Assembly (NCBI GenBank): GCA_951406725.2
Contig: OX597822.1
Span: 69,254,001 to 69,318,000 of the forward strand
Reading direction: 5' to 3'
DNA from: Octopus vulgaris
Lineage: Eukaryota
DNA: 64,000 bases
Part shown: positions 1-64,000 of the stretch, piece after piece
Layout: every line of letters starts with the position of its first letter
Position numbering within the stretch: position 1 is the stretch's first letter
The notes under the pieces: model-generated
Databases searched by the model: none
The model's input: the letters and a program-made list of their open reading frames with translations, nothing else
What the model was told of the DNA's origin: nothing
Translations under genes and position numbers: made by a program

Positions 1-223
1 ATACATTCATACATACATACATGCATACATACATGCATACATACATACATACATACATACATACATACATACATACATACAAACATTCATACATACATAC
101 ATACATACATACATACAAACATTCATACATACATACAAACATTCATACATACATACATACATACATACATACATACATACATACATACATACATACATAC
201 ATACATACATACATACATTCATA
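1..223. repeat. (ATAC)n tetranucleotide microsatellite
   Basis: Direct reading; source of the YIHT/MYVC junk ORFs. Confidence 0.97.
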
Positions 224-658
224 CCAGGCACATCCTGTCACTAATTACTCATGGTAGGCAGTTGGTGACGTTTATGCAATAAAACACACAAAAATAAACG
301 AAACAGGCGCGCGACTTAGTTGAAGACAGATTTACTTCTATCTTTATAGCATGTAAAGAAAATGGTGTTATGGGAATGTACGCAGTACGTGTACTACAGC
401 AGTCTATGTGTAGCTTAAATACTCATATTGAAAGGCAGGGGGCGAATTATGCCTCCTAATCTGCAAAAGAAATTAAAATATTTTGCATTTTATGCATAGT
501 AATCAGAGTAACCTTCATAATTTTATTGAATTAGGTGCATATTTTGCCATATAAGGAAAATATTGCTATTTAGCTATTTTATTCAAGGTAGACACTGCCT
601 ACCTTTACTACCTAGGCAGCACGTCCTTGATACATACATACATACATACATACATACA

Positions 659-689
<31 letters not shown>

Positions 690-759
690 GTACATACATA
701 TGTACATACATACATACATACATACATAAATACATACATACATACATACACATGTACAA

Positions 760-1490
760 GCAGTAAATATGACAGCCGATGCAGACTTTGAGTTAACACC
801 GAAGATATCAACATCATAAACAGTTGTCTGAAAATGTCATCACGGTATATCTACCGATGAGACATGATGTTGTAGCTAGGACACTCTATAATGAAATCTG
901 TCGGAAGGATAACCCTGAGGACAAAAAAATAAGAACCCACAGTATGGCAGAAGCCTTAGCACCTGATATAATGATTTAGGATAGAGAAGCGAAACTGTGT
1001 ACAACTGGAAATTACCTACCAAGCGGATGCTAACATAAAGCTAAAGATCAGTGTAAAAGAGAATACCTGCGCTGAACAATTGAGAAACCTGCAGTTACTG
1101 TATCCTGATTACAGGTTCAGGTTTATACCCGTAGTTATAGGGGCCCTGGGATATGTAACACACTGCCTAAATACCAATCTTGAGACATTAGGCTTATCAA
1201 AACTAGAAAGCTAATTCGAAGACTACAAATCCAATCCATCACTGGAACTGTAAAAATATGTAAAACGTTCCAGAGGTTTATCATTTAAATATATATAATA
1301 GCATGTCTAGATATGAAAGTATATGGATGCGAATATATACATAAAGCAAAATATACAAATCTGCACACATACATACATACAAAAATACCTTGTCGTTGAT
1401 GTTGAAATTCTAATGAAAGAGCCTTGGAGTCTAGGTTAGAAACCGACTCTTTCTCTGTTGGCAAGAAATCTAGAAATAAAACTGAACAAT
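760..1490 (+). mobile_element. 3' fragment of an R4/Dong-clade (RLE-type) non-LTR retrotransposon, decayed, with 3' UTR
   Basis: Frameshifted translation gives CRL...RHDVVARTLYNEICRKD, the CCHC/RHD region. It continues PDIMI...KISVKENT...LQLLYPDYRFRFIPVVIGALG...GTVKICKTF, a PD-(D/E)xK restriction-like endonuclease. A homologous copy lies at 49945-50540 (-). Confidence 0.8.
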
Positions 1491-1494
1491 GACA

Positions 1495-1795
<301 letters not shown>

Positions 1796-2086
1796 GCACA
1801 CCTCACCATCTTGTCTCTCCAGTTACCATACTCCATACCCGCCCACTGACCGGCAAATTAAACGACTTATCTAACTTTATTTCTTAATGACAAAAACACA
1901 CATACACACACAAACCCACACACTCACCCAACACAGCACACACAGAATCAAATCGCAAACAGGCTCAACATCTCATACAAAACACCACCCATTTGAGATA
2001 AATACAAGAGCGACTTTTCTCAGCTCGAGGAATATCACACAGCTTGAAACTAGTCGAAAGAAGACACTAAAATTACCAATACAAAT

Positions 2087-2158
<72 letters not shown>

Positions 2159-2442
2159 GCACACGCACACACACGCACACACAAACACACACACATACAT
2201 ATCATCTATCTATCTACCTCTCTTTTTTTCTCTCTCTCTTTATACATATATGTGTGTGTGTATATATACTCAAAATAAGCAACAAGTATATCCAAAGGTA
2301 ATGCAGTACGATCGTTTCGTACTGCATTACCCCTGTTGCTTATTTTGATTATAATCACCTTATTTTAAATTATATGGATAATACCATACTAAATTCTGGT
2401 GACTTCAACTTAAGTACCATATTCATCTGTATATATATATAT

Positions 2443-2658
2443 TCTTGTTTCAGTGCTGGAGCACTGTCTTTAGTCGAGCAAATCGAACTCAGAACTTATT
2501 CTTTGTAAGCCTAGTACTTATTCTATCGGTCTCTTTGACGGACTGCTAATTTACGGGGACGTAAACACACTAGCATCGGTTGGCAAGTGATGTTGGGGGG
2601 AGGGAGGCAAACACAGGCACACAAACTCGCATACAAACGCATACACACACACACGCAT

Positions 2659-2690
<32 letters not shown>

Positions 2691-2768
2691 GGTGCCACGC
2701 AGTGGTACTGAACTCGGAACCATGTTGTTAGTAAGCAAGCTACTTACCACACAGCCATGCCTGCGCCT
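2443..2768 (-). mobile_element. SINE family B, internally deleted copy
   Basis: Reverse complement matches the head and tail of the full copy at 60832-61238. Confidence 0.8.
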
Positions 2769-2967
2769 AGTAGATGTTTGTTTATAATATAATAAAAACA
2801 GTTTTACTGAATTAACCTGAAGAGTTAGTCCATCCCTTTGTAGAATATAAATTTATTATCTTTTACAAGAATCGTATTAATAGCGATTGATAGTGACTTC
2901 GAAGTTTCGAAATCACTACCAACACTATTCTTGTAAAAGAATAAATTTGCATACACTCACACACACA

Positions 2968-3042
<75 letters not shown>

Positions 3043-3283
3043 ACAAGCTTGGAAGTCAGTTTATATTATTAAATAGTAGTTTCAACACATAACACTGGTT
3101 GGGTGGTCTGTGCTCGGCAGCTTTGGAAAGCAGCCAGAGAAGGAGAGCGGCAGTACCGAGCATAAACTCTCACTGCCTGTCAGCATCAGCGAAGATACGA
3201 AAGCATAAGGCGTCAACTCCGATAGTTAAAAGCAGCTCGTAAGAGGACATGAACCCCACCAACCCTACATATCCCGAATAGAC

Positions 3284-3368
<85 letters not shown>

Positions 3369-4365
3369 TCTTTGTTGTTAAGTGTGGGGAGGAGAATATA
3401 ATTTTGGGGGTGGTTGTATATTTATGAAACGTTTCCACTCTTTTGATTTTAGTTCCATTTTTCTTTGTGCCATTTTTCTTTGATTTAAACCTTGCTTGAT
3501 CTTGGCGTGATGGGTTCTGTAGTATTTTCATTGTGTTTTAAAGACTCATTTACTGTATGGTTGTCTTGGTTTTGTTGCTTTCTTTCATGTGTGGATGCCT
3601 TGTGTTTAGTGTGTTCTACCATAATCCATTCATTACTTTGTAGTAGGTTGATCTTTTATATATGTAGTCCATTACTTTGTTTCATTTTCAGTTTTTCGAT
3701 GTTTTTGTTTAATATAAATCTCCACACAATCGCTAATGTGTTCGCGGTGATATTTCCCGTACTTTCATACGCCCTTCCCAAGTCAGTGGAGCGGATAGCA
3801 TGCCATATATTGGCGAGGCCGTCCTCTTCAATGCAACATGGAAACCCTTCCAATTTTCTAGAAGCAAAGTTAGTCACTTTTCCTCTTGTATTTTCCTCGA
3901 AGAATTCGTCAGGCAAAGAAGTATGGCCATTTTATGTGTTTTGCATGTCCTGAGTCATTGGTTTGTGGTTGGTCAATTATTTTATCTATAGTCACCTATT
4001 TTATATGTGGTTGTTATATTTTCTTTTTATTATTCCTGTACTGTTTGTTTTTTGCGCAATTGGCTTCAGAAGACTTTGTCGGCATTCAGAGATAATGTTG
4101 TACTCATGGTATGGAACCCCACTGAAATTGGCGTGATTCTCAAAGTACGGAAGAAATATATGGTAGCAGATACATGCATTAACCAGGACAATGCGTCGTA
4201 CTCACTTCAGTCTTTGCAATCGAATTGGCATCAAAACTCCAGATGAATAGGAACTGAAATGAGGTTAGGATTGGCTAGTCATGAACCCAAACATGGAACG
4301 AGAAGATATTATACTTAAAAGGCTATGGAGAGATTTACATAGCGGATGCACAGATCACCAAATGT

Positions 4366-4532
4366 CGTTCTGTGTTCAAATTCCGCCGAGGTCGACTTTG
4401 CCTTTCATCCTTTCGGGGTCGATTAAATAAGTACCAGTTACGCACTGGGGTCGATATAATCGACTTAATCCAAGTGTCTGTCCTTGTTTGTCCCCTTTGT
4501 GTTTAGCCCCTTGTGGGTAGTAAAGAAATAGA
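4366..4532 (+). mobile_element. SINE family A (tRNA-derived, Deu/Nin-like core), 5'-truncated
   Basis: Box-B-like GTTCAAATTCC followed by the core GTCGACTTTGCCTTTCATCCTTTCGGGGTCGATtAAATAAGTACCAG; more than 10 copies in the window. Confidence 0.85.
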
Positions 4533-5135
4533 TATTTATTACCACCTGACAGTTGTGCTTTGCCCCAGTTTTCATCTAATTAATCTTCAGGCGTTGCTCA
4601 TTAGCTAGTTCTTGGAGGGGTGTATTCCACTGGCCAGAAGATCTACTTGCTACCAACACCGCCTGTTAGAGGACTGAGGAGATGGTTCGATAAGCCATAT
4701 CAGATGATGTGCAGCATGCATCGAAACGGCGGAATCTACAGAGATTTCGGATATTCTGATATTTAGACAGCAAGATGAATCAGCGGTTGCAAAGCACGTT
4801 TCCCGAAGCATGTGGTTTGAAAAAAAAATAAAGCTTGTTAAGCAAAGCAAAAGTTGGACCGATGAAATAGACATAATATATATATAAACATTTATACAAA
4901 TACATAAAGTATTTATATAAATTCTTCTTCGGAGTCTATTTATTTGCCTTTTGACTGTCAGTTCAAGTCGATTTTCTACATGATCTTTCACCTCTTCTCT
5001 TTAATATGGCCGAAAGAAACTAAGAGTAAATGATATAAAAGAGAACTGCGTTATAAGTCTTTAATCTTCTAAACTGATCCAAACACACCAGTCTTAACTG
5101 ACTCTAAAAGTTTGTTTTGGATTTTTATTATTTTC

Positions 5136-5168
<33 letters not shown>

Positions 5169-5421
5169 TATATATCAATGTGTGTATGTGTGTGTATGCG
5201 TGTGTACGTATAAGCATATATGTATATATATGTGTATATATGTGTGTGAGTATATATATTTTTAAACACACACACACACACACGCACACATATATATATA
5301 TATACATACACACATACAAATATACCTACTTATTTATATATATATGATTAAATTGTACGCGTATAAAAATTTACACGCATGTTATAGGTATTTTCTACGC
5401 AAATTATTTATTTATATCATT

Positions 5422-5467
<46 letters not shown>

Positions 5468-6523
5468 TTATATATAAACATACATATGCATTCACACACG
5501 TATGATATTTCTATGGTTGCTTCACACAGGCGCATATATATATATACATGTGTACAGTTGCATGACTGTGTCTGCATCAGTATAAGAGTCTGCTGCATAT
5601 ATATATATATATGTATATATATATACACACACCTTCTATATACATATACACAAACATAAATGTGTCCCATGAGCTTTTCAATCTTTCCAATATAAGTTAT
5701 ATTTAAATGGTGTCTTAACATTCAGAAAGTCTCTCCGTATATATGCACATATGTAATATGTGCATGTGTGTCTGTGCGTACGGATGCATATATAGATGCT
5801 TACTTCTGTATACATACATAAGTACATGAATATACATACAAATGCATTCACGCACTCACACATATACACGCACAAACACGCACATGTATAAGTATATATA
5901 TATGTTTGTTTATGTATATTTATGTATATATATATATAATACATATATAATACGTATATAATACATATATATGTATATAAATAATACACACATACAAACA
6001 CGCGCACATATATATATGCATGTGTGTGTATAGATGTTCTTACATGTGTACATGCATATATACATGCACACATACACGCATACATGTAAGGAAAGAGAAG
6101 GCTGGTTAATTTCACCTAGGATATAGCCAATTATCTTTGCAGACAAGACATAGATCCGTACTGTGCTGACATAATTATTTACGATTTCTTTGATTTCAGT
6201 ACCATCGTCCCTGATCGTCGGCCACCCCGACTCACTCTTATGGGTATCTCCAGATATAAACGAACACATGTTAAGACACAGCCAGCGTATATGTACATAT
6301 ATTAATACAATGATATACGCATTAACAATTCATTTGGTGTTTACTGGAGTGTTATGAAAGACATTGGTAAGGTAGACCTACAGTGTGTTCTATATGTGCT
6401 GACGTATAAAATATTGGTAGCTTATTTCAACATCTGCAAACGAATTAGTTTTTGTCTCTCCTCATGCTCATCTTCTTCATCTTTCTGTTTGTCTACGTAC
6501 TCACGTGCATGTCTGTGCTAGTA

Positions 6524-6590
<67 letters not shown>

Positions 6591-7571
6591 ATGTATGTAT
6601 ATGAATTATATATATATATATATATATTATGTATGTATGTAATTATGTATGTATATGGACGTCTACGTGCTCATGTGAGTACATTTAAGTTTTCAGACAA
6701 AAGGAGAGATATATGCTAAATACAGAATTAGGATATATATATATGTATGTATATATATATGTATGTACGTATGTATGTATATGTATATATATTGTTGCTA
6801 TATTGAGTTTACTCCCTGTTTACAACTCTGACGCGTTAAGGAGTCAACCAATTCCATGCCGTTATATGCATACATATATACATTTATACATACACACACA
6901 TATGTTTATATACAGAGAGAGAGAGGGGGAGGAGGGAGGGAATAAACGAGAGAGAAAAGAAAGGAGAAGGAAAGACAGACATGGATGGATAGATGGATGG
7001 ATGGACGGACGAACGGATGGCTGACAATATATATAAAACTATAGATAGAACGGTAGATGCAATATTAAAGTGTAATCCTTAATACTTTTTTTTTTCCTTC
7101 TTAGAGGACAATATATGAAAATACATAACGGGCATATATAATAATAATAAATGAAGACTTCAAAAAAGACCATCACTTAAGCATTCTTAAGTGTTTCCCT
7201 TGTGGGATCAATTATACAAACGTTTACTTGTAATTTCTATGGTTATCCATTTCCACACGATTTAAAAGGCGTAATATGAAAAGAAACGTTTAGTGTAATT
7301 GAGCCGTCATTGAAGATAACCTAAAGATAAACAAGCCAGTATGTAGTAATAAAATAGGAAGAGTGGATGTGGTGTGTTTTTCTTTTTCTTCTTCTTCTTC
7401 TTATTTTTTTTTAGAACGACGTGCGACATTTAAATATTTATAAACACACTACCAAATGTATATCAATATTGATATATAAATCAGACCTTTTTTGTTTTTA
7501 TAAATTAGGTCTGTAGATTACAGAGCGATTAAAGTTTTGGATAAATTCTTAGTATTGTTTAATTACGCATG

Positions 7572-8480
7572 GTGGTGAGTTTGCAGAACCATCAGTACAT
7601 CAGACATTTCGTCCGTCTTTACGGCATTTCGTCCGTCTTTACGTTCTAGGTTCAAATTCTGCTGAGGTCGACTTTGCCTTTCATGCTTTTGGGATCGATG
7701 AAATAAGTACCAATCAAGTACTGGGGGGTCGATGTAATCGACTTCCTCCTCTTTTCAAAAACTGATGGCCTCATGTCAAAATTTGAAACTATTATTTAGT
7801 TATGTAAGGGCGACGGACTGGAAGAGTTATTGCAGAGTCGGACAAACTGCATTGACGGTATTTCTTCCAAATCTTTACGTTTTGAGCTTAAATAACGCCG
7901 AGTTGAATTTTGTCTTTCTTCCTCCCGAGGTCGATGACATAAAATATCATTCATGTATTAAGGTCGATATAACCGACAAACCCTTCTCCTACCGAATGGC
8001 TGGCCTTGTGCCTAAATTAGATTAAAATGTAACTAAATACGTTGTTAGATTAAATAATAATAAAGTTATTTTTTTTAGTTACGTAAGAATGGTAGATTGA
8101 CAAAATGCGTTGTGATACTTCTTCCGGTTCTGTGTTCAAATCCTACAGCGGTCAGCTTTGCTTTCATCATTCTGGGTTCGATAGAAACACTTTTATTCTC
8201 GCAGTGGAGTCGATATAATCCACACCGTTCCCTCAAATGCCTGGCTTTGTGCTTCTGTTAGAAACAATTAAGGAGTGCGAACTGAAAGAGTCGTTAAATT
8301 TTTTGCATCATTTCTAACCGTTTTCTATGTTTTCAGTTCAAATTCCATTGAAGTCGGATTTACCTTTTATCCCTCTAGGGTCGACGAGCATATTACCAAT
8401 CAAAATCAAATTCTGAAGGCGATTTAATCAATTAAGTCCCTTGCTGTAGATCTTTGTGCTTTTCTCTCCATTAAAAACGA
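7572..8480 (+). mobile_element. Tandem run of about 4 progressively diverged SINE family A copies
   Basis: Core-like motif recurs at ~7650-7710, ~7885-7950, ~8135-8185 and ~8337-8400. Confidence 0.7.
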
Positions 8481-10580
8481 TTATTTGGTCCCTATATTCT
8501 ACGTTTAAATTCTGCAAGATTTTCTTATTTCCTCCTCTCCATAGTACCATAAAAAGCATATATTTCGTAAAGGTTGTCGTAGTTTGAGTCGGTTGTTGAT
8601 TGATGTATTAGGATGCAGTGAATAGGTATATTTCCATGAAATGTGCAGTCCATATCTTGTTGAATACTAATTTATCAGACACCATTTTAGAATGTTTCTG
8701 GTTTCCTATTCACAGAAGATATGACAATAAGTGCAGAAACTACGTACAGATTAAGGCTGCGTGCAGAAAAAAGTAATATAAAATGATATTATTTGTACAG
8801 GAATAGGTGCATATAGAGGGGGTGGTTAATAAACATAAATAGAAAGAGAGGGAAAAAGAGTGGGAGAGAGAATTGGACTTAAACTAGAAAGAATTTTATA
8901 GACTAAATTTTGAAAAATTGGGATTATAAGAAACAAGTAGGCAGCTTTGTAAGAAGATTCTTTTGCTTTGTCTTTGAATGACAGTAATCCATTTTTATAT
9001 GTTGTAGAAGCGAAGGTTCAAATAGATATGATTCTCACGAAACTATACGGACGGCCAGTCAAATGAGAGGGAAATTTGTAATTTCAGTTGTGTTATAGTC
9101 ACATTTATGACAGCTAGATGTTGGCCAGTATATCTCCAAACTCCTTCCATCTCGGTTGCTTATTCGGTTGTGATGATATTGTTACTATCGTAGTTTTTCT
9201 GGAGAAACAGGTTCAGTGTACTTCAACATCTGAGCGGTTTTAATATTTGTACCAAACTTAAGGCGGTGAGCTGACAGAAACGAAAGGCATTGTCGAACTT
9301 GGTGGAATTTGAACTCAGATAGTATAGACGGACGAACTGCATTTTGCCTGTCGTCCTAATGATTCTACCAGCTCGCCGCCTTTACCATCTCAAGGATATT
9401 ACCATTAATACTGTACACCAATGTCTGTCCGGTTATTTTAACTTGGTGACTGTTTTAAATTCTTAAGTTCCACCTTTATTCTTTTGGCTCATCAGTCTAA
9501 ATATAATCAACTTTTTAAATAATTTCCTTTTTCTTATTTTGTTCCAGACTGTTCCATGTCTCATGGAAAGATTCCAGACTGTTCCATGTCTCATGTCTCT
9601 AGAAAAACAGTTGGCAATAATGTCTTTGGTGTCTTCAGATTTAGTTTTGCCAACCTACATTTGATGCTTTATGTTGCGTGCAGTTTTTGGGGATCTCTTA
9701 TTCTGAAATTGCATAGAGGTAGTCTGCAAAGTGAGATGTCATAAACCTGTCGGTATTTCATGCCGCGGCGCTTTTGACATGTTTTGTTCCCTCTATGGTT
9801 TGTGTCTTCTGTGCCAAGTAGCCACGAACCACTTTCTCAATGAACCGCTTCATGTTTTTTCTATTTTGTTCTGAATGATACAATTTTACATTGCTCCTTG
9901 GAGAGACCTGATGTATGTGTGTGTTTGTGTATGTGAGACCTAATGTATGTGTGTGTGTGCGTGTGTGAGTGAGTATGTGTGGAGCGTGGGTGTATGTGTG
10001 CATGTGTAAACTGAATCATTAATGCACTGTAGTTACTTCGTGTTTCGCAGTACGATTTTCGTTACGGCAGAGTGGTACAGAAATTCGGTAAGGCGAAGCC
10101 CTGAGTAACGGAAGTGTAAATTTCAATTTCAATTCCTATCAAAATAACTCTGTTTTATGTACTAAATTCTTTTTCCTTCATGTTTGTATGCATGTCTCAA
10201 ATTTCAAAGAATATTGCTTAAATATTTAGTAACATGACAAAGAACGCCAGTGGTTATTATGACAAATGTTCTTTCAAAGCTGAAGTAAAAACAAACAGAG
10301 CTTTCTGAAGCTGTGTGTATGTACTTTAATTCTAAACGATTTTGAATAAATGTATTACGTCTGCTGGGGAGTGCCATCCTTAAAAGTATATTATTTCCCG
10401 TTTGTGTATGTTTTCTACCCCAAAAAAAATTGTGTTAATTTTCCCCCAAAATTGTGTTAATTTTGGGGGAAAATGCGGATTATATTCGAAGATTTACGGT
10501 ATATATAGATGCGTATTTGTCTTTGTGCTTGTCTCCCTCCCTATCACCGATTGACAGTCGGTGTTGGTGTGTTTACGTAC

Positions 10581-10819
10581 ATCATCATCATCATTGTTCG
10601 ACCGTGGTCGAGACTTTCATAGTCTTTTCAAATGGCTAATAATGTGTGCACGCGCCACTACTACACACATTGGAAAGCATTGTACAACCAAGTACTAAAG
10701 AAGATCTTTCCTCCTCCATGAAACAAAGCTGTTCCCGCTGGACGTCAACCAGTATTTCTAAGCTACGGACCCAGTGATTTATTGTAAGGTTATCTCCCTA
10801 GATAGATTGCCTTCACTAC
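10581..10819 (-). mobile_element. Short non-LTR (probably RTE-related) insertion inside a SINE B copy
   Basis: 12-bp TSD GTGTTTACGTAC at 10569-10580 and 10820-10831; (TGA)n tail on the minus strand; SINE B sequence resumes after the TSD. Confidence 0.7.
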
Positions 10820-11287
10820 GTGTTTACGTACGCGTAACTTAGCGGCTTGGCAAAAGACACCCATAGAATAAGTTCCAGGCTTTGTTTGATTAAAAGGTGG
10901 CCGCAGGCACATGACTGAACCAAATATAATAAAAGAATATAAGAAATTAATTTTTATAATTCTCTTCGACTTTAAAGCAGATCCAGAGAGTGTCAGGAAT
11001 CGCATAAGATATTACGAGTTACTGAATGCTTCTTGAGCTGTTCACTTCAAAATTTTGAACATTAATCAATACATGTTTTTTTTTATGCTGAAGGAATAAT
11101 ACTACCTGACATTCAGCCTTCTGTTCGTACCTTTAAGCCTGTCTGTGGAAAAGTAAAGTGTATGTCGTTATCATCATCTCTGTGAAAGTTACGAATTGGT
11201 ATCAATGGATTGGGTTTGCTATAAAACCCAATCAATGTCTAAACGTTACAGGATATTGTTGTATTCTTAGAAGAAAGTTACGACTGC

Positions 11288-11380
11288 CTTCTTCTTCTTC
11301 TTCTTCTTCTTCTTCTTCTTCTTCTTCTTCTTCTTCTTCTTCTTCTTCTTCTTCTTCTTCTTCTTCTTCTTCTTCTTCTT
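11288..11380. repeat. (TCT)n microsatellite
   Basis: Direct reading. Confidence 0.97.
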
Positions 11381-11473
11381 TTATACCAAGAAAAAACATG
11401 TACATGATAGCATTTCCTATCAGAATCCATGAAATCCACTGCCTGGTATTGCATCAGGGCACTATTGTTACGC

Positions 11474-11690
11474 AGCGAGATGGTTGAGTGGTTAGCACGT
11501 CGGACAAAATGCTCTGCGGCATTTCTTCCGACTCATTACATTCTGAGTTCAAATACAGCCGAGGTCGACCTTGCTTTTCATTCTTTCAGGGTCAATAAAA
11601 AAAAGTACCATTCAAGTAGTAGGGAAAATGTAGTCGACTTTCCTCCACCCATCAAAATTTTCTACCTTGTGCTAGAATTAGAAAGAATTA
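11474..11690 (+). mobile_element. SINE family A
   Basis: tRNA-like head plus Deu/Nin-like core. Confidence 0.75.
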
Positions 11691-12432
11691 GATTTGAAAA
11701 TCTGGTATTTACACTCTTTTACTTTGTTCAAAGCACATTTATATGATACATTTTCATCAATACTCATGAGTTTGTTGTATTTATTATGTGGAAGGGCCGA
11801 GATACAGAATCAGTTGATGTCAAAGTTATTGGTTTGGAAAGCAGATTTTTCAATATTCGTTCATATACTAAGTATGAAATTTTTTCTTGGACGAATTCCA
11901 TTTCTACATAAACCGAAAAACGCTGCTATTAAGTTCAGCTGTTTCTGAGCATCAAGGATATTTTTAACGTAATTCTTGTTATCGTCAATATAGAACTTAT
12001 AGGTTATACTGGTTTATTGCTCTTGTGAAACCTAGCTATTAAGAATTCTATATACGTACATATGCATGTACGTACGTATGTATATATGTACATGCGTACA
12101 CACTTATGCATATATGAATGTGTGTGAGTGTGTGTGAGTGTGTGTGTGCGCGCGCGCGTATTTCTCTTTCTGACTGAATTTTTATTATATATTTCGACCA
12201 GACACCTGCCAGACTGCAAGCTTTTAAAGCAAAGAAAAAAAAGATGAGAAGCTGTTTTCTTTCCAACGTCTATTATACAATTCTTCATGATTAAAGATCT
12301 TTCAGATTTTTATTATCCTAGATATTTATGTATGTATGTATATATGTGTGTGTGCGTATGTATGTATGTATGTATGTATGTATGTATGTATGTATGTATG
12401 TATGTATGTGTGTGTGTGTGTGTGTATGTATG

Positions 12433-13241
12433 TAGCAATGATTCTGAAAAATCAAATGAGATGGTCTGGCTATATAGTGCAAATGGCAGATGAAAACAGC
12501 TGTTTTATGGCCATTTTGCAGAGGGGAAACGCAATCGCTGGAAACCTAAAAAGAGGTTTAAGGACGGCATAAGAACTACCATGAGGTCATTTGAAATGGA
12601 CCCAAAGGCCATAGAAACCCTAGCTTCTGATCGAACTGAATAGCGAACAAAAGTGTGGAGTGGAATGAAAGCTTTTGAGGAGGCCAGAATGACTCATGCA
12701 AAACTCAAGAGAGATTTAAAGAGGAATGTTGCGATCAACGAGAATGTGATTCTCAGCGACCTTTCTATGTGCACAGTTTGTGACAGACTATGTTTTTTTT
12801 TTGCTGGGCTCAAATCTCATTTGCGGGGCCATGAAAAACACGAAACCCCCCAAAACTACTCTGCCTATATATCTGTGCACAGTTTTCAATTCCGTGTATA
12901 CCATAAGGTGTGCAAATTTAAGAGGCCTCAAAAGATATTTTAAGATCTACAAAGATTAGAACTTAACTGCAGCTCATGGTGGTCCAAATCAGATATGCAG
13001 TCTGTGTGGGTGTCTTTTCAATACATTTTCTGGTTTAAAAAGCCACATCCGACCCCATGATGGATCTAAAGTGTTGGTACAAGAGGTGGTCAAACTCTGC
13101 ATAGGGAGTAGACAACCACCATGTATGTATGTATGTATGTATGTATTTATGTATGCATATGTATAATGTGTGTATGTATGTATGTATGTATGTATGTATG
13201 TATGTATGTATGTATGTATTGTATGTATGTATGTATGTATG

Positions 13242-13272
<31 letters not shown>

Positions 13273-13471
13273 GGAGGGTGATTGTTGGACATCCTGCAAG
13301 ATGAAGACCTTTCAAAGGGCGGAAGAGCTCATGAGCAGTCAACGGCCATCCAACAATATGTGTAAATGTGTATATATGCATGTATGTATGCGCGAGGACG
13401 TGGTAATGCTTGGGTTGGTGGCCAGGCGTGCGGTTGGCCCACTGGGAGTGGGAGGCCCCTCTGTTGTTGTC
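12433..13471 (+). mobile_element. RTE-clade LINE 3' fragment with C-terminal C2H2 zinc fingers (pseudogenised)
   Basis: AMILKNQMRWSGYIVQM...LFYG...GKRNRWKPKKRFKD...LASDRTEW is the typical RTE post-RT region; CTVCDRLC..GLKSHLRGH and CSLCGCLF..GLKSHIRPH are C2H2 motifs. Confidence 0.85.
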
Positions 13472-14039
13472 ACAATCTCTCTGTATGAGAGGGGAACTTT
13501 GAGAGAAAATCTGCAACACAGACAATATTCAATGATGAAGACTAGTTCTTTTTTATTTTCGAAGTAAATGTAATAAATGTAATTTTTTCACTTTTTTCAC
13601 AAAGTAAGTCGCCTTTTGAAAGAGTGTGAGGGATAAAGTCTGCAATAGCTTCAAACTATAGAGATGCTGGCACATGGCCAGAAATGATGGATCGGTAAAT
13701 TTTACGATGTTTTACTCGTCGGCTCGTGGTTACAAGTTAGAATTCCTTCGAGATCAATTTAGCATTGGAAATTTCCCCTGTGATTGTTGCTTAGCCCAGT
13801 GTTACCCAGGTTGGGGCATGACAAAGTTCAGTGGGATAGACGATAATTTTGGAAATTGGTGTTGGACACAGGTTCAGTGGAGTGGAGCGCACATAGCTAC
13901 CACATAGCTATTACTGTCTGTAATTCTTTAAAATGTGCTCACAAAAAAAAGAGATTCAGTTGACACTTCGATAACAATTTATCATTAAGTATAGAATATC
14001 AAGTTGGCAATGGAAAAGCCAACATGAATCCCATATTAT

Positions 14040-14812
14040 ATTCCTACGTTGAAGTTCGTATATATAGCGACAATCTCTAAGGGTAATTGCCTGGGTCAAT
14101 TGTTAAACTTTTGGACAGTATTGTAATATTTCTGACTGGAACTTGTAATAAGAGATCATAACTGCAAAATGTGATATACTCTACCTTTCAAATGTATTTG
14201 AGAAGCTAAATTTTCTGAACAAACAGTTACAAGGTAAAATTACAAATTGTTTAATTTGCAAAGAGCCTAGACGTACTTTTCTTGGAAAATTTAATCTATT
14301 CAGAATAAATAGTGGGCGTGAGGAGTTGATGGCACTGACAATACTTAACTCCTATTGAGGAGGAGCTGTAAGAGAATGGTATTATAGTGTACATTGAAAA
14401 CTTGAAGAAATTGTACAATCATACAGAAATTACGTTCAAAACTCTACTGGAAATAAATATTCCAAGTTGGGTAGTATGCGCATATGGGACAAACGCAACT
14501 GATGTTGATATAAGACAACTAGAAAATCTCATTGAATTGCAGAGTAATCAATCTGCTCAAGCTAATTTTAGTCATGGGATCAATAACTGTGCACATGCAA
14601 TGAAATTGCTATGAAATTCCTATTGCTTTGGCACTCCTTTCCTACTTCTTACCTATTTGAGTTAGGTTTTAACAGAGTGTCTTTCCTTCTATCAAAAAGC
14701 TCCTAATCAGAAATTGTAATTATCGGTGGTCTTCGTTTGTCTCTAACAACTATTGGGCCTCATAATGAAACGCATGCAAAACTGCATCAGCCACAAAGAT
14801 CTCAGGATCTCA
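14040..14812 (+). pseudogene. Degraded hAT (Buster/Charlie-type, ZBED8/SCAND3-like) transposase C-terminal half
   Basis: Motifs SKGNCL, YLSNVFEKLNFLNKQLQG, IPSWV, LIELQ, FPTSYLFELGF, GGLRLSLT and HQPQRS in shifting frames. Confidence 0.75.
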
Positions 14813-16627
14813 CTGATGTTATTAATTTTCTAGATGCCAATAGAAGGTTCTGTTATGTGTGTTATATTAGAAAAATAATGTATGATTATAAATGCTTGTT
14901 TTATTGAATATACAAAACATTTTTTGTTTTTATGAAACAAAATAATATAGAATAAATGTGCGATTAAATGACACCGATATTTTTATGGGGTTTATTACAT
15001 TAATGGTAGAAAATAGTTCACCTTTGAAAATATTTTTTAAAAACTTCATTTATCAAAATTTAGTTCAAAAATTCTTTTATAGATTGTCAATTTTTAGATT
15101 GTCAATTTTTAAAATTTCATAGAAATAAATTTCATGACAATAAAACTACATTTTTTTACAGCCTAAATGATGGTTTAAAAATATGTAAAATAAATGGGTC
15201 TGTTTTATTGTTCATATACTCTCCTAAAATATGTAGCCTTGTGCTAATGGTAGAATTATATATGAAGAGAAACAAAACTAAATACTCTATAAATATCTCT
15301 TTATTTTTCCGGAACTGATTTTATTTTGATTCATCAGGGAGTCAATAAAACGGTATCAGTCTTGATTTTGCGTCCGTTGTAATCGATACTCTTTCTTCTA
15401 CAAATGTGTGGTTGCCTTATGACGGACAAAGTAGCGTGAAGCGTAAGTACCCTTCAAAGCGACGATCCGATCCAGTTCCAACTATCGGTTGATACCATAA
15501 TTTATTTACACCTATAATGATATCTGAAAAAGTATGAATATCGTAACATCATCTCCTCTTTTTGCTGAGAGAAAAGGAACCAAAATTATAAACCGATGTG
15601 TACCACAAAGACAGAAGCAATATTCCAGAAAGTAGACATGGGCATCGTGATTTCAATTTCTGGCGAAATCAATTCATTTCAATCATAAATATTGGCACAT
15701 TTGAACAGACGCGTATGTTACATTTTGCTAATACAATATAACACTGTTTCTCATATTAGAAGCATAACAGTAAATAACAATATAACAATAATAGTAGAGC
15801 ATCTGATTAAATTTCTTACAGTGGATAAAACTATAACTAACAGCTTGTAAATATTTGGATAAAAAAAGTCTGAGGCTCCCGAGGGACGCGAACCGAAAAT
15901 TTCTATCTATTATTTTCTATTCAAAGGTTTTTAAAATCCAATATTCACCCGCTATCATTTATAATTTTATATCCTTCGAGTTTCATTGTAAAAAAAAGAA
16001 AAAATGATTATTTCACGTCCCTCGAAGTTTCTAAATTTTTATAAATTCTTTACAGTTTTATTCCTCATTGAACGGAAGTCTAATCCTACCACAACAAATT
16101 TTGCTTTACAAATTAATCCACTAAACCTCTTTACTTCAAATTATTTTCGCACAAAGCGCCTATATACAAAATAAAGATTATATTTTTTCTTATAAAAAAC
16201 ATGGGACACTTAAAAAATAATAAATTATTTTAGATACTATGAAGTGAGTATGATAACTTATCAATTATCATGGCCCGAGCTTCTACTCTCTTCTTGCTCG
16301 TATTATCTATGACCTGTTCACAAAATTCACTATTTTAATCTAATTAAAATGATATTGAAAAAGGGTCTTCGAAATTATTAGTTTCTTTTTAATACATAAA
16401 TACATGATGTTTGCAAACTCGCGTTCGAGTATTACCATCGCCTGATTAAAAGTATCACACATACGAAGGCTACGACCAGCCATTTCTGAGATAGGTCTTC
16501 CTTCTCTTTTTTCAAGCGATGCCTGTGCATGATGATTTTTTTTTATAGTGGGGAGGGATTTTCACAAATCCAACCCGACGCTTTGAACATGGACAACATA
16601 AACTCGAAAAGAAGAAATAGTCAACTA

Positions 16628-17540
16628 GACAACAACAGAGGAGCCTCCCATTCCCAGTGGGCCAACCGCGCGCCTGCGACCAGCTGAGGTATTTCCACTC
16701 CCCGCGCATGTATACATGCATACATACACATCCGTTGGCCGTTGACTGTTCATGCTGGATGGCTGTTGACTGCTCATGAGCTTTTTCGCCCTTTGACAAG
16801 TCTTATTTCTCGTCCTGCAGGGTATCCAACGATCACCCTCCTTACATACATACACCATGGTTGTCTACTCCCTATGCAGAGTTTGACCATCTCTTGTACT
16901 TTCACCTTAGATCCATCATGGGGTCGGATGTGGCTTTTTAAACCAGACAATGTATTGAAAAGGCACCCACACAGACTGCATATCTGATTTGGACCACCAA
17001 GAGCTGCAGTTAAGTTCTAATCTTTGTGGATCTTAAAATGTCTTTTGAGGCCTCTGTTAAATTTGCACACCTTATGGCATACACGGTGTTGAAAGGTGTG
17101 CACAGATATATAGGCAGAGTAGTTTTTGGAGGTTCGTTTTTCATGGGTCCGCAAATGAGATTTGAGCCCAGCATAAAAAAGACATGGTCTGTCACAGACT
17201 GTGCACATAAAAAAGGCGCTGAGATTCACCTCGTTGATCTCAACATTTTTCTTTAAACATGTCTTGAGTCTTGCATGTGTTATCCTGGCCTCCTAAAAAG
17301 CTTTCACTCCACTCCACACCTTTGTTTGTTATTCAGCTCGATCAGAAGCAAGGGTTTTTATGACCTTTGGGTCCATTCCAAGTGACTTCATAGTAGTCCT
17401 TATGCCATTCTTAAACCTCTTTTTAGGTTTCCAGCGATTGCGTTTCCCCTCTGTAAAATGACCATAAAACATCACTTTAGGTGTGCGTTCATCTGCCATT
17501 CTAACTCATTTGACCATCTCATTTGATTTTTCAGAATCAT
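16628..17540 (-). mobile_element. RTE-clade LINE 3' fragment, inverted paralog of 12433-13471
   Basis: Reverse complement aligns throughout; CTVCDRPCLFYAGLKSHLRTH and CHKVCKFNRGLKRHFKIH fingers. Confidence 0.85.
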
Positions 17541-18521
17541 TGATACATATCTAGGATAATAGATACCTGCAAGATCTTTAATCTTGAAGAATTGTATAAT
17601 AGACGTTGGAAAGAAAACAGCTTTTCATCTTTACATTTATTGACGTTCCAACGTTTGTATGTGCACAGTTATTAAATCTGAATAATCACGATAATATTGA
17701 AAAAGAAAAAAAAGCATTAGGAAACGATACAGGACAACTTTGTAAAATGAAAAACAAAAAAAAAAAACGAAAATTTGCAGAACATTTGTTACATTTTCTG
17801 TATTTCTGTATTTATATTTGGACTCTCTTGTTTTATTTCACTCATATGGTTAAAAAAACTTAGCGAAAAATATGGAAGTTCCTTTTTATTTATCCAATAT
17901 TTTTTTTTGTTCTAAAATCCTGCTGCCTTATGTTTATCGAAAAAGCGATCATCACTATCCCAACCGTTTTTTCTTCTTTGTTTTTGTGTTTATAGTATAT
18001 CTATGGTTCTTGATATATGCTAGTCTGCACCTAGTCGAAATAACCGCTTTCAGGTACTACTTTCATGTGTTGATTCGAATTTACCATATATCGTCTACGT
18101 TTATCTTTGTATAACAAACTTAGGTACATAAAATACTTCTATAGAATCCTTTATAATTCGTTAATTTTTTAACGCTGTTCACAGCTTCATTTACATCAAA
18201 GTGTTTATGTAGTTTGCTCTTGTCAAATTTTCTATTATCATTTTCTGTATCTAATTTGACATTCTCAATTATTTTTACTAGTCTTAGAGTACTTTGCCAC
18301 AGCTATTTAAAGCCATATTAATTTTTTTACGTCTTGTTTGAATTTATGTACGTGTTTGATAGGGTCCCCCTGATTTCTATTGTACTTTGTAAGTATTTTA
18401 AAGTCATTCATATGATGAAATAATTTTTAGCTTGTTCGTAACATCTATAACTGGTCAATTTTCCAATTAACCGATTCTAACATCACCACTAACTTTAATA
18501 AATCATTATCATGGTTGTTCA

Positions 18522-18910
18522 AAGGCGGTGATATGGCAGAAACGTTAGCATGCCGGGCGTCGACTTTGCCTTTTATCTTTTCGGGGTCGATAAATTAAGT
18601 ACCAGTCGTGTACCGGGGTCGATCTAATCGACTGGCTTCCCCCACCCCAAATTTCGGGCCTTGTACCTAGAGTAGAAAAGGTTATCATGGTTGTTCAGAA
18701 GGCGGTTAGCTGGCAGAAAAGTTAGCTCACAAGACAATAGTATTTAACGGCATTTTTTCGGGTTCGTTATATTCTGTTCGTTGAAATACCGTCGAGGTCG
18801 ACTTGGCTTTTCATCTTTTCAGGTTCCGTAAACTAAAGTACTAACTAATAACTAGGGCCGATATAATCGACTTACCTCTCCCCTCTGAAACTACTGGCAT
18901 TGTACCAACA
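18522..18910 (+). mobile_element. Two adjacent SINE family A copies; the first is flanked by a 16-bp TSD
   Basis: TTATCATGGTTGTTCA at 18506-18521 and 18682-18697. Confidence 0.85.
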
Positions 18911-18929
18911 TATTTAAGGGTTAGTATAG

Positions 18930-19150
18930 TTACTTTTGTATTTCTTGTTTTATATCCTGTAAGGCCAGATCTAAACGACGAGTCTTAGATGCTGAAGTCA
19001 AGACGTCATATGATTGATAACATGCTCCGTAGTGTATGAACTGTTCCAAGTAGTGCGATCTGCCAAGCTTTAAATATTAATGTCGTCCGAGATACGGTTA
19101 GTGAACTTTCCATTCCCTCTGTCGTGTGTCCTGGTACACCATTGACAAGT
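18930..19150 (-). mobile_element. R4/Dong-like LINE extreme 3' end
   Basis: Minus strand reads QIALLGTVHTLRSMLSI*, matching the R4/Dong C-terminal 'ALLGTAHILR' motif. Confidence 0.55.
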
Positions 19151-19394
19151 ATTATTTCTATCTTCATATTCTACATCCTATTGATTTCGATCATAGTTTT
19201 TATGAATTGTTGCAAATAACAATGTTTTTCGAATCCAGCGAATGGTAGTTAAACTGAATGATATTTTCATCCTATGACAGAAAGAGGTAAGGATGGTGTT
19301 AAAATGGTATGTTTATGAAGAAGGAATGAACAGAAGGAGGCGGTGAGAATATAATGAGTAAAAACAATGGCGAGAGAATGAAAACACGCTGAAA

Positions 19395-19431
<37 letters not shown>

Positions 19432-19803
19432 TGTGGCTGTATACGATTATATAAAAGTATGTGGGAGAGATAGACAGAGACAGGGGTAGATAGGGAAACA
19501 GAGAAAGAAGAAAGAAGGAGAAGGTGTGAGGATCTGAAGAGTTTGGGATGAGAAGCGAAAGAAAACAGAAAGTAAATGTGAGATAAATGTAAACAAATGG
19601 GAGCAAGAACAAAGACAAAAGAAAAAAAAAACGAATGTTTGAACGAGAGATAAAAGGCGTGAACGAAGACATAAAACGACATTTAAGACAAATATAGATA
19701 GATTAGATTAATAGATAGATAGAAAGATAGATAGATAGAAAAATAAATACAGAAAAGAGACATGGAAAAGTGTGTATGCGTATGTATGTATGTATGTGCG
19801 TAT

Positions 19804-19839
<36 letters not shown>

Positions 19840-20599
19840 GCGATGTGATGAAGTGAATCTATAACACTTAAGTAAACCGAGATGTTGATACAAACTCAAT
19901 CAGGATATCATTGTAGAGTAGACAGCTACTGCTGTCCATTCTGTCAGTTAATTTGTCCACTTCAAAGTGTGATTCGTAAAAAGACCATTTGTTAATTCTG
20001 TGACGTAGTTCCGCACAAAGCAGTGAAGAAAGTCAGAAATTCTATTGACAAGTTCCAGCGATATTTGTAGTCAAGTGAAGTTAATCACTCTAAAGTTTCC
20101 GATTTCGGTTTAGACAATCAATTATCAGTTCTATTCGTATTAGGAAATTTCTACTAAATTTCTTGATATACCGGATACGAAAATATAACTGGTGCAGTCG
20201 AGCTAAATAAAGAGGCATTCTCGTGTCTCTGGAGGTAAAAAAGACGATGCTTGTGCTTAAGATTGCGTACCACGATAACAACTATCTTTAGACTAGATAC
20301 TGAGATAAGCTAGAGTTAATCAATTAGATTAAAACTAAAGATCTAATTAGATTTTGAAGACTTGGCAACTCACCTAAACGGTCGTGTGTTCAAATGACAT
20401 CACCCTCGAGTCTACAATGGAGGCTCTACGCGGTTGCTCGCTCTGCTCAAATAGGAACAGTACATTGGATAATGTGTGAAAGATGAGATATATTAAAAGA
20501 ATAAAAAGACAGGATGATTACGCTTTGAAAGTCTTTGATTGTAGGTCAGCTTATTGAAGCTTGGCTTAAAGCTAAACAATAACAGCAACAACATCATGA

Positions 20600-21130
20600 A
20601 CGTCACTATCGGTTACCTATAAGAGGCACGGGAGATGTGTCATCTCGACTCCAACCCCTACTTTTCTTTACAGACGAAAAGTAATGTTCACCTCGGCGGA
20701 ATTTGAACTCAGAACATAATGATCTTCAAGAAATACTACAAAAGCACAAGGCCTGAAGTTTTGGTGAGAGGGGCTAGCCAGTAACTTCGACTCCAAGTGT
20801 TTCACTGGTACTTATTTTATCGACTCCCGAAAGGATGAAAGGCAAAGTCGACCTCGGCGGAATTTGAACTCAGAATGTAACGGCCGATGAAATACCTATT
20901 TCTTTACTACCCACAAGGGGCTAAACACAGAGAGGACAATCAAGGACAGATAAACGGATTAAGTCGATTATATCGACCTCAGTGAGTGACTGGTACTTAT
21001 TTAATCGACCCCGAAAGGATGAAAGGCAAAGTCGACCTCGGCGGAATTTGAACTCAGAACGTAACGGCAGACAAAATACCGCTAGGCATTTCGCCCAGCG
21101 TGCTAACGATTCTGCCAGCTCGTCGCCTTT
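20600..21130 (-). mobile_element. Multimeric SINE family A
   Basis: Three repeats of CCTCGGCGGAATTTGAACTCAGAA; head at ~21130 abuts (ATT)n. Confidence 0.85.
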
Positions 21131-21192
<62 letters not shown>

Positions 21193-21316
21193 AATAACGA
21201 TAATAATAATAATAATAATAATAAAAAGAAGATGAGGAAGGATGGAGGCGGAAGAAAATCCTGCCCTTCAGTTATTCGAATCGAGTGTGCCATACTAATT
21301 ATTTAGGCATGCTCAC

Positions 21317-21573
21317 CTGGCAGTAACATCGCTTGGTAAGTATTACTAAAAGAAAAATTTCCTGTGATCCTTACATTGACCTCTGCGAGAAGCTGGATTT
21401 CACTGTTCACACAAAAACAGTTGGTCAACGTAAATATATCGACAGGTAAAAGATGAACACAATCAATGTATGTAGGACAGTTTTGCTGTCCCTTCCACCT
21501 CCGGGACATGCCTATCGGATCACGCATTTATTATTACCATCAGCTCATCTGGCTATCCACCGCGGTCCTCATC
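21317..21573 (-). other. Candidate host exon
   Basis: Non-repetitive sequence bounded by acceptor TTTTCAG|G (21580-21573) and donor CAG|GTGAGC (21319-21311). The ORF from ATG 21527 stays open to the donor. No homology recognised. Confidence 0.3.
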
Positions 21574-21907
21574 CTGAAAATACATAATCGATTTTTCTCA
21601 TCAATATTTCAATAATCCATCTGATTTTACTGACGTCGATTTTACTGTCAAATTGCGAGGACCAATATTTACAGAGAATGCAGTACTTGCTAACCAAATA
21701 CAAATTACCCATACTCGGCTGATACAAATCTGCAGAGTGTTCAAAGTAATGAGAAGTCTCAAAGCGTTTCTTCTGGGACAATCGTACATGTTTAGTGACC
21801 ATACATTCTTACTGACGATGCAAATTCAGGGCATGTTTAAGCATCTCACGATTTAGATATATTTTATAAACAGGGCCATCAAAAAATTTACGTAAGACGT
21901 ACTAGAC

Positions 21908-22397
21908 CAGAGCTGATGAAACTTTTTAGTGCGGCGGGCAAAAAACTATAAAGAAAAAGGTCTGTGGCCGTAGACCTTGTATATATCTATGTATAATACG
22001 ATATACATTAAAGATAAGTTTAAAACATTAAATTAACGCGTAACATCTTCATTAACGCAGCTACTGAATTTAGGACATATTACTTACGAGGTTTCTATAT
22101 TTTCAGCTAGAATGTAGTTGGGTCTCAAAGGGGTGGTACAAACCTAGCAATATGTGTTTTATAGTGAAAACAAAATTTATTTTCAAATGGCAGTTACCGG
22201 ACGATTTTCTGTCCGAGTCTGTTTTAAGTCGTTGTGGAAACGCGACCTATGTCGCAAATAGGCATAGGAATATTGTATAAATTTTATGATTGAAAAATTA
22301 ACTATATTTTGTACATACGAGTATATCAGCCTGCGAACGAAATAAAATGGACTAGTGGGGGCAATTGCGCCCGTGGGCAGGGGTTTCCCCATCTCTG
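21908..22397. mobile_element. hAT (Charlie/Buster-type) MITE
   Basis: Imperfect TIRs CAGAGCTGATGAAAC / GTTTCCCCATCTCTG; 8-bp TSD TACTAGAC / TACTAGAT. Confidence 0.65.
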
Positions 22398-22458
22398 TAC
22401 TAGATCATGAACTCCAGCTTCATTAGTTTTTACCTGCAACGAAGTACCGCAACCAAAT

Positions 22459-22761
22459 TGTTTGTTTCTTCTCGAGCCACGCCTGGCATATAAGGGCCGG
22501 TTTCCCCAGTTTCATTAACGTATAGGTTCCTCACCTGGATGGGACGCCGGTCTGTCGCAGGTGAGCTGCAAGATGCAGGCGGAAAGAGCGAGAGAATGTT
22601 GTGGCGAAAGAGTCAGCAGAAGTTCGCCATTACCTTCTGCCGGAGCCGCGTGGAGTTTAGGTGTTTCGCTCATAAACACACACATCGCCCGGTTTGAGAT
22701 TCAACCCGCGATCGCTCGACCGCGAGTCCGCTGCTCTAACCACTAGGCCATGTGCCTCCAA
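22459..22761 (-). mobile_element. SINE family C (tRNA-like head, V-SINE-like body)
   Basis: 13-bp TSD ACCGCAACCAAAT (22446-22458 and 22762-22774); A/B boxes; ...GGCGTCCCATCCAGG motif. Confidence 0.85.
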
Positions 22762-23113
22762 ACCGCAACCAAATAGTCTACTTTAAACATTGAAGTTCAG
22801 GTGTACTGATATGGTTGTACATGACAAAATCTAAACAAACTTGATTTCTTCGTGTATTTGTATCATGTAGCTTTTTATCAGATGTTAAACTCTGTTGTAT
22901 ATTTTTTTAATGCAAAAGTATGTTGTTACTCTAAACATGCTAACTTCTGTTTACTGAGTTTGCTTCCGAAAAATATTAACTTCACTCAACTCCAAAATTC
23001 GTGGGAATATTTTGTAGTTCACTTAATATGTTTCGAGTCATACATACATACATACAAGTAAACATATACACTAACACACACACACACACACACGCACAAA
23101 CACTCACTCATAA

Positions 23114-23145
<32 letters not shown>

Positions 23146-23268
23146 ACATGCAAAGACATACACACACACACATGCAAAGACATACACACACACACACAAA
23201 CACACGTACATACGAAGACATACACACACACAAACACACACACAAGCACATGTACACACATATTCTCA

Positions 23269-23365
<97 letters not shown>

Positions 23366-23469
23366 GTCTATTTATTTATATGTCTGTCTATCTATCTATC
23401 TATCTATCTATTTATCTGTCTGTCTGTCTGTCTGTCTGTCTATTTACCTATCTATCTTGATAGCTAGCT

Positions 23470-23501
<32 letters not shown>

Positions 23502-23885
23502 ACAGTGCGGACTTTCCTGTCTAAACGACACATGAGGGTCCCGTAGCATCATCCTACCCAACAGCCTGTATAGACGATTTGTTTATAGTCCTCCATTGTT
23601 TGTGCTGTACTTTAGCTCACTTCCTCCATCAAGCCTACATTGCATGTACGGGTGCACGGCGTACCACACGTCAGACTTCGAAGGGATCACAGAACATGTG
23701 TTTTGCTCAAGAACGCAACGCACCGCTCAGTCCAAGAATCCACATACGCACACACACACACACACACACATAAATGGAACAAAGATATGTTTGTATGCAC
23801 GCCATCATGGACGTAAATGATTGAAGACTTTGGTATTTGAAAATATTTGTAATGAAATTACGTTATAATGCTAGTATTATCTGAT

Positions 23886-24189
23886 GTGTGGAGGCGCAAT
23901 GGCCCAGTAGTTAGGGCAGCAGACTCGCGGTTTCGATTCCCAGACCGGGCGTTGTGTGTGTTTATTGAGCGAAAACACCTAAAAGCTCCACGAGGCTCTG
24001 GCAGTGGGTGGTGGCGACCCCTGTTGTACTCTCTTGCCACAACTTTCTCTCACTCTCTCTCTTCCTGTTTCTTGAGTAACGCTGCGATGGATTGGCATCC
24101 CGTCCATCTGGGGGGAACACATACGCCGCAGAAACCGGGAAACCGGACCCATGAGCCTGGCTAGGCTTGAAAAGGGCGACGTTTATCGT
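23886..24189 (+). mobile_element. SINE family C (V-SINE-like tail)
   Basis: Head GGAGGCGCAATGGCCCAGTaGTTAGGG...TTCGATTCC; 11-bp TSD TATTATCTGAT. Confidence 0.85.
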
Positions 24190-24529
24190 TATTATCTGAT
24201 TTATGACTGTAACCTCCTTCGTGTTACAAAAATACAAGGCTCACTGGCAATAATAACATATGTTAGTAGCTTCGTATAATGCATCAAGTGGTGATGATGG
24301 ATTATTTAATTGAAAATATTTTAAGAGAAATAAGGGGGTAAAATTAACGGTGTATCAAGCAGTTATCTTGTATATCCTATTCGTGCTGGTCTGGGCTGGG
24401 TTGTCTTCATTAAGAAGTTATCGAACAAATTTACAGCTACGGTGATAGTGATGTCAGCGGGTAAGATGAGTTCAGAGAATAGCGATAGGACAAGAGTATT
24501 TGGAGAGTCGTCTGTGTGTTACACTTTTT

Positions 24530-25013
24530 ACCTTTTTACTGACTTCCGTCATTGAACTGCAGCTCTGCTGGGGCACTGCATTGAAGGATCTAATCGATTA
24601 AAATCAGCCCAGCACATTTTTTTTTAAAGTTTGATCTTTTCTACAGTGCTCCGTTTGCCGAAATGGCTAGCTGAGTTACGGCGATTCAGAGAAACTAGTA
24701 CCAGTTGTCAAACCCAAGGACCCATGTGCGCACGCACATGCACTCACACCCACCCACATGCATACACACACAAAATAGACACACAAAAGGCACACAAAAT
24801 ACACACACAACACACACACAATACACATGCACACACACACAAAACACACAAAATTGGTTTCCATATTGTCGACGTCTACCAAATTTACTCGCAAGGTATT
24901 GGTTGATGCGAATCTATATTAGAAAACACTTCCTCAAAGTGGCGCACAGTGAGACTGAACCTTAAAACCATGTGGTTGCGAAATAAAGCTCTTAATCACG
25001 TTGCCACGCCTGC
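24530..25013 (-). mobile_element. Diverged SINE family B
   Basis: Similarity to 60832-61238, including the internal CA-rich tract. Confidence 0.65.
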
Positions 25014-25132
25014 CATTGTATTAGTCAGGAATATGGATAGATGATCGGAGTAACTGAGGCATGCAGTTCAGGATGATGAATTATTCAGTGTTTTGGCGAC
25101 AATAACTGATTGAACGGGTATTTCCTCTCTCT

Positions 25133-25292
25133 TTACGTTCTGAGTTCAAATTCCGCCGACGTCGACTTTGCCTTTCATCCTTTCGGAGTCGATAAATTAA
25201 GTACCAGTTGCGTACTGGAGTCGATCTAATTGACTGGCTCCCTCCCCCCACACCCAAAATTTCGGGCCTTGTGCCTAGAGTAGAAAAGAATA
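25133..25292 (+). mobile_element. SINE family A, 5'-truncated
   Basis: Near-identical core and tail to other copies. Confidence 0.85.
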
Positions 25293-25361
25293 ACTGCTTT
25301 AACGGTGTGTGCGTGTGTGTGTGAGAGAGAGGGAGGGAGAAAGAGAAAGAGAGAGACAGGC

Positions 25362-25396
<35 letters not shown>

Positions 25397-25862
25397 AGGA
25401 AAGAAAGAAAAAAGAGAAGGTCAAGAGGAAGAAGTCCGATAAATTAGCTTCAGTGAAAGTTGAGATGAAATATATATATATATTCTCAATACAGAAAGAT
25501 ATCTATTCGGACAATAACTGTTGGTTAAAGGAGTAAGGAGAATAGTAAAAACAACTGGTGAACTTAGAAAAAATGGGATATTTTCCGCCAGAGTAACTAA
25601 AAGTCTAATGAATCTGAACTGACTTAAAGCATCTGTGCTGCAAACGACCAGGTGAATATGCGTGAGTTGTATGGAGGTTAAATTCAATGGAAGCGCTGTC
25701 TACACCGTACGTTGAAATAATTCTGATAATCCCACAAAAGCCAGCATAATGCATTGATATAGATTTGAGTCCAAATCTGTTTCCTTTTAATCTATTATAG
25801 CTCAGTAAATCTATTATACATGAATAAAAAACACGGACACAATGTGTATATTTTAATATGTC

Positions 25863-25911
<49 letters not shown>

Positions 25912-26101
25912 CATAGATGAGCTCCAGATGTTCTCCGTATAGAATACACTTTCTTTCTTCCACTCTTTTAATTTTCTCTATCATTTGTACTCTGTGAGTT
26001 GAGCCTTTTGATATGTACACAACCATACACATTATTTTGTAATTTCATGTATTTAATATACTTGAATATTGATCTGTTTAATTTGCTTATCCTCACATGT
26101 G

Positions 26102-26141
<40 letters not shown>

Positions 26142-26145
<4 letters not shown>

Positions 26146-26183
26146 ACAAGGAGAGAAAAAATGTGTGTAGTGGCTAACGATCT

Positions 26184-26231
<48 letters not shown>

Positions 26232-26408
26232 AGATCGTTAGCCACTACACACATTTTTTCTCTCCTTGTCTTTTCTGTGTCCCTTTCTGTAGAAGAGCGT
26301 AGGCTCGAAACGTAAAAGACTTTTTCTATTCCTGAGCGTTATACTAATACATCTGTTTGTTTTGTACACCACCTGTCTTCGTCTTTTGCTTTTTTCGTAA
26401 ACTCTCCC
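26142..26408 (+). mobile_element. Penelope-like pLTR-type repeat with inverted 5' copy and HHR-like motif
   Basis: Perfect 46-bp inverted repeat (26142-26187 / 26228-26273) around (TA)n; motif cttt-CTGTAGA-agagc-gtag-gctc-GAAACGTA-aaag at 26283-26318; second copy at 39868-40048. Confidence 0.6.
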
Positions 26409-26629
26409 TATATATATATATATATAATGTATGTGTGTCTTTGTAAAATGGTACTTAGTGATGCTCTAGAAAAGCAGCCGGTTTCAGGCACCAACTAGTA
26501 TAAGTTAAAGAGAATATCTGTGTAACTATCTAATTGTTTGTTCGTCTGCCTATGTATAGGTAGGTGAAGAGTTTGGTATGCATTGCATAGGTTGGCCCAC
26601 ACTACGTATATACGTATATAGATTGCACC

Positions 26630-26900
26630 TAGAATGTTACCCTCCAAGGCACAAGTCTGGGCAAGGTTGTTTATGGAAGACCAGCAGTCGCCCACGCATA
26701 CCAGTCTCCCTTCTCCATGACACCGATGTTATCCAAGGGAAAAGCAAAGGGGATGCAGCTTTGCACCAGTGACGTCACAACTCATTTCTACAGCTGAGTG
26801 AACTAGAGCAACGTGAAATGAAGTGTCTTGCTCAAGAACACAACACACAGCCCGGTCCATGAATCGAACTCACTACTTCATGATTGTGAGCCTAACGCTA
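26630..26900 (-). mobile_element. SINE family D (tRNA head, CORE-like body)
   Basis: B-box on the minus strand; homologous copy at 59195-59490. Confidence 0.75.
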
Positions 26901-27173
26901 AAGAAACTTTAAGAAAAACAACTGAACATTTAATAATTTAACAATAAAAGCAAAGTCCAGTTAAATATATAACATTTGTTTTAACTAGTCTCCCAACAAC
27001 TTATTTATCAAGTTGTGTGTGTGTGTTTGTGTGTATGTGTGTGTGTGTGGTGATATATATATATATACATATATAGATGAATATATATATATATAGATGT
27101 ATATATGGATATATATATATTGATGTATATATATATGCATATATATATATGTTTATATATACATATATGTGTG

Positions 27174-27215
<42 letters not shown>

Positions 27216-27263
27216 CATATATACACACATACTCATACACACTGTACATGCATGCATGTATAT

Positions 27264-27349
<86 letters not shown>

Positions 27350-27518
27350 GAGAGGTATTGATATCCAGAAGACCCAAGATAGCAGGTAACGTTATGTAGG
27401 TGCTATGGAAGGACCGTAAACTCTCGGTTCGATAATGATTCGAGTAAGGAGTCTAATGCGGGTCTTGTATGAGCATTTATATATTTTTAAAAATGCCTCA
27501 TTTTGTTTAACACACACA

Positions 27519-27614
<96 letters not shown>

Positions 27615-27632
27615 GTATGTATATGTATAATG

Positions 27633-27666
<34 letters not shown>

Positions 27667-28699
27667 TACAGGGACATATATATACACACACATGCATACA
27701 TGCATACATACATACATGCACAAATGTACTCATAATATGTATTCATATATAGTGTTTTAATTCCCACTGAATTATAACGACTTCAATATTATGCAATCAT
27801 TTCGTAATCAGAAATGTGTTTTTGTTTTCGAGATAGTGACATCATCATTCTGATGTTGCTATCTTTCGTACATGTTTATGTGATTGTAAATATACTTGAG
27901 TATGCCTCTTAGATGAAGTGTTTGTAGATATGTGTATCTAAACATCATGCATGTGCTTGTGTGTGTTGCTGACAATGTATTGCTATGTGTGTGAATCCCT
28001 GTGTTCATCCGCTTGTATTTATTTTTATGCGATGTGTTATTCTCTTTAGTGTATATTTTTGTATGCAATATATTTAGTATGTGATTTTGTAAGCAATATC
28101 TTTGTATACTGAGTGCATACGTATATTTATTTATGTATTTATAAACAAGGCAGTATTCTCTGTGCATATAAGTCCCTGTGGATATGGTATGAGCATACTT
28201 GTAAACGATCTACTATAGATATAGCAGATTGTATGATGTAAAATGTAGTTAATGTTAATAATCCATGTTTATATCGGATTGACTGGGGGCTATTTTAAAT
28301 TAAGATTCTATCAACAGTAATATACCATGAGAAGTCCCAAAAGATCTTTTCACAAAATTTTATCGAGAAGCTCCTGATCTTTAAAACATAAAAGCATAAG
28401 AAATTACAAAATTATTTAGAAGATACTTGAACACATCAAACTTTACAATCGAAGGAATGCTGGCTGTGACCTATGTATTTCAGAAAAATGGGTATATCGT
28501 TCCAGTCGTTCAGAACTGATAGCATTTTGTCACCATTAATGAAAATATTTATTGAAATATTTTAAAATTTCTAACGGTAAAGCATTGAACATCGTATTAT
28601 ATTATTGTACATTCCAATCAAAAACATTCTTTTGTTTAATTAACGTGCTTCTCATATGCTATGATATTGTCGTCCTCAATCGAAATCTTTGTTGAAATA

Positions 28700-29589
28700 T
28701 TGAGTCATCCCGTAAGTAATGCGGTTTTTTGAATTGCATAAACTAAAAGTCGGAGGGGGAGGTATAAACTACATGCATCAGCTTGCTATAGAAGCAGGTA
28801 GTAATTTTACCTTGTACTTCTTAGTGCAGTTCGATTTTAGCAGTTATATTCTCAAAGCTATAATGGAAGTGACAAAGGAGCATATTCGGCATATTTTGCT
28901 TTATGAGTTCAATAAAGGCCACAACGCAACGGAAAGTGCGAAGAATATTAATGCAGTATATGGCAATCGGACAATAAGCGTAAGCCAGTCTCAGCTGTGG
29001 TTCTACAGCCGGAAACTACAGCCTAGAAGATGAGCTTCATCCTGGAAAATCTGTAGAGCTCGACGAGAACGTCCTGCAAACCCTGGTGGAACAAAATCCC
29101 ATCGTAACTATTGAGGAACTAGCAGAGAAGCTTGGATTTGGTCATTCAACCAATCATTCAAGTCAGCACTAGAAGAAATACGACCATCTTTGCTTTCAAG
29201 AAGAAAAGTATTCATCTATCAGGATAATGCTCGGCCACATACAGCGAGAATGGCATTCCAAAGGCTGGAGCAGTTTGAATGGGAAACGATGCTCCACCCA
29301 CCATATTCGCTGGACATTGCCCCATCTGATTATCATTTATTTCACAGTCTTCAAAATCATTAGGACGGAATAAATAAGAATTCTGTTGACGAGGTCAGTA
29401 TAGCACTGGAGGAGTATTTCTCGTCACAGACAAGTGAATTTTGGAAGAAGGGCCTTGCAAGCCTACTAGACAGATGGAAGAGCATTGTAGAAAATGGAGA
29501 GTATTTTAGACTGAAGAAAAACTTTGTTTATTTTAATTTTTGAAAATAAAAGAAGTGTAAAAAAACCGCATTATTTATGGGATACCCAA
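28700..29589 (+). mobile_element. Internally deleted mariner transposon (D,D34D transposase pseudogene from ATG 28863)
   Basis: ~30-bp imperfect TIRs with TA TSD; MEVTKEHIRHILLYEFNKGHNATESAKNINAVYG, QDNARPH, HPPYSLDIAPSDYHLF, LLDRWKSIVENGEY. Confidence 0.93.
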
Positions 29590-30741
29590 TATATTAAAAC
29601 ACATAGCGGATAAACGTAGAATACTTGTTATACGCGTCAACTAAATAAAAAAGGTTGCTGACGTTCATTCCATTTTCAACGATTTGTATTTCGTCTATAG
29701 ACGTAAGATCGTTTGGTTTATTTCTGTTATTTGGTGCATGATTTGGAAAAAAAAAAAAGAATTGTAATTTCTGATGTTTCAACATTATATTATTATGTTA
29801 CATTAAGGTACGGCATTGACTTTTATTTTCTACACTCTCGTATATTTTCTCCCCTGTATATGATGGGATGGATGTCCTACGCGCCCACGAAACTTTAAGT
29901 CATGTGGAGCTCAATCAAACTGTTAATAAAAATATATATATAACTCCTACCAATGTCCAAATGTAGTGAGTGCTACTTTCGCTTGTTCACTCACTCACTG
30001 TCTCTCTCACGCACACACACACACTCACTCTCTCTCTCTCGCACACACATACACGCGCACACATATTATTGTATCTGTGTTCATTACTCCATTTATTTTG
30101 TAAAATGAACAAATCTAATTTTGCTTTCTAGCAATTGATTTTCTTTATGAATTTTCGACGAATGCATTTGAAAAACAAATTATCTCATGATTAATGTATT
30201 TTTCATTTAATACATAATATTATAGTTGCATACGTATTTTAGCCCCGTTGTTTTCGTCAGTGCAATTATGAATTTTAAACTAAAATGAGAATGTAATTTG
30301 CGTAGTATTTGAAGTCAGATAACTTGAAATGTTTGTGGACTAACCACCGCTGCCGCTGTTAACAGTTATGGTTTCAATTTCTACACAGGGTATAAAATTC
30401 GAATTGCTTTGATGAAATCTGTGAAACTGAAGCGTGTTTACGAGTGGAGTATTTTTTAATACACTGGATTATTTTTTAATAAATACAAACTAAATTAGTC
30501 ATGTTATTTATTTGTTTAGACTTTGAATATATTCTATCAAAGTTCGCAGAGAAAATAAATAACTGACAAAACAAAGCTTCACTGTTTCTGCAAAATAAAC
30601 GGAATGAATAATAAAAATAGATTTGAAGAACACTAGACTGGTTTTGAATAATGGCATGAAGTTGTTTTGCGGTGGCCTCAAGAACACAAGCACCACATTT
30701 CTCCGTTGGACTACACCATAAAAGCACAAAATGACTATATA

Positions 30742-30791
<50 letters not shown>

Positions 30792-30991
30792 CTCTGAGCG
30801 AGGTATAAACAGTAGCTGCACGACATCGTGACGTATATTTGCCACTTAAATGTGGCTAACCCCTAAGGGTGGATGCTACTGTAGCTTGTAGTCCCAGGAG
30901 GACACTTCCTTCAGCTGGCTATTGACACACTTTCTGTGCCCTATCAGTATTTTCAAAGGGAAGCCATCCTTCCCGTCTTCAACCTATGATA

Positions 30992-31036
30992 CACACGCAT
31001 TCGAGTTTCTGGGTATTGACCCGTCATCAGCGTGTG
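30992..31036 (-). ncRNA. Minimal type I hammerhead ribozyme, cleavage triplet mutated
   Basis: cacacg-CTGATGA-cgggt-caat-accca-GAAAC-tcga-ATG-cgtgtg; perfect stem I, but the triplet reads ATG instead of GTC. Confidence 0.7.
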
Positions 31037-31317
31037 ACAATCACTGGCTGTCAATGAAAAGTAGCCCCCCCCCCCCCCTTGCAAATATATATCCTTTTTC
31101 CAGTGACAAAATGTCAGTAGCATCCACCCTTAGGGGTTAGCCACATTTAAGTAGTAAATATACTTCACGATATCGTGCAGCTACTGTTTATACCTCGCTC
31201 ACAGATTTATTAATGCTTGTTTACACTTTTTCGATATCAGTGACTTTTCGTCACTGGGAAAAAGGATATATATTTGCAAAGAGAGGCCTACTTTTCATCA
31301 ACAGCTGGTGACTGTCA

Positions 31318-33048
31318 GTAACGGGTGTTGGTAGTGATTTCTTCGATGTGAGTTCAAATTGTTACACACTGATATTGTATGTTTGTTGTAGGTTTCCCCG
31401 CGCGGGTGAACCAAGATTCTTTGGCTTGTGTAAATTATTGAATTTCAGTCACTGTTTCGTTTGCACCTGTATAATCCCCGTCTACGGGAGGAGTAAAGAA
31501 AGATGGAGAATGTACAAAGTTACGCAGCGGCAACGACACAAGGAATAAATACCAACACCCTGGAAGTGCAAGAAATAGAAATGAACATAAGAAAGAGGAA
31601 AGAAGGAAGAAAATTTGTAAAAAAGAAGGGAACAGATGTAAAGCTGACCTCCCCCCATCCCCAGAAGAACTGATGAAAAGCATAGAGAAGAGGACGGTAG
31701 TATACAGAACGTTGTCTACGTCCTCGAACAAGATAGAAGTAAGGTTTGGCAACCAAGAAGATGCCATAAACCACTCCACGGAGCCGTTACGGATAACGAA
31801 ATGGATACTCCTTCCGACGTATTGTGGCAAACGCGCTGCCAGAGTGAGAGTTGGAAGAGTGTCCCCCGAAATCGAGGAAAAATGGCTGGTAGCAGCCATA
31901 ATGCACGATATGAAAGATGGGGTAGAGATCCTCAAGATAACGAGGACTCCAAAGTCCAATTGGTGCGGGTATAGCCTCGAAGTGACCATGCAGGTATCTT
32001 TGGAAGACTTGCATAGTATAACGGAGGAAATAATACTCCCGGAAGACAGCAGACTTCGAGTAACAGTAGAAGGAAGACCACCAACATGCTTCCTATACGG
32101 CAAAAAGGGGCACGTGAAAGCAAGATGTTCCGAGAAGGAAAGCGAAGAGGAGAAGAAAAGTGAAGAAAACAGTACGGAAGAGGTAGTACCAACGAAAGAG
32201 ACAGATAGAGTGGAGGAACCCTTCACAGTAGTAAACACGAGGAAGAGAAAGGAACGGGTGAATTCTCCCCCAGACAGTCAAAAAGGCTAAAGGAGATTGT
32301 GATGGAAGAAAAGAGAAATAGGTGTGAAGCACCAACAGAAGCAGTAGTGAAAGAAGGCACAAAGGAAAAAACAGCATTACAACTGGGAGAAAAAGGAAGC
32401 GTTCATAAAATTGGTTATGATGTTTCTGCACGCCCGAACAGATCAGGACGGGAGCCGAAGCAAGCAGAAGTGAAAAGGAAGAGATATAAGTGGCATTTGG
32501 TCACGTATTCTTAAAGTAAAGAAATAGAAAAAGCGATTGTAAAATTTATACCGGCAATAAGAGTAAAGCTGCCGCCAGGAAAATACCCGGAATACACAAA
32601 AAGGAATAGTCATAGACAAAGAGAAATTTTTGAAATTGAGAGAGATGTATGGATTTTTCATAGACCCACTGGGGGTTGAAGTCGAGTTTCATAAGCTCCC
32701 GTTGGACGTGGAATTAGAAGATTTGAAACCCTTTATGAACATTTAAAAATAAGTAAAATTTGTACTTCATAAAAAAACGAGGAAAATATACTGTTAAAAT
32801 GTATAAAGAAAAAAGAAAAAAAAACCCCAAAAGACTAAGAAAAAGAAGAAAAAAAAGAAAAAGACTGTAAGACCGTTTATCGTAAAAAAGAAATCGCGGT
32901 TTCGTCTCGGAGAGGGACCGAGAAAACCGTATTATATTCATTATAATTTAATTCATTGTAATTCATTTTTTCTTATGTTTTTTTTTTGTTCCCGCATGTT
33001 TGTGTATGTACCCCCTGTATTCAGGCCTTGTGCCTATAATAAAGAGAA
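31318..33048 (+). mobile_element. ORF1-only (HAL1-like) non-autonomous L1/Tx1-type retroelement
   Basis: 5' UTR, ORF1 remnant, A-rich then T-rich 3' UTR, AATAAA at 33038-33043; flanked by the degenerate 15-bp direct repeat AGCTGGTGACTGTCA / AGCCAGTGATTGTCA; no APE or RT sequence seen. Confidence 0.65.
31503..32746 (+). pseudogene. L1/Tx1-type ORF1 (Gag-like RRM plus CCHC zinc knuckle) protein; longest intact segment 31673-32290
   Basis: N-terminal MENVQSYAAA; RRM-like 'IEVRF...LLPTYCGKRAARVRVGRVSPEI'; VEGRPPTCFLYGKKGHVKARC = CX2(C>Y)X4HX4C; charged tail with FTVVNTRKRK; continues through frameshifts and a stop to ~32746. Confidence 0.7.
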
Positions 33049-33061
33049 AGCCAGTGATTGT

Positions 33062-33106
33062 CACACGCTGATGACGGGTCAATACCCAGAAACTCGAGTC
33101 CATGTG
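33062..33106 (+). ncRNA. Minimal type I hammerhead ribozyme (predicted cleavage after GUC at 33100)
   Basis: cacacg-CTGATGA-cgggt-caat-accca-GAAAC-tcga-GTC-catgtg; intact core, palindromic TCGA loop III, one stem I mismatch. Confidence 0.8.
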
Positions 33107-33268
33107 TATCATAGGTTGAAGACGAGAAGGATGGTTTCCCTTTGCAAATACTGATAGGGCACAGAAAATGTATCAATAGCCAGCTGGAGGAGGTGTCCTC
33201 CTGGGGCTACAAGCTACAGTAGCATCCAGCCTTAAGGGTTAGCCACATTTAAGTGGCAAATATACTCA

Positions 33269-33304
<36 letters not shown>

Positions 33305-33307
<3 letters not shown>

Positions 33308-33419
33308 CCTGCTCGCTTAGCCAACGGGGTGGCGTCATTTGAAGGCTAAAACAATGCAAAGCGCATTGTGACCAGCGATATGTAGCAACATCTGATAGCC
33401 TGGTCGGTCACGTGATACG

Positions 33420-33420
<1 letters not shown>
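33305..33420 (+). mobile_element. 3' tail fragment of a SINE C variant
   Basis: Matches the reverse complement of 43650-43770. Confidence 0.75.
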
Positions 33421-33477
<57 letters not shown>

Positions 33478-33971
33478 CTCTTTCTTCGAGACAAGCTGGT
33501 TGTGAGACCCTGAATGGAACTGCACGGAAAATTATGCTCGGTTGTATAAGCTAGATCAAGTAGTTATATATATATGTATGTATCTATGTATCTATGTACA
33601 TTTAAATTTAAAATCACGAACATTAAAATTTGATAATTAATATTATGTATGCTTTCATATTTCTCTTATTGGTCCTTTACATTTGATACAGAAAAATATC
33701 TTTTCTATACCCATAACGCTGACGTTTGGAGGCATTCACATTCTCATTTGTTAAGTAAACTATTGTAATAGAATGATGGCGGCGCGTTTTGCAATAAGTC
33801 ACAAAGGATCTTGGGAATAATATTATAACTGTTAAAATCCTCAGCGTTCGATTTACATCAATATAATGGTAAATCTTGGAAGGTATATCATGACATTTTT
33901 TATGTGTAATATATCTGTGTTTAGTTTATATTTGTATTTTGGTTTTTAGCCAGAGTTTCTATAGTTATTCT

Positions 33972-33974
33972 ACC

Positions 33975-34018
<44 letters not shown>

Positions 34019-34099
34019 CGATTATGTTGCAACCTACCTATTTATTTGTCTGTATATCTCTACCTACCTACCTACCTACCTACCTACCTACCTACCTAC

Positions 34100-34161
<62 letters not shown>

Positions 34162-34186
34162 GTTTGTTTATCTGATTGTCTGTCTG

Positions 34187-34241
<55 letters not shown>

Positions 34242-34323
34242 GTTTATCTATCTGTCTGTTTGTCTGACTGTTTGTCTGACTGTTTGTCTGTCTGTTTATC
34301 TATCTATCTACCTACCTACCTAC

Positions 34324-34385
<62 letters not shown>
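33972..34385. repeat. Compound (GTCT)n/(ACCT)n/(ATCT)n microsatellite
   Basis: Direct reading. Confidence 0.95.
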
Positions 34386-34386
<1 letters not shown>

Positions 34387-34498
34387 ATTGTGTGTGTATG
34401 TGTGTACACACTCACATGAACTTTGCGTATGTCATATCGTGTACAATCATATGGATACTTGCACATACTCCTACATACACTTATGCCCAGGCCGCGCG

Positions 34499-34542
<44 letters not shown>

Positions 34543-34737
34543 GAGAGAGATATATACATATGCAAATATGGTGGATTGTGCACTTAGGTGTATATACAAA
34601 GATAGATGGATTGATGGATGGATGAACAAATCTGAGTTTCCCAATATACATAACAAACATTCGTATCTGTTTATATATAGGCATTAATATTTAAGGTGTA
34701 CTAGAATTTACCAGAAAGGTATTAAAAGAATAGCTTT

Positions 34738-34739
34738 AC

Positions 34740-34785
<46 letters not shown>

Positions 34786-34862
34786 GCTATTATTATTATT
34801 ATTATTATTATTATTGCTATTATTATTATTATTATTATTGCTATTATTATTATTATTATTGC

Positions 34863-34960
<98 letters not shown>

Positions 34961-34962
34961 GC

Positions 34963-34993
<31 letters not shown>

Positions 34994-35061
34994 ATTATTA
35001 TTGCTATTATTATTATTGCTATTATTATTATTATTATTATTGCTATTATTATTATTATTGC

Positions 35062-35116
<55 letters not shown>

Positions 35117-35210
35117 GCGATTATTATTGCTATTATTATTATTATTATTGCGATTATTATTATTATTATTATTATTGCGATTATTATTGTTATTATTATT
35201 ATTATTATTA
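34738..35210. repeat. ~470-bp (ATT)n array with GCT/GCG interruptions
   Basis: Direct reading. Confidence 0.97.
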
Positions 35211-35412
35211 TAAGCAATCTATTTAAATATTTCCTTTGAATTTCCACTCTATCTCATTTTTATTGTTTTGCTTTCATCTAAATTTCTACATGCATTTATT
35301 TTATTTCCCTATATTTGTAAATTTGTGCTTGTTTTCATATCTATTTGCGTCATTTATTTATTTATTTATTTATTTATATTGTTGTTGGTAGGGTTTTCTA
35401 TTCTATAAAAGA

Positions 35413-35452
<40 letters not shown>

Positions 35453-35812
35453 TTCCCTTTTCTTTCTTTTTCTTGGAGTCACTTTCGTCTTCTGTCTTTC
35501 TCTCTCTCTCTTTTTATATCTCTTTCTCGTTCTCTTTCGCTTTCTCTCCCCCTTCTCTCTCGCATGCACATACACTTCCACACATAGCCCCCCCCCCCCA
35601 CCACCACCATACTTTCTCTTTAGCTTCTTTCTCTTTTCTTTTCTTTTTTCTCCTCCACCCCTCTTGCTCTACTCTATTTTCCAATTCTTTCAATAAACCC
35701 TCCTCCCACCGTTACTCTTTTCATTTCCTCATCTAGCTACCTTGATTCTTGCTATAAACAAACTCATTTCAATACACACACACACACACACACACAAACA
35801 TATATACTCTCC

Positions 35813-35844
<32 letters not shown>

Positions 35845-36674
35845 AATATATATACTCTCCCTCTCTCTCTCTCTCTCACACACACATACACACACGCACA
35901 CACACACACACACACGCGCGCTCACAGACACATACACACACTCTCTCTTTCACACACACATACACACACAGGCGCGCGTTTTCACTCTCTCACACTCAAT
36001 CATTCGTCCACTCTCTAACTTATTCACCATCTCAGACACTAACTCACTCTCTCACTCATTCATTCTCTCACTCACTCACTCAATCCATTCACTCACTCAC
36101 TCACTCGTTCAATCCATTCACTCACTCACTCACTCACTCACTCACTCACTCGTTCAATCTATCCATTAACTCTTCAGACAAATGTCATTTTTCTTCAATT
36201 CAAATGCGCCTCCGCCACTCTTTTGCGTTCTCTTTTTCTCTATCTATTTTTCTTTCTCTCTCGCTCAATCTCCAACTTTCCGCTTTTTATTATTTCCTCT
36301 ATCTCGACTACTTCCTCACCCAATTCCCCTCTCACTCTCACTCTCTCTTTCTCTCTCCTTCTCTCTTACATATTTTTGTTTTCTTTTTCACTGTCCCTCT
36401 CTTTCTCACGTACAATCCGCTCCTGTCTTACCTTGTGAAAAACTTCATATATGTATGCTCAAGTTTTGTACTGGTGCGTATGTGTTTCTGATTGTGGTGC
36501 GTGTTTATATATATAAATATATTCTCGTGCGTGCTCATATATGTATATAAGTCTATACACACACACACATACATATACATAATACACACATATATACATA
36601 TATACATATGTACATATGTATATACATATATAGAGAGAGAAAGAGAAAGCGAGAGAGAGAGGCATGCATTCTAT

Positions 36675-36717
<43 letters not shown>

Positions 36718-36918
36718 CATATATATATATATATACACTCACACGCACATATATTTATATACATATGCATTCTACGCATAAACACACACACACACACACA
36801 CATACACACACACATATATATACATATGTGTGCGCGTGTATGTATGTATATGCACTGTATGTATAATGAAAGACGCATATGTAAAGAAAATGCAATACAT
36901 AACCCAAAATCTATCTAT

Positions 36919-36992
<74 letters not shown>

Positions 36993-37883
36993 GTCTGTCT
37001 GTCTATCTACCACTTTCTCTTGCTATTTTTCTTTCTCTTCCCACCTGTCTCTCTCTTTCCACATTTAGATATGTCTGTCTATAAGTGTGTGTGTGTGTGT
37101 GTGTGTGTGCGTGTGGCTGTATATATAACTATCTGTCAATGTAACTATGGAGACATACGCAGGTATTGGTGAGTTTGCAGAAATGACGTACACATTCGTA
37201 TACATAGAAATAGTTACGTACACATTTGCATAATATCATTAGTTCGGTTTATAAATGCGTTTGTGTATTTTTATATATGTACATGCATATTCTATAAGAC
37301 ACACACACACACAAATATATGTATGTATATATATGTGTGTGTGTATATATATATGTGTATATATGTATGTATATATGTATATATAAATGTATGTATATAT
37401 GTATATATGTATGTATATATGTATATATATGTATATATGTATGTATATATGTATATATATGTATGTATATATGTATATATATATGTGTGTGCGTATTTAT
37501 ATATATGTATGTATGCATATATGTATATATATGTGTATATATATGATTGTATGTATATATGTATATATATGTATATATATTTATATATATATGTGTATAT
37601 ATATATGTGTTTATATGTATATATATATATGTGTGTATATATATTTATATATATATATGTATATATAATGTATACGCAATGTAAAAATTTGTATGTACGT
37701 AAATATATATATATGTGTGTGTGTGTGCGTGTGTGTGTGTGTGTATGTCTGTTAGTGTGTATGTGTATATATTTACATCATCCTTTACGCCACTATCTCT
37801 CTCCCATTCTCCCTGTCTCTTCTGAGTCTCTGTATCTGTCTGTCTATCTGTACGTCTGTCTGTCTCCTCTCTCTCTCTCTCTT

Positions 37884-37916
<33 letters not shown>

Positions 37917-38175
37917 TCCCTTGTACCACTGTCATATTCCTGCTATTCTCTTTTCCTCAATGTTTTCTTTTAATGGCCCCCTACCCTCTTTGCCTCCTCC
38001 TGTATCTTCACTTAATGTATTTTCTTTCTTACAAATAAAAAAACTCCTTACACTCCACTCACTCTAACCCTCCTCTTCTATACTTCATCCTCCGCTTTCT
38101 TTCCTTCTCTTTAGCCACCATTTTAATATCTCTTTTTTTTTCCGTCTTACATATACTTTTTCAATCCTGACTTCA

Positions 38176-38211
<36 letters not shown>

Positions 38212-38789
38212 CCTCTTCCCCTCTTTCCCTAAGTTCATACTCTCTTTGTTTTAGAACTTATTCCTATCTTCTCAAATTTCCCTGTAGTCTCTTTCTCTCT
38301 TTTCATTAATCTCACTAATTGTGTTTCTTTTCTTTCTTTATGATTCTCCGTCATAACCACCACCACCTCCTCTCTCTCTCTCTCTCACGTTCCTTTTACT
38401 CTTTCCCTCGCTAATTACACACACACACACACACACATATACTCCCCCTCTCTCTCTCCCTCTGTTTTTTCCTTATCGCTTTCCCGTCTCTCACAGCTTG
38501 TTTCTCTGTCTTTCTCTCTTCTCAAAGTTCCTCGCATCTCCGTCTTTTCTTCTTCCCCACTTTACGTAACCCCTCCTTCTTTTCCCACCCTACTCTCATT
38601 CTCTACGACTTCCTTCACAACTGGTTCCCATGTCGTCTGCTTTAATCAAAATCATTGGTGCTGCAGTCGGTGCCAGTGGCAAATAAATCCCTTCACCTTA
38701 GGAGACGTCAGGGGGAAAAAAACAAAAAAAATCCACAGCTCATATTTCGGCTATTTTATTTCGGATTCTTAAACAAGTTACTCTACGAT

Positions 38790-38819
38790 ATGTCCAACAG
38801 TCCAGTTAAAGATGCACAG
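38790..38819 (+). CDS. Candidate first coding micro-exon (MSNSPVKDAQ)
   Basis: ATG followed by CAG|GTGGGT donor, in unique sequence immediately after a long CT-rich tract; no homology recognised. Confidence 0.2.
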
Positions 38820-39816
38820 GTGGGTAACGCTCATTTTATTTAGTCAAATTACTTTCATTGCTTTTTCATTCCATCTCAAAACTCCAAACGAGCCCTATGA
38901 AGTATTAAGTTTCCAGCAAATTAAGGCCATGATACAAGTTCTGTACTCATTTGAAATCGGTTCTTTTCACTCATAACATTAATAACCTTTGGACAAGAAT
39001 GATCATTACAACTTCATATTTGCCTCTCATTCAGAATTTTGTGTAATGTTCCTAGAGTCAAAAGAAATAAGAAAGAAATCTAATCTTTCTCTCGGCTTTC
39101 ATTTTATTATTTCTCTTTTCTCTCCTCCCTCTATCATCATATTCCCCTGTGCCCTCCTTTCCATTATCAACAATTTATTAATACTATTATAAACATCTGT
39201 ATTAACGCGGTCACAACGAAGTACAGTTCAAAGTGATTCGAGGTTCAGTTACACCTCTTTACGCTCTCGTTTTAAATCCCGCCAAAATTGACTTTAGCTT
39301 TTATTCATCCTTGATCAATGAAATCGCGTGGCATTGTGGTTAGAGTGTAGCAATTACGATTGCAAGGTTGTAGTTTCGTTTCCCGGACCGGGTGGTGCAT
39401 TGTATTCTTCATCAAAACATTTCATTTCACGTTGCTCCAGTCATGTCAACTATCCTAAGCGGAATGACCTTATATTTACTCCATATTGTTACGGTTTCTG
39501 CAACGCAGTCTCAGCGATGCAGTTTCAATTCTTAGAACCGTTTCACAAAAATCGCTTCTCGTTTAAACAATAGATTCTCCCCGCTTGCAATATCTTCACA
39601 TTCCTTGTAATGCCGCGTAAATGAACTCAAACACCTAGTCTGCAGCAATGTCAAAGTGCTTTGATTAATTTTTTGCATAATCTTAACTATCCAATAAAAT
39701 TGTAAAGTTAATAAGTACAAAATATTTCGATTTCCTTTATACTTTGCAAGCAAGTAAATAACTCTGAATATATAATAATATATATACATATACACACAAC
39801 CGTAGCAATAATAATA

Positions 39817-39862
<46 letters not shown>

Positions 39863-39867
39863 CGCCA

Positions 39868-40048
39868 TGATAGATCACTAGCCACTACACACATTTTTTT
39901 CTCTCCTTGTTTCTTTCTGTGTTCCTTTCTGTGGAAGTGCGTAGGCTCGAAACGCTAAAGACTTTTTCAATTCCCGAGCGTTATACTAATACATCTGTTT
40001 GTTTTCTACACCGCCTGTCTTCGTCTTTTGTTTTTTCTCGTGAATTCT
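39868..40048 (+). mobile_element. Second copy of the pLTR-type repeat seen at 26228-26408
   Basis: High similarity; flanked by (TA)n on both sides; HHR-like core further decayed. Confidence 0.7.
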
Positions 40049-40189
40049 ATATATATATATATATATAGTCTTTACGCTCACTTGTACTTGTTTCAGCCAG
40101 AGGCTGTGGCCATGCAGAGGTACCGCCATTACTAACATCGTTAGTTCACATAATTTCATTTCCACAGCTTTCTCCCCGTGTTTGGTTTT

Positions 40190-40520
40190 GGTGAATCAGT
40201 GAGTTTGACAGCATCACTCTTAAATGTATTTCTTGTAGTGATGTAAGTTCATCTGGTATCTCAGCTAGAAATTTATATTATTGTTTTGTAAATGCATGCT
40301 CAACTAAGCATCGTAGATCTCTGGGGTTTTCTAAGAAGGTACCAAAGGACTGTGGTGCATTGAACCCGAAGCTGTGGTAGTATTGGGTCCTTTCTCTGAA
40401 TGGAAAGCGTGGGGCCTTTGGTAATCCAATGATATCCAGTTCAGGAGTTGTATGTAGTTTTCAACCCCAAAGTTAGTCGCTAGACCCTCCGGAATTCTTC
40501 TTCAGACAAACACATTACGA
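40190..40520 (-). mobile_element. CR1-group LINE 3' end, decayed
   Basis: Minus-strand frames give EGLATNFGVENY, HSFGFNAPQ, FLAEIPDE and SNSLIHQ. Confidence 0.6.
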
Positions 40521-40745
40521 AACACTTCAACAATAAGTTCATAGTAAGCCTTTGTGAAATTTTGTGCATGTCTCTAGTATGTTTCTATATTTATGCACTA
40601 CATTTATTTACTGGGTGTGTATACATACATACATACATACATATATATATGTGTGTGTATATATATAATGTGTGTGTAAATACATTCATACGTACTATAT
40701 ATGCACACACGTGTGTGCATCTCTCTCTCTCTCTCTCTCTCTCTG

Positions 40746-40786
<41 letters not shown>

Positions 40787-40789
40787 TTG

Positions 40790-40970
40790 TGTCTGTGTTT
40801 GTCCCCTCACCATCACTTGATAACCGATGTTGGTGTGTTTACGTTTCTGTCACCTGGCTTCTCGGCAGAATAAGTACTAGGCTTAGAAAGAATAAGTCCT
40901 CGGGTCGATTTGTTCGACTAAAGGCGGTGCTCCACCATGGCCACAGTCAAATGACTGAAACAAAAGTATA
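40790..40970 (+). mobile_element. SINE family B 3' half
   Basis: Matches 61030-61225. Confidence 0.8.
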
Positions 40971-41017
40971 AAGGAACATGTATATACACATATATACATA
41001 ATACATATGTATGTATG

Positions 41018-41074
<57 letters not shown>

Positions 41075-41211
41075 TGACATAGACACAACTTATGCACATA
41101 TGCATTTACAGTATTTGTAACTAAGCATATATACATTTAGCATTTATATTTAAACCTACGTTAAAATGTGTTTGGTAAGTGTGTGTGTGTGTGTGTGTGT
41201 GTGGTGTATAC

Positions 41212-41259
<48 letters not shown>

Positions 41260-41644
41260 ATACCATTGTGTACGTTGTGTTCCGTTGCTTAAATGAAAAA
41301 AGTGCATGGTAAATAAACAAACGACAGGCGCAAAAGTCCCTAATTCTTCATCAGTTATCAATCGATTGGTGATACTCAGTTTTGCAAAATTTTATGATAA
41401 GACTGAGAACTTCCCATATCGGCGGCGGTCACAAAAATTTGCGGAGAATATAGAGCCATATTGTTTTGTTTTGTTTGTGTTAACGTTAAGGATATGCAAA
41501 TAAAGCTCCTATTTCATTATGCCGGCTACCATCTAATGACACTGGCTAGTGACTCAGTTTTTCGTGGTTGCATCAGGGTTATACCGATATAACATAGGAT
41601 AAATATAATAATAACAATAATTCTAGGATGGAATTTATTGTTAT

Positions 41645-41730
<86 letters not shown>

Positions 41731-41788
41731 GTTTTCGTCTTTGCTTACTTTTGTATATGCAGTCCTTTATCATTATATAAGAACCTTA

Positions 41789-42186
41789 GGGCGGCGAGCT
41801 GGCAGAATCGTGAACACGCTAGACAAAATGCTTAGCGGTTTTTCGTCTGCCGCTACGTTCTGAGTTCAAATTCCGCCGAGGTCGACTTTGCCTTTCATCC
41901 TTTCGAGGTCGATTAAATAAGTACCAGTTACGCACTGGGGTCGATATAATCGACTTAATCCCTTTGTCTGTCCTTGTTTGTCCCTTCTGTGCTTAGCCCC
42001 TTGTGGGTAGTAAAGAAATAGGTATTTCGTCTGCCGCTACGTTCTGAGTTCAAATTCCGCCGAGGTCGACTTTGCCTTTCATGCTTTCGGGGTCGATTAA
42101 ATATGTACCAGTTACGCACTGTGGTCGATCTAATCGACTAGACTCCTACCCCCAAAATTTCAGGCCTTGTGCCTATAGTAGAAAGG
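41789..42186 (+). mobile_element. Full-length dimeric SINE family A
   Basis: Head GGCGGCGAGCTGGCAGAATCG, two B-box/core units, TSD ATTATATAAGA (41772-41782 and 42187-42197). Confidence 0.9.
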
Positions 42187-43644
42187 ATTATATAAGAGCA
42201 TTGTGCGTTGCCATCGTGTTAAAACACCTAAACACATTGCAATATACAGAAACTATTGTCATGTTTGTAAAACATTTCTAAGTTTGCTCAAAAGTAAGAC
42301 ATCAGTTACTCTAGATGCCGTGTTTTCAAATTCAACCAGATTCACCGATAATGTTATGAATTACTGCGTTCTATTTATCAGTGGGATTGATCACATATCG
42401 ATGATTCCCGTGACTATGAAAAGATAAATAATTACTTCGATTCTGTTAATTATATCTTGTTATGCCAGAGATGTTACTGATTGATAATTAAGCAGTATAG
42501 TTTCGACATTAGTCAGTTTCGGTATTTAACTTAATAATGTCATATAAAATGGCTATGAAAGGTAGGCAAATGTATGTTGAACTGTATACTGGACATTTAG
42601 TCATTAATATTGTACAATGTTTTGTTATCGAGATTTGGTGGACATTACACGGCATAAGTTACTGGTTTGCAACCGACCCATCACTGCATCACTGCATTTC
42701 TGGCGACGGGAGTCACGAGGGAGTGTATATAATTCGGCGTTGAACAAATTCGGTCTCGAACAAATATCTCAAGGGACTTCGTACGTAAAGCACACATTTG
42801 TTTTGTTTATTTTCGTGACAATCTTTATACCCTCCACATGTACATCAGGGAAAGTTACATATGCACGATCGCATACTCACACACGTACACGCACATACAC
42901 ATACTCACACACGTACACGCAAATACACATACTCACACGTGCATTCATGTGTGTGTATGGTGGTGGTGGGGCTAAGGGACGTGTAATCTTCGTCTATAAA
43001 TCGTGGTTACGAAGTAAAATTCTTAGCTCCACAAGTATCTCTGCGCCTTTAATTAACGATATATTTTTCATATAAATACTAAATAAATTAAACAATGTTT
43101 GTGAAATATAAACGCCATCTGTCTAAAATAATTATTTTATTTATTTTTTGGGGGACATTTTCTATATGAATCTAAAACAAAGCATAAAGTTTTCGAATTC
43201 CATTTTTTATCCAAAAAATATTGCCAGTTTTAAAACATTTTTTTCTTCAGATTACAGAACCAACTGTAACTTGCATTTCTGCTATTTGTCCTAATTTTTT
43301 TCTACACAAGATGCATTTGACATAAGCTACAAACCAGCTAAGAAAACTTCGTTTTCAGAGTTAGGGTTGGGGCTAGAAGTTTTGATGGGAGCATAAGGTT
43401 AGGGCTTAAAGATAGGGCTTAGAGTCAGAGAATCGAGTTAAGATTAGATAAAAACGGAAATGGGAAATAATTGTTAGAAAGAATGAATTTTTAAATTTCT
43501 TTTGTTTTTAGCATTTAATCATAATGTCCAATGTTTAAGATACTCAAATCCGGAAAAAAAAGTTTTTAAAATGCTAAAAAAAGTTACAGCTTCAAAAGCT
43601 TATGGTGGTATGACGCCTCCTGCACAAAACACCAATATACGGTG

Positions 43645-43961
43645 TATATCACCGTGATCACCGTGACCGACCAGGCTATCAAATGTTGCTACGCATCGCT
43701 GGTCACAATGCACTTCGCATTGTTTTAGCCTTAAAATGATGCCACCCCGCTGGCTAAGCGAGAAGGCCAACAGAAGAAAGAGTGAGAGAAAGTAGTGGCG
43801 AAAGAGTACAACAGGGATCGCTACCCCCACCCCTGGCAGAGCCTCGTGGAGCTTTTTAGGTGTTTTCGCTCAATAAACACTCACAATGCCCAGTTTGGGT
43901 ATCGAAACCGCGATCCTACGACCGCGAGTTCGCTGCCCTAATCACTGGGTCACTGTGCCTT
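43645..43961 (-). mobile_element. SINE family C variant with alternative tail
   Basis: Same head as 60224; tail shared with 33305-33420. Confidence 0.85.
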
Positions 43962-44127
43962 TTATTTTAGTATGAGTTACTGAAGTGCAAGTAAAATTTT
44001 AAAATGTCAAAAAATGTACCATGACTACAGATAATATAAACCGTGTTTGGAATTATAATTTTATACCGAATAATAACAATGGCTAAAATTCATTGGATTA
44101 GCGGTTTATTTATATATATATACAAAC

Positions 44128-44158
<31 letters not shown>

Positions 44159-44504
44159 TGTATGTATGTATGTATGTATGTATGTATGTATGTATGTATT
44201 TATATATATGTGCATGCGCATGTTTGTAGGTCTTTGCGTTGTATCTGTGTGCGCATGTGTGTTTGAATGTGTGTTATTGCCAAGAATTTATTCTGTTATA
44301 TAAACATTGTTATAAGTTTCTGTTATTTATTTCCGGTTACCTTTGTTGTTCATGGTGGCTCATAACAGCATTTAGTGGTTGTAACTTATTGTGCGCTTCC
44401 AGCTCCCAACTGGTTAATGCCACAAGCATCGCCACTCTTCTACGCCATGTTACTCCCAGTAGATCGGATGACAACTGCGGTCACCATAAAGAGACATCTC
44501 TTTT

Positions 44505-44880
44505 AGTCTTTTACTTGTTTCAGTCATTTGACTGCGGCCATGCTGGAGCACCCCCTTCAGTCGAGCAAATCGATTCCAGGACTTAATCTTTGTAAGCCTA
44601 GTACTTATTCTATCGGTATCTTTTGCCGAACTGCTAAGTTACGGTGACATAAACACTCCAGACTAAAAAAGTGGCACTTGTGCTGTGCAAGCGCGTATCA
44701 CTATAATCCAAAGATGTACAGGTATAGGCGCAGGAGTGGCCAACCACTTGGTTCCGGGTTCAGTCCCATCAAAGCCTTGTGAGTGGATTTGGTAGACGGA
44801 AACTGAAAGAAGCCCGTAGTATATATGTATATATATGTGTATGTGTGTGTACATGTTTGTGTGTCTGTGTTTGTCAATAA
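44505..44880. mobile_element. Two SINE family B fragments in opposite orientation
   Basis: 44505-44660 is a minus-strand tail; 44722-44880 is a plus-strand head. Confidence 0.75.
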
Positions 44881-45280
44881 CAACCCTAATCTATTAATAG
44901 TCAACACCCATCGACAACTACAAAACTCACGACGTAATTCGAGTCAGTCATTGAAACAAACCTTACCTATCATTCAATGACAACTAGCCGTTCTTAGAAG
45001 TTGTGAAAGCCTTTTTACTAAGGCGTAGGCTTTAAAGAATGCGATATTGGGTGAATATGTTAATATAAGTATCTAAAGCATGGAAGGGACGCATATGTTA
45101 TCGCCATATATGAGACCAGAGCACTCCAAAATATACTACGAATAGTTTCGAGATATTACGTAATATTTTACATCGTTTAATCTTCAGGTGTAAATTCACC
45201 TCAGGGCTGAATTACGTATGATATGACGATAAGTACAAAACAATTCACAATATATCTAGCAAAATATACTACGCTCTGTA

Positions 45281-45444
<164 letters not shown>

Positions 45445-45506
45445 AAGTGGCCAGCGTTAAATAAAACCCTTGTAGGTAATAGTTTATAATTATATTGATC
45501 TCTCTA

Positions 45507-45624
<118 letters not shown>

Positions 45625-45710
45625 TAGATAGATAGATATATGCATATGTATGTATGCATATATGTATGTATACACACACATACACACATACACATACAGG
45701 TAGATAGATA

Positions 45711-45930
45711 TATTTCTTTATTGCCCACAAGAGGCTAAACATAGAGGGGACAGACAAAGGGATTAAGTCAATTACGTAGACTCCAGTGCGTAACTGGTAC
45801 TTAATTTATCGACCCCCGAAAGGATGAAAGGCAAAGTCAACCTCGGCGGAATGTGAACTCACAACGTAACGGCAGACGAAATGCGGCTACGCATTTCGCC
45901 CGGCGTGCTAACGTTTCTGCCAACTCACCC
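45711..45930 (-). mobile_element. SINE family A
   Basis: Head, core and tail on the minus strand. Confidence 0.85.
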
Positions 45931-45939
45931 ATCTACAGG

Positions 45940-46001
<62 letters not shown>

Positions 46002-46024
46002 CGAACACCGAGCAACCTAAGATT

Positions 46025-46580
46025 CAGGAGGCATGGCTATGTGGTTAAAAAGTTTGCTTTGCAGCAATGTGGTTCAGGTTCAGTTCCTCTGTGCAGCATC
46101 TTAGACAAGTATCTTCAACTATAATCCCAAGCCAACCTAACCTGTGAGTGAATTTGATTGACGGAGACTATGCGGAAGCTCATCGTACATATACGTGTAT
46201 GAGTGATTATACCCCGCCATCGCTTGACAGCCGGTGTTGGGTCGTTTACATCCGTGTAACCTTAGCAGTTCGGCAAAATGATGGTTGATTAAGTATTAGA
46301 TTTAAAGGAAAAATTAGTTCTGAGGTTTATTTGTTCCTCTAAACCCCTTCAAGGCGGTACCCCCTGCGTGACTGCAGTCAAGCAGTGGTGCCGCCTTGAA
46401 GGGTTTTAGACTTGTTTCAGTCATTGGACTGCAGCCATGCTGGGCACTAAATTAAAGCCCGCTGCTCAATCTATCATACACTTTTTGCTGAACCGCCAAT
46501 TTAAGAGAACGCAAACAAACCAACAAACCGGTTTTAAAGCAGTGGTCGGAGACAAATACAAACACAGACACACACACAAA
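46025..46580. mobile_element. Diverged SINE family B copies, tail-to-tail
   Basis: Similarity to 60832-61238. Confidence 0.65.
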
Positions 46581-46627
46581 CATACACATACATACATAAT
46601 AATATATACATTCGTGCATATACATAC

Positions 46628-46658
<31 letters not shown>

Positions 46659-46660
46659 CA

Positions 46661-46691
<31 letters not shown>

Positions 46692-46825
46692 TGCCTATCG
46701 ACTACATGCTTCACACTGCAAAATTATATAATTCTAATATATTGAGCCTTCTGGCTTTATTCTTTCCTCTTCCCTCTTCCCTTCGTTTATTTTATTTTAT
46801 TTTATATATTTTTTGTATTTATATT

Positions 46826-46942
46826 CACTCTGATGAAGCTCTGTGTACTAGATCGAATGTGTAATAAAGATGGTGAATGTCATTTTCGAAATTTTCTTTG
46901 TAAGCACCGATTGACATCGGCAGCCGAAACTGCCGTAAGAAA
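46826..46942 (+). ncRNA. Hammerhead-like motif with long stem II insertion
   Basis: CTGATGA 46830-46836 ... GAAAC-tgcc-GTA 46926-46937; gct/agc closes stem II; stem I weak. Confidence 0.45.
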
Positions 46943-47082
46943 TGTTATGTAATGTTAGGTTATGTTTTCTATTGAAAAATAATTAGCCGATGCTGGTCAA
47001 TTTATTTGTTGATCTAAAGTTGTCTCCATTTTCTGCTTATGTAATTGTCTGGTGGACGGAAAATGAAAAGGCCCATTATATA

Positions 47083-47154
<72 letters not shown>

Positions 47155-47567
47155 ATGGCCCATTATATAATATATATATATTATATATAATGGGCCTTTT
47201 CATTTTCCGTCCACCAGATTCACTGACAAGGTTTTGGTCAGTCTAGGGTTTGTTCAAGGTACAACGCAGTGGCACTGAAACCGGAATCATGTGGTTGGGA
47301 AGCAAACTTCCTTAACCACACAATTACACCTGCGCCTACGTATCAATATCTTTAACTAAAAAATATTCTTCTGATTCTATGTTTGCTCATGGTTTTACAG
47401 TAGTTCACATTAGAGCTTATCTCACGCTGTCTTCACTATTCACAGTTCATCTTATTGTCATGAAGCGGTTTTCATTTTCGTTTTATTTGAAATTTAATAT
47501 GCTTGTTTCGCTTTCTCTTTGCCCGCCCCATCTCTCTCACTCTTTTTATCTGCCTCTCTGTTTCTCT

Positions 47568-47628
<61 letters not shown>

Positions 47629-47855
47629 CAAAGACAGAGTTCGCGTGCATGTGTGTATATATGTATAAATACATACTCATATGTGTATATAAATGCTTAT
47701 TTTTATGTATGAATATATAACTGCTTGTATGTATGTGCATGTGCATGTATGTAGTGTGTATGTATATAGGTGTAAAGATGTGTGCATGCACGTATATTTT
47801 AGGTAAATGTATATATGCATATGCATATGCGTATATCCACACACAAATATATGTT

Positions 47856-47912
<57 letters not shown>

Positions 47913-48025
47913 TTACACATACAGTGTTATATGCTTATGTAAACTATTGTACAAATTCACACACATGTAATACATATAGGTAGATACATACATACATAAA
48001 TACATACATATATATAAACATCCAT

Positions 48026-48077
<52 letters not shown>

Positions 48078-48559
48078 TCTCACACTTACGCACACACACG
48101 CACACACATGCTTGATGACACACACATACACACATATATTGCATTCATGAAACCGAGACTTTTGCTCTGCTCTTCTCCCACATTTGATTTTTCGTGTTTA
48201 CTCTGTACTTCCTTGTTAACGCTATTGTTGCTTTTGGGAGTTTCGAAAGAGATGCAGTGGCAGTAGTTGTGACAGGGAAATCCAATAGCGAATACATTGT
48301 AAGCGTATTGTAATAACTATCTAGAATTATGACCTTCTCCCATTATAGGTGACAGTTGACATAACATATTTGCGCAACGCCACCATTTTGGTGTTATATT
48401 GCTAAAGAGGGTGAAACGGTGAGTGAGAGAGGGAGGGAGAGGGAGTGGGGAGAGGGAAAAGGGTAGTTGAGGGTGAGAAAAAGAAGCGGTTGGAGAGGGT
48501 TATGAAGTGGGGAGAAATAAAGGGAATAAAAGATTACAAACTGAGATGCAGCAATAAAC

Positions 48560-48616
<57 letters not shown>

Positions 48617-48618
<2 letters not shown>

Positions 48619-49180
48619 GCCCTGATGCAGTACTAGACAGTGGCTCTCATGGCTCCTGATCTTAACTGATTGGAAGTGTTATCATGTACATTGTTTTGTC
48701 TAGGTATAAAAGATGGGCTACAGCAAATATTCTGCTCAATACCACAGATTTGCTTGTCAGTTGTTTGACCTTAACCAGTTGAGCATGTCCCTTAGTGGCT
48801 GACGATATGCGCATCTCTGATCACGAGCAGAAGTAGTGAAGGAGCATCATAGCCATGTGTTGAGAGGGATTCTTTGGGGTTTGAATAATTCACCTCTGGA
48901 GACACGGGTGTTTCGTTCAACATCCTTAAACAACCCTCATTCAGGTATCTTTTGAGTGGCATGGGTTACTCGACCAGAAGAAAATTGTAACTGGGCCCCA
49001 CCTGCAAGGTGATGTGCTGTTTATCTTGATATGAGATCACCATGTCGCGCACGTATGGTTGTGATGCATGTACCTGGTGTACCCTTATCAGACGGGTAGT
49101 CATGATGGGTATACTGGGCTTCGTGGCTTCGTATATTTTACCCCAGTGTCATTTTGATGGCATGTACTGCTCTCTCACTC
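48617..49180. mobile_element. ~560-bp non-coding element embedded in (TAA)n
   Basis: Sharp boundaries with pure (TAA)n on both sides; no ORF or TIR; family assignment is inference. Confidence 0.55.
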
Positions 49181-49240
<60 letters not shown>

Positions 49241-49426
49241 CCTTCATACTAAAGACACAAGGCCTGAAATTTTAGGGGAAGATAACTAGTCGATTACATC
49301 GACCCCGGTGTTTCACTGGTACTTAATTTATCGACCCTGAAAGGATGAAAAGCAAAATAGCAACAGACGAAATACCGCTAAGCATTTCTCCCGGCGGTGC
49401 TAACGATTCTGCCAGATCGCCGCCTT
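49241..49426 (-). mobile_element. SINE family A within (TAA)n
   Basis: Core and head on the minus strand. Confidence 0.8.
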
Positions 49427-49429
49427 AAT

Positions 49430-49495
<66 letters not shown>

Positions 49496-49496
49496 C

Positions 49497-49830
49497 ACAA
49501 TCAATTCCATGTAGCCACAACAGAAGTTGCTGGAAAAATAGGTAGGATTGGCTGATGAAAGGAACCCTAACAAAAGAGACGGAGAGCTCTATACTGGAAG
49601 CGCAAGACCAAGCTCTGGCCACGAACTGGAGGGTCAACCTCAGGAATGACCAAGTGTCTTCGCTCTGCTACGTCTGTAATAGAGTGGACAAAGCCATTGC
49701 CCATATCACGAACGAATGCCCTACACTTGCCCAAAATCACTACAAGTTGTGGCAACTCGATCAGGTAGCGAAAGTGCTACGTTGGAAACCATGCAGACTC
49801 CTTTCAATAAATTGGCTACCAACCTAGTGC
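49497..49830 (+). mobile_element. R4/Dong LINE fragment (post-RT zinc-knuckle region)
   Basis: WLMKGTLTKETESSILEAQDQALAT...LCYVC...HITNECPTLAQNHYK...DQVAKVLRW. Confidence 0.8.
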
Positions 49831-49944
49831 TGTATTTCCAGGGAAAGGCCTGGTTTCCATCACGTATGTATGTATGTATGTATGTATGTATGTATGTATG
49901 TATGTATGTATGTATGTATGTATGTATGTGTGTGTGTGTGTTTC

Positions 49945-50537
49945 TATTCAGTTTTCTTACCTGTAGAGAAGGGGCCGGTTTCTAACCTAGACCTAAGGGT
50001 CCTTCATTGGAATTTCAACAAGATCAACCGGGTATTTGTGCATGTGTATGCATGTGTATGTATGTAGTATTTGGAGTCAGTGTATATGCAGATTTATGTT
50101 TTATTTCATGTATGTATACATATACATATAGTTTCATGAGTAGCTATGGCCTTTACCATACTGTAGGTTCTTATCACTTTGCTCTTAGTATCATCCTTCT
50201 GACGGATCTCATTACACAGTGTCTTGGCTACAACATTGTCTCATCGGTAGATAATAACACCATGACATTTTTGATAACTGCTTATGATGTGGGTAATATC
50301 TTTGGTGTTAACCCCGCAAAGTCTGCATCGGTTATCAATTTTCGGTGTTTTCCATGCACCTCTGTCCTTTTTGTGCATTAGGCATTTGGTTGCTATTTCT
50401 TGTTCTTGGATTGCAAACGCATACTCTTCAAAGTGACAGTTAGTAATCCGGTTGTTGGTCCATGATAGACTGCTTTGGTGATCAATATCACTGTCATCGC
50501 GGAGCTTTCTATTAACATGTCCATGCATGGTCTTCCG

Positions 50538-50540
<3 letters not shown>
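49945..50540 (-). mobile_element. R4/Dong LINE fragment with internal deletion and 3' UTR (same family as 760-1490)
   Basis: MHGHV...FAIQEQEIATK...CRLCGVNTKDITHIISS; 3' UTR homologous to 1310-1490. Confidence 0.8.
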
Positions 50541-50593
<53 letters not shown>

Positions 50594-51862
50594 AAAAAAA
50601 TGTGACAATATAAAAATTGTGGACTTTCGACTTTAATGAAAACACATCAGATAAATATTAACTTTAAAAATAGATTCATCTGTTTGTAATGGATGTAATG
50701 AAAATTATATTGGCAAAACGTAAAAAATTGTCTTAAGAAACTGATCGATCGAACGATTCTTACATTGAAAAACGGACTGATTAGTCATCGTCAACAAATA
50801 AGAGATACCAGTACTAGACAGATTCATGTGTCTAGTGAACTCCTGCGCAATAAGCAAATTCCAAAAATTTACTTTATTCTGACACAGCCAATAAACAAAT
50901 TAAGAAAAAGAAATTAATACAAATCACGGCTTAATAAGCTATAACGACATATTGGAAAAATACACGAAGATACAACCATGAAATTAAATCCTCAAGCGAT
51001 ATCATTATTGTTCTTCTCTCACATACAAACACAGACAACCGTATCTACACACACACATAGATACATAATTTGCTGTCAACATAGAGACGTGTAACTTACT
51101 GTCATGCGCAGACAAGAAACAGTCTATTTCACTGTTTATAGCTATTCTAACAATCTCAAATCTTTAATTGTTGTTTATATTACCGCATTCATTGGATTAA
51201 CACAGACCTGACTTTTGGCGCAATTATCGCCCATACTTTTCCATTAATTTAATACATGGAGGTCACGCACAATTATTATTCATAATATCACATGACACAT
51301 TCACTGGACTAACACATGCAGTTACCATTCATACAATCACTTAATCCTAATGCACGGACGTCGCAGGTAATGCACGAAATTCTAAGCGTATCTCATGACC
51401 ATCTTCACTCAATCAAACTTTATCTTTTCTGATAGCAACCTTAGCGATAATCTTTCCATAAAAGACACCGAATTTTCAAATTCCAGTCAGAGATTAGTAG
51501 TTACAGCATAGATCTACGTCCATCTACCTCACAAAACTTTTCAAAATCATGACATCGAGAAACCGGTTAAGTTAGTCTAAATAAATGTTCTTAAAAACTC
51601 CAAGTGCAATTTTAACTTCATCCCTTTAACCTGTACTCGTGTGGAAGCTAATTATCTCCTTGTATTTGATTCCAGTGGTTGAACTTGTTCACCTAACGAT
51701 TGTTTGAATACTAATTCATATTAATATTAACAGGGACCATATAAAGTACAATCGTCATTGAATATTTAACTTTTCTATACGTACTTCCGTACTGACTACT
51801 CTGATTCTGTCTTTAAACGCATGCACCCTATCATATATAAAACCATGCATAAATATGAGCCA

Positions 51863-51909
<47 letters not shown>

Positions 51910-52251
51910 TAGAGAGAGAGAGAGAGAGAGAGATAGCTAGATAGATAGATAGATAGATAGATAAAACTTACTTGGAAAAGGATGCGTGGCGTTCGATCAT
52001 ATAATAATATAAATAATAGATAAATATATGAATATATACATACATATATGTACATACCTACATCTATATGTATATATACATGCATACATGGGTACAGGAC
52101 ATCAAAAAACATTGAACACAATGAGAAACGAAAACATAAAAACAAAAACATGGAAACAAACTTTTTTTCAAACAGCGAAAAAACAGAGTACAAGATATAC
52201 AACACAAGGAATATTGCCCTTCTTCAGTTGTCCCTGTTTCGTCTTCTCCGC

Positions 52252-52308
<57 letters not shown>

Positions 52309-52316
52309 TATGTATG

Positions 52317-52354
<38 letters not shown>

Positions 52355-52832
52355 ATTGTATGACGGCGGTTAAAATGACATTATATAAATAACATTGTGG
52401 TTTTAAGTCTTTTGAAAGATGCATAGAAAATTTTATTCTCTCTTTTACAGATTATTTTAAAAGGAATATAAAAACAGATATATTATATTTGAAAATGATT
52501 TCTTGAAACATTCTTTAAGTATGAAGAGGATTTCTTTAAGCAAGACTAATGTCTTTTCTGATAAGCAACAGAGAGAGAAAAAAGAAGAGAAGCGAGTTTG
52601 AAAATTAATGCGATGAAAATATCATCGTTTTGAGCTTAACGGATATAAAATGTCCCGATCCATACCAAAATCATAAATTCTGATAGTGGAATCATAAACG
52701 AACAGACGTAGAGCATTGGATCTCTTCATCGTAGGATTTTCTGTAGCTGCACATTAGTTTCAAGGAACCATATTCCTTGATAGAGAAAAATGAAATATAT
52801 ATCATTATATATTAACATTAAAAGCCTTGCGA

Positions 52833-52907
<75 letters not shown>

Positions 52908-53101
52908 TGTGCATATGTGAACACACGTATGCAAAGTATCATTTATTTACAGATCGACGCACACACATTCATACCTACTCAGACATATATTTGGAATTTT
53001 CTGAATAGGAATCAAAATTCTCATATTTCTAGTTGAAGAAAATTAAAATCTAAGATATTCTTCAAGGTTTAAAAAAACCACCTCGAACAGCTTGTGTCGT
53101 G

Positions 53102-53222
<121 letters not shown>

Positions 53223-53447
53223 CACACACACACGTAAATACTTTTATCTTATATGATAAATAACCTTCCTTAAAGCGTTGATTTCTGTTGCCAGGTCTGG
53301 AGTTATTTTCATAAACAAATTATGTACATGTGTGAGCTTGCGTATATGTGAGTGTGTGTGTATGTATGTATGTATGTATGCATGTATCTGTCCATGTACC
53401 TACCTACCTACTTACCTTCCTACCTACATACCTACATACATACATAC

Positions 53448-53502
<55 letters not shown>

Positions 53503-54157
53503 CCTATTTATCTATCTATCTGTCAGAGTTTCTGTCTGTCTATCTATCGACCTACCTACCGACCTACCTATCTGACTGACTGTCAGTCTATCTCAAACAT
53601 CGCACGAAGCAGCGTTAAATAAATTATATTCGCGTAAAGTCATACTTAATACGTCCGAGCGCACTCGAATGTGTGAAGACCATTCACTGCGGAAATAATC
53701 CCAGGAGAAAACTTTCCTCATAGACAACATGTATGAAAACACATCAGGATGTGAATGAACCACTGGTCGTGCGTTTCTCTGCATTCTTTCTCGTTGTCGG
53801 CCACGAATACCAAGTCTGGTAGTTTCAGTCTGATAAGAACAATTCATTCTTATGTTATAACACATTTCTTAGAACGTGTCAATACCATAAACGTATTCGT
53901 ATCTGGAGAAGATATCGAATATAATTGTAATAATTTTAACGCATTTTAATTTGCATTCATTTTAATTTGTCTGCCCATTTTTTGGGCGTTGTTCAACCAG
54001 CTTTTTCGTTGCCCACCACTCCATTTACACTCCACAATTCCTAGAAGAATGTTTCTTTTCTTTTACGAGGACTCTGGATCTTGTTATATGGTCATACTTT
54101 CTCGGTTTTCTTTTCCTTTACTTTTGTGATCAATGTCATACCTGACGGTTTCACTTA

Positions 54158-54637
54158 CCGTAAATCCTCGAGTATAATCCGCATGTTCCCCCCAAAATGT
54201 AACGGTTAAAATCATTAGTGCGTACTATATACGAGGTTAAAAATGAAAAATATTTTCTAAGCAATGTCCGAGTCTCTATTTACTGTCCGGCAATGTTTAT
54301 TCAGACGCATTTTGTGATGTCGGGCGCGAAAATACCTTAAATCATCCATAACTTGCAGTTAGCAACATTTATTAAACGTTATTACTGTTATTTCTTTATT
54401 TTCTGCAAATAAAATGCACAAAAAAGCTACACGTTTGCATTATGTTATATATACAATAATAACAAAGGACGTTACCGTATACATTTTTACAAACCAAGGA
54501 CGTTATATAGACCTCCTTGACTCAAGTTAGAGAAGGGGTGCGTATTATACACAAAGTTTAGGTTTTTCAGAGGTACAGCCCCCTAAAAATCCTCTGCGTA
54601 TTATACTCAAGAGCGGACTATACTCGAGGATTTACGG
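54158..54637. mobile_element. Tc1/mariner-superfamily (Tc2/pogo-like) MITE
   Basis: 25-bp TIR CCGTAAATCCTCGAGTATA(A/G)TCCGC with 1 mismatch; TA TSD on both sides. Confidence 0.9.
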
Positions 54638-54669
54638 TAACTGCTAATTTCTGATATAATTCAAGTATG

Positions 54670-54920
54670 AGATGCCAAAGGTGATGCGTTAGCATCTCAG
54701 TTCTTCTACCTGCATCTTTGTAACTCTGCAGTGCGAGTCCTTGTCTAGTATGAGTGCAAGAGAAAGTGCCTATACACGTAGGAATCTGATCTTACTATTC
54801 ATGAAGATGTGTCTACGTCTCCATTGTTTGATTAGTACATTGTTGGCAAGGGTCTTGCAAGGATTTCTGCTCTTGATTCTTTAACGTCGATGATTTCTCC
54901 AGCGAATTTGACTTCTGAAT
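54670..54920 (-). mobile_element. RTE-like LINE reverse transcriptase fragment, decayed
   Basis: Minus strand gives WRRRHIFMNSKIRFLR and TAELQR, matching the RTE thumb region. Confidence 0.5.
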
Positions 54921-55835
54921 TATCTCAATCTTCTATTCCCGTGCAAGAATACCGAATGTAATGACATCACTGGCGTACAACATGAGATTGGCTTAGAGAG
55001 ATTGAGTGTGAGAGAGAAAGTGGTACATAATACGTACACATAAACTAGATGCTCGTACAGATGAACAGACGGAGATATCAAATTTCTGATGTCAAATAAG
55101 CGTCGATTCAGTGATACAAAACAGGTGGTGTCAAAACCGCTGCGCCAAAACGCTTCATGTCCGACTTAAGGACGGCGTTTTGGTGATGATATGGGTTTGT
55201 ATGTTGGAAATAAAGATTAAATAAAGAAACCTCTATGTAATCGTTCGATGCGATTGAAATAGCAGCCCAAATCCTTCAAATGCTTTTCTACGGGTTTTGA
55301 AGAAGAAAAGATACATTGTGTTACTGCAGTCTTACATGTACGAAAATAGTCAGAATTACAGAATAAGCACCCACCACTTCCCTTCAGTAATATTTTTTTT
55401 TCAGATTTGTTGATTGTTTTCAGAAATTTCTTTGAGTTTCCATGTTTTAAAATCCGAAAATACGAATTAGAGGAAAAAAATATAAAAATGAAAATTTCAT
55501 CTTTTGTGTCTTTTTTCTCCGTTCTCGTCGTTGCATCCGGCGATAACTTCGTTTATTTTTTTGTAAAAACAATTTACTTATGCATAAATTAGATAAATGC
55601 ACAAATATACGCATACATATATATGAGCCTATATCAGAGCACACTTACATACTAATATCTGCGTATATATGCATATATATTATGTATTACACACACACAC
55701 ACATAAGCGCAGGCATGGTGGTATGCTTTGACAGTCCGCTTCGCAACAACGTGGTTTTGTATTCAGCCTCACAGCGTGGCAATTTGGGCAAGGGTTGAGT
55801 GAATTTGGTTGACGGAAACTGTGTGGGCTCTCTCG

Positions 55836-55883
<48 letters not shown>

Positions 55884-56106
55884 GCACACACACACATATA
55901 CTCTCTATACAGGGCAAATAATTCGCGAGAAAATACAGTACAGAAACCAGTCCACGTGAGTCCTTATGCTTAAATGTACGTTAAGAGATTTTATTAACCT
56001 AATCTGCTTTCGGTTGATTTCTGTAGTTATCGTCAGTGTAATTTTGGCGATTTAAGAGTTTTGACTGTTATTTCCAGTTGGCAGACATACTTAGTATGTC
56101 CTTTGA

Positions 56107-57939
<1,833 letters not shown>

Positions 57940-58039
57940 NNNNNNNNNNNNNNNNNNNNNNNNNNNNNNNNNNNNNNNNNNNNNNNNNNNNNNNNNNNNN
58001 NNNNNNNNNNNNNNNNNNNNNNNNNNNNNNNNNNNNNNN
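57940..58039. other. Assembly gap (100 N)
   Basis: N run. Confidence 1.
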
Positions 58040-58203
58040 GAAGATTCTAGAAAGTGCAAGGCTCCAATTAATTTTTTTTATGGCAATCCTTAGGTAACCA
58101 GCTGCACAGCTGAACTTAGGCAGCTGAGAGGTTATAGCATTAGAAATTAAAACACTCCATGTATTTACCTTCTTATCTTTCTCGCTAATATTGTTATTAT
58201 CTC

Positions 58204-58497
58204 GGGCGGCGAGCTAGCAGAATCGTTAACATGCTGAGCGAAATACTTAGTGGCATTTCGTCCGTCGTTATGTTCTGAGTTCAAATCCCACCGAGATCAA
58301 CTTGCCTTTCATCCTTTCGAGGTCGATAAAATAAGTACCAGTTACGTACTGGGGTCGATATAATCGACTTAATCCCTTTGTCTGTCCTTATTTGTTCCCT
58401 CTATGTTTAGTCCCCTGTAGGCAATAAAGAAATAAATATAATCAACTTCCCTCCTCCCCCGAAATTGCTAGCCTTGTGCCAAAATTTGAAACCAATA
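58204..58497 (+). mobile_element. SINE family A
   Basis: Head, core and tail. Confidence 0.85.
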
Positions 58498-59194
58498 TTT
58501 ATACTTTTTCTTCTCTTTTTCTGTCATGGATATGAGAATGACAGAAAATCTTTTTTATTTTTCTCCTTCTTTTCTCTCTACTCACTCCTCTTCTGGGCAT
58601 TTTTATCATTTACAAGCAATTCCTAACTCTTTGAACCTTTCTACATGTCTTTTTGTGCCAACTTCTTTCTATATCTAAAATCTCTGCTGTTTATATCTAG
58701 CACCCGCCTCTCTACCGTTTGTTTTAAATATGGCGTGCACAGGAAGGTGTTCATAATTTTTGCAGGTAAAATTTATACGGCTAAAATTCAGTCAGGGGGG
58801 GCAGCTAGAGTGTGTGCCTGCAATGACAATACAACCAATACAGGGTTATGCAACAGACCGAGTGCCACTCCTATTAAAGCGTCGCCGAAGGTGCGGCCCA
58901 GTTTGAATATGAGTAGGATAAATATTGGCGGGCAAATAGCAAAAGAAGCAGAAGCTGAAATGGGTTGACGTTCGTAAATTAAAATTAAAATCGGACGAAC
59001 TGGTTCCAGCAGGTTTGGAAGCCACGGTAGAAATGAGGACAAGAGAGGAGGGAAATGAGGACAGGAAGAAAGACAGGTGCATCACATAGTTTTGGGTGGT
59101 GGTTAGTGGTGGTAACATGTAATTGCCGAAATAAGAAGACTACAATACAATTAATCGTATGATGATAATCGCATGAATTACCAGGGGGCTGCAC

Positions 59195-59490
59195 CTAGAG
59201 AGTTACCCTCCGAGGCACAAGTCCTGTGAAGGTTGTTTATGGAAGATTAGCAGTCGTCCATGCATACCTGCTTCGTCCTCTTCAAGCCACCAATGATGTC
59301 CAAGGAAAAGTAAAGGTAAATATAGCTTGGCACTAGTGACGTTGCAACTCATTTCTACAGTTGATTAAACTGGAGCATCGTGAAATAAAGTGTCTTGCTC
59401 AAGAAGACAACACACAGCCCGGTCCGGGAATCGAACTCACTACTACAGGATTGTGAGCCCGACGCTCTAACCACGGGGTCATGATCCATT
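59195..59490 (-). mobile_element. SINE family D
   Basis: Homologous to 26630-26900; A/B boxes on the minus strand. Confidence 0.8.
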
Positions 59491-59683
59491 ACATGTATTT
59501 TAAAACAGAAGATTCCTGTCTGACCCAGCTTATTTGTTTTCCCTTTGTTTCTGTCAAAAGAAACATATTTCTATTTTGTTGACGTCATAAAAATTTAGAA
59601 ACTTAGAGAGAACATGAAATAATTCCGTTTTAATGGTGGAACTCGAAATTGATAGAGCTATGGATAAGGATTTCAAATATTTC

Positions 59684-59878
59684 CACAAGGGCCGCTTGGG
59701 AGAAAGGTTTAAGTCAATTTCAACGATCCCAGTGCGTAACTGGCACTTATTTAATCGACCTCGAAAAGGTGGAAGGCAAAGTCGATCTCCGCAGAATTTG
59801 AACTCAGAACGTAGTGGCAGACGAGAAGCTGTTAAGGATTTCGCCCGATCTGCTAACGATTCTGCCAGCTCGCCACTT
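59684..59878 (-). mobile_element. SINE family A
   Basis: Core and head on the minus strand. Confidence 0.8.
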
Positions 59879-60220
59879 TAGCGTGCTTTTGATAATAGTG
59901 TGCAAAAGTCTTTGGCTAGAAAAAGTCGAAAGCCGACCGTGGGACTCGAACCCAAATCTTCTATAATACATGCTATGCTTATCTAATTGTTCATTACTTT
60001 GAATTCCACGAATTATGCTTTTATTTTATATATCTTTTCATTAATTAATTTCCATAGCCTTATCAGATTTATTTGTTATCTGTGTAGTAATTTAATACTT
60101 CGCATCTCTCTCCCGCCCCCTCTCTTTCTCCCGCTCTCTCTCCTTACCCTCTCTCTCTCCCCTACCTCTCACTCTCCGTCTGTATATATGTGTGTGTGTG
60201 TGTGTGTCTATATATATAAT

Positions 60221-60606
60221 CGTGGAGGCGCAATGGCCCAGTGGTTAGGGTAGCGGACTCGCGGTCATAGGATCGCGGTTTCGATTCCCAGACCGGGCGC
60301 TGTGAGTGTTTATTGAGCGAAAACCCCTAAAGCTCCACGAGGCTCCGGCAGGGGATGGTGGTGATCCCTGCTGTACTCTTTCACCACAACTTTCTCTCAC
60401 TCTTACTTCCTGTTTCTGTTGTACCTGTATTTCAAAGGGCCGGCCTTGTCACTCTCTGTGTCACGCTGAATATCCCCGAGAACTACGTTAAGGGTACACG
60501 TGTCTGTGGAGTGCTCAGCCACTTACACGTTAATTTCACGAGCAAGCTGTTCCGTTGATTCGGATCAACCGGAACCCTCGTCGTCGTAACCGACGGAATG
60601 CTTCCA
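60221..60606 (+). mobile_element. Full-length SINE family C with third tail type
   Basis: tRNA-like head with TGGCCCAGTGG and GTTTCGATTCC boxes; TSD TATATATAAT. Confidence 0.9.
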
Positions 60607-60660
60607 TATATATAATACAGTTCTATATTTAACAGATGAGGAATTATGTACATTATTTAC

Positions 60661-60822
60661 ATTATTTACATTTGACGGATGTCCTCATTTTGTTTGTTGT
60701 TGACACAACGTTTCGGCTGATATACCCTCCCCAAGACACCTGATGAAGACTGGATGGTATATCAGCCAAAACGTGTCAGCAACCAACAAGATGAGGACAA
60801 ACATCCGTCAAATGTCAATAAT
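60661..60822. mobile_element. Palindromic Penelope-type element with partial hammerhead motifs on both arms
   Basis: ~65-bp imperfect inverted arms; plus arm gacac-CTGATGA-agactg...cagcc-AAAAC-gtgtc; minus arm cagcc-GAAAC-GTT-gtgtc. Confidence 0.65.
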
Positions 60823-60831
60823 TTAAATAAT

Positions 60832-61236
60832 GAGTGGCTGTGTGGTAAGTAGCTTGTTTACCAACCACATGGTTCCGGGTTCAGTCCCACTGCGTGGCAG
60901 CTTGGGCAAGTGTCTTCTACTATAGCCTCGGGCCGACCAAAGCCTTGTGAGTGGATTTGGTAGACGGAAACTGAAAGAAGCCCGTCGTATATATGTATAT
61001 ATATACATATATATATGCGTGTGTGTGTTTGTGTGTCTGTATTTGTCCCCCTAGCATTGCTTGACAACCGATGCTGGTGTGTTTATGTCCCCGTGACATA
61101 GCGGTTCGACACAAGGGACCGATAGAATAAGTACTGGGCTTACAAAGAATAAGTCCCGGGGTTGAGTTGCTCGACTAAAGGCGGTGCTCCAGCATGGCCG
61201 CAGTCAACTGACTGAAACAAGTAAAAGAGTAAAAGA

Positions 61237-61238
<2 letters not shown>
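60832..61238 (+). mobile_element. Full-length SINE family B (tRNA head, CORE-like segment, internal TA/TG tract)
   Basis: GTGGTAAG...GGTTCAGTCCC boxes, CTTGGGCAAGTG CORE-like motif, (GTAAAAGA)n tail; about 10 copies in the window. Confidence 0.9.
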
Positions 61239-61329
<91 letters not shown>

Positions 61330-61396
61330 CAAGATAATAAGAAAATAGCAATAATCAAATTAATTATAATTTATTAATTACAAAATTGAACATCAT

Positions 61397-61460
61397 CTCT
61401 GACAGCTGTTTCGTGTAGGGAAATCTACAAGTGGATTTTCTCCCTACACTCATCAGACAA
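61397..61460 (-). ncRNA. Type I hammerhead ribozyme
   Basis: ttgt-CTGATGA-gtgtaggga...tccctacac-GAAAC-agct-GTC-agag; perfect 9-bp stem II with G10.1-C11.1, palindromic AGCT loop III. Confidence 0.8.
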
Positions 61461-61806
61461 CAATCTGAAAATGTAAGGCGATATCTTTTTCCACCTCCAA
61501 TGAGATTCAACTTTAAAATATTTTTAATTATACTAATTAATTTCTAAAGTCATGACGCGAAACAGTTGTCAGAGATGATGTCCAATTTTGTAATTAAAAA
61601 ATAATTATTAATTTAATTATGTCTATTTTCTTATAAATATATATAAACGCTGGTTTATCCAATTACGTTACAGTTAAATATTAAGCGTAATATTCAATAC
61701 TTTTTGTAATATTTATTGGATTTTATCCCTTAATGAGGTTTTTAACCTTTAATTGAACTTATACACACACACACACGCACATATATATAATTAAATTCTG
61801 AGCCGA

Positions 61807-61878
61807 AGCGGACACTCGGGATTGAACCAGGGTCCTCTCGATATGGAGTCGAATGCTCTTCTACTGAGCTATATTGCT
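61807..61878 (-). pseudogene. tRNA-Cys-like pseudogene (anticodon position reads CCA)
   Basis: TATAGCTCAGTaGaAGAGCATTCGACT-CCA-TATCGAGAGGaCCCTGGTTCAATCC; D and anticodon stems pair, acceptor stem broken. Confidence 0.6.
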
Positions 61879-61946
61879 ATCTATTTACGTAATTGATGTC
61901 CTCTAAATCCCATTACAGGACACAATTTTTTTAATGTAGCGTTTCT

Positions 61947-61996
<50 letters not shown>

Positions 61997-62078
61997 GTCA
62001 ATCTATCTATTCATCTACATACATACACACACACAGACACACACAGAGACACACACACAGACATACACACAGACACAG

Positions 62079-62109
<31 letters not shown>

Positions 62110-62879
62110 TACACGTTTGTGTGTGTGTGTGTGTGTGTGTGTTTGTTTACTATCAAGTAATCTATTGTCTTAGACAATTTAAAAGGCGCAACACAAATTT
62201 GGCAAGACTTTTCTTAAACCATCAATTGCTAGCAGGCCAGACGCTGATCTTGTGTTTATAGGCCGTATGCTATCTTTCTTTTTATTTATTTATTCAAAAC
62301 TACACATTAAACGCCATCGAATACTGGGACTTGATAATAAAATAAACAAAAGATACACAATTACTTTTAAAGAAGGAAGAGTTGCCTCCCCTGACATAGA
62401 ATTTTCACTAAGCCACATTTCTCCCTCCAATTAAAATGATATTATTATGTCATCGGTACTTAATTTATCGGTCACAGATTCGACTATTCATCGACCTTAT
62501 ATACACATAATTAGATGTCCACTTCCATAGGAAAGGTAACTAATTTGTTCAATCCAATATTTAATGTTAATCTTCAAATCTGAATTTATCAAGGGAATAA
62601 CACAACATAAGCATTAACGTCTATCATACATATTCCTACCAACCTATAAACCTACATCCTACATACCTAGCGACATAAATACCCACGTACTTACCTGCCT
62701 GCCTGCCTACATTACCTACATACGCTCATATATATATATATACATGTATATATACATATAACCTACATATATATATATAACCTACATATTATATCAATTA
62801 TGCATTGATATAAATTGTTCAATAAAGCCAGAAACATATGTACCACAAAACCCTTTGCACCCTGTTTTTCTTTTGATAA

Positions 62880-62919
<40 letters not shown>

Positions 62920-62925
62920 TATGTG

Positions 62926-62956
<31 letters not shown>

Positions 62957-63002
62957 GTGTGTGTATACACATATACATTATATGAGTGTGTGTGTGTTAA
63001 GT

Positions 63003-63320
63003 CACGTGGCTTAGTGAATAGGGCAATCGGCTCACAACCGTAAGGTCATGAGTTCGATTCCCGGTGGCTCGCTTTGTCCTTCAGCAAGACACTTTATTTC
63101 GCCTTGAACCAGTCCAATCAGCTGGCAAAAATGAGCAGTACCTGTATTTTAATCTGCCAGCCACATTACATTTTGTGTCAAGCTGAATCTTTTTCGGAAC
63201 TACATTACGGGTACGCATGTCTGTGGGGTGCTCAGCCACTTGCACGTTAATTTCACGAGTAGGATGTTCCGTGGATCGAATCATCTGAAACCCTCGTCGT
63301 CATAACCGACGGGCTGCCAG
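63003..63320 (+). mobile_element. SINE with family D-like head/CORE-like body and the tail seen at 60420-60606
   Basis: GAGTTCGATTCCC B-box, GCAAGACACTTTATTTC body, shared 3' segment. Confidence 0.8.
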
Positions 63321-63378
<58 letters not shown>

Positions 63379-63414
63379 GTATGTGTGCGTTTTTGTAATA
63401 CATACATGCTTTTT

Positions 63415-63610
63415 CTTTTATTCGTTTCAGTCATTTGACTGCGGCCATGCTGGAGCACAGCCTTTAGTTGAACAAATCGACCCCAGTACTTATTCTTTTA
63501 TAAGCCTAGTACTTAATCTATTGGTCTATTTTTCCGAATCGCTAAGTTACGGGGACATAAACACACCAGCATCGGTCCCCAAGCGATGCTGGGGGACAAA
63601 CACACACACA
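63415..63610 (-). mobile_element. SINE family B 3' half
   Basis: Reverse complement of 61040-61230. Confidence 0.8.
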
Positions 63611-63638
63611 CACACACATATATATGTATGCATCTACG

Positions 63639-63718
<80 letters not shown>

Positions 63719-63720
63719 CA

Positions 63721-63780
<60 letters not shown>

Positions 63781-64000
63781 GTAAAATCATTAATAATTTT
63801 TATCAAGTGGTCAGGGCGGAAATAAAAACCTCATAGGTAAATGTTAATTTTTCATAATTATATACATAATTATAACAAGAGATTGGTTTGTGCCTCACCA
63901 CGCACTGAAAAACAGACGTCGATATTCTATCACCGCCATAAATTCTCGGAGAATTTATGGTGGTAATAGTGTCTTCCGACGTCTATGTTTCAGTGCGTGG

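Follow-up and report, generated by a model that had tools for sequence, protein, structure and literature searches.

An ORF1-only LINE in a hammerhead ribozyme repeat of Octopus vulgaris, from a LINE clade that is probably guided by promoter position

Introduction

The locus analysed here lies in a 64,000-nt window of the Octopus vulgaris genome (assembly GCA_951406725.2, contig OX597822.1, 69,254,001–69,318,000, forward strand); the window is this whole stretch, and all positions below are counted from its first nucleotide. Two hammerhead ribozyme (HHR) sequences on opposite strands enclose a region coding for a Gag/ORF1-like protein, and a preliminary description interpreted the arrangement as a hammerhead unit fused with an ORF1-only element in one retroelement system. 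This raises the question of whether ribozyme and ORF1 belong to a single element or were brought together by insertion and, in the latter case, how the site was chosen. For LINEs with an APE-type endonuclease, target choice is usually credited to the sequence specificity of that enzyme.

Results and discussion

Layout of the locus

The hammerhead repeat is present in two copies of opposite orientation, with the following parts:

30745–30787, unstranded: (TA)n microsatellite that closes the inverted repeat copy
30788–31116, minus strand: hammerhead repeat copy in inverted orientation (B-HHR-C-A), showing the target site without an insert
30993–31035, minus strand: type I hammerhead whose cleavage triplet and helix III pair are damaged, probably inactive
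31115–31317, plus strand: upstream part (A-spacer-B) of the plus copy
33063–33105, plus strand: type I hammerhead with intact core and palindromic loop III, predicted to cut after 33100
33106–33272, plus strand: remainder (C-A) of the plus copy, which stops at one of two common 3' ends
33271–33304, unstranded: (TA)n microsatellite at the 3' end

The order reported in the preliminary description, a complete B-HHR-C-A unit on the minus strand followed on the plus strand by A-spacer-B and, further on, HHR-C-A, was recovered with its arms and its A and B copies. The inverted arms (30833–31052 and 33046–33265) are 220 nt long and 94% identical (blastn: 228 nt, 93.4%). Segment A is inverted at 30788–30881 and 31115–31208 (95%), segment B at 31035–31116 and 31241–31317 (78%). 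The inverted repeats of about 225 bp described earlier are real, but they are copies of the host repeat and not termini of the ORF1 element. Both outer ends of the locus are bordered by (TA)n. The genome is 2.8 Gb in size and rich in microsatellites.

The hammerheads and their repeat

A hammerhead had been assigned to each arm. The plus copy features the full core, with a helix III of one pair and one mismatch in helix I, but in the minus copy the helix III pair and the cleavage triplet are both gone, which leaves only one of the two hammerheads intact. The 33-nt core occurs exactly 61 times in the genome, compared to 0 occurrences of a reversed control. Among sister copies a palindrome is conserved in several different loops. 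Three mis-cut rows of the hammerhead alignment were left out. An Rfam search detected neither hammerhead of the locus, and minimum free energy folding of monomer and dimer did not yield the hammerhead fold. Metazoan type I hammerheads acting as dimers have the same architecture as the plus hammerhead, according to passages of PMC4209133.

A genome search with the hammerhead part gave 3,164 first-look candidates, 40 of which were scored. The monomer of the repeat is about 370 nt long and follows the order A-spacer-B-HHR-C. Copies are partial tandems that in many cases carry an inverted piece on the 5' side; most of them stop at one of two fixed positions, beyond which AT-rich or (TA)n sequence begins. 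As in retrozymes, a type I hammerhead with a conserved core is located inside a short non-coding repeat. Tandems of at least two hammerhead units on the same strand were absent: the locus has one per strand, and the 30 hammerhead loci inspected are partial tandems or inverted pairs. An inverted 5' repeat copy combined with 5' truncation, as known for Penelope elements, was found, and an ORF for a Penelope-type RT with GIY-YIG is absent between the repeats at the locus. One locus (L036) joins the hammerhead repeat weakly to a Penelope-like element (PLE); 29 sister PLE copies have no such junction. Judged from these features, the host repeat appears retrozyme-like, of the retrozyme or Penelope-end type, with a predicted capacity for self-cleavage.

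The repeat shares with retrozymes and with the pLTRs of PLEs the non-coding monomer of about 370 nt, the weak helix III, the palindromic loop and the occurrence on both strands (passages of PMC4209133, PMC7229834 and bioRxiv 10.64898/2026.07.22.740005). It differs from them in consisting mostly of partial tandems in (TA)n, and its self-cleavage, circular RNA and PLE partner are hypothetical. The searched passages on retrozyme and PLE hammerheads mention neither octopus nor Tx1. Segment B contains a TATA-like run (31265–31276, plus strand), a putative promoter of the repeat, located 33–37 nt upstream of the position where the duplication described below is projected to begin; it matches 7 of 8 consensus positions at offsets 33, 35 and 37.

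The ORF1-only LINE

The region between B and the plus hammerhead was resolved into the following features:

31303–31317, plus strand: target-site duplication (TSD), 5' copy
31318–33048, plus strand: ORF1-only (HAL1-like) L1/Tx1-type LINE without poly(A) tail, 1.73 kb
31504–32746, plus strand: broken ORF1 with two RRM-like domains, a knuckle (32087–32128, degenerate) and a charged tail
33038–33043, plus strand: AATAAA of the LINE's own 3' tail, common to LTR and mariner hosts
33049–33063, plus strand: TSD, 3' copy

A 15-nt direct repeat, overlooked in the preliminary description, brackets the ORF1 element; its copies at 31303–31317 and 33049–33063 are identical at 12 of 15 positions. The earlier reading as a 1.73-kb L1/Tx1-type ORF1 element with zinc knuckle stands insofar as no RT or endonuclease was found in 31318–33048, but the ORF1 is broken. 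Compared to three sister copies, about 93 nt are gone after 31735, small indels shift the frame, and the second Cys of the knuckle is changed to Tyr. There is no ORF2 in this interval, and the sister copies are collinear. With its broken ORF1 and one spoiled ribozyme, the locus copy is old and decayed.

A Pfam search of the locus ORF1 gave no match. For the ORF1 of a relative (L071), structure prediction suggests two RRM-like domains before the knuckle; the model has a mean pLDDT of 54, about 70–80 within the domains, and its best matches are tandem RRMs (E 1e-4). A protein search with ORF1 retrieved only 4 relatives, all from Octopus bimaculoides. As a lead, an Atlas search with ORF1 pointed to CCHC and ZCCHC3-like clusters. 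The AATAAA, previously placed about 25 nt upstream of the ribozyme core, was measured to lie 24 nt upstream of it. The locus is almost certainly a HAL1-like LINE in a retrozyme-like repeat.

Recurrence of the LINE at the hammerhead site

A search with the ORF1 element gave 380 first-look genome candidates, 40 of which were scored. Junctions were counted at 35 LINE 3' ends from 25 of 29 other loci that were fetched. The preliminary description had called for such a count, and the junction proved recurrent: 22 of the 35 ends adjoin this hammerhead repeat, 1 adjoins another hammerhead, 10 lead via the same duplication into a next LINE and 2 do neither (a regular expression gave 23/9/3; two rows were reassigned by eye). 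The share of 22/35 at one repeat is above the 20% of flanks of one type that PMC4494074 uses as the criterion for target preference in Tx1 elements. Among 20 intact 5' ends, inspected by eye, 9 follow B, 10 follow another LINE tail and 1 follows neither.

Variants of the duplication agree on both sides of a given locus and are also present in empty repeats, as expected of a TSD. The locus family of the LINE occupies two subfamilies of the repeat (99/99 support), and at least five ORF1 lineages use this site in a quick tree, from which 3 of 55 labelled loci were left out because their matches were short. The LINE tail was present at only 2 of 30 exact-hammerhead loci (the first 30 of the 61), one of them the locus itself. 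We conclude that two separate repeat families are involved, a common hammerhead repeat and an ORF1-only LINE inserted into it. The notion of one fused system is contradicted by the presence of two elements, the 15-nt TSD and the occurrence of the LINE tail in ribozyme-free hosts as well.

The autonomous partner

ORF1 gave 13,601 candidates in the genome. The ORF1 of the locus family and that of an autonomous LINE share 29% identity over 188 columns (blastp, E 3e-32) and the two LINEs have similar 3' tails, indicating derivation from the L1 group. The ORF2 of the autonomous LINE features APE, RT and zf-RVT domains (Pfam PF03372, PF00078 and PF13966). Among solved structures (PDB) it is nearest to human L1 ORF2p, which supports membership in the L1 group. 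This membership alone is demonstrated; the label Tx1 for the partner LINE is our assumption from its resemblance.

The family of this autonomous LINE, the youngest one, sits in (ATT)n. From a related ORF2-bearing family, reached via L107, 20 loci were fetched. Copies with ORF2 occur at the very hammerhead site of the locus, with their 3' ends (L128, L135, L142) or their 5' ends (L136, L140, L143), and others are located at two further hammerhead families. The ORF1-only LINE was likely placed by the enzyme of an autonomous L1/Tx1-type relative.

Spacing behind TATA-like boxes in unrelated hosts

Of sixty diverged ORF1 loci, the ones that retain both ends carry duplications of 10–20 nt and are inserted in widely different hosts. 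In a hand-picked set, a TATA match was present 24–36 nt upstream in 10 of 17 cases, compared to 1.7 in shuffles. ORF1 lineages are not sorted by host in the quick tree. L072, a copy located in the hammerhead repeat, and L087, whose flank is unrelated, share 91% identity, and five LINE copies that are 84–90% identical have flanks without BLAST match to each other.

For two such families, the 30 top-scoring hits per family (60 loci in total) were then screened for duplications by script. Of these, 25 lacked an end, 8 had no duplication and 2 were tandem. The 25 rows used, in which four loci occur twice, fall into 12 host clusters. A match to TATAWAWR of at least 7/8 at 22–36 nt was present in 9 of 12 clusters (shuffles: mean 1.8, max 7). 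The best TATA-like hit of at least 6/8 lies 28–32 nt before the duplication start in all 12 clusters, whereas 36 other windows gave a mean of 4.0 and a maximum of 7. With the stricter limit of at least 7/8, the count at 28–32 nt is 9 of 12 (other windows: mean 1.6, max 5). The best hit was sought within 10–70 nt, in 5-nt windows and without tie-breaking, and the 28–32 nt window was chosen after the peak was seen. Eight of the 12 clusters contain loci from the hand-picked set or are similar to them; the four new ones (L220, L229, L243, L252) also fit.

Hosts include LTRs, two mariner families and other hammerhead repeats, and wherever orientation is readable the LINE lies downstream of the TATA-like box in the direction of its host. 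PBS-like TGG and gag-like frames follow L075 and L084, and the host of L228 is a solo LTR with a 5-bp duplication (all by eye). Gypsy elements are among the LTR hosts. In both mariner families the inserts are located upstream of the transposase start, in the second directly before the transposase ATG, where an insert is present in the query locus and, in addition, in 2 of 11 top copies. At L325, a single insert with its duplication interrupts an otherwise complete mariner; at L322, an array that includes an ORF2-bearing copy is inserted, and the remaining mariner sequence continues behind it. In LTRs and mariners the same AATAAA tail is immediately followed by the duplication, so the LINE can have its 3' end without the ribozyme.

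In 12 of 12 clusters, unrelated targets thus share a constant distance to a core promoter element, as in TRE5-A, with the exceptions given below. We interpret the TATA-like boxes of the hosts as putative promoters and the duplication starts as their probable Pol II start sites. Of the two models offered in the preliminary description, an ORF1-only LINE targeting the site just 5' of the ribozyme is supported by the recurrent junctions, the TSD, the tandem arrays and the ORF2-bearing relatives. The target is not the ribozyme as such, though, as relatives lie at the same distance from TATA-like boxes in LTRs and mariners.

Exceptions

The locus itself, with its 33–37 nt, is outside the 28–32 nt range. 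Three copies end within a tRNA-SINE-like repeat in which no TATA was seen, and one ends in (ATT)n, where the youngest autonomous family is located as well. The ORF2-bearing copies L132, L141 and L144 have sites about 15–35 nt further into a related hammerhead repeat. Both the locus family and the ORF2-bearing family at its site occur almost only in hammerhead repeats; the near-confinement of these two lineages indicates that a preference for sequence or host also acts. No cellular gene promoter is among the identified targets, and the LINE tail was found upstream of 0 of 20 U1/U2 genes (10 of 42 U1 and 10 of 48 U2, the intact top scorers, a sample of low power).

Among 5'-truncated copies in other hosts, 7 of 9 rows have no upstream host sequence, which is not predicted by plain target-primed reverse transcription. 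The missing DNA could have been deleted at the 5' junction or at a later time, or a read-through RNA could have been copied again. In contigs of four runs guessed to be RNA, coverage is shallow over B, but this dip recurs in three large unlabelled runs and is therefore uninformative on the start site.

Proposed explanation

Since relatives are found in many unrelated repeats at a distance of about 30 bases from an upstream TATA-like box, the LINE family likely selects its landing sites by promoter position and not by DNA sequence. We consider it probable that the locus, an ORF1-only LINE in a hammerhead repeat, is one case of a LINE clade guided in this way. For the wider proposal, in which the LINEs of an animal clade use one machinery to insert at +1 of TATA promoters irrespective of sequence, take over the promoter and maintain ORF1-only passengers whose ORF1p likely provides the link to the pre-initiation complex, we lean cautiously towards acceptance.

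Under this explanation, ORF2p would act in trans by target-primed reverse transcription. The template strand would be nicked near +1 and the other strand 10–19 nt further on, at a site defined by its position and recognised via contacts to either the open promoter or the pre-initiation complex. By analogy with TRE5-A, ORF1p is a candidate adaptor, a role that would account for the retention of ORF1 in non-autonomous copies. The host promoter would drive transcription of the insert, whose own AATAAA would direct polyadenylation, and a second insertion could re-use the duplicated start, giving rise to arrays. The ribozyme would belong to the host repeat, with no role required in the LINE cycle, and the composite may occasionally be re-copied via the repeat's own route.

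Alternative explanations

The strongest rival is sequence specificity of the Tx1 type, in which the endonuclease of each subfamily, or a read-through RNA pairing with the target, reads its own sequence and promoter-near sites prevail because copies elsewhere are not transcribed and give rise to no new lineages. It would explain why the locus family is nearly confined to hammerhead repeats, why ORF2-bearing relatives are found at three hammerhead families and why SINE-internal and (ATT)n sites without TATA exist; crocodilian Tx1 families likewise favour given transposons (passages of PMC4494074). Against it, the flanks of copies that are 84–91% identical have no common sequence, one site is common to at least five lineages, and the spacing is held to a 5-nt window over 12 hosts, some of them seen once. 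We regard sequence specificity as an unlikely main cause.

The other model of the preliminary description is very improbable. It assumes a pLTR element of Penelope type with ORF1 as its cargo, an RNA whose 3' end is cut by the ribozyme, and spread as a unit. Composites do share the two end points in (TA)n with plain repeats, and 16 of 20 composites are 5'-truncated, B adjoining only 1 of those (by eye). However, a TSD is present on both sides and the inverted copy at the locus is empty, the low occupancy of hammerhead loci (2/30) does not fit a unit, and the AATAAA tail of the LINE recurs in ribozyme-free hosts, which speaks against a ribozyme-defined 3' end. Truncated copies in other hosts likewise are without upstream host DNA. 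Distances of LINE and repeat are uncorrelated (centred Mantel r 0.05, p 0.21, 21 loci), a test of low power on a weak star-like tree. As the origin of the composite, this model is largely refuted.

A weaker claim, that composites once formed are frequently mobilised together with the repeat, appears doubtful, if conceivable. At L016/L326, the one clear locus, an inverted 5' piece holds LINE and repeat together, an indication that the repeat's mode of copying occasionally acts on composites. The absence of B upstream of truncated copies was dropped as proof of such hitch-hiking, as truncated copies in other hosts mostly lack their upstream host DNA as well.

Returning to the insertion itself, strand transfer, in which a host RT jumps from the 5' end of its own RNA to the LINE RNA and the apparent TSD is a redundancy resembling the retroviral R, has a very low probability. 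It would fit a duplication beginning near the putative +1, the missing poly(A) and an AATAAA 15–25 nt before the end of the 3' copy. Mariners, which have no RT, are hit alike, with the untranscribed promoter and TIR upstream; this argues against host strand transfer as a general route, which is also contradicted by L325, and ORF2-bearing LINEs are present at the same sites. A one-off nested insertion, with random flanks of other copies, might be suspected from the old and broken state of the locus copy, but has practically no likelihood given that 33 of 35 other 3' ends are at the site, in tandem form or at another hammerhead.

Relation to known systems

The promoter-guided LINE favoured here has parallels in three groups. 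HAL1 is a non-autonomous derivative of the L1 group with ORF1p as its only coding product (PMC5753468, in part). The octopus LINE resembles it in being ORF1-only and differs in its mollusc host, Tx1-type partner, site-directed insertion, arrays and missing poly(A) tail.

For the Tx1 clade, passages of PMC4494074 list as targets Tx1D for Xenopus Tx1L, Mariner-N4_AMi for crocodilian Tx1-Mar, LTR elements for Tx1-8_Crp and Tx1-4_AMi, and Harbinger for Tx1-9_AMi, and suggest co-transcription of Tx1 with its target. Multicopy transposon targets, tandem copies around the TSD and non-autonomous riders are common to these elements and the octopus LINEs. According to the same passages, each crocodilian or Xenopus family has its own target, set by the endonuclease, and inserts in both orientations; a constant distance from a TATA box is not mentioned there. 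In the octopus clade, one family occurs in unrelated hosts, hammerhead repeats included, at one promoter-relative position.

TRE5-A of Dictyostelium, a non-LTR element with APE, RT and ZF, is placed by TFIIIB, its ORF1p binding TBP, Brf1 and Bdp1; its insertions lie 44–54 bp upstream of genes transcribed by Pol III and are oriented opposite to them (passages of PMC5911963). The octopus clade differs in lying at a presumed Pol II start in the same direction, and its likeness to TRE5-A is drawn from sequence comparison, with hypothetical protein contacts. An arrangement upstream of Pol III genes in opposite orientation was not observed in it.

Our literature search, which covered sources other than Repbase, Dfam, subscription papers and supplements, found no report of a LINE positioned at a TATA box or Pol II start and, within the same limits, none of Tx1 in hammerhead repeats. 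The locus is no new fused ribozyme-Gag element, and the hammerhead link alone adds a modest new target type. If the promoter-guided explanation is true, the tethering principle of TRE5-A and Ty3 is extended to Pol II core promoters in an animal, and both the free target switching of Tx1 and the retention of ORF1 in ORF1-only derivatives gain a testable reason. Insertions would then map the start sites of other transposons and sever these hosts from their promoters. Such a transposon-on-transposon parasite may silence LTR, mariner and retrozyme promoters and provides a lead toward RNA-templated insertion directed at promoters. Passages of PMC13282606 report active families of both L1-Tx1 and Penelope in Octopus vulgaris.

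Insertion sites of ORF1 copies

Related ORF1 copies also occupy host repeats other than the hammerhead repeat of the window. At six loci of the same genome (L074, L080, L090, L172, L183 and L188), stacked ORF1-only copies were found at a single site within one repeat, which we take to be Helentron/HINE-like and in which a TATA-like run was noted by eye approximately 29 nt upstream of the site. A further repeat, presumably tRNA-SINE-like, carries copies at two places, an internal site and the 5' end (L076, L194, L195 and L206); no TATA-like run was seen at these sites. The arrays of L004 and L061 contain versions of the ORF1 element of 0.4–0.7 kb with internal deletions, which form a third, SINE-sized tier.

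The autonomous L1/Tx1-type LINE of L111–L118 (e.g. G000:C47 and C50) is very young, encodes an ORF2 of 1145 aa and is organised in tandem arrays of about 5.87 kb, with short (ATT)n stretches between the units. Adjacent copies in L111 share the same ORF2 but have two different ORF1 types.

Hammerhead repeats and Penelope-type elements

At least four additional hammerhead repeat families were observed, each with a LINE immediately upstream; two of them show weak similarity to the hammerhead repeat of the window.

Additional hammerhead repeat families with a LINE directly upstream
L011, 2820–2900
L175, 2760–2860
L181, L186
L131, L133, L134 6430–6520

In L036 (565–1485), a truncated Penelope-like element (PLE) is joined to the A-spacer of the hammerhead repeat. 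The 3' end of this PLE resembles segment C of the repeat (76% over 55 nt), and the element is a possible partner of the repeat. A Penelope-type element also interrupts an ORF1 copy (L078 / L260); its RT frame is open (487 aa) and the GIY-YIG part is broken.

Other features

Window 26145–26270, (TA)n run flanked by a perfect inverted repeat
Window 28716–29363, broken mariner transposase (Pfam: HTH_48 and a weak DDE_3 match)

The inverted repeat looks like two element ends placed back to back, and an arm resembling it occurs upstream in L055. Elsewhere, a mariner 5' end is repeated in tandem together with its promoter (L269, 1500–1900; unit of about 150 nt), and the first bases of a U1 gene (L372, 335–394) are present as a short duplication just upstream of it.
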